Source: Dendrobates tinctorius (taxonomy: Eukaryota). From it: a DNA stretch of 64,000 nucleotides. Below, in pieces: positions 1 to 64,000 of this stretch. Numbering within the stretch: position 1 is the stretch's first letter; each line of letters opens with the position of its first letter. The notes beneath the pieces were generated by a model, which was not told the DNA's origin, did no database searches, and was given only the letters and a program-made list of their open reading frames with translations. Made by a program: the position numbers and the translations under genes. The stretch covers positions 27,032,001 to 27,096,000 of the forward strand of contig NW_027361700.1 in the NCBI RefSeq assembly GCF_039654945.1. The letters are read 5' to 3'.

Positions 1-1635
1 ATTGGGGTGGGGGTTAGGAGGATTTAGAGAGCAAAGGTCAGCCATTCCTCAGCCAAGTAGAAAAAAACTATAAGATGAGAATGCAAAATATGATTACAGC
101 AGTATATTTCTCAAATTTCAATACATGGCTTGGGAGATGAGGGCTTCAAGAATGGCATCAGGGAGTGCAATATAATTGTTTTGCCCCTAGTACTGGCAAC
201 CCACACTACACCACTGATCGCAAGTGTTTCTGCCCTTTTGGTCAAGGGGAGGGAGAATGGACAAAGAAGGACAAAGTGAACACAGGGTTGGACTAACCCA
301 TGAAAATAACTAGGGATCCTTAAGATTTTTTACTTCAAGCTTCTAGAAAAAAACTTGATGAGAAGTTTCCTGGTCATTATCCAAATCACATCAGCAACCT
401 TCTGCTTTATAGAAGAGTCTTTTCTTTACCACCCACCAAGATAGCTCCAAAGCCATGTCAGTACACTATCAGTTACATATCTTGTTTAGTGCATAATGTC
501 GGCAACAGTCAGATTAGTCTGGTATTTATTTTGTGAAGACTTTTATTGAGAGATGATAAAATCATCAGGGAGTTCCACCCATCAAGCGGTATTCTGAGGA
601 AGGAACGTCAAATGCATAATTATCAGCAATTACTGCACCTGCATTCATTCCTGTCATCATTTATCTTTCCTTATGAGATGGGAAATGGGCTACAACTCAT
701 AGAGTAATCCTTTCAAAATCCTGTAATTTTCGGATATTATACTGTGCCGAAAAACTTCTGGGTGTGACTTGTAGTAAACTGAGATCAGACATATTTAGCT
801 ATTCTCTGACAATATCAAATATAAGTTTAGAAAAAGTTTGAATACGAGCTGGGTTGTGAATACGGATGTTTTTCTTTGATGGGTGGATATTTGTATGGTT
901 ATTGCATTATTCATCGGATTTACAGTCAGAAAAAGAATAAGTCAAACAGCGCCTATTAATCAGAAAAATCACCTATCATAAGTTTTCTTTTATAGATGGA
1001 CTGTGTTATTTATAAGGGCTTGTTCATGCATCTGTTTTTCATACCTTTTTCATACCTGTGCCTACCCTTTTCTAGAATACAAACATATTATAGCCTATTG
1101 TTCATCTCACATGTCCCGATAATTTGAAAAAACCTGAAAAACAGACATATGTCTGAGTTTGGTCCAATTCATGGACCAAACTCACACATTTCAAAGAATG
1201 GTTCATTGATGGGAATGAACAGCCCATAGCTTCCATTTGTTTTGCATTCTGATGCTATCCATTTGATGAAATCTGCTTTTTTACAAGCCAACAAGGCCCA
1301 TTCTGCATAGGAGCAATTCTGTTACATCCAATTTAAACACTTGATTTTACCTCTTTTTATTAAGCACAATTCAAACTCTTTCATTATTTCCCTTTGAACA
1401 TTGTTTTCCATCACAAACCATGCTTTATAGGGGTTATCTTGGACTATATATATATATTTTTTTACTATGGCCTAAGAACTAACAGGGTGCTCAAGTAGGA
1501 ATCCATGGCAGATACAATAAAGATGAGAACTGGGACATACTAGTGCATTCAACCCATTGCACATGGACGTGATAATTATTGCTTTTTTTATCCATATGAA
1601 AGCACACAAAGTCAGTACTGCTTAGCCGCCTTAGA

Positions 1636-2841
1636 CAGGGGCGTACATACCGCAGGTTGCACCAGGGTCTGGAGGTGGAGGGGGGGCCTCTGAAGGATGG
1701 CTAATAATGAGGGCAATCTGGCCTGTTTATGCAGCTGCGGGGGGCCCTGGCCAGATTGCCCTCATGTGCGGTGGGCATGGAGAGATCCCTGCTGCTCCGC
1801 TGCCTGCAAGAGAAAATGGCAGCAGAGCGGAGCTGCAGGGATCAGTTCTGCTTCCTGCCCATGCTTCCTGTCTCACACAGCAGTGGCTGAATGACATAAT
1901 CATTCAGCGCCACGGATGTGCAAGACAGGAAGGAAGCTGCCGGCGATGATGTGGCTGCAGGGTACCGTTCGCATAAGTGAGGTGTGTGTTGTGTGTGTGT
2001 GTATATGCAGAGAGGTGAATGGTGCTATGTGTGTAGGTGGAGGAGAGGGCAATGATGGGGTGATGGAGCAGAAGGCAATGATTGGGTTGACGGAGAGGGC
2101 AATGATGGGGGTAATGGGGCAGAAGGCAATGATTGGGTTGACAGAGAGGGCAATGATAGGGGTGGTGGGGGAGAAAGCAATGATGGGGTGGTGGAAAGGG
2201 TAATAATTGGGATGGTGGGGGGTAAATGATGGAGGTGGTGAAATGGGCAATAATGGGGGTGGTGGGGGAGGAGGAAATGATGGAGGTGGTGGAATGGGCA
2301 ATAATGGGGGTTGTGGGGAGGAGGAAATGATGGAGGCGGTGTAATGGGCAATGATGGGTTGGTGGGGGAAAAGACAATGATGGTGGTGGAAAGGGCAATG
2401 ATAGGGATGGTGGGGGAGGAGCAAATGATGGAGATTGTGGAATAGGCAATGATGGGGTGGTAGGGGAGAAGACAATGATGATGGCGGTGGAAAGGACAAT
2501 GATGGGTTGGTGGGGGAGGAGGAAATGATGGAGGTGGTGGAATGGGTAATAATGGGGTGGTGGGAAAGAAGGCAGTAATGGTGGCAGAGGAAAGGACAAT
2601 GATGGAGGTGGTGAAGAGGGCAATCATGGGGGTGGTGGAGAGGACAATAATGGGATGCAGGGGGGGAGGATGACATTGAGGGGTGTGGGGGATTGGGATG
2701 GGAGGAATGGGGATTTATAATGGGTTTAGGAACAGGGGAGGTGGAGGAATACATCTATATGTATGTAGCTTTGTCGCCTTAAAAGGAGGGGGCCCAGACA
2801 CTTCCTGCACAGGGGCCCCAAGCTGTCAGTGTCCGCTCCTG
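1636..2841. mobile_element. Non-autonomous hAT-type element (MITE) with internal G/A-rich minisatellite
   Basis: Exact 8-bp TSD GCCTTAGA at 1628-1635 and 2842-2849; imperfect TIRs CAGGGGCGTAC / CAGGAGCGGAC; no transposase. Confidence 0.85.
2035..2720 (+). repeat. Degenerate purine-rich minisatellite (GGCAATGATGGGGTGGTGGGGGAG-like units)
   Basis: Repeated AATGATGG and GGTGGTGG motifs; explains the Pro/His-rich spurious ORFs on the minus strand. Confidence 0.9.
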
Positions 2842-3167
2842 GCCTTAGAGTTACATGAACCCACAAAAGGGTACCCATAGAAGTTTATAATGCTCTACCA
2901 TACCTCTGTATGGATATAAGGAAGAATATCACCATAATACAGTGTGGCATGGAGCGTCATATGACAGCACACAGTCTGTACAGCTTGGATTCCTCAGAGT
3001 TGTATGAACTAAAGTTGAGCGAAACGGGTCGAAAAATTTCAAAAGTCGCCGACTTTTGGCAAAGTCGGGTTTCATGAAACGAAACCCGACCCTAGGATGG
3101 GTTGGCCACAAGGTCGGCGACTTACACGCCAAAGTCGCGTTCCAAAAGTTTGTTTTGCGCTCTTTTT

Positions 3168-3320
3168 CAGCCAATCAGGATCCACGGACACTGTGGGCAA
3201 CGTGATGACATAGGCACGGGTCACCACCATCTTTCAGAAGGGCATGCAAGTGATTGGCTTGCTTTGGTGGGCGTCACAGGGGGTATAAAAGGGCGTGCAC
3301 GCCGACCGCCATCTTACTTC
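3168..3320 (+). promoter_or_regulatory. Putative Pol II promoter of the hAT transposase
   Basis: CCAAT (~3171), reverse CCAAT ATTGG (~3253), TATAAAA (~3284-3290), YY1-like CCGCCATCTT (~3306-3315). Confidence 0.55.
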
Positions 3321-4065
3321 TGCCGATCTTAGCATAGGGAGAGGTTGCTGCTGATTCTGTAGGGAGAGCGTTAGGCAGGGAAGAAGGAAAAAAAACTGCT
3401 TCTGCTGCTAGCGATTTTGCCTGTACAACACACCAGTCACTGTGTGCAGTGCAAGGGGAGGCTATATAGTGGTGTATCAGTGGTGTTGGTTGTTGGGCTG
3501 CCTTCTAAGGCTTCCTGACATTCCTGCATTGCTGTTTACCCACTGCTCCGCAAACTGCTTTTTTAAAAGCAATCCCAATTTTTTTTTTTGTCCTGCTGAG
3601 GTACTGAGCGTGCATTTTTCACACCATACAGCGGTGTACGCTCCTCACACAGTACCGTGTAACGGCTGTTATCATAGCCACAGTGACATCTTACTTCTGC
3701 CGATCTTAGCATAGGGAGAGGTTGCTGCTGATTCTGTAGGGAGAGCGTTAGGCAGGGAAGAAGGAAAAAAAACTGCTTCTGCTGCTAGCGATTTTGCCTG
3801 TACAACACACCAGTCACTGTGTGCAGTGCAAGGGGAGGCTATATAGTGGTGTATCAGTGGTGTTGGTTGTTGGGCTGCCTTCTAAGGCTTCCTGACATTC
3901 CTGCATTGCTGTTTACCCACTGCTCCGCAAACTGCTTTTTTAAAAGCAATCCCAATTTTTTTTTTTTGTCCTGCTGAGGTACTGTGCGTGCATTTTTTCA
4001 CACCATACAGCGGTGTACGCTCCTCACACAGTACGGTGTAACGGCTGTTATCATAGCCACAGTGA
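3310..4065 (+). repeat. Near-perfect tandem duplication of ~377 bp inside the hAT
   Basis: 3310-3686 repeated at 3687-4065 (both begin CATCTTACTTCTGCCGATCTTAGC and end ATCATAGCCACAGTGA). Confidence 0.95.
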
Positions 4066-4198
4066 AGCTATCAGTGTGTCACTCTGTGAGAATAAGTCGA
4101 GGACATGTTCCGTTCTTACAGACCTGCACTCTAGGGAGATTCCTATTCTGCCCAATTCTACATACACCTTGTAGTTTGTGATACACTAGCCAATTTCT

Positions 4199-6465
4199 GC
4201 CTGTGACAGCGCTCAGATATTCAGTGGGCCTCACACAATCCAAAAGTGTCCAGTGTCCACAAGTGTCTGCAGAAATTCAAAATCTCCCTTATCCTCTAGT
4301 CACTTTGGTCACAGCTGTGCCATCGAGCCTGTGACAGCGCTCAGATATTCAGTGGGCCTCACACAATCCAAAAGTGTCCAGTGTCCACAAGTGTCTGCAG
4401 AAATTCAAAATCTCCCTTATCCCCTAGTCACTTTGGTCACAGCTGTGCCATCGAGCCTGTGACAGCGCTCAGATATTCAGTGGGCCTCACACAATCCAAA
4501 AGTGTCCAGTGTCCACAAGTGTCTGCAGAAATTCAAAATCTCCCTTATCCTCTAGTCACTTTGGTCACAGCTGTGCCATCGAGCCTGTGACACCGCTCAG
4601 ATATTCAGTGGGCCTCACACAATCCAAAAGTGTCCAGTGTCCACAAGTGTCTGCAGAAATTCAAAATCTCCCTTATCCTCTAGTCACTTTGGTCACAGCT
4701 GTGCCATCGAGCCTGTGACAGCGCTCAGATATTCAGTGGGCCTCACACAATCCAAAAGTGTCCAGTGTCCACAAGTGTCTGCAGAAATTCAAAATCTCCC
4801 TTATCCTCTAGTCACTTTGGTCACAGCTGTGCCATCGAGCCTGTGACAGCGCTCAGATATTCAGTGGGCCTCACACAATCCAAAAGTGTCCAGTGTCCTC
4901 AAGTGTCTGCAGAAATTCAAAATCTCCCTTATCCTCTAGTCACTTTGGTCACAGCTGTGCCATCGAGGCTGTGACAGCGCTCAGATATTCAGTGGGCCTC
5001 ACACAATCCAAAAGTGTAGAGTGTCCACTAGTGTGTGCAGAAATTCAAAATCTCCCTTATCCTCTAGTCACTTTGGTCACAGCTGTGCCATCGAGCCTGT
5101 GACAGCGCTCAGATATTCAGTGGGCCTCACACAATCTAAAAGTGTCCAGTGTCCACAAGTGTCTGCAGAAATTCAAAATCTCCCTTATCCTCTAGTCACT
5201 TTGGTCACAGCTGTGCCATCAAGCCTGTGACAGCGCTCAGATATTCGGTGGGCCTCACACAATCCAAAAGTGTCCAGTGTCCACAAGTGTCTGCAGAAAT
5301 TCAAAATCTCCCTTATCCTCTAGTCACTTTGGTCACAGCTGTGCCATCGAGCCTGTGACAGCGCTCAGATATTCAGTGGGCCTCACACAATCCAAAAGTG
5401 TCCAGTGTCCACAAGTGTCTGCAGAAATTCAAAATCTCCCTTATCCTCTAGTCACTTTGGTCACAGCTGTGCCATCGAGCCTGTGACAGCGCTCAGATAT
5501 TCAGTGGGCCTCACACAATCCAAAAGTGTCCAGTGTCCACTAGTGTGTGCAGAAATTCAAAATCTCCCTTATCCTCTAGTCACTTTGGTCACAGCTGTGC
5601 CATCGAGCCTGTGACAGCGCTCAGATATTCAGTGGGCCTCACACAATCCAAAAGTGTCCAGTGTCCACAAGTGTCTGCAGAAATTCAAAATCTCCCTTAT
5701 CCTCTAGTCACTTTGGTCACAGCTGTGCCATCGAGCCTGTGACAGCGCTCAGATATTCAGTGGGCCTCACACAATCCAAAAGTGTCCAGTGTCCACAAGT
5801 GTCTGCAGAAATTCAAAATCTCCCTTATCCTCTAGTCACTTTGGTCACAGCTGTGCCATCGAGCCTGTGACAGCGCTCAGATATTCAGTGGGCCTCACAC
5901 AATCCAAAAGTGTCCAGTGTCCACAAGTGTCTGCAGAAATTCAAAATCTCCCTTATCCTCTAGTCACTTTGGTCACAGCTGTGCCATCGAGCCTGTGACA
6001 GTGCTCAGATATTCAGTGGGCCTCACACAATCCAAAAGTGTCCAGTGTCCACTAGTGTGTGCAGAAATTCAAAGTCTCCCTTATCCTCTAGTCACTTTGG
6101 TCACAGCTGTGCCATCGAGCCTGTGACAGCGCTCAGATATTCAGTGGGCCTCACACAATCCAAAAGTGTCCAGCGTCCACAAGTGTCTGCAGAAATTCAA
6201 AATCTCCCTTATCCTCTAGTCACTTTGGTCACAGCTGTGCCATCGAGCCTGTGACAGCGCTCAGATATTCGGTGGGCCTCACACAATCCAAAAGTGTCCA
6301 GTGTCCACAAGTGTCTGCAGAAATTCAAAATCTCCCTTATCCTCTAGTCACTTTGGTCACAGCTGTGCCATCGAGCCTGTGACAGCGCTCAGATATTCAG
6401 GGGGCCTCACACAATCCAAAAGTGTCCAGTGTCCACAAGTGTCTGCAGAAATTCAAAATCTCCCC
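4199..6465 (+). repeat. 128-bp tandem satellite, ~17.7 near-identical copies, inside the hAT
   Basis: Unit GCCTGTGACAGCGCTCAGATATTC...GGTCACAGCTGTGCCATCGA recurs every 128 nt; near-identical 69-aa ORFs recur every 128 nt. Confidence 0.98.
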
Positions 6466-6540
6466 TGTCCTATAGACACCTTGTACCTTGTTTTACATTA
6501 CTATATAGTTTGTTGGATTTTGTCTACATTTCTACCAAAA

Positions 6541-9500
6541 ATGAGGAAGGCTGGTGGAAGAGGCCGTGGAATTGGGCGGGGGTTGGCAGCTGGTAATGAT
6601 GGTGTTAGTGGTGGATCTGATGGTAGTGGCAAGAGCAAAATAGGACCGAATGCAGGAGGTGTTGAGCCTGCGTCATCGCCTGGCTCCATAAGGCTTCGAA
6701 GGCTTAGTTTTCTAGGAGTTGGCAAACCGCTTTTAAAGCCAGAGCATTAGGAAAAAGTTTTGTCTTACATTGCTGACTCAGCCTCCAGCTCTATCGCCTC
6801 CTCTTCTTCAGTTGTAAAAAGTAAAAGCACTGAGTCGTCATAGGAGGCTCATGTTCATGAACCACACCTTTCCTTGTGTCCTTCACCACAACCAAGATTG
6901 AAGGATGACGCAGGCCATACTACTGATTACTCCATGGAGCTGTTTTCACATACCATGCCTGGATTATCAAGTGAAATGGTGAATTACCCAGGCCAAGATG
7001 AATCTGACATGGAGTGCACTGATGCACAGCCGCTGATGGATGATTCTGCTGATACATTCACTCAGAGCACTACATTGTCCTCGCAGTGTACAGAGCCAGA
7101 TTCTGACCCTGATGAGACTCACGTGCCCCTTCCCGCACACTATACTACCATACACGGTGACACAGAGGAAGGTGCACATGACATAGAAGAGGAGGTGATG
7201 GATGACCCAGTTGTTGGCATCCATTGGGGGAAGAGGGTGCTGCTTCCAATAGCTCAGATGAGGAGCATCCACAGCAGACATCGACATCGCAACAGCTGTT
7301 ATCTGGCAGGCCCGGAGCACTCCAAAGACAGGTTCCAAACATCAAAAGAGTTGCTGGACAGCTTGTCCAGAGGGTCAAAAGATCACAGCGTGCTAGGCCG
7401 CAAAATGTCTGCCAAAGTAGGAAGAGTGCAGTGTGGCACTTTTTTGAACAAAATCCTCATGATCAGGCCAAGGTTATCTGTAAGAAGTGCGCAAAGACCT
7501 TTTGCCGAGGGAAAAATCTGAAAAATTTGAATACCAGTTGCATGCTTAGACATTTAACCAGCATGCACTTGCAAGCGTGGACACAACACCAAACCTCAAG
7601 TGCCACATGTGCAACTGATCACAACGAAGGTAGTCAGCAACGCTACATTGTTTCCCCCACTGTAAGCCCACCGGTTAGCACAGCAGCAAATGTTGAGGTG
7701 TCGTTGCAAGGCCACAGCAGTCAGGGAATCCCACTGTTATATCAACGAAAGACTGATTCTAGGCCATCAGAAAGAACACCAACTCCATCACCATCATCAA
7801 CCCTCTCTCAGTCCGCCCAGTCCACCGCTACTTCCACCATATGCAGCTCTCAAGTCCAGCTCACCCTCCCAGACACTATGAGTAGGTCAAGAAAGTACTC
7901 AGTCTCTCATCCGCGTACACTGGGTTTGAACGCCCACATTGCCAAACTAATCTCGTTTGAGATGATGCCCTTTCGGTTGGTGGAAAGCACAGCTTTCCGC
8001 GAACTCATGGCCTACGCAGTACCACGCTATGACCTACCCAGTCGCCACTTCTTCTCTCGCAAAGCCATCCCAGCCCTCCACCATCATGAAAGACCGCATT
8101 GTCCATGCACTCAAGCACTCAGTGAGCGGAAAGGTGCACCTCACAACTGATGCATGGTCCAGTCGGCATGGCCAGGGCCGTTACGTGTCCATCACTGCGC
8201 ACTGGGTTAATGTGGTGGATGCAGGGTCCACAGGGGATAGCGGTGGTGGGACAGTGCTGCCTAGCCCACGGTATAGGAAACAGTTGGCTGTAGGCGTTCG
8301 ACCCTCCTCCTCCTCCAGAAGCGAAAGCTCGTCCACAGAGCGCAGTCGTACGAGCACTCCATCTGCAGCTGCCACTGTTGCACACGATGTGTCCCCCTAT
8401 CGAGCAGCTAATGGAAAGCATCAGCAGGCTGTGTTGCAGATGATGTGTTTGGGCGACAGACACACCGCCGAGGTGCTGGCCGAGTACTTTCAGCGACAAA
8501 CTGAGTCATGGCTGGGCAGTGTACATCTTGAGGCAGGCAAGGTAGTTAGTGATAACGGCCGTAATTTTGTGGCAGCCATAGCCCTTTCAAAACTCAGCCA
8601 CATACCTTGCTTGGCTCACACCTTGAACCTGGTGGTGCAGTGCTTCCTCAAAAATTATCCAGAGTTAACAGCCCTGCTCCAGAAGGTGCGAAGACTGTGC
8701 GCGCACATCCGCCGGTCGCCTGTACACTCCGTTCGTATGCAGAAGCTGCAGCGATTGCTCCACCTTCCCAACCACCGCCTCATTATCGACATTGCAACAA
8801 GGTGGAACTCCACCCTGCACATGGTGGAGCGGCTGTGCGAGCAGAGGCAGGCCATAATGCATTTGTGGGAGGATACACGGCCAGGCACTTTGAGAGCAGA
8901 CATGGAGTTGACAGGTGTGCAGTGGTCGAAGCTGAAAGACCTCTGTAAAGTCCTTCAGTGTTTTGAGGAATGCACATGGCTGGTAAGCGCAGACGATGCC
9001 ATCCTAAGCATGAGCATCCCACTTATGCGTCTGCTCATGCAAACTTTGACGCACCTTAAGGAGCAGGCGTCTGCAGCCAATGTTGACGAGGAGGGAATCC
9101 TTGATGACATTCAGCCATTGTCTGCTCAGGGACCTCTCCTGGACGAGGTGGAGGAAGAAGAGGAGGAGGAGGATGATGATGGGGATGATTACTTAGGGGA
9201 GGAGGATGCATCTCGTGGGGCAAGTGAAAATGTTGGCATGGCAAGGTCTGGTACAGGGTTTGTGTGTGACTGGAGGGATGTGGATTTGCCAGAAAGTGCT
9301 CCTCCAAACAGCACTCGCAGTGCATCATTGACACCGGGAACATTGGCCCACATGTCAGATTATGCCTTGCAGATCCTAAAAAGGGACCCCCGCATTGCCA
9401 AAATGATGAACGATGACGACTACTGGTTGGCCAGCATCCTGGATCCACGCTATAAAGGCAAATTACAAAACATCATGCCACAGGAGAACCTTGACCTAAT

Positions 9501-10050
9501 ATTGGCTAATAAACAAGCAAGTCTGGTAAATCGGTTGCTTGAGGCATTCCCAGCACACAGCAGCGGTGATGGTTCTCACACGAGCCGTACAGGCCGGGGG
9601 CAGCTTGGCAGAGGTGTTCGTGGTGCACACAGCAGAAGTGGCGTTGGAGACAGGGGTTTCATGACAATGTTGTGGACTGATTTTTCAAGTACCGCTCACA
9701 CAACTGGTAATACTGCATCGATGGAAAGTGACAGGAGACAGCAGTTGTCAACTATGGTTACAAACTACTTTTCCTCCCATATCGATGTTCTCCCACACAG
9801 GTCATTCCCCTTTGACTATTGGGCCGCTAAACTGGACACCTGGCCTGAATTGGCCCAATATGCCTTACAGGAGCTCGCTTGCCCAGCTGCAAGTGTGCTA
9901 TCGGAAAGAGTCTTCAGTGCAGCTGGATCAATCCTGACAGAAAAAAGGACCCGTCTGTCAACCCAAAATGTGGATGATCTAACCTTCATTAAAATGAACC
10001 ACGCATGGGTTTCCAAGGATTTTGTCCCACCTTCCCCTGATGATACATAG
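6541..10050 (+). pseudogene. hAT transposase (BED zinc finger, DDE core, hATC dimerisation domain), disrupted
   Basis: ATG 6541 (MRKAGGRGRG); in-frame TAG at 6748 and 6841; frameshifts near 7225 and 8085; BED finger SAVWHFF..CKKC..LRHLTSMH; LTTDAW, VSDNG, CLAHTLNL, TRWNST, LDPRYK, and C-terminal WPELAQYA..PAASVLSERVFSAAG..RTRLS. Confidence 0.93.
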
Positions 10051-10248
10051 GGTGACAGAAAAATGGCTTGCTTTGGTCCACCTCTTCCTGGGACGTGACC
10101 TATTTCACCTTTTGCATCAGCTGAATGTCCAACATCAACATATGCCACTTTCTAAAACTCCCTAACTGTGCTTCCCCCCCCCCCATGGCCGGGGTCACCA
10201 CCTAGCGCACGACACCGTGCGAGTGCCGTTGCCCTGGACAGGTGGGTA

Positions 10249-10392
10249 GGCCGACTCTTGGGCGCGGGCACTGGCACAGGGTCCCTCATAGTGCAATCAA
10301 GTGTCTCTGACGGTGGTGGTGCACACCCGCCGTCAGACACACCGCCGTACTATGAGGGGCCCAGTGCCAGTACCGACGCCCACGAGTGGGCC
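10249..10392. repeat. Imperfect GC-rich hairpin downstream of the transposase stop
   Basis: Left arm ACTCTTGGGCGCGGGCACTGGCACAGGGTCCCTCATAGT..GTGTCTCTGACGG pairs with right arm CCGTCAGACAC..ACTATGAGGGGCCCAGTGCCAGTACCGACGCCCACGAGT. Confidence 0.85.
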
Positions 10393-10471
10393 CCCCTTGC
10401 TTGGGCAGGGCCCCAGCATTTGCAATCTTTACCTCTCCCTGCTCGTCCACTGTGTAGTCTGGGCCGTCAAA

Positions 10472-11002
10472 TCCATACTGTGCCTGACACCGTCTGAGCC
10501 TGCCTCCTGATGTATAGACATATATTTTGAATGTGTACGCTATCCATACATGTTATCCGGGGATACGGTACCCTTTCTCACCTTTGTGCAATCACGTGCA
10601 AGCCATACTGGGCCTAACACCGTCTGAGCCTGCCTCCTGATGTATAGACATATATTTTGAATGTGTACGCTATCCATACATGTTATCTGGGGATACGGTA
10701 CCCTTTCTCACCTTTGTGCAATCACGTGTAATCCATACTGGGCCTAACACCGTCTGAGCCTGCCTCCTGATGTATAGACATATATTTTGAATGTGTACGC
10801 TATCCATACATGTTATCCGGGGATACGGTACCCTTTCTCACCTTTGTGCAATCACGTGCAAGCCATACTGGGCCTATACCGTCTGAGCCTGCCTCCTGAT
10901 GTATAGACATATATTGAATGTGTACGCTATCCATACATGTTTTCCGGGGATACGGTACCCTTTCTCATCTTTGTGCAATCCCGTGTAATCCATACTGGGC
11001 CT
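10472..11002 (+). repeat. ~130-bp tandem repeat, ~4 copies, in the hAT 3' region
   Basis: CCGTCTGAGCCTGCCTCCTGATGTATAGAC at ~10490, 10620, 10750, 10879. Confidence 0.95.
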
Positions 11003-11109
11003 GAGAACGGCTGGCGAGCTGTTAAGCAAGCTACAGCACCTGTGGTTTGCACACGTAAGTTTTTCATTTTTTCAGGAATGACGGTTAGGCCTAATTCCGG
11101 AACTGCGGT

Positions 11110-11585
11110 TGACCTGCACTTACTGGGAAATCATTGTTCGCGGGTAATAATTGTAATCACAGATCCCCATCACTAACGTTGTTCAGCGGGTTATCTGCAC
11201 CTGTAAGCGACAAACGCTGGCCTTTTCAGTGTAGCGCACATGCAGCCACGGACATGTAAGGGCATGACCCACCAGTTATTGGCCAATCTCATGTGCCAGA
11301 GCCTCACGTGTCCCTCTAGTAAGCCGGACTCGGACCGCGGGGCATGACGTAGTCTCGTTCGTTAACGGAATTAAGCTTGCAATGTGTGCATCTTTTCTGT
11401 AGCTTGCATGGTTGAGGTTTCCCAGGTGGAGTCAAATTAAACCGTAGGCTCCACTCCTGGTGGTGCCCTTCTGGACATTCCTTTATGGTTCAGCTTTGCA
11501 ACCATACTGCCCACGTAAAACAAACACTTTGCCTTCATGAACGCTGTTTGGAGGGGCATGACTCGTGGGAATAACGCCGCCCAAT
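11110..11585 (-). pseudogene. Degenerate 18S rRNA fragment (3' half of 18S) captured inside the hAT
   Basis: Plus strand matches, in order, the reverse complement of conserved 18S blocks recalled from memory: GCACTTACTGGGAA, GATCCCCATCAC, CAGTGTAGCGC..TGCAGCC..GGACAT.TAAGGGCAT, GTCTCGTTCGTTA.CGGAATTAA, GAGTCAAATTAA.CCG.AGGCTCCACTCCTGGTGGTGCCCTTC, TTCAGCTTTGCAACCATACT, TGGGAATAACGCCGCC; many substitutions and two internal deletions or replacements. Confidence 0.92.
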
Positions 11586-11690
11586 CAGTTAACCTGCTAG
11601 AGAGATCCTTCGTTGCTCGCAAGCATGACATCACACTCCCTAGGAAGAAGGTAATGCCACTGTGGCGACCGTACTCCTGGGGGCGACACA

Positions 11691-11980
11691 AGTGCACTGA
11701 TGCCCAGCCACTGCTCGATGAATCTGCTGGTACATTGACCCAGACCACTACATTCCCCTCGCACGCTACACGGCCTGAATCTGACCCTGAGGAAACTCAT
11801 GTTACCCTTCCCATATACAGTTCCATCTTACACGGTGACAAAGAGGAAGCTGCAGATGAAAGTGCAGGTTCGGCCCACCCGCCATCAGACACACCACCGT
11901 ACTATCAGGGGCCCTGTGCCAGTGCCGTCGCCAACAAGTGGGCCCCCCCTGCTTGCTCAGGATCACAGCACTTGCAAGGT
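11691..11980 (+). repeat. Diverged internal duplications of hAT segments 7013-7180 and 10325-10425
   Basis: Translates CTDAQPLLDESAGTLTQTT..ESDPEETHV versus CTDAQPLMDDSADTFTQST..DSDPDETHV, then HPPSDTPPYYQGP versus HPPSDTPPYYEGP. Confidence 0.9.
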
Positions 11981-12089
11981 TGAAATACTGTGCAGTGAGA
12001 TGGAAGATGGGAACGACGAGGAGTCCAGACTAGTACAGGGATTCCCTAGCGAGGAGACTTATTTCATTGTTTTCAATGTTGGGACAGCA

Positions 12090-12515
12090 ATTTTTGGGGA
12101 GCACTATACTCTGGAGAATGATAGATGGGGCCCACCATACACTGGAACATTCCAAAGGTGGACATCAGACACTGGAGCAGCATTTACAGGGCCCATTATA
12201 CACTAGAGCATTAGAAATGGGGCCCATTATGTTTGGAGCATTATTTGGGACCATAAGACAGTGGAGCTTCATCCATGGGGACCAACATATACTGTAGCAT
12301 TATGTGGAGCTCATCATATACTGTTTCAAACATTATATGGGACCAATGATTCTGTATGGAGAAATAGATGGGCCTCGTCATGAGATGTAAAAAGTGAAGT
12401 ATTTTTCATTGTACTATACCGCTATTTCTCTGCCGTATCGGAGCATGATGAGTTGTGGTATGTGTTAAAGGGGCGCTCTTTCTCCCAGGGCACATGAAAA
12501 CCAGGAGCCAGCCCT
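12090..12515. repeat. Degenerate ~36-bp minisatellite and MITE remnant nested in the hAT
   Basis: Recurring GGGCCCATTATAC.CTGGAGCATTA motif; ends in CCAGGAGCCAGCCCT. Confidence 0.55.
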
Positions 12516-13361
12516 CCCCCCCCACAACTTTAGCCAAATAACCCCCATTTTTCAGTGCGTAACTTGTATTATGAAGTTAATTAAGGTTGACAAGCTTAAG
12601 TAAGAAGAATTGATGCTTTTGGCATTCAAATGGGCACTGTAGGTGTGTTTCCTGTCCTCCTCTCACTGCCGACTTTTATTCCCCATTGACTTACATTGGG
12701 TTTCGTGTTTCGGGACGACCCCGACTTTTCCCTATTATCAGACGATCTTGCTCGACCCGACTTTTGGAAAAGTCGGGTTTCACGAAACGAAACTCGACCC
12801 TAAAAAAACAAAAGTCGCTCAACTCTAGTATGAACCAAATGAATCCACCTATAATACTCGTACCCATAGAGGTTTTTAATGACCAACTGTACCTCTGTAT
12901 AAATCTAAGGCAAAATAGTTGAATAGAACCCTTGTATGGGAAGAACTATATAGCAGCACAGAAAATCTATACAGGATTGCACTATGGAGCACCATATGAC
13001 CATGTTCATCAATCCTTCTCCTTCTTAGACTTGATTGCTGTAGCAAGTATTATTTCCCTAAAAATGTAAGGTATATCTTTCCAGCTAATTAGAATCTGAT
13101 CTATGTGAGTTTTTTCCTACATGATAAAAGTAATCCATATACACATTCACAAACTTTGCATCAAAAGTTAGCTTTATTGAAAGGACGTTATAGTTAGCAG
13201 TACCCTATACAAGTAGTATATGATAAATACACCTCTTAATATTTAAAATACATCTCTCAGCAGGAAAAAAGCATAGAATTAAAACATGGCTTGTATAGGA
13301 ACATCATAATATGTTAAGAAGGTAGCAGCTTTGATGTGAATTGTAAATTTGATGGGACTGA

Positions 13362-13875
13362 TCAGATTTTCTCTTCATGCTCTTTTACTTGTTGTGACAC
13401 CACTCTTCCATTCACCAATTCTTCAACAATGGTTTTAACAATTCGGGACTTGACAGGCTCTAAAGAAATCAATGCAAAACTAGTATTAAAAAAAAACAGA
13501 TGCTAAAGAGGATAATAGGTGCATACAGGAGCATCAGATACATAAAACACAATATCTGCGCAAAAATTTTGTGTATGTTCCAACAAACCACAGTCTTAAA
13601 CTATCCTGCTGCATTACAGGAGACCAGCTAAGCTGTGGGATATGATTGTTGAATTTTTCTGGTACCAACTCAGCAAAATCATGAATGCAGCTCTGGAGTA
13701 TAATAATTCCTATGTAGTGCATTAGTGTAATATAATTTGCTTACCTCTTGAAACTTGAGGGGGAGTCTGGACTTTGCTGAAATAAAATAATATGTAGCAT
13801 TAAAAAATGTTATACATTATTTACTAGTCATTCAATGGAATGCAGTGAAAACTCTTTGAGATTGAAAGAAAAAAA

Positions 13876-13907
<32 letters not shown>

Positions 13908-15933
13908 ATGAATAAAAAGGCAATCAAGATCAATAAAAAAACAACCTGGATAAAGTGTTGTCATCTTTATGGTGGACCTTTGAAAAGGCTTCACTATATA
14001 TTAAGTCATAGAATGTTATGTCCACCAAAAGTATTGGCAAGTCCTCCATCAAAATTACAATCAAAGTTCAGAGTACTAAACTCTTCTTACCTGGATTCAC
14101 CTTCCAGCAAGCAACGATAAGTCTCAATTTCTTTCTCTAGTCTGGTTTTGATATCGAGGAGTTGATCATATTCCAAGCCTTGCCTTTCCATGTCAGTTCT
14201 AACTTCACACAACTGTAGTTCTAAGATGCTAATCTTCTCTTGGATCTTCCCAAGTTGGACACAGTAGTTGCCCTCTGTCTCAGCTAATGAATTTTCTAGA
14301 GATTTTTTCTATTGAGAGAAATTGAGCAATTTATCTTTTTGTTTCAATCTTAGATTGTGTTTCATTTACATCAATATTACTTGGAGAGAAATACATGGCT
14401 AGACATTTGGGTAGATACATATCTCATGAAAGTGAGAACATGAACATTTTTAAATCATGGATTATTTATGGTCCATACCATAGCCTGAGCAGCTTGCAGT
14501 TCAATTTCCAGTGCTTGTACAGAGCGTTTCAAATCTGTGATTTCACTCTTGCTGGACTGGATTTGTTCAGCCCCAGATGAGATCTCTTTTTTGAGAGCTT
14601 TGCACTGAAATAAAGCCATATATTTAAGAATAACTAAAGGATCTCAAAGTGATCAAATTCAAAATTGGTTGTCATGGAGATCCAGTTGAGTTTACCGCTT
14701 CATTAAATTGTGCTTCTGCATCTCTACGATTCTTTTCTGCCAGTTCTTCATAGTCTGATCTCATATTATTTAGAATTTCAGTGAGGTCAACTCCAGGAGC
14801 CGCTTTCATTTCCACTGTTAGTTCTCCTGTAACTCCTTGGAAACTCTTCATCTCCTAAAAACAGTGAAATTTTTGATGGTCTATAAAATTAGACATTTTG
14901 TATTTCAACATGAGAAAATGTGTTTTGGATTACAATTTCATACACAGTAAGACAGTATGTATAAGATGAAGTATGAATAAATTAAATAGTAGGAGTTTGT
15001 ATACCTCTTCATGGTTCTTCTTCAAGCAGATAAGTTCCTCAGTCAAGTTTTCAATCTGTGACTCAAGGTCACACTTGGACAAGTTCAGGTCATCAAGCAC
15101 TCTTCGTAGACCATTAATATCAGCCTCTACACTTTGACGGAGGCACAGCTCATTTTCATACCTACAGGAAAGTTCAGACCATCAGCTTAAGCTTAATTCA
15201 ACGATAAATTAAGTTCTTTAGCTGTAAGTCAATGAATAGAAAACTTACTTGATCTTGAAATCATCAGCTGCCAGACGGGCATTATCAACCTGAAGGACGA
15301 CTCTTGCATTGTCCACAGTTGCAAGTTGAATCTATGGAAATAATTATTACAAAAACAATTGCATAATTGTCTCAAACATCCATTTTCAATATTTCTGTGA
15401 ACCAACCCTACATTTTGACAATTTAAAATATATTTTTTTATAAGAATCAGTACCTGCTTCTTGAGGTCTTCAATTATATTGAAATATTTGCTGTAGTCCT
15501 GTTTTGGCTTGTTATCATTGTTGTGTTTTTCATACCATTCCTTAATTTTGCACTCAAGGTCAGCATTGGCATCTTCTAATGCTCTCACTTTACCCAGATA
15601 AGTGGCAAGACGATCGTTAAGATTCTGCATGGTCCCCTTTTCATCACCAGACAGGAGATTATCTCCAAAACCACCAGAAACACCACCACCAAAGCCACCT
15701 CCAAAGCCTCCTGCACTAATCAAGTTACTACCAAAGGCAGCACCACCACTTAAGCTACCACCAAAAGAACCTGCACCACCATATCCAGCTGAAACACCTC
15801 CACTTTGGCTTCCACCATAGCCTGCAGCGCCACATGCTCCTCCAGAGTTTCCAAGAAATGAGCAAATGGCTGTCCCATATCCACCACCTCCAACAGATAC
15901 TCTTGAAGATGCTGAGCCTTTTTGGTAAGACAT
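13362..15933 (-). CDS. Type I (acidic) keratin A, 8 exons, 450 aa, intact
   Basis: Exons 15933-15454, 15331-15249 (83), 15161-15005 (157), 14854-14696, 14604-14479 (126), 14308-14091, 13776-13745, 13459-13362; all GT-AG and in phase; [34 protein letters not shown]; tail [15 protein letters not shown]; AATAAA at 13173-13178. Confidence 0.95.
13878..13907. repeat. (AAAG)n microsatellite in keratin A intron 6
   Basis: Direct read. Confidence 0.9.
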
Positions 15934-16015
15934 GTTCTTGATAGATGCTAAGTAAGCCCTCCTAGTTTAACTATGCGAAAGAGATAGCAAGCTTACTTCC
16001 CAAGTAAACATAGGC

Positions 16016-16023
16016 TTTATATA
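16016..16023 (-). promoter_or_regulatory. TATA box of keratin A
   Basis: TATATAAA on the minus strand ~85 bp upstream of the ATG at 15933. Confidence 0.75.
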
Positions 16024-17105
16024 TCATAATGACTGGGTGGTTTCTTTTGGTACAACCTCCAAATCCAATTTTGGCTCTAAATTTCTTGATGAAATGTTAA
16101 TTAAAATGTATACTTAATGTGTCCACTTGGCCTAATTTGTAAAATGCCTTTGGGCCCTTGTTAAGATAAAATGATATAAGGGTGGAGCATAGATAAGTAT
16201 TATTTTATTTCCTTTAATCTGTTAGACAGGTAATTTATGTTTTGAAACCATTTCTCCCTCCCTTCTCCCAGATTCCTGTTTTATAGCTGAAATTTACATG
16301 CATGATTTCCAAAGTAAAATTCCTTTGATAGTATACAGTCATCAAGTCATTAATTTGCATCATACATTTAGAGAAAATGCAGTGGAAAGCCTTTGAAAAA
16401 TTGCAATGAATACAGCATTCAATGAATTTTACAGATCTTAAAGGATTTTCCAATTCTCATAGCATTGACTATCATTATTCATTTGGTGGAAGTGACATTT
16501 TTCACACCTCCTATCAATCAGATGTTTGAGGGGCCATGGTCATCATCAAGCACTGCAGAGACTTCTGCTTTGTTAACCTTCATGTGGTCTACAATTGCAC
16601 TGGCTATACTGGGATTTGCAGAATTGTTTCTGTCACTTTATGGGAATAACGCTTACATTTTTACTACAGTCCCGACTATGTAGACACCGTGCTAGTAAAA
16701 AGTGTACAGGAAGCTTCAGCAGTGCCACAGTACCTTCAATTAGCTGATTACTGGGGCAGCTGAGAATTGGACCTACATCTATGAAGGCTTGTTTCCCCTT
16801 TATCGGTCTCTAATCAAGCTGTGAATCACCTAACAAATGAGCAAAACACTTGATTAAATAGTATCGTCCTGTGTAAACAGATGTGCTGCCAAGAACATTG
16901 ATATTCTGTGCGTACAGTGTGATCACGCTAATGATCATTTCGTATGCATGGAAGCGTGGTCAACTTTCGCTCTGTCTAAACAGGTTTAAACATTTGTTGA
17001 TCGACTATCATATATCTGATCGACAGTCTTTTAGATGCCCGCAGTAGGCCAGTGTCAAAACAGCATTAGTGACTTTTCAGTTAATAGAAGGGGCTCCTAT
17101 GTTAA

Positions 17106-17508
17106 GGTACTGTCACACTTAGCGATGCACCAGCGATCCCGACCAGTGATATGACACGGTCAGGATCGCTGGTGCATCGCTAAGTGGTCGCTAGTGAGCT
17201 GCCACACAGGCAGATCTCACCAGCGACATAGCAGGGGTCGGGGGTCGCTACTTACCTGTCAGATGAGGAGATCCTGACGTCCTCCCGCCCGGCTCCACGC
17301 TCGTCGCTCGCCGGCGCCGAAGCCCAGCCGGAAGCTGACGACCAGAAACAGTCCAGGACGTTCTCACGTGATCAGCGACAATCAGCGGGGGAACCGGTCG
17401 GAGGTAAGAATCAGGCATAGCGATATCGCTAGCAATATCGCTGCTACGTCACAAAACCAGTGACGTTACAGCGATATTGCTAGCGATATCGCTTAGTGTG
17501 ACAGGCCC
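17106..17508. mobile_element. MITE (PIF/Harbinger-like, TAA/TTA context)
   Basis: TIR core CTGTCACACT.AGCGAT at both ends; truncated sibling at ~24306-24650. Confidence 0.75.
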
Positions 17509-20076
17509 TTAAAAGGGGTTAGCGAAGCTAATTATGTAATGTCAGATCATTGGGTGAACACCCAACATCTCAATAATAAGCTGTTATCAGCTCCTGTAAG
17601 TTGTATTCAGTGAATGGAGCTGAACAGGACAGCTTCATTTACTATATACTATAATATAAATTTACTAGAGTGCTGAATAATAATTTGTTTTCACTGAAAA
17701 TTGAGCACTTTCATACCAGGTTTGCCACAAATTTCAACTAATTACATTCATCTGCTGGAAACATGGTCCTAAACCTTATGTAAATACAGATATTAATGAT
17801 AGATAGTAATGATAGATCTTAATGTAATTTTTTTAACTTTTTAAAGGTTCTCATACACATAAGATAGTTGTCAGCCGAATGCTACACCAGCATGCATGTC
17901 TTTTCGATCGGGGATGGGAAGTAAGCTGTTGCCTGACACCCCTGGTAGTGGATTATCTCCCCGGAGAACATAAGGTTTGGGCGTTCTGATTTACACTGCT
18001 CCATCATTCTCTCCTTTAAGATCATCTGTGGATAGAGAGTTGGCAGGTCCTAAAAGACGAAGCTAAAATCGTCAGGATCGACCGACTTTAATCTAACACA
18101 TAAGGAGCCCTTAAATTGAAATCATCATTAGAAAACAAACAATTATTTAAAACAAGTTTTTGTGTTTAAAATAATTTTTTTTATTTTTGTGTTTTAATGT
18201 TCTTTAAAAATGAAAAAGAGAAATCTTTTTTAGATTCTAACTTCCTGTTGTTTCCAAGAATTCACATGACCATTAGGCACAGTGGTCAGACTATGACCCT
18301 ATCTTTTGCATTGAAGCATTTTATGAGCGGCTCACTGTTAGAGAGGTGGATTATTTTTTTAATAAAGATCTGATACTTTGGGTAAGGGTAACCTGAGTAC
18401 ATGGGTCGGTTATAGTAGAACATTTCATAGCTTCTTCAGACAGTATGGTGCCAATCCAACAAACAGGTTCCAAGCACGTTAGACAAATTTATCATAATTT
18501 ATGTCACCAAAGTGGCACAATTTAAGACAGAAATGGCATTTATTCCTTGTGGTGTTGCACAAAAGCTGAAAGATGCTTATTTCAGGGCTCCCTACATTGA
18601 AGATGGATGTATAATATATCAGTCAAAATAAAACAGGGCCTATCAGTCTTGATTCACTGAATAATTGGCAAATGGGACTAAGCTTCAGTACTAGACAGAG
18701 ACATGGACAATAGTGGCGCTGCCTCTCGAAAGAAAAAGTAAAGCGTTCCTTTTTAATTTCCTACAAACTCTGACTGCCTTGATTTATTTGGCCGCAGCTC
18801 AGAAACTGTGACGTTTTCTACATATCCACTGAGAATTATAATTAGAAAGCTGAAGGCATACTGTGATTTAGAGCCTCTTAAACTTAATTATATTTTAGTA
18901 GCGCTGCGTTGTTTATCTTTGACATTCTTGGGTTTTGTCATTACATGAAAATGGAGAGCACCCAAGAAAAGCCTCTGATGTCAGCAGACTAGGCGTATCC
19001 AGCACTAGGCCCGGAGTCTCATTGTCAACCTCCAAGCACATTACGTCCACACGTCCACAAGATAGATGAGAAATGTATAATCACTAGTGGTCCAACCTTT
19101 GGGATCCCCCATTATCCCAAGAAACCCCTGTGTTCAAAGTCCCCTATGTAAAGAGGGGGAATGCTGTGAAAGCATGACCACAACTTCATTGATGCCTATG
19201 GGTCTGACACAATCATTCCTCCAGTCACAATAACTTGAACAGTACTGCTTCATTCACACACTTCACTTTAGGACCCCCTTAGTGGTCAAGCACCCAGCGA
19301 TCATATGTTTATCACTTATTCTGTGCATAGGCGATGAATGTATTTAGGAGTTTCCTTCGGGGCTTAAAGGAGTTGAACTGCTTTAGGGTACAAGATTGCA
19401 CTTACTCAGTGTGACTGCAGATTTGTGATTACTCACATCGAGCGCACTGCATGCTGTGTGGTTTCACCGGCAGTGGGAGCGGTGCTCGCATAACTGCAAC
19501 TATGTGATTTCCATGCAAGTTTCATTGAGCAATTCCAGATCACTATCCATTTAAGCATCTTTTTCTGATTTGTAAAGCATATACACAGTACCACATTATG
19601 TGTTTTCTCTTTTCAGTAGGGTCATCCAAAGAAGCGGGCACCTGGGGGAATTAAACTAAATGACTGGGCATTTGGCTGCTGGTGGCCATAGGCCTCAGCA
19701 AATGCAACAAACAAAGGCGTATTCATCAATCCTTTTAGTGCAATCATAGACTTTGTGGTTTACACTGCTTGATGACATCTGGCACAAGTTTACACTGTCT
19801 AGTCTAACCCTATATTACCTATTAGGTAGTTTACTTTGTGTCCAAATTTTGTACCAAAATTCATGTTTAGGCAGACCTTTTCAGTATTGAAAGACCGTAT
19901 TTTTTCCACAATATTATGATTTATTTCTGTCACGTTTAGCTTAGTCTACCTCCGCCTATATATTCAGTTATAGTTTGTGACTGAGGAAGATTCTGGTATT
20001 AAGTTGAATGATTACTTTCTTGGGTCAGTAGGAGGAGCTGTATTTATTTTTCATCGTTAATTTCCATTAGTCAAAT

Positions 20077-21200
20077 GTTAGGCGCCTGAATTCTTCCGCT
20101 GCGCAGGATAGATCCCAAGCATTGCCTGGTGCTGTGGTCCCCCATTCTGGTCTAGCCGCTGCAATGGCTGCTCAGCACGGGCATCTTGCTCAGGCTCATG
20201 GTATACATTTGGTTAATGCTGGTCCTCCAGCCAAGTCTATGGTAACTAGTGATATTCAGGTGCAGTCTTGCGCTCTGGATTCTAAGTTCAGAGACCACCT
20301 AACTGAGCATGTCTGTGATATGGCGTCTTCTCATTGGTGGATGGTAGTGATGAGCGAGTATACTCTTTGCTCTGGTTTTCCAGAGCATGCTCAGGTGGTC
20401 TCCGAGTATTTTGGCGTGCTCGGAGATTTAGATTTTGTCGTCTCAGCTGCATGTTTTGCGACTTGTAGATAGGCTGAATACATGTGGGAATTCCCTAGCA
20501 AACAGGCATTCCTCACATGTATTCAGCCTGTCCACAAGTCACAAATCATGTAGCTGAGACGACGAAATCTAAATCTCCGAGCACGCTGAAATACTCGGAG
20601 ACCACCTGAGCAACGAGTATACTCGCTCATCACTAGTGGTCTGACGTTAACTGCTCAGGTGATGTGGCAGCTTTGGATTGGCCCCCAGGCGATGTCACGG
20701 CCGGCTGGGCTTGAGTGCTTGGGGTGGAGCTTTGGGTTTTAAAGGCTCCCAGCGCTAGTATCATTTAGGTTCGGTGGGTGTGAGTGGATACTCTATCACT
20801 CGGTCTGCACGTGTGTGTATTTGTCTACCTTCTGAGTCTGTGCTTTTTATGGTTTATTCCGCTTGGCTTAGCATCTGTCTCATTAATGCGCGCAGTTAGC
20901 ACAGTTCAGTTTCAAAGCAAGCCCAACCTATGTGCTGTATTTCTCTGTGAAGTCAACAGGGTTTTGTACCTAGCGTCATTTGAGTTTTTTCTCTTGACTT
21001 AGCATCTGTTTCGCTCTGGTTAACACAGTTCAGTTACAGAGCAAGCTCAACCCTTTTGTGGAGTTAGCGTAGTCTGATTAAGGTGAACGCTTGTTGCTTC
21101 GTTCCGCCATAGTTCACACTAGCAGCAGTTATACATCTCTGCACAGTGGACCCCGAGTTGCGATTGCACTTTAATTTATATTTTAACACCAAGTGCTTGC
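20077..21200 (+). mobile_element. Degenerate solo LTR-like element hosting a nested MITE
   Basis: Starts TGTTAGGCGC; 5' and 3' parts match the short TG..CA element at 36899-37063 (GTTCACACTAGC.GCAG..CTGCAC.GTGGACCCCG). Confidence 0.5.
20345..20635. mobile_element. Palindromic hAT-type MITE with TIR related to the 9.8-kb hAT
   Basis: TAGTGATGAGCGAGTATACTC ... GAGTATACTCGCTCATCACTA; whole element is an imperfect palindrome; TSD degenerate. Confidence 0.8.
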
Positions 21201-21537
21201 AAATGAAAATACTGTATTTGAATTAATTTTCTTTTTCATATTTTTTTATACCGTTTACTTCTTGCACTGAATAACCCAATACATTAATTCTTCATGTTAT
21301 TATGGTTTTACAAATGCAATTGTTTATTTTTATGTGAAGAATGCACACCTCATAGAAAAATGCATTTTTGAATTTTTTATTTTTTTTAAAATTTTTTATT
21401 CCATTTTTTTAAAACCCAATAAAAGTATTACTGTTTATATACTTATTAAACAGTCTTGTATGCTAACACATTATGGACTTTGTCACTATGATATAAGCTA
21501 TTAAAACAACTTTGGCATACCCTAAGAACAGGCTTTA

Positions 21538-22453
21538 GGCTGTGTGCACACGTAGCGTTTTTTTGCGTTTTCGTGCCTTTTTTTACGCACGAAATTGCCG
21601 CGAAAATGCAAAAAAAAAATCATCCCATGCAATCCTATGGGATTCCGCAATGCTGTGCTAATGCTGCATATTTTTCCACGGCGGAATCTCATCGCGGAAA
21701 AATACCCAGCATGCTCAATCTTTTTGCGGAATTGCGAGAATTCCGCACACATAGGAATGCATTGTTCCGCTTACTTTCCGCATGTGGCTATGCCAACCAT
21801 GCGCAGATAAGCGGAAAATGTGTTGATGGTACCCAGGATCTGGAGGAGAGGAGATTCTCCTCCAGGCCCGGGGTACCATATCCCTGTTAAAAAAAAAATT
21901 AAAATAAAAAATCTTGATGGTTTCACGTTCCGGGGTCCCCACAGCGTCCCCAGGCCTCAGCGATGCTCCCGGCAAGTCCCGTTCCCAGCGATGCCTTGCG
22001 CACAATGACCTTTGATGACGTAGCGGTCTTGCATGATGCTAGGTCATCTGGGGTCATTGTCGCAAGGCATCGCTGGGAACGGGACTTGCCGGGAGCATCG
22101 ATGAGGCCTGGCGACGCTGCGGGGGCCCCGGAACGTGAGACCATCACAATTTTTTATTTTTTTTTAATTATTTTTAACATTAGATCTTTTTACTACTGAT
22201 GCTGCATAGGCAGCATCAATAGTAAAATGTTTGTCACACTTGTCAAACACTATGTTTGACGAGTGTGACCAACCTGTCAATCAGTTTTCCAAGCGATGCT
22301 ACAGATCGCTTGGAAAACACTAGTATTCTGCAAGCTAATTATGCTTGCTAAATGCTAGCTTTTTGCGGGAAATACGTGGGAATTACAAATGCGGATTTCT
22401 CGCGTATTTCCCGCGGCATGGAATTGTGGAATTCTGGACGTGTGCACATAGCC
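21538..22453. mobile_element. Harbinger-like MITE with central long palindrome
   Basis: TIR GGCT.TGTGCACACGT with TTA on both sides; palindrome ~21885-22175 centred near 22030. Confidence 0.8.
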
Positions 22454-23957
22454 TTAAAGAGCACCTGTTTCTCAGTTAAAAATAGTCAGTTCTTCCTTTC
22501 ATTTTCTTCCTGCTTCTCCCCTGAGTATGTAGTTTATTTATTTATTTTTTTTAATCTGTCTTATGGTTTCAGAGATTTAGGGGATTTTACTCAGTGCAAA
22601 TTTTTATTTTCCTTTACAAAGGGGCATGGCTCACAGGATTCATTTTGAGCGCATCTTTAGGCTGCTCTGTATTATTACCCTATTCACAATGCCTCCTGGT
22701 AAAGACCATAAATGTTAGAAATGAATTAACAAAAACAATATCTGTCGAAAAGTATGGAGATAAAAAAAATCTGGCAACTTTTGACCTGGTGACAGGCCCT
22801 CTTTTCCAGGATTTGCTGGTATGGAATAGTAAAAAGGCAGAGACCCTGAATCCAGCAATTTATCACTTACTGGGCTGATTTCTGCAGTTTTCATAAATTC
22901 CCTGTTTCCTCTGCTGTAGATCTACCAGCTCTCTGATGATGAGCTCTATATTAGCCCACCCACAAAACTGATTGGCAGCTTTCAGTATACACTGTGCATA
23001 GGCAGAAAGCTGCCAATCTGCGGTGGGTGGTGGGGTTAAACAGAGCTCATTAATGTAAAGGACTACACGTCAGCAGGTTCACTAGTCCTCTAGTGATAAT
23101 CTGCTGTGATTTTACCAAAACTACATCAAACAGCCCAGTAAGTAACACATCGCTGGAGTCAGGGTCTCTGCGCTCACATTATTCTGCTCTCAGATTAGGT
23201 GGCAAAAATCTGTTGACAAACTCTCTTTAAATTTCTTCTTAACTTCTAAAGTGCAACAGACAAAATAAAAAAAACACGTTCCAGATACACGTTCCACTGT
23301 ATCTCCCCGCTATCACATGACATTGTTAGTTCATGTGAATGCTGCAGCCAATCAGTGGCCGCTGATAAATTGTAGCTTTCACTATTCTGTCAGCACACAT
23401 CTGCTCTGAAAGCAAACTGAAAGGCTGCCGCTGACCACTGATTGGCTACAGTATTCACGTGACCTAACAATGTTGTCATGTGATAGCAAGGAGATACAGT
23501 GCCAACGTCACTGGAACAGTGCCTGTCCAGGAGTCAAGAATATGTTTTTTTTATTTTAACCAGGGTACCTTAGCAGCTGACAAGGGATTATCCAGTAGTG
23601 GATGACCCATTTCAGTATAGACTGCCTTGATATCATTTCTAAGTTCTCAGGGATGACTATACAGGGGTCCATCAACCACCAGTACCAGATCTTGGGCATG
23701 GAAACTATTTGACCAAAGCAAAGGGGAAAGTCCCTTTCAGTTAAGCAGCAGTCTCTCATCATTGTGGCAATATAAGGGTTAAGCAAAGGCACCCCTAATC
23801 CAGGACATTATAGCAGGGGCTCCAGTGTCATTAGACAGCTGAGCATTTGTTTCAGCAGGCGAGGGAAATCTGTGCAAGGTTTATTCTACAGCATCCTTAA
23901 AGTCTGCTCTAGAAAAAGGCTCATTGATGGCCTCTGAAATTGCCATTTTGGCTGCCT

Positions 23958-24134
23958 TTAAAGGGGTTATCCAGGACTTTTATATTGATGGCCTACGCTT
24001 AGAATAGGTCATCAATATCCAATTCCTGGGGTTTCAACACCCGTCACCACTGCCGATCAGCGACAGGTGTCGCGTCCCCATCGATTGATGACCTATCCTA
24101 AGGCCACACCATCAATATAAAACAACCCCTTTAA
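23958..24134. mobile_element. Short TTAA-flanked T2-type MITE
   Basis: TTAAAGGGGTT ... AACCCCTTTAA termini; internal inverted TATATTGATG / CATCAATATA. Confidence 0.65.
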
Positions 24135-25654
24135 GGGGTGAAAGTGTCTTGTGCCACTTAATCCTCTCTATAAGCTAGAACATAGAGATGCTCTTATCGT
24201 CGGGTTTGGCAGGTACACCAGCCAGGTAAATATTTAACCAGATCTCAGAGCTAATGCAAATTGTTGGGGATTAGAAACAATTAAGATGGCAGGGGATCAG
24301 TCTTAAGGCCCTTTTACATTTAGTGATGCACCAGCGATCCCGACCACGATACGACCCGGTCAGGATCGCTGGTGCATCGCTAAATGGTCGCTAGTGAGCT
24401 GTCACACAGGCAGACATCACTGCGATGCAGCAGCGATACAGCGGACGATAGTTATCTTTCAGACGCGGCGATCCTGACGTCCTCCCGCCCGCCTCCACAC
24501 GTCACTCGTCGGCGCCACAGGAAGCCCAGCAGGCAGCGCACGACGAGAAATGGAGCCGGCCGATCTCGCGCGATCAGCGACGGACAGCGGGGGAGCCAGT
24601 CGGAGGTAAGTGTCACACATAGCGATATCGCTAGCAATATCACTATAACGTCCCAAAATCTACTATATTGAGGACCTGTCCTTTAGAGAAGTCATCAATA
24701 TCTGATTGATCCGGCACCAAGACTGATCAGCTGTTTTCAGTTTCTGGGTCTGAATGTGTAGGCAAAATGCACAGCTCCGTTCACTGTGTAGTGGCTGTGC
24801 ATAATACAGAAGCTCAGCCCCTATTCATTCAGTAGGAGCTGAGCTACATTGCATTAGAGTGGCCATTTCACAGTGTGAGTGCTGTTTACATCGAGCTGCC
24901 GCTGGAACTGAAAAAGCTGTTTTTTCTGCAGGTACCCTCAGCAGTCTGGTACACATTACTTATCCTACAGATAATTCATCAATACCCTTGGAAAACCCCT
25001 TTAACTAACATTTCTGAATGTAATTGAGTACAGAGTGAATGACATTTTTCTGTCAGGCTCATTAATATTACAAAAGACAAAGTCAGATTAATTGTCGTTG
25101 CCCAGAAAAGTGTTTATTGATCAAGAAATGAAAAATACAAGCAGAGAGAAATATGAGAACTAAAACATAGGACAGCTATAAAGATATAGAATATTACATA
25201 GCAAACTTCATGTGAATGTTAGTGATGAAATATTAAAGATAATAAAATCCAACCTAAAAGTAACTAAAGGTTGTAAAGAAACTCTCCAGGTAGAACTGAT
25301 ACACTGCTATACTCATTGCTGGTCCTACAGGAGAAGAGCATGGCACGTAGACTTTCTCATCGGTATTGTTTGAGACTCCTTGTCACGCATCGCCCCTTTT
25401 AAGCTCTGTACCAAGTAAAACAGTCTATCCATCTTTCCTGAAGTGTTCCTTTAACATAGTTAATATTTTAAGGTCTAAGGCTATAACTGTTGGAATACAG
25501 ATCCATCTGACCCCTAACAAATCACAAGAAAAAGACACCAGTCTAAAGCTAGGATTTTCCAAATGAGGTATTTCCTAAATGTGAGCCGAAAATAAAGGTT
25601 GAAGATGTTTGGAATAGGTTTCTTGAAGAAGCAAGATGGAAACGGGCTCTTTTA

Positions 25655-27886
25655 TCACGCTTTGGTCTCGATCTTGTCTACTTTTGTGGATACCAATCTC
25701 CCGTCCACTCTCTCCTCGGTGATTGTTGTCACAAGGCGGTTTTTTTTTGGATCTGAAAAAGAGAGAAATTTCAATAAGGTGAATTGGAAATCTTCTTATT
25801 CGTCATGAAAGCTGTGAGTTCTTTGTTAGGGAAACTAGAGAATGAGTACCTTTGCTTATAAAAGATGGACCTACCAATGTATTATGTGCAATGTAGTCAA
25901 TTATGCACATTTTAACACAATTCCATAGCCCCAGTGTCCCAGTGATATTAAGTTCACAGTTACCTGTCACTGATGATGAATCAGATCTTCTTGAAGACCA
26001 TTCAGTGTTGCTTGAGCCACTGACTGAGCCACTGGCCATGCCACTTCCTGAGGCACTACCCGAGACACTGGTTGAGCTGTAGCTGGAGCTATTGCCGGAG
26101 ACATTCACTGAGCCACTTCCTGAACCACTGACTGATGTATTGCGTGACATACTAGCAGATCCCCTGCTTGAACCACCGCTTGAAACACTGCAAAAAAAAA
26201 TAGTATTTTTGAACAAAACTTCATGACCCAATATAATTCACTATTGAGAAGACCTTAATAATCAGTACGTTTTTATTATGAGTCATTTAAGATAGGAAGA
26301 ATGAATCCAAAATTCTAGATTTTTGATAATCATTGCCCTAAATAATTGCCCTAAAACGGGATTTGAGCAGTTCTATCTATCCTTAGTTTAGCCATCCCTT
26401 AGCCACCAAGAAATTCTGGTGCAACTAAAGAGGTACCGTTGACAAAGTCTCTGTAGTTGTTATGGGGCCTATAGCTGTGGTAACCTATTTGAAGCTGGAT
26501 CTATCACATTTCTCTGTAGGTCATACGAACATGTATCAGTCTTCCTTTCTCCACAATTTGGACAAACAAGTAAGCAGGGTGCGAAACTAATGTTCCTGCT
26601 ATCATTCTTTTGTCACCAGAAACAATTGAGGGAAGACAAGGCCCTATAATTCTGGAACCATGTTAAGATGTAATGTAGACTTTCTCCTCTCTTTCTCTAT
26701 ATATATTGTATAGATGTACTTTGATCCTTAACATGATCTGGGAACACAAACTATTAAAGCAATAATGAGACATGTCTTTCCCTTACTTTTCTCCATCCAG
26801 CAGTTGACGGTACATTTCTATTTCATTTTCCAGCCTGGTCTTGATGTCCAGAAGTAGCTTGTACTCATAAGATTGGTTCTCCATATCACAACGCACTTGA
26901 GATAGTTGGTCCTCCAGTTTGGAAACTTTATCTTGAATATGACTCAGATGGCATGAATAGCGACCCTGGGTCTCAGCCAATGTGTTCTCCAGAGAACATT
27001 TCTAGATGAGGATAAAATGCTGATGACTGATTCGTGTTGAACAAAATTACATGCTACCCACCAATAGACTGGTAATAATTTCGATTTAGTATATGTATAT
27101 ATATATATTCTCCATCAGTAAAATCTTCATATTCTATTTACAGGAGAAAACACAGGAGAACAACAGAGTCCATACTATATTAATAAGTATAACTTTATTG
27201 ATACAACACAAAGACATTGAAACGAGAAACAGGACAGGTATACTGGTGTAGTAGGAGGTCAATCAAATTAATTAAGCCTGAAACCATTAAAAAGGAACAG
27301 ACTGGCAGTGTGTTGTTCTCCTGTGTTTTCTCATCTGATTGAGAGTCGTCTCTATGGACTGAATGAGGCTGCATCTGAATTGTTACAGTTATGTACCGAG
27401 AATGTATTTTTGGAGTTTTTTCTGCATATTCTATTTACAAATCCATACATGACACATGAATACCACATAGATATATATATATATATATATCTTACCATGG
27501 CAAGTAGACTCTGGAGTTCTATTTCCAAAGTCTGCATAGTACGTCTCAATTCGGTGGCTTCGGACTTGCCTGTCTCGATTTCTGCACTACTACAGGAAAT
27601 CTCATTGCTTAGTTCAGTGATCTAATGTAACAAAAATAACAGCAAATAAAACAAGAAAATTCAAGAGATTCCAAGATAAACTGTGGAAAAATTGTCAAGC
27701 ACACCTTTTGGTTGTATTCTTTCTCTGCTGTTTTACGGTAGTCTTCGGCCAATTCTTCATATTGAGCCCTCGTCTCATTAAGAACCTTCAGGATGCTGAT
27801 GCCTGGAGCAGCGTCCACTTGTACATTGACATCACTGGTTTGTCCTTGCAAGGCCTTCATTTCCTACGCATAGGGTTGATAAGTTA

Positions 27887-27925
<39 letters not shown>

Positions 27926-30629
27926 ATTGACAAGTAAGTATCCAAATGAATAATTAATTGTTAGATCTATACCAAGATGGCATTGAAGTTTATGATCTAA
28001 ATTTATATTGTTGCTTTTGTGAAATTTTGGCGCATTGACTAAAGCATTTGTAGATGAATTTTTTACCTCTTCATGCATTTTCTTGCAAGAAGCAATTTCT
28101 TCTCTTAGGTTCTCAATTTGACTCTCAAGACTAGCCTTTTCTAGAGTCAGGTCATCCAGAACTTTACGTAGTCCATCAATGTCAGCTTCCACACTCTGGC
28201 GCATGTTCAGCTCACTCTCGAACCTATAGAAGTCATAAGTCAAATAACTTCTATGTTATCAAATTACCTTATTGGTTTTCCTCTTTTTTTTACTATAGGG
28301 GCAGTAAACTGGCTGACACTGCTGTGCTATTTATACGGGTCCATTTCCCACAAACGGAACCAAAACACTTCAGGCTCTAATGACTGGAAAAGGGGCTAAG
28401 GGGTCAGTTCTTGACTCAGGGATCTTTTCTTTGGTGTTGTTGGAACCCCGATGTCATGCTTTACCCCCTTGAAACTTACACTAGGCATAATGTATCAGTT
28501 ACCCTAAATGTTCTCATAAGTCTTCATGTTTTCTCCATTTTGTAGTCTCATAATAGTTTGACTCCTATAAGCATGGCTCTTACAGATATACACATTTCAC
28601 AAAGTCCTAAATATACAGGCAAAATCATTTGCCAAGTTGTGCAGACAATTTTAAAATTTTAGTTAATATTTGGGAAAATAGAAGACTGAGCATAGGTTTT
28701 TAGAAACAATCATATTATGGGATTATATATTCTAAACTGTGCCTTGGTGTACATCGTTTTTTCTTATAGGCAAAACTTTTTGAAAAGTTTATTGGCTTCT
28801 GCATGCTTACAAAAATACCAGCAGGTGGCAATATATACTTAGGAATTATTATGTCGCTGCACCCATCAGTGGTGCTTAGAAATATATTTAGCTGGAAAAG
28901 TTTAACTCAGGTCTTTAAATAATACAGGATCAAAAATATAAATGAGATCCTTGTCCGAAACTGGCTTTAGGTATGTTTTAAAACCATTCATATTATTGAC
29001 TGCCACAAATAATTTCTCTACAAAGAAGAACTCTCATATAAAAGGAAAAATATCCTCAAGCCCCAGACAGAAAAAGTACAAACTTACTTCACTCTGAAGT
29101 CTTCAGCTGCCAGCCTTGCATTGTCCACCTCAACAGTGAGTTGATTATTGTCCAGAGTGGCATTAATGATCTATAGTAAAAGGTAAAACCATAAGTTCGC
29201 TGTATAGTAAAAAAGAATACCTAGATGGAAGAATTGTACATGCACTTATCAAGACTTTTTCCCTAATTGTCATGCTTTTGGAACTTCTTGTGCCCATGTT
29301 ATTGTTTATACCAGTGGCTGATCACTTGTTTCAAATCTACAAGTTGTAGCTCAGCCATAACTGTAGAGAAACAGCTTGTAGACTACTAGTCTGTATCTAG
29401 AAGTGTATTGTAATGTTCCTGGGTACCAATGCTCAATCTGTAACAAATCTTATCACCCAATTTATGCACTAAGGCAGCAGGACCTGGATAGAAGTTCTAC
29501 CTCTTGCCTTTTATGACTTTAACTGTACTGCTGTCTATACACTCAGTTTGTTACTACCAGATTATAGATTATGTTGTCCCAAAAAGGTGATAAAATAAAT
29601 AAGGTTTGGCAGAGCACGTACCTGATCTTTGAGGTCTTCGATGGTCTTGTAATAATTGCTGTTGTCTACTTTTTTAGGTTGATGTGCTTCATACCAGTTT
29701 TTGATTTTATTCTCAAGTTCTGAATTTGAGTCTTCTAAGTCCCTCACCTTATCCATATAGGCAGACAAACGAGAATTTAGATTCTGCATGGTTTCTTTTT
29801 TACCCGTCTGAAGGAGACCCTCTCCTCCATTTGAGAAGCCACCTACTGAGCCTGTGTTAAAACCTCCTCTTTGTCCACAAGTTGCATTTCCAGCACTAAA
29901 ACCACCAAATACTCCATTTCCAGAAACACCACAGTGACCACTGCCATATCCTTGTCGTCCACCTGAGCTTCTACTGGAATATCCACCTGTTGACCTACTG
30001 CTGTAACCCCCACTGAAGCTTCCAGCTCCACTTCTTGAGACATTGCCAGAGCTACCACTAGTGCCTCCTCTCTGCCCACTAGAACCACTGGTATATCCAG
30101 AAGAACTCCCCCCATAGCCTCCACTAGAACCACCAGAATTTCCACCAGAACTTACTCTGTAACCTCCAGAAGAACTACTAGTATGTCCACCAGAGCTGCC
30201 AGAGCTGCCTCCATAACCACCACTGGATCCCGTAGTAGAACTGCCAGTATTTGCAGTGGAGCTTCCAGCTGGTTGCTTTCCACTCACATTTCTGCTGGAA
30301 CTAGCACCAAGCCCTGTCCCTGTTTGTACACTAGAATGACTCTCGAAGCCTACTCTATGTCTGGATGTTGAGCTGCTCCCTGACACACCATCTCTAACAC
30401 TGCCTGAATTTACGTAACCTCCTTGTCTATTAGTCTGGCTTGAACTTCCATATGCAGCACCAGAATCCTCTCCATGATATCCAGTGGTTGCTTCTCCACT
30501 TCCTCCTCTCTGTGATCCAGTAGAACCCTTTACTTGAGATCCGTCATCACAGTTTTCAGGTTGTCTTACTGCCCTGTTGGATCCTGCATTCCCATAGGCT
30601 TCTTGAACGTTTGAGTTTCTGTAGGACAT
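25655..30629 (-). CDS. Type I keratin B with very long Gly/Ser head and extended tail, 8 exons, 689 aa, intact
   Basis: Exons 30629-29622 (1008), 29170-29088 (83), 28223-28067 (157), 27863-27705, 27621-27496 (126), 27001-26787, 26187-25964 (224), 25752-25655; GT-AG and in phase; [24 protein letters not shown]; AATAAA at 25113-25118. Confidence 0.95.
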
Positions 30630-30709
30630 TCTCAAAGAGATGATGGTATTACTCGAAGAGAAGAGTTAGTTGTCAATGTGCGGGATAAAATCGAAGTACG
30701 ATTTCAGCA

Positions 30710-30716
30710 TTTTATA
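30710..30716 (-). promoter_or_regulatory. TATA box of keratin B
   Basis: TATAAAA on the minus strand ~80 bp upstream of the ATG at 30629. Confidence 0.75.
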
Positions 30717-31628
30717 GTAAACCAGGAGTTACGAGCAGCATTCCTTTGCAATGGAAGTAATACAAGGTTTGGTAATAACTGGCTCGGAGACCATTCTATT
30801 AAAAATATGTAATAAAGGTTGGAGCTAAGGTGGAGCTATCTAAGATATTTATTGGCCCAATTTACTCCATTGTTTAATGTTTTTTAGTATTATTTTAATG
30901 ATTACACTGCAGTAAATAATTAAAATTCAAGACTTCCTATGGACAACAATCATTTTTTTTATTGGCAATGGAGTAAAATCAACCAACGAACTTAGAATAA
31001 ACTCTGAACAATAAAATGATGCCACCATAAAACCTATACAAAATTATAGGTAGCAATTTTTGTTGAGGTTGTTATTCTCACAAAGGCCTCTATTATTATT
31101 ATATAGTCTATTATTGGTTGAAAACTAAGGATTATATGATGATATAGTAGTAGTACTGTGGTCATGTTCTCATTATTATTCATTGCAACCAAGATGAGTT
31201 AGTGAGTTCTTGAAATTTTTCTGGTTTTATTAGAATTTAGCCAAATGCATACAATCCTATGCGGTGGGCATAGGGAGACTCTGTACATAAGTGTAAAGGT
31301 ACGATATGGTGGGTTTGTGCAACTTGGAGAATAAATGTGTAATTAATTCCCCAAGTGACAGTCCAGTGCCATATAATCACTCTGTCGGCTGCCCACACAA
31401 GTCTTATGGCAGGTCTAACCGTGTGCAGCCATCCAAACAGTCATTCTGCTGCTGTTTCTTGTATTCTGAACTTTTTTTTCTCACTCCAATTTTGGTCTGT
31501 AAACAAGTAGATATATAAGAACATAGCTTTATTCTTGTGGAACTTGTCCATATATTTTAATATTCTAAGCCAAAGCCCAATGAATAGACTAGCTATGTCT
31601 ATTGTGTTTCCATCACATTTTACATTAA

Positions 31629-34199
31629 CCCCTTCATGACCGGAGGTATTTTCATTTTTGGGTTTTCGTTTTTTGCGCCCCTTCTTCCCAGAGCTATACA
31701 TTTTTTATCTTTCTGTCAATATGACCATGTGAGGGCTTGTTTTTTGCGTGACAAGTTGTACTTTTGAATGACACCATTGATTTTAACATATCATGCACTG
31801 GAAAACGGGAAAAAAAATCCAAGTGCGGTGAAATTGCAAAAAAGTGCAATTCCACAGTTATTTTTTTTTTTAACCATGTTCACTAAATAATAAAACTGAC
31901 CTGCCACTATGATTGTCCAGGTCATTTTGAGTTCATATACACCAAACATGTCTAGGTTCTTTTTTATTTAAGTGGAGAAAAAAAGCCAAACTTTGGATTT
32001 TAAAAAAAAAAAAGTCGCTATTTTCCGAGACCTTAAGTGTCTCCATTTTTCGTGACCTGGGGCTAGGTGATAGCTTATTTTTTGCGCTCCAAGCTGAAAT
32101 TTTTATTGTTACCATTTTGGTGTAGATATGATCTTTCGATTGGCCTTTATTGCAATGTAGCGGTGGCCAACAATGCGTAATTCTGGCGTTTTTAATTTTT
32201 TCATGTTATGCCTTTTACCATTCGGTTTAATTATTTTTTTATATTGATAGAACGGGTGATTCTGAACACATTGTTACCTAATATGTGTATATTAGATTTT
32301 TTTTGTTGTTTTATTTTGAAAGGGGTGAAAATGGGGTGACTTGAACATTTATATACCGTATATAATCTTGCCACAAAAAACTGGGAAAACTTATTGACTT
32401 GTGTATAAGCCTAGGGTGGAAAATGCAGCAGCTACTGGTAAATTTAAAAAATAAAAATAGATAACAATAAAAGTAAATTAATTGTGACATCAGTAGGTTA
32501 AATGTTTTTGAATAACCATATTGAATCAGGAGCCCCATATAATGCTCCATACAATTCATGATGGGCCCCTTAAGACGCTCTATATAAAATACACCCCATA
32601 TAATGCTGCACAAAGGTTAATAATGCCCCCATAATATGCTCCATAGAATAATATGCCCCTTATAATGCTACATAAAGGTTATGCCCCCATAAGATGCTCC
32701 ATAGTTATCCCCCGATAAGATGCCCCATTTAATATGTGCCCATATGCTGCTCCATAGAATATGCCCCATATGCTGCTTCATAGACTATGCCCCCTTATGC
32801 TGCCCCACAGAATATGCCCCCATATGCTGCTCCATAGACTATGCCCCCATATGCTGCCCCATAAAATATGCCCCTATATGCTGCCCCATAGAATATGCCC
32901 CATATGCTGCTCCATAGACTATGCCCCCATATGCTGCCCCATAGAATATGCCCCCATATGCTGCTCCATAGACTATGCCCCATATGCTGCCCCTTATAAT
33001 ATGCCCCCATATGCTGCTCCATAGAATATGCCCCCATATGCTGCTCCATATAATGTGCCCCCATATGCTGCTCCATAGAATATGCCCCCATATGCTGCCC
33101 CCATAAGATGCTCCATATATTATGCCCCCATATGCTGCTGCAAAAAAAAATGTCATACTCACCTATCCTGCTCAGGACCCGGCACCTGAGATATTCACCT
33201 GTCCGGGGTCCATCGCTGCTCAACGCTGGTCTGCCGCTTCCTGTGTCAGTGACTGTTCAGCCAGCAGAGGGAGCAGTGCGCACTAACCACATCACCGCAC
33301 CCTCTGCTGCCTAAATGTCACTGACATAGGACACAGCAGAAAGCGGTGAGCAGCGATGGACCACGGACAGGTGAATATCGCTATACTTACCCCTTCCTGG
33401 GGCGGTCTCTGCAGCCCCGCTTCTCCAGGTCTCCCTTCCTGCCTTCAGCGGTCACGTGATACCGCTCATTACACTCATTACACACATAACCACTGAAGGC
33501 AGGAAGGGAGACCGTGGAGAAGTGGGGGGGCTGCAGAGACCGTGCCAGGGGGGTAAGTATGATCTCTGGCATCCCCGCTGTCCCTCCCCCGCCAACCTCC
33601 AGGTTTATGGCTCATGTATAAGCCAAGAGGGGGACTTTCAGCCCCAAAAAATGGGCAGAAAATCTCGGTTTATACATGAGTAAATATGGTATATATTTTT
33701 TAAAAAAAAACAAAACATTTTTTCCTTTTTGCATGCTTCAATAGTCTCCATGGGAGACTAGAAGCTGCAGTTGTCTGATCGCCTCTGCTACACACAGATC
33801 GCCTGTGTGTAGCAGAAATGCTCACCTGCTATGAGCGCCAACTACCAGGCGGCGCTCATAGCCATCCCGGAATGACAACTATAGAAGTCTGCTTCAGAAC
33901 TCTGGTTGTCATGCCGACCCATCGGTGACCCACGATCAGGTGACAGGGTCACCAATGGCGAGATTTCCAAACCGCTTCCGGTAAATGCAAGTTAAATGCC
34001 ACTGTCACAGATTGACAGCCGCATTTAACTAGTTAACAGCCGTGGGTGGATAGCAATTCCACAAGCGGCTGTTAGAGAAACATGTCAGCTGTTCAAAACA
34101 GCTGACATGTGCCGGGAAAGATGTGGGCTGCTCTGGAGCCCACATCAAAGGGAGGGTTTCCGAAGTGGGCGTACTATTACGTCCAACGTTAGAAAGGGG
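31629..34199. mobile_element. Non-autonomous TTAA-specific (piggyBac-like) DNA element with nested insertion
   Basis: TTAA|CCCCTT ... AAGGGG|TTAA; related, in opposite orientation, to the element at 54667-59033. Confidence 0.75.
32355..33691. mobile_element. Nested non-autonomous DNA element containing a ~27-bp minisatellite (32690-33140)
   Basis: TACCGTATAT ... AAATATGGTA termini in TA-rich context; unit CCCCATATGCTGCTCCATAGAATATG. Confidence 0.6.
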
Positions 34200-34316
34200 T
34201 TAATGGTCTATTACCAAGGTGCTCAATCTGTGGTATATATGCCCCATGTGCCTGTGGGGCACAAATGCTGTGCTTTTGATGGTCTGCACAGTGTACAATT
34301 ATAGTTGTGAGTACTT

Positions 34317-35965
34317 GTAAGGGTGTGCTGGGATCAATTCATGTCCTGCATCCCTTCCTGATAAAACAAGTACATTTTAAGTGCAACATGGTCTATTATG
34401 TGATGACTTATGTGTGTTTTTTGTAAGACTAGGGACAGAGTTAGGAAACTAAAGTACAAGTATAGGAATTAGTTAGAGTAGTAAGAATGGTTAGAATTGG
34501 GTTTAGTAAAGTGGAGGGCACTGTACTTTAAGAAGTTAGATAAGTTCAGGACAGAAGTAGTTAAGGAGATAAGGGATTTTCTAGCTGGGAGAAGTAGGAG
34601 TGGTTATAGTTGGGACACTTCCTGGTTTAGAGTAGTTAGTGACTTGGATAGAGATCAGTGAGATTGTTCCAGATACGAGTTGGGTGGGAGCAACAGTTCA
34701 GCGCCATAGGGTTGAAAGTCACATTGAAATGAGGAAATGAGAGCAGTATAAGAATGACAGCGGCTAGGTTCAATGGGATATCCCGGAACGTCCGAGACCT
34801 ATGGTCTGGAAAAGGTATGGAAGAGCCATTCTTAATGTCGCCCTTGAAGGGGAAAACAAGAGAGGATTAGCAAGCAAGAACTAGCTTGGAAAATTGGGAA
34901 GCTGCAGTACCGAATAGTATGTTTCAAGGACAAGGATTGTCAGGAGAGCAAGGGATAGCACAGGTGGAAGGAACTGTGGCCAATGAAAATTACTGTGCAG
35001 TATCTGTGACTGAATTGACCTATTTGAGTAAGGGTAATGTCGAAAATGGACTCGGAGTCAGTCCATATGTGATGACACCTGTAACCGAGACCATGGAGAT
35101 CTTCAATCCCAAAGTGAGTGTTGTGCACTACACATGAACCACACGACAGACAGGACATTATATTTTCTTGCAGGGTGCCAGGGTGTGCAGAAACAGCATC
35201 CCCTCACCGTGACTACCGAGTCCTTTTTCAGCATATTTACTTTACTCAATAAGTTCAATTCAGTCACAGATACCGCACAGAAATTTTCATTGAGCACAGA
35301 TCCTTCCATCTGTGCTATCCCTTGCTCTCCTGGTAATCCTTGTCCTTGAAACATACTATTTGGTACCGTAGCTTCCAAATTCTCTGAGCTAGTTCTTGCT
35401 TTGGGATCCTCGCCATTTTTTCCTCCGAGTGCTACATTAAAGATGTCTCTTCCATACCTTTTCCATACCATAGGCCTTGGACGTTCCAGGATATCCCATT
35501 GAACCTAGTCGCTGTGGTTCCCCTGCTACTCCTGTTTCCTCATATCAATGTGACTTTCAACCCCATCACCCTGAACTGTTGTTCCCACTGAACTCGTATC
35601 TGGAATAATCTCACTGATCTCCATCCAACTCACTAACTACTCTAAGCCAGGAAGTGTCCCAACTATAACTACTCCTAACTGCTCCCAACTGGGAAATCCC
35701 TTATATCCTTAACTACTCCTGTCCTGAACTTACCTAACTTCTTAAAGAACAGTGCCCTCCACTGTACTAAACCCAATTCTAACCGTTCTTACAACTCTAA
35801 CTAATTCCTACACTTGTACTTTAGTTTCCTAACTCTGTCCCTAGTCTTACAAAAATACACAACTGTAAATTACAATTATCTCATCATATACCATGTTACA
35901 CTTAAAATGTACCCGTTTTATCAGGAATGGATGCAGGACATGAATTGATCCCGACACACCCTTAC
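34317..35965. repeat. Long inverted repeat: ~750-bp arms, ~145-bp spacer
   Basis: 34317-~35063 is the diverged reverse complement of ~35210-35965; ORFs 34886(+) and 35471(-) encode matching peptides (VPNSMFQGQGL.GEQGIAQ.EG). Confidence 0.93.
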
Positions 35966-36898
35966 TTTGAAGTCATGTAAGTAGGGGGTACGTGGAACAT
36001 TGAGAAACACTGTTGTAAAATGCAACTTAAAAATCTTTGACCATATAAAATTTTTCGTATTTTAATTGCCTTCCCTCAAATGGACATACTATTATAATGT
36101 AAAAGATTGTGCTGATGATCATCATGGGAGCCTGTCTGTTTAACCCCTTTGATTGTATGGTCGATAACTCCCTCTGCAAGCCCAATAGCACACCACACTT
36201 CAATGACTTGGTGCTAACAGGTTACCATAGCAACCTGAGACCTAAATGTCTGCCCTATAAGCCTAGGTATTCCCTAAGTATATGTCTATTACTTAGGTGA
36301 GGATTAAAGGGTTGTTCTCATCTTCTTTTGGAGGAGCACACCTCTTTCCTACCAACTGGCTTCCTGCTTCATGATTGAAAGTTTGACCATGACATTGTGG
36401 CACCATTACCCAAACTGTGCAACCTCTAATGCTGCTTTATGAGGCAGGTTTGCCTCTGCAGCATCAGAGCAGCAGGGTATCACTGAAGCTAACTGGTTAT
36501 CGGAAGCTAACAATTTGCTCTAGCGATCAGAGCAGCGCTGACAAGCTCTCTTGGAAAGAGCTAGTGAGCACTGCAATCCATGCTTAGGAGACCGGCCTCC
36601 TCTAATAGACTGCAACAGTGACCGGCAATGGTGACTGGCAACCTAGGCAATGAATAGTAAACAATAAACTGAGAAATCCCTCCTCGTGGAGAACCGAGAT
36701 GATTTTTAATAACTTGTTAATTACAAAATTGCTTGTTTTTAAAAGCCCTCTTGAATTTTACCCATTAAAGAACTTGAAAATAACTCCTTTAAACCTTTTT
36801 GGGCTGCTTCAATCAGAGTTGCATGTACTGTAGACTTCTACCCAAATGATAAACTTACATTTTCATGTGAATATTCCTTATCTTTTAAAGGGAACATG

Positions 36899-37063
36899 TG
36901 TTAGGCGCTGGGATTCTCCCTCTGCACAGAATGGATCCCACGCCTTGTCATCTCCTGCCTTGTTCACACTAGCTGCAGTTTTCCATATCTGCACGGTGGA
37001 CCCCGGGTTGTGAATGCACTATTACCATTATATTTTATTTAGTGCATTCTACTAACCCTAACA
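36899..37063 (+). mobile_element. Short internally deleted solo LTR inserted in a T2-type MITE
   Basis: TGTTAGG...CCTAACA termini; near-TSD ACATG/ACATA; interrupts TTAAAGGGAAC..TCACC. Confidence 0.6.
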
Positions 37064-39662
37064 ACATATCACCATGTTTTGAGTCTCTGAAAAATACCAC
37101 TACCTTTGTCTGTTCCTGCGCTGCTTTCCACAAATGTGTCTAGTACATCTTGATTACCCCTGTATATACCCCAACATAACATCTAAATTGCACCTGTGCT
37201 GTATTTAAATGAGAATGGTCCTGTTCAATGGGTGTCCTCGCTGTGGCGTCTGTGCCACCTTTCTGCTCCTAATTGCAGTCCTCCAGCTTCATCCATATAA
37301 GGGAGATAAGATTTTGTGCCTGCCCAGTAGCCTTGCATACCCATGCAGGCACAAAATCTCATTTTGCTATCTAGATGACACAGGACACATCATCCATGTC
37401 AATCAAACCCATAGGGCGATTAAAATGATATTTTTTGGGGTATACAGAGGGAGTCCAGAGATGATAGGCACATTTGTGGTATGTAGCACAGGAGCAGTTA
37501 GGTGGTTGTTCAGAGACTCAAATAATGGTGACAAGTTCCATATAATCTGCACAGTATTTCACTTGATAGAACTTCACATCCTGCTATGAGGAGGGGTACG
37601 TGGGGGGTGAACAATTTTCCCATATTTTATAACATACCTTTTTAGGAAGCTGTGGTAAGCTGTTGTATTTCACCCTATCATTGCATGTACAAGTAAAGAC
37701 TGAAACATGCATGTTCTCCACTCTTTCTTACCCTTTTCCAGCTTACTTGTTGGTCCGTGTTATGTTGGTTCCCAATGCATAACTTGCAGCTCCAAGGCCA
37801 TATCTGAAATAGGGACCCCACCTAACATGTGCCATTAACTGAAAAATATTAGTGTCGTCTTACACCGTGTGCAGAATTATTAGGCAAGTTGTATTTGAGA
37901 GGATCCTTTTTATCATTGAATAACAAATATGTTCTCAATCAACCCAAAAGACTCATAGATATCAAAGCTTAATATTTTTGGAAGTTGGAGTGGGTTTTTT
38001 TTAGATTTGGCTATCTTAGGAGGATATCTGTTTGTGCAGATAACTATTACAGTGCAGAATTATTAGGCAACTTAATAAAAACCAAATATATACCCATCTC
38101 ACTTGTTTATTTTCACCAGGTAAACCAATAGAGCAACACAAAAGAAATAATTATTTCTGACATTCAAAAACAAAACAAAAAAAATCAGTACCAATATAGC
38201 CACCTTTCTTTACGATGACACTCAAAAGCCTTTCATCCATCAATTCTGTCAGTTGCTTGATCTGTTTACGATCAACATTGCGTGCCGCAGCCACCACAGC
38301 CTACCAGACACTGTTCTGAGAGACTGTTTTCACTCCCTGTAGATCTCACATTTTATGAGGGACCACAGATTCTCTATGGGGTTCAGATCAGGTGAACAAG
38401 GGGGCCATGTCATTATTTTTTCTTCTTTTAGACCTTTACTGGCCAGCCACGCTGTGGAGTATTTGGATGCATGTGATGGAGCATTGTCCTGCATGAAAAT
38501 CATGTCTTTCTTGAACGATACCGACTTCTTCCTGTACCACTGCTTGAAGAAACTGCCAGTAGGTCTGGGAGTTGAGCTTCACTCCATCCTCAACCCGAAA
38601 AGGTCCCACAAGTTCATCTTTGATGATACCAGCCAATACCAGAACCCCACCTCCACCTTGCTGGCGTCGGAGTCGGAGTGGAGCTCTCTGCCCTTTACTG
38701 ATCCAGACTTGGGCCCATCCATCTGGCCAATCAAGAGCCGCTCTCATTTCATCAGTCCATAAAACCTTAGAAAAATCAGTCTTAAGATATTTCTTGGCCC
38801 AGTCTTGACGTTTTATCTTATGCTTCTTGTTGAAAGGTGGTTGTTTTTCAGCCTTCCTTAGCTTGGCTGTTGTGAGTTCATTTTCCCCTTCACCATTGAG
38901 GTCTGATGAACTCCCTCTTCTGGTGAAGGAAGGTAGTGAGGCTGATTACCAAGCACCTGAGCAGGATGGTGATGACTGGGTGACTGGAATTGCTGACTGG
39001 ATATAAGGCAGCCAACGCCCTTCTGCCTTGCTGGTGATTTCTCAGAGGGATTCTAGGAGACCAGTCTGATTCTGCTCCTCAAAAGCTAAGTTTTCTGCTC
39101 TGCTTTTTGCATTTGTGTTTTGGTTTTGTTTTGCCTTGTTTTTCTGGATTTCTGCCATTCCCTGCTGGGGTGAGCTGAATTCCTTTTTGCTCTGTCTTCA
39201 GAAAATACCTGAGTACTGATATAGTCTTTTTGAAGCCTAGCGTCTTCAGGGCTTTTTTCATCAGTCTGTTGGCTCATGTTTTGATAGGGTTTTGGCGGAT
39301 TGCAGACAGCAGCTTTTCTATCCTGTCCTATTTAGTTAGCTTGGGCCCCATCATTTGCTCAGCCTATCTTTCTATCTGTGTGAGTGTTTTTTCATCTTGC
39401 TTCACCGTCATTATATGTTGGGGGCTGCCTATTGCTTTGGGGTCTGCTCTGGGGCAGTTTAGATTTCCCTTTCTCTCTTTAGGCTATTTAGTTCTCTGGC
39501 TGTGATCGAGGGGTCTAGGGCACCGTAGGTACCCCCACGGCAACTGCTAGTTGTTGTTGATAGGTTCAGGGGTCTGCAATCCGATAGCTGCCAACTTCTC
39601 TGGTTTTCTGGACTTAGCTAGTATTTCTGGTTTTGCCTCCTACGGTGACTCATTCATAACAG

Positions 39663-39672
39663 AATCACCAGC
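39663..39672 (+). promoter_or_regulatory. Self-priming primer-binding site of the Gypsy element
   Basis: AATCACCAGC is the exact reverse complement of GCTGGTGATT (39030-39039), 28 nt downstream of the LTR TATAA start at 39002; no TGG tRNA PBS. Confidence 0.8.
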
Positions 39673-39788
39673 CATACCGCAGATCCTAGGGTACTCAATA
39701 GCGGGAAAGAATTGTAAAAAAAAAAAAAAAGTGTGTATATTTTTTCCTCTATATCTCTGAGGCCATAGGGGGAATTTTTTTTCTCTCA

Positions 39789-42700
39789 ATGGAGATAAAG
39801 CAATTGTCTGATCATGTGGAGCAGGTCGCTGCAGAAGTGCGGGGAATTTCCGCCTACCTTGCTCATTCACATGCTGCTGAACCAAAGATCCCTACTCCTG
39901 ATGTGTTTTATGGGGATCAGTCTAAATTTTTGAATTTCAAAAATAATTGTAAATTATTTTTTGCCTTAAAGCCTAACTCATCAGGGAGCTCCATGCAGCG
40001 GGTTAAAAATTTTCATCTCTTTGCTGCGTGGCGATCCCCAGGATTGGGCGTTTTCTTTGAAACCAGATGATCCTATTCTGACTAATGTGAACGCATTTTT
40101 TCAAGCCTTGGGGTTGTTGTATGACGAACCTAATGCTATTGATCAGGCTGAAAAGACCCTGTTGGCATTGAGCCAGGGTCGAGATTCTGCAGAATTGTAC
40201 TGTCAAAAATTCCAAAAGTGGGCGGTCCTTACTACCTGGAATGATAATGCCTTGGCAGCTCTCTTTCGGAAGGGTTTGTCAGAAGCTGTAAAAGATACTA
40301 TGGTGGGATTTCCTGTTCCCTCTGGTCTTGATGATTCTATGTCATTAGCCATTCAGGTTGATCGGCGTTTACGTGAACGCAGGACTGCACGAGAGGTGTT
40401 GCCACTTGTTGAACAAGTGTCTGAACCTATGCAATGTGATAGAGTTTTGTCCAGGGAGCAATGTCAGGTGTTCAGAAGGCGTAATAAGCTGCGTTTTTTT
40501 TGTGGAGATGCCTCGCATATTATTTCTGTCTGTCCTAAACGAGAGAAACGTTTTGCACACACATTTTCTGTGGGTGGTGTTCAACCTAAGTTTCTTCTGG
40601 CAATTACTCTGATCTGCTCCCTGTCCACATTTTCTGCCAAGGCTTTTGTGGATTCGGGAGCAGCCCTAAACCTAATGGACTTGGATTTTGCTAAACGTTG
40701 TGGATTTCCGATGACACCTCTGCGGACGCCTATCCCTTTGAGGGGGATTGATGCTACTCCTTTGGCGAAAAATAAACCTCAGTTTTGGACCCAGGTGGTA
40801 ATGCGGGTCGCGCCAGACCATCAAGAAAATTGTAGATTTTTGGTGTTGCATAATTTGCATGATACCATGGTTCTGGGGATTCCCTGGTTGCAAATTCATA
40901 ATCCAGTTTTGGATTGGAAATCTGTGTCTGTGGTGAGTTTGGGTTGTCGGTGTGCCCTAAGTGATGCTCCTGTTTTCTCCACCTCTCCCCAGTCGCATGA
41001 TGTTCCTGACTATTTGGCGGACTTTTATGATGTATTTAGTGAGAATGAGTCTGCGTCTTTGCCTCCTCATAGGAGTTATGACTGTGCAATTGAACTGAGC
41101 CCAGGGTGTAAATTTCCCAAGGGTCGGCTCTTCAATTTATCTGTACTCGAGCACGAGGCTATGCGATCCTATATTAAGGAAGCGTTGGAGAAGGGTCATA
41201 TTAGACCATCCTCTTCACCCTTAGGTGCCGGTTTTTTTTTTCGTGGCCAAAAAGGATGGTTCATTAAGGCCTTGTATTGATTATCGTGCCCTCAATAAAA
41301 TTACTATTAAATATCAGTATCCGTTACCCCTGATTTTGGATCTATTCTCCAGAGTTAAAGGTGCTTGCAGGTTTACCAAGCTTGACCTCAGGGGGGCGTA
41401 TAATGTTATCCGCATTAAGCATGGGGATGAATGGAAGACGGCGTTTAATACTCCAGAGGGACATTTTGAGCACCTGGTGATGCCTTTTGGGCTCACTAAT
41501 GCCCCTTCTGTCTTCCAGTGCTTCATGAACGACATTTTCCGGGACTTTGTGGATAAATTTTTGATTATCTATCTGGATGATATTTTGATCTTCTCCAAGG
41601 ATTGGTATTCTCATGTGGAACATGTTCGGACTGTGTTCCGGATCTTGAGGGAGAATTCCCTGTATGTCAAAGGATCGAAATGCCTTTTTGGGGTACAGAG
41701 GATTTCATTTTTGGGATTTATTTTGTCTCCGTCAACTATTGAAATGGACCCGGCCAAGGTACAGGCCATTTATGATTGGGTTCAGCCCACTTCTTTGAAG
41801 GCCCTCCAGAAGTTTTTTGGTTTTGCTAATTTTTATCGGAAATTTATAGCAACATTTTCTAGTATTGCCAAGCCATTGACTGATCTGACTAAGAAGGGTG
41901 CTGATGTGTTGAATTGGTTTCCGGAGGCTGTTTCTTCCTTTCAGGAGCTGAAGCGAAGATTCACTTCTGCCCCGGTTTTGCGGCAACCTGATGTCTCACT
42001 CCCATTCCAGGTAGAGGTGGAGCTTCTGAGATTGGTGCAGGAGCTGTTTTGTCCCAAAAGGATCCTGTAACATCTAAAATTAATCCTTGTGCTTTCTTTT
42101 CCCGAAAGTTTTCTCCATCTGAACGTAACTGTGATGTGGGGAATCGGGAACTGTTAGCCATGAAATGGGCATTTGAAGAGTGGAGACATTGGTTGGAGGG
42201 AGGTAAACATCAAGTCGTGGTCCTCACTGACCACAAGAATTTGATTTACCTGGAGTCGGCCAAACGCTTGAACCCTAGACAGGCTAGGTGGACCTTGTTT
42301 TTTACACGTTTTGATTTTGTAGTCTCTTTTCTTCCTGGCACTAAGAATGTCAAGGCTGATGCTCTCTCTAGGAGCTTCTTTGCTGATTCTCCTGTGGTGA
42401 CCAAGCCTGCTACCATCTTAGGCGAAGGGGTAGTTCTTTCTGCCATCTCGCCCGATTTGAGACGTGCTCTGGAAGAGTTCCAGGAGGACAAACCTGAGCG
42501 TTGTCCCAGTGGAAAGTTGTATGTTCCTGACCAGTGGAAGAAAAGAGTGATGTCTGAAGTTCATTGCTCTGCATTGGCTGGTCATCCAGGTATTTTTGGT
42601 ACTAGAGATCTGGTGAGTCGGTCTTTTTGGTGGCCCGCCTTGTCTCGTGATGTCAGGAATTTTGTGCAGTCCTGTGGGACTTGCTCCCGGTCTAAACCTT

Positions 42701-43977
42701 GTTCTCGCTCTAGTGGGTTGTTGATGCCTTTGCCGGTCCCCAGGACACCATGGACCCATATTTCTATGGATTTCATCTCTGATATGCCTGTCTCTCAGAG
42801 AATGACTGTTATTTGGGTGATTTGTGATAGGTTCTCTAAAATGGTTCATCTTGTACCACTCCCTAAGTTGCCATCTTCCTCTGAGTTGGTGCCCCTGTTT
42901 TTGCAACAGGTGGTTCGCTTGATTCCTGAGAACATTGTATCTGACAGAGGAGTTCAGTTTGTGTCTTGATTTTGGAGGACTTTCTGTTCCAAGCTGGGAA
43001 TTCAGTTGTCCTTCTCCTCTGCTTTTCACCCTCAGACCAATGGGCAGACGGAGAGAACAAACCAAACCTTGGAGTCGTATTTGAGATGTTTTATTTCCGC
43101 TCATCAGGATGATTGGGTTTCATTTTTGCCCTTGGCCGAATTTGCTTTAAATAATAGAGCTAGTTCTGCCACTTTGATGTCACATTTTTTTTGTAACTTT
43201 GGGTTTCATCCTCGATTTTCTTCAGGGCAGGTGGAGCCTTCTGCCTGCCCAGGTGTTGACACTGTGGTGGAGAGAATGCACCAGATCTGGGACCAAGTGG
43301 TGGATAAGTTATCTCTCTCCCAGGAAAAGGCCCAGCGGTTTTCCAACCGACATAGGACCATTGGTCCCCAGTTTAAGGTTGGTGATATGGTTTGGTTATC
43401 ATCAAAAAATATCGCTATGAAGGTGGCTTCTCCTAAGTTTAAGCCTAGATTTATTGGACCTTACAAGATTTTGGAGATTATTAATCCGGTCTCTTTTCGT
43501 TTGGCTCTTCCTGTCACATTTAAAATCCATAATGTGTTTCATAAGTCCTTGTTGAAGAGGTTTGTTGAACCAGTTGTTCCTGGGGTGGCACCTCCGGACC
43601 CTGTATTGGTTGAAGGTAACATGGAATATGAGGTAGAGAAGATACTGGATTCCCGTCTGGCTAGACGGAGACTCCAGTATTTGGTTAAGTGGAAGGGTTA
43701 TGGTCAGGAGGATAATTCCTGGGTCTCTGCCTCTGATATTCATGCCAAAAGATTGGTGCGTGCCTTTCATCGGGCTCACCCTGATTGCCTTGGTGGCGTG
43801 GATGAGGGTTCGGTGACCCCTCCTCAAGGGGGAGGTACTGTTGTGAGTTCATTTTCCCCTTCACCATTGAGGTCTGATGAACTCCCTCTTCTGGTGAAGG
43901 AAGGTAGTGAGGCTGATTACCAAGCACCTGAGCAGGATGATGATGACTGGGTGACTGGAATTGCTGACTGGATATAA
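39789..43977 (+). pseudogene. Gypsy gag-pol (gag, protease, RT, RNase H, integrase, chromodomain), disrupted
   Basis: Protease FVDSGA; [19 protein letters not shown]; RNase H RELLA, TDHKNL; integrase H..H..CGTC, SMDF, SDRG, QTERTNQ; chromodomain YEVEKILD..YLVKWKGY..NSW; frameshifts near 40010, 41240, 42025; stop at 42967. Confidence 0.95.
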
Positions 43978-46205
43978 GGCAGCCGACGCCCTTCTGCCTT
44001 GCTGGTGATTTCTCAGAGGGATTCTAGGAGACCAGTCTGATTCCTTCTCCTCAAAAGCTAAGATTTCTGCGCTGCTTTTTGCATTTGTGTTTTGGTTTTG
44101 TTTTGCCTTGTTTTTCTGGATTTCTGCCATTCCCTGCTGGGGTGAGCTGAATTCCTTTTTGCTCTGTCTTCAGAAAATACCTGAGTACTGATATAGTCTT
44201 TTTGAAGTCTAGCGTCTTCAGGGCTTTTTTCCCTATCAGTTTGTTGGCTCTTGTTTTGATAGGGTTTTGGCGGATTGCAGACAGCAGCTTTTCTATCCTG
44301 TCCTATTTAGTTAGCTTGGGCCCCATCATTTGCTCAGCCTATCTTTCTATCTGTGTGAGTGTTTTTTCATCTTGCTTCATCGTCATTATATGTTGGGGGC
44401 TGCCTATTGCTTTGGGGTCTGCTCTGGGGCAGTTTAGATTTCCCTTTCTGTCTTTAGGCTATTTAGTTCTCCGGCTGTGATCGAGGGGTCTAGGGCACCG
44501 TAGGAACCCCCCACAGCTACTGCTAGTTGTTGTTGATAGGTTCAGGGGTCTGCAATCCGATAGCTGCCAACTTCTCTGGTTTTCTGGACTTAGCTAGTAT
44601 TTCTGGTTTTGCCTCCTACGGTGACTCATTCATAACACTTGGCCATGTCCCTGAGCATGGCACACCTTGAGCTTTTTGATACTCCAGTAATGTTGCAGCT
44701 CTGAAATATGGCAAAACTGGTGGCAAATGGCATCTTAGCAGATTCACGCTTGATTTTCCTCAATTCATGGGCAGTTATTTTGCGCCTTTTTTTATCAACA
44801 CGCTTCTTGCGACCCTGTTGGCTATTTGCCATGAAACGCTTGATTGTTCGGTGATCACGCTTCAAAAGTTTGGCAATTTCAAGACTGCTGCATCCCTCTG
44901 CAAGACATCTCACAATTTTTGACTTTTCAGAATCCATCAAATCTTTCTTCGGACCCATTTTGCCAAAGGAAAGGAAGTTGCCTAATAATTAAGCACACCT
45001 TATATAGGGTGTTGATGTCATTAGACCACACCCCTCCTCATTACAGAGATGCAAATCACCTGATTTACATAATTGGCAGTTGGCTTTCAAGTCTATACAG
45101 CTTGGAGTAGGGCAACATGTATAAAAAGGATGATGTGATCAAAATACTCATTTGCCTAATAATTCTGCACCCAGTGTATGTTGAAAAGTAGCCATCTTCC
45201 TCTCTATAATTTGGTATAATTTGGCTTTTATATTCTGTAGACATTACAATGAGTAAGGAATACCCACTACCAGTCTACTTGGGAGCTAGTGATGCAAACA
45301 ATTCATCTTCTTGACTCATTTCAAAGGTGACAAAACAAGTGACAAAATATGAAGTAGTAAGAGATATAGGAATTTAGAGAGGATAGGAGATGCTTACAAA
45401 ACAACAAAATGATACCAACCTAAACCACCCAGTCAATTATTTTGATATGGTGGATATGCTTTTTCTTAGTATTCTTGGCAAGATCTGGCCTGCTAGATTT
45501 CATCAAGAAGACATATTGTTGATAGATGTGAAATGCATTTATCATGCGTTAAATATAAGAAGAACTGGTTCTTCGCGGAGCAAGTTACTGTGGGTGTGTC
45601 TTAATATGAAGGATCTGGGAGATACGGGTTTAGATTTACAGCAAATTGCTACATGTTTCTTGTTCAATACTCTACAAAGTGTATTAATTAAGAACACCTC
45701 TACTTTACATAATAGTTGCCAAACTAGATACTATGATCCTGATTTATCAAGATTGGAGTTGTTCACGCTGGTCTTGGTGAGGAAATGTGCTGAAGTCAGA
45801 AACTCTTGATTTATGAAGAGGCCTATTCCTCTTCCCGAATCAGGAGTGTCACACGATTGATGTGCACCTCCATGTACGCCTCACCCCAAATCGTACTCCA
45901 GTCCCTGCTGGAGTAAGGTTTGTGGGGTACAGAACACCGACACTCATCATGAATATACACACACTTGGAGCTGAGTAAAAATGGCCCGAGAGCGCCAAAG
46001 GTCATAGAGTTTTAGTGCAGCCTCAAGTTGCTCCAATATTTTGCGACTTTTCAAAGCCTTTTACTCCAGTAAGCTTTGGTGAATCAGGCAATATCTTTTA
46101 CTAAATAAAACTTTGTACCATAGTGGAGTATATGAAAATAAGGTGTAATATGGAAAGGACTTCAGACAATGTGAAAATTGGAAATCACCCTCTAAAATGA
46201 AGTAA

Positions 46206-46590
46206 GGCTAAGTTCACATTTGCGTACTGGGGCTTTGCGGAGGGCTGCGTACTTCCTCCGTTAAGCCCTGCCTACTTCTGCATATTTCTGCATGCGTCCT
46301 GTGTACCTATCTTTAACATTGGGTATGCAGGACAAGTGGATGTATGCGGATGCGTCTACATGCGTCGTTTTGACGTGCCCGCCGTCCGCACAAAAATGCA
46401 ACATGTTGCGTTAGGCTGCATGTCAAAACGACACATGCGGACGCATCGGCATACATCCACTTGTCCTGCATACCCAATGTTAAAGATAGGTATGCACGAT
46501 GCATGCAGAAGTATGAGGAAATAGGTGGGGCTTAACGGAGGAAGTACACAGCCCTCCGCAAAGCCCTGGTACGCAAATGTGAAACCAGCC
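46206..46590. mobile_element. Palindromic Harbinger-like MITE
   Basis: TAA|GGCT..TTCACATTTGCGTAC ... GTACGCAAATGTGAA..AGCC|TAA; nearly the whole element folds back. Confidence 0.85.
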
Positions 46591-47261
46591 TAAATTGTTT
46601 GTTAAAGCTAGATAAAAGCTGGTGGATGTCCTGTGGCAAAAATGTAGTGGGGGTCTCTACTCAATGTATTCGAGATCTAATCTCAATTCTTGTGGCAGCC
46701 ACCTAAAGAAATGGAAGTGCATGCACATGTCCCTGTCCACTCAAGTCTAAAGGAATCATGGAGGAAGAGCCACATGTGACCACTTCTTAAACTTCTTAAA
46801 CTCTTTTTGACTATATAAGATCACCAAATGGTCATCATGATGGTGGAGGTCAAAGGGCAGATTTCCCTTGTGTGATCTCTAAAATTCAGCTCTGAAAGTG
46901 CTATTACTATTACTAGTACTAGTACTACTACACTAGTATTGGTGCCCTGGATTAAGAAGCACTAAATTAATTAAGATTTGATGTATCTTTCAGCTGCCTG
47001 GTTACCTTTCAAGAAATGTGCTTCTCTCATGGAATGGACATAATTTATATCATTTTTTTTAGCTTAAATTATGATGATTGGGGCCCTGTATAATGCAACC
47101 ATTGGTGACAAATCACATGTAGAGTCATGCCTCAAAACTACATCTCTTTTGCCTAAATCTTCCTGGCCAATATTTTTGGTAATATACATGAGACTTAGGT
47201 TAGCCGATCAATGAGTCTTAAGCAGATTTGAAGAAATGGGCTGGCACACTTGTTGGTATAA

Positions 47262-48192
47262 GTGCACATTCATACTATGGCCATTAACAGACAAAACCTA
47301 GGATAAAACCAAATGAACAAATTCACTGTAGAAAGTAATTAAACAGTAAAAGTACATGGAAATAACATAAGAAACTTAGTTGATACTATTTTTCATCAAA
47401 AGGCGAAAAAACGCAATCCCACCACGACAAGGTGTACCCAATCAGGATGGTCCTTAACTGTAATAGTTCACCTCGCTATTTGCCAGCAGGCCTCAAATAG
47501 ACGGAGGCAGAGCAGGGCCCAGACCTAACTATTTCATCTCTACCCATGAAAGCTATACAGACAAGATGAACTGCTCAGAACGAGAGATCCACACCCCTAT
47601 ATGTACAAAGTACAAGGAAATAATGCAAAACAAAACAAATGGGTCGGCATGGTGGGATGGATTTTATGCTTTTCTGATCAAAATAGAGTCAACTACATTC
47701 TCAATGTTATTAGCATGTAATACTATTACTATTTATTTTCCTTTTTATTTACTTACTACAGGGTTTTTACTCATTTCTTTTTATTCTAGGTTTATTTCTG
47801 CTAATGGCCACAGTGTGAATGAGTACCTATACATCTCACTTAAACCAACATGTGTTCCGGCTCATTTCTTTGGTTTTGCTTTAGTTCCTTGTACTTTGTG
47901 CACAAGCGTGTGCCCCCCTTTCTGGGCTGTGCATTTTGTCTGTATAGCTTTTCACAGGCAGGTCTGATTCCTGCACTTACCCACTCGATTTTGGGGCCTG
48001 CTGGGAACATAGCGAGATGAACTACTATACTTAGGGACCATCCTTATTGGGTACACCATGTTGGGGTGGGATCCCTTTTACACTTTTTTGATCAAAATAG
48101 TGTCAACTAAGTTCCCTGTGTCATTTACATGTACTATTACTTTTCATTTTCTTAGTGCAGGGTATTTGCTCATTTGTGTTTATCCTAGGTTT
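47262..48192. repeat. Three-part inverted cluster of a dispersed repeat (possibly Penelope-like)
   Basis: Forward copy 47262-47647, short inverted copy ~47650-47825, longer inverted copy ~47850-48192; same family with inverted arms at 61462-61850. Confidence 0.7.
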
Positions 48193-49948
48193 AATCAGCA
48201 AGTTTTATTTAAGACTCTGGAGTGATACTTTGGTGTACCAAGTAATCCTGTAAATGGCACTTTGTATGACTTATACAGAGGATCCATTCTATAGGAGATG
48301 AAGTCTTGTACTAAGGACGGTGCACTTGTATCAATGATTCATACATGCCCATGGTTCCAATTTTCCTAGGACAATCCTTTAATCTAGACTGAAAAAGGGA
48401 AGGATAGAAAAATCACACCCAAAGTGGCCATTTTGAGTGTGTTTTGGGGCAATAATATCGATGGGGCATTAATGTCTTGAACTGGAATCCTATATAATGT
48501 AATTAGACCCCAGAAAAGGGCCTTAGCCTAAATGCAATGCAAAAACTATAGTGGACCCCCACCATAAGACTTTTGTCTTTTAGCCCTTTTCAGGGACCTA
48601 GGCCTGTAGGGAAATGTAGTATCTGCCCCCAAATCCCGATAGTTTAGCATTACGTCTCATCTTATCCAGGCAAACTAAAACCATACAATGCGATCATATA
48701 TGAATTGCATCAGAAAAATCTTTATTTAGGTTATACAAAGCGAAGCAAAGATGTCCAAAGTGTAATAATATTGATGGACAGACCACAAACCACAAGGAGA
48801 ATGTTGCGGCATTGTTGGAATAAACATGGTTTCAGACATTAAACATAATGGAACTATTAAGAATGCAGCGAAAAGAAAGGAAGAAGTAAAGATTCTAAAT
48901 GCAAGTAAGCCTGGCAGGTTTCCATTTTGCTTGAGCAGACATCATCTCTGTTGGCTTCAGTAAGGTTTTTTAGTTTTCCTCATTTTCTTTGACAACTTCT
49001 GATTTCACACTTATCCAACTTTAATGATGCCCACAATTGTCTTCACTCTTCTTGTACTTTTGCTACCTAAAATAAGACAAAGGAGTGCGTACTATAGAAT
49101 GCATCATTGCTTATTCCTCTTATTTCCTAAACATGAATGCAGTCTACAACTATCGGCACAATGGAAATCGTAGTTCTGTAGCACGAGAGATTACGGATCA
49201 CTGGTGTACAGTCTACAGTGAATTGTAAGAAATGAGCAATGACAAGACCAGAACTACTGTAAGATATGTTTGTTAGTGAAGACCCTTATGAAGTGATGCT
49301 TCCTTATATATTTTAAAGGAGATTTTGGGAATAAAAGTTTACCTGTTCCGTAAATGCAAGAGATTAAAAGTATATCCCCGTTAAAAAATTTGTACCGATC
49401 TGGTATTTTGGCTCTGGGTTATGTGATCTATTCTAATATCAACTTTTATTTTTCTATATCACATGCCGTAAATGTGGCTTGTGATCCTCAGTATATCAGA
49501 ATGAATCTACCCCTAATGTATATTTTGTATCATTACTAATGAAACTATGGGCTATGGCTATGACTCCCAAGTGCATGCGTGGCTAATAGTGATTCCACAT
49601 GTGCGGAAAGCCGCTAGGGTTTTGGAGAGATAGTGCAAAGATTTGCGGAAAATTTAGTTTGATGCTCAGTGAAGGACCTCTGAGATGCCCACAAACTGGA
49701 TGTGCCAGAAGAAGTGAAGTGACCGAACCGCAAATAGACCAAGGGAATAAAATGTCATAACACAAAGAGGTGAGTTAATCTCTATTGTATTTAAGTGTAC
49801 TATGTTCTATTGATTATCTTTATATCCCCCTTTAAGTATTTAGTCTTTGACATTGTTGTAACAGTATATGGTTAAATTGCTCCTTTGGTGACTTTTCATT
49901 GGTGACATATATCTTAATATATGTATCTTGCAATGGGTTGTATTACCT

Positions 49949-52900
49949 TCAGTATCTTCCAGTAACCCTGGTTGTACTAGACTGAGATGTCCTTGACGTT
50001 GAAGATGATGTTGTGCTAGATGACGTACCACTGAGGAAATTGAATAACAGTTATTATCGGTGCATTGGTACTACCAAAGTAAGGATATTAAAAGCTTGAC
50101 ATTATTGGTCACTGTTACCCTTCTCCTTCCAGAAGCTTGGTGTATGTCGCAATCTCTGCTTCCAGTCTGGTCTTAATGTTCAGTAGCTCTTCAAAATTTG
50201 CAGTCTGGCACTCAATGTCAGCTCTAATGTTTGTCAGCTGTTCTTCAATTGAAGAAATTTGTGCTTGCAGTTGTGCAATCTGCATGCAGTAACGTCCTTC
50301 TGTCTCTGCCAGTGTATCTTCCAGTGATTTTTTCTGCAAGCGAGAAAACTCAACTATTCAAGAGCTGACAAGTCCTCCATTGTTTTTCATTAAAAAAATA
50401 ATAATTATCCAAAAAATTCAGAAGGAACAGATAAAGTCTACAAATTATTCAGCAAAAGTTACATATGCGCATCTATAAAAAAAAACAAAACAAAGCTAGA
50501 AACAGAAACTTGAAACTCACCATGGCAAGCTGTGATTGAAACTCGATCTCCAAAGCTTGAAGTGACTTTCTTAGTTCAGATACTTCACTCTTGCTGGTCT
50601 TAGTTTCTTCAATTCCTTTGGAAATCTCTTTCTTTAGTCCTTCACTCTTGAGAGAAAATTGATAATTCTATTAATATTTGAAAGCAACCCCTTCCAGAAT
50701 ACTCTTCTAACTAGCTTTCTCAATTATTTATGGATCACTAAATATCATCAATCCTATGACCTTTCTAAAACCAGTATAAACCAAGCATGTTACATGCTGT
50801 TGTTGGAAACTTTGAATGCCAAAGAATTGGCCTACATGCAAGGGAACTTACCATTTTATTGAACTGGTTTTCAGCATCCTTTCGATTCTTCTCAGCTAAT
50901 GCTTCATACTGTCCTCGCATATCGTTCAGCAACTTCGTCAGATCTATACCTGGTGCAGCATTCATTTCAACAATGACTTGACCCAAAGTAGTTACTTGGG
51001 ATCCTTTAGCCTCCTATGGAGAAAAAGTATAAAATATGTTTCATGTAATCCTTAATGACTAGTGATTTGCATACAATAAAATGTCTTCTCCACTTACTTC
51101 TTCATGGTTCTTCTTGAGAAGAGCAATCTCTTCAGTGAGGCTTTCAAGCTGAGATTCCAGATCGGATCTGGATAAGGTCAGATCATCCAGGACTCTACGC
51201 AGGCCATTGATATCAGCTTCTACACTTTGACGAAGAGCCCGTTCATTCTCATATCTGAAAAAATAAGCAGATATTGCCTTTAATATTAGTGAAAGAGGAG
51301 ACACTTGTAGTTTGATTTCTTCATTATGGTACTAGAAGCATACGTTGCACATATTTGTAGAACCGGTTTTGTTGATATTTTCCTGAGTGTTTATGCTAGT
51401 TAGATAAGTTCTAGTCATTTTGCCCTCCTAAAAAATCCCACCTTAAAAAGTTAAATTCTATACATATAGTCCACATTGCTAGACATGCATGTTTGTACTT
51501 CTTTGAGTCAAGGTGGTCAATGATTTCATTTTGATTGGGGTTATATATATATATATATATATACATATATAGTTTCATGCTATGTCTCTTGATTTTCATT
51601 ATTTATTGAATTATTTGGTAGAATCCTCCCAATAGCCCCAGCTCTTGTAACACCAATTTTTACCATCCATCAGGACCTCATATCTTAGTTCCATAGACCT
51701 GTCATATGACCTTGATATATCTGTAGACTGCCTACAAAGTACCTTATGAATTTTGAGAAATCTTGGTTTCCTTAGAACAAACTTTTTAGTTTTTGATCTA
51801 CTACATGTGACAACAAGTTATCATGTAGAAGTTTTCAGAACTTACTTCATCTTGAAGTCATCAGCAGCAAGCCTGGCATTGTCGATTTGCAAGAGTATGC
51901 CTGCATTGTCATTAGTAGCTGCAATAATCTGCGAAATGAGTCATGAGTATGTAATGAATGCATCACAATACAAATCCAATCATACAATTCAGCTTTATAG
52001 GTTTGCTAAATGCAGGGTCATGTGTATACCCATTATTGGTATAGAGCCAACACATGTTCTGCAGCAATGTACACAAAATATTGTCCTGTCCCATCACTCC
52101 TTGTCCATACTTCGAAAAAAGTAATCTAGCTTCACCCAAAAGCACACTAGAGCATAAATTAAGTTTAGTTATTAAAAAAGAATATAAAAAACTAATGTTA
52201 ACCTGATCAGATTTATACCTAGAAACCCGAAGCTGACAAGGGCTTATTACTGAGCTACCATAATTTAATAATTGCTTTCTGAGGTTCTGGTTTAATTGCC
52301 ACACCTTAGACATCTAGCTAAAAATAATCCTGACGACCGTATATTTCTATAATACATGTATGCTTATTTTAGTCACTGTTATAAAACCTAAATATTTGCT
52401 CATTGGCATGATGCATTTTAATGGGTGAAGTGAACATATGATTTTAATTATATAGCATGGATACGGAATTACAGTATTGTTTTATGAAGCTTACCTTAGA
52501 TTTTAAATCTTCAATTATGGTAAAATACTTGGAGTAGTCGTTTGCTCCCTCACCAGTGGTACTACCAGGCCTTTGCTTTTCATACCATTCCTTAATCTTA
52601 CGTTCAAGCTCAGCATTTGCCTCTTCCAAGTCACGGACTTTTTGCAAATAACTGGCCAAGCGGTCATTAAGATTCTGCATTGTTTGTTTCTCATTTCCAG
52701 TGAAGATGCTGTCACCTCCTCCAAAGCCACCTCCGGCACCACCACCATATCCACCTCCAAAAGCAGCTCCACTAGCCCCACCACCATAGGCATAGTTAGC
52801 AGAAGCACTGTTAAAATCAATTTGACCACCACTGAATCCTCCAGCACCACCATTAAAACCACCAGCTAGACACTGACCAAATCCTCCATCACCACCACCA

Positions 52901-53046
52901 AATCCAGCACCTCCTCCAAAACCAACTGCTCCACCACCATAACCGGCTGCTCTACCTTGGCCAAAGCCACCTGCACCTCCACTGTAACCTTGGGAGCTTA
53001 AGGCTGAAAACTGCTGAGATGATGACTGTTTAAAAGAATAGGACAT
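49949..53046 (-). CDS. Type I keratin C, intact head and rod, tail truncated in exon 7 (458 aa)
   Basis: Exons 53046-52495, 51928-51846 (83), 51254-51098 (157), 51013-50852 (162), 50646-50521 (126), 50333-50119, 50030-49947 with in-frame TGA at 49951-49949; exon 8 begins at 49066 and is non-coding; [24 protein letters not shown]; AATAAA at 48721-48726. Confidence 0.9.
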
Positions 53047-53129
53047 ATTGTTCAAGCAAAAGGACACCCTTTCCAGATGAAAAACAAGCAGCTTCTGTGG
53101 GAAGGGTGATATCGGCACAGCTTCTATTC

Positions 53130-53143
53130 TTTATATATATATA
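53130..53143 (-). promoter_or_regulatory. TATA box of keratin C
   Basis: TATATATATAAA on the minus strand ~85 bp upstream of the ATG at 53046. Confidence 0.7.
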
Positions 53144-54666
53144 GATCAGATTTGAAAGGGTGTGTCATTCTTGAATATTAATGTTTTCTCCTTCAAACAG
53201 AAGAGTTTCTTGCCAAGTTATTGCAACTGCCTATAACTTGGATCAATTATCATGATTTATCGACTTGCGTCACTCTAGCCGCTAGTCTTTCCACCCTTTG
53301 GTTGATTTTCAGGAAAGTTCAATTTGAGGGTGGAGTGCATGGAATTAATGCATCAGGCACCTATAGAGAAAAAAATTTTCATATACGAATAGTTCATAAC
53401 AATCATTTTTATAAAGGGATAAAGATTAAATGAGAGAAGGATTTTTTTAGTAAGGCATTTCTAATACACATACACAGGGGCGGGCTGGGGGGGAGAGGGG
53501 CAAATGTCCCTTGGGCCGGTCCCCCCCCCCACAGTATTTGCGGGCCTCCCCTCCGTCTGCTGCCTAGAAAACAGCTCTGGCACTTTAATTTTGTACTAGC
53601 CTGGGGGACTGTATTGCCGACATGCCCATATTGTACGCTGTATGAGTGTGTCTCCTGATCTCACCACCAGCACTTAGGCCTGCTGCATCTTCAACTGAGA
53701 CAAGACTGAGAGAAGAGGTCAGCAGAGGGCTAGGGCAGGAGGTCAGGGACAGGATCGGTCCCGAGTGTTGTGTCATACACAATAATCATAGACTGACTGC
53801 TCCTGAGCCTGGCTCCAGGATATCATTCATTATATATATCATATATAGTGCTATATATTCCATTACAGGCCCAGGTGTAATCAGTAAGGGCGTTTTCAAA
53901 CTGCGTTCTGGCACTCATTCGTCGCTCCCGTCAGGACTTAAATCTGAACCCCCCAGAAAACACGATTTGGGCATATGCGCCGATGGGGCCTTTAGTAGTA
54001 TAGATTGAATATATAGACTATAATACTGCTGACAGAGCGAACGTGTGCTCTGGCAAGTGTCATTTTGGGTGTGCCGCTGTTGTTCAATGCACAGACAAAA
54101 ATATCCACAATAAACACTTACGGTAGCTCCTTCCTCTCATCTGCCTTGATATGTTGTCTTCTGAAGCCAGCAGTTGACTTCAGCGTTGAAGCGACCAGGC
54201 GCATGATGCCACTATCACAAGCCAAGTCACATGTATGTCCACATCAGCTGCTGGCCAGCAGCGTGTATTGCGGCGCACGGACCTGACAAGTTTGTGTGCT
54301 GCAACACACTTCAGCTGGATGTGCATCCAAGGACGAACATCCAGCTGAAGTAGGGGCTAGTGTCTCCGGGCTCCTCATCCATTGGCCCCGGTTCACTGAT
54401 GCGGAACTGTGCTAGTGCTGAGGTGATGCATGCATGCCACAGGTTCACCACCACTGGTATATAATATACCAGTCACATATTCTCCTATACAGTACACTGT
54501 ATGTAATATATTATGTGCACAGACATAAGATGTTATATAGGATACAGGATAGGTCACCAATATATCATATAGCAGTCACATATTTTCCTGTCGCCTTATT
54601 TCTGAATGTAACCAGGTCTACTACACAGAAACAATATAACTGTATGTTACTTATATTCTGTATTAA

Positions 54667-57600
54667 CCCCTTTCTGACATCCGACGTACTATCCCGTCCA
54701 TGGAACCCGGGCCCCTATGCCCATGGACGGGATAGTACGTCTACCGCGATCAGCGGCGCCCACGTGGTGAGCGCCGCTGATCGCGGCCGGGTGTCAGCTG
54801 ATTATCACAGCTGACACCCGGCACAACCCAACACGTTAACCCCTTGCACACTGCGATCAAACATGATCGCGGTGTAGTGGGGGTTAAAGGGAAGCATCGG
54901 CAGGAAGGGGGCTCCCTCCGTGCTTCCCTGATCCCCCCACGGCAGCGCAATGTGCAGCGCTGCTGCGGGGGGCTCCTTTCCTGCAGGCCCCCGAATCCAA
55001 GATGGCGACGTGGGCCTTCGGGGGCCTGCAGGAAGCTGGCTTCCTCAGTGCCTGCAAAGCGCAGGCATGAGGAAGCCTTCTGCACTGCCTGTGACAGATT
55101 GCTGATCTGTCACAGTGATCTGTGATGAGACAGATCAGCGATCTGTCACAGGACAGTGATGTCCCACCTGGGACTATGTAATAAAGTTAAAAAAAAATAA
55201 AAAAATCGCCAAATAAATTAGAAAAAAAAAAAAAATATTCCCCCAAATAAATCAATTTTTTGGAAATAAAAAAAAAAACAATAAAAGTACACATATTAGG
55301 TATCGCCGCGTCCGTAACGACCCTCCCTATAAAACTGTCCCATTAGTTAACCCCTTTAGCAAACCCCTTAAAAAATAAAAATAAAAAACGAAGCAAAAAA
55401 TAATGATTTATTATCATACCGCCAAACAAAAAGTGTAATAATGCGCGATCAAAAAGACGCATATAAATATTCATGGTACCGCTGAAAACGTCATCTTGTC
55501 CCGCAAAAAACGAGCTGCCACACAGCATCATCAGCGAAAAAATAAAAAAGTTATAGCTCGCAGAATAAAGTGATGCAAAAATAATTCTTTTTTATATAAA
55601 ATAGTTTTCATTGCATAAAACCGACAAAACATAAAAAAACGACCTAAATGAGGTATCGCTGTAACCGTACTGACCCGAAGAATAAAACTGCTTTATCAAT
55701 TTTATCGCACGCGGAACGGTGTAAACGCACCCCCCCAAAAGAAATTCATGAAACGCTGGTTTTTGTTCATTCTGCGTCCCAAAAATCGGAATAAAAAGCG
55801 ATCAAAAAATGTCACGTGCCCGAAAATGGTACCAATAAAAACGTCAACTCGTCCCGCAAAAAATAAGACCTCACATGACTCGGTGGGTCAAAATTCAGAA
55901 AAATTATAGCTCTCAATATGTGGTGATGCAAAAACTATTTTTACAATAAAAAGCGTATTTTAGCGTGCGACAGCTGCCAAATATAAAAACCGCCATAAAT
56001 AGTAAATCAAACCCACCGTTATCACCCCCTTAGTTAGGGAAAAGTAATAAAATAAAAAAAATGTATTTANNNNNNNNNNNNNNNNNNNNNNNNNNNNNNN
56101 NNNNNNNNNNNNNNNNNNNNNNNNNNNNNNNNNNNNNNNNNNNNNNNNNNNNNNNNNNNNNNNNNNNNNNNNNNNNNNNNNNNNNNNNNNNNNNNNNNNN
56201 NNNNNNNNNNNNNNNNNNNGGTTAGGGGTGTGTTGGGGTTCAGGTTGGAGTTAGAATTGGGGGTTTCCACTGTTTGGGCACATCAGGGGCTCTCCAAATG
56301 CAACATGGCGTCTGATCTCAATTCCAGCCAATTCTGAGTTGAAAAAGTCAAATGGTGCTCCTTCCCTTCCAAGCTCTGCCATGCGCCCAAACAGTGTTTT
56401 ACCCCCACATGTAGGGTATCAGCCTACTCAGGTCAAATTGCAAAACAATTTTTGGGGTCCAATTTCTCCTATTACCCTTAGGAAAATAAAAAATTGGGGG
56501 CAAAAATATCATTTTTGTGGAAAAAAATGATTTTTTTTATTTTCACGTCCGAGCGTTATAAACTTCTGTGAAGCACTTGGGGGTTCAAAGTGCTCACCAC
56601 ACATCTAGATAAGTTCCGTGGGGGGTCTAGTGTCCAAAATGGGGTCACTTGTGGGGAGTTTCAATAGTTTAGGTACATCAGGGGCTCTCCAAATGCACAT
56701 GACACCCGCAGACCATTCCATCAAAGTCTGTATTCCAAAACGTCACTACTTCCCTTCCGAGCCCTGACGTGTGTCCATGCAATAGTTTTCTCCCACATAT
56801 GGGGTGTCAGCGTACTCAGGACAAATTGGACAACAACTTTTGGGGTTCAATTTCTCCTGTTACCCTTGGGAAAATAAAAAAATTGGGGACTAATTGATCA
56901 TGTTTGTGGAAAAAATACGATTTTTTTATTTTCATGCCCTGGCATTATAAACTTCTGTGAAGCCTTTGGGGGTTCAAAGTGCTCACCACACATCTATATA
57001 AGTTCCTTAGGGGGTCTAGATTTCAAAATGGGGTCATTTGTGGGGGGTTTCCACTGTTTAGGTACATCAGGGGTTTTCCAATCGCGACATGGTGTCCGAT
57101 CTCAATTCCAGCCAAAAACGTCAAATGGTGCTGCTTCCCTTCCGAGCTCAGCCATGCGCCCAATTAGTGGTTTACCCCCACATGTGGGGTATCAGCGTAC
57201 TCAGGACAAATTGCACACTAACTTTTAGGGTCCTGTTACCCTTGGAAAAATAAGAATTGCGGGTGAAAAGATCATTTTTGTGGAAAAAATATGATTTTTT
57301 AATTGTACGTCTGTATGTTATAAACTTCTGTGAAGCCCTTGGGGGTTCAAAGTTCTCACCACACATCTAGATAAGTTCCTTAGGGGGTCTAGTTTCCAAA
57401 ATGGTGTCATTTGTGGGGGGTTTCCACTGTTTAGGTACATCAGGGGTTTTCCAATCGCGACATGGTGTCCGATCTCAATTCCAGCCAAAAAGTCAAATGG
57501 CGCTGCTTCCCTTCCGAGCTCTGCCATGCGCCCAAATAGTGGTTTACCCCAACATGTGGGGTATCAGCGTACTCAGGACAAATTGCACAATAACTTTTAG

Positions 57601-59033
57601 GGTCCTGTTAACATTGGAAAAATAAGAATTGAGGATGAAAAGACCATTTTTGTGGAAAAAATATGATTTTTTAATTGTACGGTTGTATGTTATAAACTTC
57701 TGTGAAGCCCTTGGGGGTTCAAAGTTCTCACCACACATCTAGATAAGTTCCTTAGGGGGTCTAGTTTCCAAAATGGTGTCATTTGTAGGGGGTTTCCACT
57801 GTTTAGGTACATCAGGGACTCTCCAAACGTGACATGGCATCCGATCTGAATTCCAGCCAAAAACGTCAAATGGCGCTGCTTCCCTTCCGAGCTCTGCCAT
57901 GCGCCCAAATAGTGGTTTACCCCCACATGTGGGGTATCAGCGTACTCAGGACAAATTGCACAATAACTTTTAGGGTCCTGTTACCCTTGGGAAAATAAAA
58001 ATTGGGGTGAAAAGATCATTTTTGTGGAAAAAAATATGATTTTTTAATTGTACGGCTGTACGTTATAAACTTCTGTAAAGCCCTTGTGGGTTCAAAGTTC
58101 TCACCACATATCTAGATAAGTTCCTGGGGGGTCTAGTTTCCAAAATGGGGTCACTTGTAGGGGGTTTCCACTGTTTAGGTACATCAGGGACTCTCCAAAC
58201 GTGACATGGCGTCCGATCTGAATTCCAGCCAATTTTGCATTGAAAAAGTCAAACGGCTCTCCTTCCATTCTGAGCTCTGCCATGCGCCGAAACAGTTGTT
58301 CCCCCCCACATATAAGGTATCAGCGTACTCAGGACAAATTGTACAATAACTTTTGCAGTCCAATTTCTCCTGTTACCCTTGGTAAAATAAAAAAATTGAA
58401 CCTGAAGTATTTTTTTTGTGAAAAAAAGTTAGATGTTCATTTTTTTTTAAATATTCAAAAAAATTCCTGTGACGCACCTAAAGGGTTAATAAACTTCTTG
58501 AATATGGTTTTGAGCACCTTAAGGGGTGCAGTTTTTAGAATGGTGTCATTTTTGGGTATTTTCTATCATATAGACCCCTCAAAGTGGCTTCAAATGTGAT
58601 GTGGTCCTAAAAATAAAATGGTGTTGTAAAAATGAGAAATCACTGGTCAACTTTTAACCCTTATAACTTCCTAACAAAAAAAATTTTGGTTCCAAAATTG
58701 TGCTGATGTAAAGTAAACATGTGGGAAATGTTAGTTATCAAGTTTTTTGTGTGCCGTATCTCTGTGATTTAAGGGCATAAAAATTCAAAGTTGGACAATT
58801 GCAAAATTTTCAAAATTTTCGCCAAATTTCCGTTTTTCTCACAAATAAACGCAAGTTATTTGAATGAAATTTTACCACTATTATGAAGTACAATATGTCA
58901 TGAGAAAACAATGTCAGAATCACCGTGATCCATGGAAGCGTTCCAGAGTTATGACCTCATAAAGGTACAGTGGTCAGAATTGTAAAAATTGGCCCGGTCA
59001 TGAACGTGCAAACCACCCTTGGGGGTGAAGGGG
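54667..59033. mobile_element. Large non-autonomous TTAA-specific (piggyBac-like) element with internal ~372-bp tandem repeats
   Basis: TTAA|CCCCTT ... AAGGGG|TTAA; TTATAAACTTCTGT at ~56555, 56945, 57317, 57689, 58062. Confidence 0.8.
56070..56219. other. Assembly gap (150 N)
   Basis: Run of N. Confidence 1.
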
Positions 59034-59536
59034 TTAAAGAAGTCTCCAATTAACTCCCCCCCACTCCAACGCAATTCTGTTCTGTGATGTCATAACTTTT
59101 CAGACTCTATGGCTCACTTTATTCTTTATGTGACGTGGAAGTCTCTTTTATAATGTAAGTATATTGGACCCTTGTTATGAGACTCATTCTTACGGCTCAA
59201 TAGTCTTATATTGTAAAAGTCACTTCCAGGTCACGAGGAGAGGAGCAAAACCACACTGGTCCAAGAGAAGGTGGCAGTAGGTGAGTATATTAATCAAATA
59301 GAGATATAATGAGGTGAAAAAATAGCACAAGATAGGGTCGTATCCGATAGTAATTACTAAAAATAGTATCAATATATCTTGACCTGATCCCAAGTTGTAT
59401 GGCTGCTGCAGATGCATGGGTGATTTCACCAGAGAAATATGTTAAAAAATGGAAGGTTTTTTGGTCTGTATCCGTGCTGCCAGGTGATGAAGGAACATCA
59501 AATGCCCGAAATAAAGTGAAAATGGTATGGTTTTTG

Positions 59537-59579
59537 TTTCCTGAAGAAGAAGTGAGCTACCCTTCGAAACGCGTAGAAA
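59537..59579 (+). ncRNA. Minimal type I hammerhead ribozyme motif (Penelope-like element type)
   Basis: Stem I TTTC/GAAA; core CTGAAGA (59541-47) plus A; stem II GAAG/CTTC; GAAA (59566-69); palindromic stem III ACGCGT; cleavage triplet GTA. Confidence 0.7.
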
Positions 59580-60106
59580 AATTAAAATACTTAGTTTACA
59601 TTATTTTCGGCATTTGATGCTTCTTCATCACCTGGCAGCGTAGATACAGACCACAAACTTTACATATTTTTATAGATTAATCAAATGACATACATTACAC
59701 TAACATTTACTCAGGTTCAGGACTCACTCCCACTTGCAATGTAATTGGATGAGTGCAATTTGATAAAAAAAATTGGATTGCTCTCTGCCGAATGTTAAAC
59801 TATTGTGCAGCTCACATCTGCAATTATTTTGTCATGCTGATTCGGCATACACCTGAGAATAGGAATGCACGTACCCATATAAGTCTATGGATGCGTATGA
59901 AACGTCGCACTACACTCAGATATGACTCGAGTGCAGTTTTCCACCGACGCCGGCAATGGAGGAGATGGAGAAATTAATTTCTCCATCTCCTCCGCAACTG
60001 TGCTCTGATTCTCTTATGCGAGAAGTTTGGAGCACAGAGCACTCTCTTGCATCAGATGTGATACCCTACTGTGACTTTGGCCTTAGAGAGAAAATAGTCA
60101 ATGTAA

Positions 60107-60287
60107 GGCCGGGATCACACATGTGAGAAACTTTTTTAATACCTGGCACTGCTGCCGGCACTCAGGAGCGGAGCGTGTGGCTGCATAGAAATACATGCAG
60201 CCGCATACTCTGGTCCCGAGTGCTGGTGACAGCGGCGGGTATTAAAATGCGAAACTCATCCGAGTTTCTCGCATGTGTGATTCTGGC
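60107..60287. mobile_element. Palindromic Harbinger-like MITE
   Basis: TAA|GGCC.G.ATCACACATG.GAGAAAC ... GTTTCTCGCATGTGTGAT..GGCC|TAA. Confidence 0.8.
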
Positions 60288-60343
60288 CTAAAGTTACTTT
60301 AGGTGGACTGTTTTGTCTATTTTACAATAGAGGCAAGAATATA

Positions 60344-60735
60344 TTAAAGGAAACCTGTCACCAGTTTTGTCACATATCAACTAAAACTATCACCTTATTC
60401 AGCTGCATTCTATAAATTGTTAAATAACCTGACTGACCCTGTTTACCCCCCAAAACTTCAAGATTTCTCCCAGCAATGTGGATGATGCAAGATGTCATCC
60501 ACGTCAATTAAAGGACAGCGAGCAGCAGCTGGGGGAGGGATGGAGAGGCCTGAAGTCACGCCCATCATAACGATCCAACCTGATTACCATACAGAACGGG
60601 AGAACTTAAAAAGGTTTTTGGTGGGTATATAGGGGAAGTCAGGGGGCTGTATAAGCATTTATTGAATGCAGCACAGGCGCTGAATGTGATAGTTTTAGCT
60701 GATATATGAGAAAACTGGTGACATGTTCCCTTTAA
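60344..60735. mobile_element. TTAA-flanked T2-type MITE
   Basis: TTAAAGGAAACCTGTCACCAGTTT ... AAACTGGTGACATGTTCCCTTTAA. Confidence 0.8.
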
Positions 60736-63698
60736 TCAATTCTGAAGACAACATGCAATTTGACAACTGCAGTGTTAGTTTGTTTCCAACACGCTTTTCA
60801 GAGTTCAAATTTCTGTAGTCCCTCTGTCACTGCAGATTCCTGAATTGTGATAGAGCACTGTGCACACAGTCAGCAAAGTATGAATTTGCATAGTTCTGGT
60901 CACGTGCAAACTCGAGTCTCACACCTCTCTCATTGGCACGCTGGTAGAAGAGAATGAGAATCTAATCAGCATTCGACCACAACTATCCCATCATTATTTT
61001 GGCTTTATCTTTTTTACTCCCTTTATTAAGTAGCCATAGGTAAATCCAAAAAACATGGGCTGCTGCTCATTGGCCACTGATGTGTGCTTACCCCCTAGGC
61101 CAAAATTTGCCAGCCCCTGCATTTACATTATGAAATTAATATATTAGGGAGTTCCTGAATCTTCTAAGATTTTGAGTAATGTTGGGTCATAGGAGAGAGC
61201 AATTTCAGTAAACCTGACGCTCCAAAATACAGCCTCTGTGCTTACAGAATATGGTGTCGGAAAATCTGTATTCTTTTATCTATGCTAGATCAACCGCTAT
61301 GATGTTGTGCTCTCTGCCGTGACCCTCTTCTATTCCTTAATTTGTGTTTGCTTATAAACTAAGTCTCAAGATATAGAAGAATATGAGAGAATTGCTGATG
61401 ATACAATTTAACCCGAAGAAATGGGCCGGCATATCTGTCGGTATAAACGCAATGTGTATGTGCACGTTCACACTGTGGCCATTAACAGACAAAATCTAGG
61501 ATAAAAACAATGAGCAAATGCACTTTAGTTGGTAAAGTACGTGAATAGTAGTAACACATGTAAAATAACATAAGGTACTTGGTTGATACTATTTTGATTT
61601 AAAAAAAACATAAAATCCATCTCGCTGCGACAAGGTGTACCCAACCAGGATGGTTTTATCGCTAGTATTGCACCTCAATAGACGGCTGCAAAGCAGGATT
61701 CCCCTTTTCGGGCTTTGCAAAACAATCAGGCCTGATTTGCAGTGGGATGGCTTCTACGATTTTTTTTTTTAAGCAAAATAGTGTCAACCAGGTACCTTAT
61801 GTTACTTACAGGTGTTTTTTCTCTTAATGTCCACAGTGTGAATTTGCACCTACTAATGTAGTTGCTTTTTTTGTTTTAATTGAATGTATGAATACTGAGA
61901 AGCTTCTTTTAACTGCTTGGGAGGTCTGAACACATTCACAACAAGTTTTTTTTCTACATCACTATACCTATGTTCATTTTTTTGGCAGTATGTTAGCACT
62001 TTTTTAGGTGGCATCCACCTGAAAGAAACGTTGAATGCATGTACCTTTCTATGGGAACCATTCAAATAAATGGCAGTCCATGTTATATATAGACAGATCA
62101 GGTCAGTCAGAGTTAGAGCGCCCACTATGACATTAATGTGCCCTAAAACGAGTCCTATTAGGACATATAAGACAGTCCGTTAAAACTAGCATAAACTGTG
62201 GCGTGTCACTTTTTTTAAATTTGTATAAGGATATTACTTCTAGGGGTTAATCCCATTCTTTAGTCTTGCAACCAATGTTTGTCTGGAACTGTGCTTTTCT
62301 CTAAGAAAGTACCAAAAAAATATTAAAATTCTAGCAAAGAGCTCATAACCTGTAAAACTGTAACTGAGTTCTTATCGCTTGTATTTGTCCTTTGTCTTTG
62401 CACCCTGTCGGTCTGCTTCAACTACAGGCTTTAGATGTCTCCCAAATACCAAATGTAGAGATGGGTGTTCTCAAAAGTCTTAGGATGAGGTGTGGCATAA
62501 TGGACTTGGGAAGTGTCTATTTTCAGATAAAGGCAGGGCATAACAGAAATGGGCAGTGCTTCTGTAGAAAAGCCTAAAATATATACAACCGTCTTAGATA
62601 GGTGATGCTTTACCCAGGGGAAAGATTTAATTTGCTACCTTAGCCCTGTGTTTAAATGCCCTGGCCAAGGTTGAGGGTTTTGTTGGTGCCCTACCTGGGA
62701 CATGCCCCTTCATCTCTACCCAGCTATGGCCATGTATGAACATTGTGGCCTGACCTTATTGGATGTTGTGTAGGATACATGCCCAGCCTTCTTCTGGATA
62801 GGCAGCCACACCCTGACAAAGTCTCCAGACTTATTTTTTGAATAAGTGGAAAATACTTTAAATTACCAATGGTGTAAAGATTGAACAGGGACTCTTAGCT
62901 CATAGCTCATCAGAAACCTTATCTTACATTTAGTTTTGATATGATGATATAAAATCTAATTATCGCAATGACACATTTTATGAATATTTATCTAGTGTTC
63001 TTGGCAAAAAGTGAGCCTTTAGCTTCCAACAAGTAGAAAAGCTCCTTGTGCCCCGGGGAGACACTTGTGGTGGGCGTGTGTGAGAGCTTTGGAAACATTA
63101 AAGACTTTTAATATTATAGGAGTGAGTGATTTGGGCTTTAGATTTACAGATGTATTATTGTAAATTGCTTGTAATGTCTTCCAGAATATTTTTGGGATTT
63201 TTAAGACCTAGTCATGCCACCACCACCAGGTGGCAGATGTTTGCCTGACATGAGCGCCAGCCTGGTAAACCTTTTGACTTGGTTCTGAGCATTACTGCAC
63301 TTGTATTACTCTCAGAATGAGTGACGAAAATCACACCTGGTATAACTTGCATCAAAGAAGTATTTATTTTCTATAGTGTAAAAAGCAAAAGAAAATATAT
63401 TGAACATGTAGAAAATATTGGACAGAAAAAGACTACTAGCATTATGGCAGTGAGAGGATTACATAAAAGAATAGTTAGCGGTGTAAAGGAAGCACCGGAT
63501 ATAAAATGGTGTTCCCATCCGATGTGTGACACTATATAACAATATTGATTGATCTCACTTATGTTCTTCTCAGTCTACCACCATCCAATATGTAAAAGAA
63601 GAAGTAGAGAATGCTAAAAACAAAAGATTTCCAAATGAACCAGGCAGGTTTCCATTTTGCTTGAGAAGGCATCGTCCTTTTCGGCATTGGTGGTTATT

Positions 63699-63796
63699 TT
63701 AGAAGTCCTCATAATTTTCCACAACTTCTGTTCTCACAACTTTTCCATTCTCTATGATGTCAATAACTTTCTTTACTTTCCTTTGTCTCTTTACTC
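63699..63796 (-). CDS. Last exon (exon 8) of a fourth type I keratin, close paralog of keratin C; rest lies beyond the window
   Basis: AG acceptor at 63798-97; 98-nt coding part VKRQRKVKKVIDIIENGKVVRTEVVENYEDF*; 3'UTR block GGCAGGTTTCCATTTTGCTTGAG shared with keratin C; AATAAA at 63363-63368. Confidence 0.85.
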
Positions 63797-64000
63797 CTAA
63801 AAGAAAATCAAAGGTGAGGTCACTTAGGATTCTTATGAAAGCCAAAGAAACGTGATTTAGCCACTTATTGTCTCAGCCTAGAGTCCATGTTTCTAAAACA
63901 TTGGTTGCAATTTCTAGTCAATATTGAGTTCAGACCTAGATGATGACAGTGATTGTTCTGAATTGTTCCAAACTCTAGACATTGTCTCCACACATACGAT

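Follow-up and report, generated by a model that had tools for sequence, protein, structure and literature searches.

The mobile elements known to contain ribosomal DNA have been catalogued in a 2024 review of rDNA and transposable elements, which lists 5S-promoter SINEs, the Cassandra and Ajax TRIMs, SINE28 with its 28S segment and the spacer repeats of Pokey; no 18S piece and no hAT element appear among these rDNA-derived modules (PMC10946416). Pokey, a piggyBac transposon of Daphnia, is the closest analogue of the frog element described here, since both are transposase-encoding DNA transposons with internal rDNA-derived sequence beside tandem repeats, carried family-wide (PMC10946416). However, the Pokey module derives from the intergenic spacer and not from a mature rRNA, whereas the frog element carries 18S, and Pokey targets 28S genes, which explains its acquisition of rDNA, whereas the frog hAT lies outside rDNA in the sequence analysed here. 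The mammalian SINE28, derived from 28S rRNA, and the 5S-derived SINE3/AmnSINE1 and Cassandra and Ajax TRIMs likewise contain an rRNA-derived segment that is fixed in the consensus and dispersed genome-wide (PMC10946416). These are retrotransposons, in contrast to the hAT, and their 5S modules supply a polymerase III promoter. Amplification of host sequence inside an element is also seen in Pack-MULEs, in other transduplicating DNA transposons and in capture by Helitrons. Captures of the Pack-MULE type are often antisense and can yield small RNAs (Jiang et al. 2004, cited in the review). Pack-MULEs are non-autonomous members of the Mutator superfamily whose cargo consists of fragments of protein-coding genes, whereas the frog hAT has a transposase gene and an rRNA piece. 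Finally, the dispersed rRNA pseudogene fragments that repeat maskers label as rRNA resemble our piece in being partial, decayed and non-functional 18S outside the rDNA arrays, but each of them is a single independent event, whereas here one event was multiplied by transposition, and the copies seen share their end points and deletions.

We analysed a window of 64,000 nucleotides from the poison frog Dendrobates tinctorius, in which the first-pass annotation had noticed a hAT element with an 18S piece lying antisense to its transposase. Both parts of that description hold, with the transposase on the plus strand and the Rfam match to 18S on the minus strand (Table 1). The annotation had also known of no described hAT family carrying 18S. 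Our full-text literature searches found no description of one either, the poison-frog genome papers that we consulted do not mention one, and none is listed in the 2024 review (PMC10946416); the 18S-carrying hAT family is apparently undescribed so far.

Table 1 Features of the hAT element and of its 18S piece, in window positions
Feature	Positions	Strand	Basis and remarks
Whole hAT element	3010..12827	+	9,818 bp; TIRs and TSD; drop in contig depth; flank divergence of other copies
Left TSD, GTATGAAC	3002..3009		Identical to 12828-12835
Right TSD, GTATGAAC	12828..12835		8/8 match to 3002-3009
5' TIR, TAAAGTTGAGCG	3010..3021	+	12 nt; 11/12 complementary to 3' TIR
3' TIR (reverse complement TAGAGTTGAGCG)	12816..12827	-	12 nt
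Transposase gene, BED zinc finger and hAT C-terminal dimerisation domain	6934..10050	+	Pfam, tblastn; frame breaks near 7220 and 8087
144-bp hairpin	10249..10392		Arms of 44 nt, 84% complementary; just past the transposase stop
105-bp direct repeat, left copy	10321..10425	+	85% identical to 11873-11977
130-bp tandem array	10473..11002	+	4.1 copies, 95% matches
Segment deleted in a recurrent family variant	11042..12022		981-bp internal deletion including the 18S piece; joint 11041->12023 in runs X1, X11 and X15
A-rich tract on the rRNA-sense strand	11060..11072	-	Read off the sequence; just 3' of the 18S homology
Degenerate 18S rRNA fragment	11081..11512	-	Rfam SSU_rRNA_eukarya, model positions 1118-1666 of 1831; common to many family copies
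Possible further 18S-derived stretch	11513..11585	-	Short motif of vertebrate 18S; no Rfam match for 11500-11700 searched alone
Diverged duplicate of 7013-7181, DNA that codes for the transposase N terminus	11691..11859	+	blastn 79%; tblastn P0002 residues 27-82
105-bp direct repeat, right copy	11873..11977	+	Self-comparison, 85% to 10321-10425

The element shows several features of the hAT superfamily: an 8-bp target site duplication (TSD), short terminal inverted repeats (TIRs), a transposase with a dimerisation domain and, as in many hATs, a BED zinc finger, and many copies that end at the same TIR. The TSD had been described as still exact, which the identity of all eight bases on the two sides bears out. 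To place the element in the context of its family, contigs assembled from four sequencing runs, representing the same species, a second species and a third species, were aligned to window positions 9000-13200. In DNA run X1 from the same species, contig depth summed over each position fell from more than 1.5 million to 4 across 12807-12948, and the contigs of other copies exited at 12827-12829 into unrelated flanks, which confirms the end of the element. No second copy was found elsewhere within the 64-kb window. Pack-MULE elements have long TIRs, TSDs of 9-10 bp and no transposase gene, whereas this element has hAT-type ends, an 8-bp TSD and a transposase gene; it behaves as a transduplicating DNA transposon, yet is not a Pack-MULE. 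A G-rich minisatellite with units of 24-50 bp (~65-77% matches) occupies 2035-2654, about 350 bp to the left of the insertion site.

The transposase matched the Pfam families PF02892 (BED, E 2e-10) and PF05699 (hAT dimerisation, E 7e-12). Its nearest proteins are from Ranitomeya, at 70-79% identity, and more distant frog homologues are annotated as ZBED4/6-like. When these homologues were compared with the window by tblastn, the matching pieces fell in frames 1, 3 and 1 and abutted in both protein and DNA coordinates, indicating two frame breaks in the transposase of this copy; both changes of frame occur without gaps relative to the homologues. The window copy is non-autonomous unless the two frame breaks are assembly errors. 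The interruption of the frame affects the autonomy of this copy and not its membership of the hAT superfamily.

When all 64 kb were searched against Rfam at gathering thresholds, a single match was returned, to SSU_rRNA_eukarya, with a score of 98.4 bits (gathering score 50) and an E value of 2.9e-25 calculated for the whole window. This is the 18S piece, and no further rRNA pieces were found within the element. The first-pass annotation had read the segment from the sequence alone as conserved 18S blocks in the correct order on the minus strand, with many substitutions and internal deletions, and had proposed a comparison with SSU rRNA models as a check. The Rfam alignment gives the significant SSU match and agrees on each of these points. 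The conserved blocks are collinear, and many base pairs are flagged as non-standard. The 432 bases span 549 model positions, so that ~117 model positions are missing; most of the loss is a compression of 196 model positions into 100 bases, accompanied by smaller gaps of 6, 8 and 6. Counted by hand on this alignment, the highly conserved block 1 contains 14 mismatches in 91 columns; it also holds a run of 26 bases that matches the Rfam consensus exactly. Divergence from 18S is roughly 15-25% in the conserved blocks. A functional 18S gene is not compatible with a partial match to the model, broken conserved helices and 98 bits over 432 nt. The piece is a real, decayed and partial 18S copy, amounting to about one third of the gene and no longer able to fold as rRNA, and is neither a chance resemblance nor a working gene.

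The extent of the piece differs from that first given, 11110-11585. Rfam extends the homology on the left and supports it as far as 11512, whereas the last 73 positions of the earlier interval, which contain a short motif of vertebrate 18S, are a possible further 18S-derived stretch, and a cmscan of 11500-11700 alone against Rfam returned nothing. On the other side, 10960-11100 searched alone gave only noise. The A-rich tract at this side, which follows the homology in the rRNA sense, could be what is left of a poly(A) tail if the rRNA fragment was retroposed, or could be due to chance. A 103-aa open reading frame overlaps the piece, and a protein search with it for contigs of other copies yielded no candidates.

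The piece lies in a composite part of the element. The two 105-bp direct repeats bracket a block of 1.45 kb (10426-11872) that contains the 18S piece, the 130-bp array and the duplicate of transposase-coding DNA. Upstream of the transposase, a second tandem array with a 128-bp unit (4199-6483, 17.9 copies, 97%) accounts for nearly a quarter of the element's length. Both arrays are homogeneous, at 97% and 95% for the 128-bp and 130-bp units, respectively, as had been remarked from the sequence. We searched the borders of the 18S piece for traces of its insertion. The best exact repeat that could represent a TSD was 8 nt long and was equalled in 98 of 500 shuffles, and is thus not significant; clear microhomology was not found at the borders either.

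Several other features of the element are recorded here as side observations. One arm of the hairpin beyond the transposase stop is repeated at 11873-11977 and, in inverted orientation, at 11887-11949. The hairpin gave sub-threshold matches on both strands to plant and insect miRNA precursors (MIR8670, 42 bits against a gathering score of 150; mir-306, 35 against 52), and it is probably a generic long hairpin and not a miRNA. Near the 5' end of the element, a 379-bp unit is duplicated at 99% identity (3310-3686 and 3687-4065), and each unit contains one weak match to the histone 3' stem-loop model (3551-3595 and 3928-3973; 20-21 bits, gathering score 34). The 3' part of the element at 12000-12360 consists of degenerate repeats of ~40-90 bp (GGGCCC...ACTGGAGCA-like units), and many rearranged joints and loose ends of other copies fall within it.

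The proposal that the piece was dispersed with the family as one of its fixed components could be examined directly in the aligned contigs. In run X1, summed contig depth, which is not a copy number, was 0.6-1.9 million across the element and 0.68-0.84 million over 11115-11537 within the region of the 18S piece, compared with 4.02 on the single-copy right flank. Conversion of these depths into copy number was tried and rejected, as the result would exceed one copy per 64 kb by far. Dozens of distinct contigs (50-100) were present in this run at each variable site. Two long contigs cross the whole piece, both at 98% identity and with 0 gaps: a 544-nt contig from run X11 of the same species (11105-11645, 11 differences) and a 610-nt contig from run X15 of the second species (11014-11623, 12 differences). 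Such gap-free contigs across the entire piece and both of its junctions mean that other copies share the junctions and deletions of the window copy. The third species has a diverged version, with lower depth over the 18S bins and contigs elsewhere in the element that are ~86-92% identical to the window copy. A broader search for 31-mers of 11081-11600 recovered them from 16 runs of the species, representing 8 samples and 5 studies, and gave a weak signal in the third species. An exact scan of metagenome and viral contig collections with a 28-nt stretch characteristic of the piece in its decayed form gave 0 matches. The 18S segment is thus a host-derived fragment between the TIRs that is common to family copies and part of the family sequence, not a property of one copy, and the same gap-free arrangement in other copies of this species and of the second agrees with the spread originally proposed. 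The family is very abundant in this frog and its relatives, and the 18S piece is a fixed internal part of it. Transcription of the family was considered from runs presumed to be RNA and rejected, because their contigs are unstranded and carry-over of DNA could explain them.

Had other copies lacked the fragment, the first-pass annotation would have regarded the piece as a one-off insertion. Contigs from three species carry it, and the forms that lack it are rarer and are internal-deletion variants. Besides the recurrent 981-bp deletion listed in Table 1, several joints that lead from near 10351-10390 to 11907-11944 remove the entire block between the 105-bp repeats. The depth of deletion variants and of the full form was 56 versus 132 in X11 and 14 versus 15 in X15. 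In X1, depth over the 18S piece was about half that of the neighbouring parts, a kind of dip that is not interpretable on conserved genes. A sizeable share of the family copies may thus be without the 18S piece.

The annotation had further held that the rRNA piece is far older than this insertion, and the comparison of divergences leads to the same view. The window copy differs from the family contigs by about 0.6-2%, whereas the piece is ~15-25% from 18S; a copy only ~1-2% from the main sequences of its family indicates that the capture long predates this insertion. Individual positions add to this picture. The letter of the Rfam consensus is found at 11486 and 11405 in the family majority and in the third species, but not in the window copy. 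At 11434 and 11439, the window copy has the consensus letter and the majority in the same species differs, with a letter that occurs in no third-species contig; 11394 shows the same pattern, less certainly. This split of consensus letters between the two lineages at 11486, 11405, 11434 and 11439 indicates that both descend from a more 18S-like ancestor that was already inside the element. The neighbouring internal duplicates, at 79% and 85% identity, have decayed to a degree similar to that of the 18S piece.

A separate observation concerns the type of change. Over 9000-12827, transitions are about half as frequent as transversions among the differences between the window copy and the family contigs in each of the four runs, which is the expectation for random change and unusual for vertebrate repeats. 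The ratio may be artefactual and result from the counting of places across subfamilies that have diverged.

The data above establish the identity of the piece, the boundaries of the element, the carriage of the piece across the family and in other species and the contrast in age, whereas the mechanism of capture and the selective neutrality of the piece are inferred. A partial copy of the 18S gene would have entered the internal non-coding region of a hAT element in an ancestor of the present family, possibly by template switching during gap repair after excision. Patchwork or filler DNA is known from deletion derivatives of hAT and P elements. The array, the stray coding duplicate and the 105-bp repeats around the piece form a patchwork of that kind. 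A second possible route would be nested retroposition, in which a polyadenylated rRNA fragment inserted into a master copy. Since the borders of the piece show neither a TSD nor clear microhomology, we retain both routes. The family has since risen to very high copy number in this frog and its relatives, with the piece copied along, and the window copy is a recent insertion that still has its intact TSD and is itself dead through the two breaks in its transposase frame. We assign a probability of about 0.8 to the reading that the piece is a decayed 18S fragment captured in a hAT ancestor, copied with the element and now neutral passenger DNA. The assembly of deletion variants without the piece in three runs indicates that it is dispensable for spread. 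A hint against neutrality comes from the CpG content: the observed/expected ratio is 0.5-0.8 over most of the element, compared with 0.16-0.30 in the flanking DNA, and reaches its highest value, 0.80, in the 18S piece despite the heavy divergence of the piece from 18S, which is more than expected for long-methylated junk.

This relative richness in CpG is one of several observations that could be explained if the 18S module had been kept because it is useful to the element, whether by supplying a polyadenylation signal in the 3' UTR, by pairing with 18S and so tuning translation, or as a source of rRNA-complementary small RNAs. The first-pass annotation had itself named pairing with ribosomes, entry into small-RNA pathways and neutral cargo as options. 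The piece is antisense to the transposase, it includes the 26-base run identical to the consensus, and it has been retained in the families of at least three species. Moreover, the plus strand contains no AATAAA from the transposase stop at 10050 to the end of the element, and apart from ATTAAA at 11436, which falls inside the 18S piece, no variant signal follows the stop. Against this, the piece is heavily decayed, with its mismatches scattered, and the variants that have lost it in three runs suggest that it is dispensable when transposase is supplied in trans; with a family this abundant, its DNA may be present in the runs presumed to be RNA, and their contigs are unstranded. We know of no promoter within the 18S region carried here. 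On balance we consider retention for its usefulness unlikely. The more specific proposal that the antisense module has been long retained because its transcript interacts with the ribosome or the small-RNA machinery, through 18S pairing, nucleolar routing or small RNAs, appears to us very improbable; if it were true, the captured rRNA would be partly responsible for the great success of this vertebrate DNA transposon family.

Two further explanations concern the source and the reality of the piece. It might not derive from the rDNA of this frog, having arrived with the transposon by horizontal transfer or having been copied from an old rDNA pseudogene, in which case its divergence would overstate the age of the capture. 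The 98% identity of the second species over the region could reflect transfer or close kinship, and transfers of hAT and Tc1/mariner elements into poison frogs have been proposed (PMC6278860). By hand count, the substitutions in block 1 also lack an excess of transitions. However, universally conserved 18S positions and helices are broken, so that the piece is decayed with respect to any functional 18S, and the element's own internal duplicates are similarly diverged. A foreign or pseudogene source is accordingly quite improbable in our estimate. Since no second element or 18S piece was found within the 64-kb window, the piece might be supposed to be peculiar to the window copy, as a one-off insertion or an assembly artefact, but many distinct contigs from several samples and species show it in the same context. 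This refutes the supposition, and we give it a negligible chance. The reading of the piece as captured, decayed and now neutral 18S is the one that we adopt.

The 18S module of this hAT joins the short list of mobile elements with rDNA-derived parts. On present evidence the piece is most likely passenger DNA, and the 18S-carrying hAT is a curiosity and not a new mechanism. Its practical consequences follow from its dispersal: 18S-like loci scattered by the family can inflate rRNA counts in the repeat annotation of frog genomes, can attract the rRNA filtering of RNA-seq data and can blur the mapping of rDNA by hybridisation. The family also amounts to a natural experiment on whether complementarity to rRNA, borne on an mRNA, has any effect.
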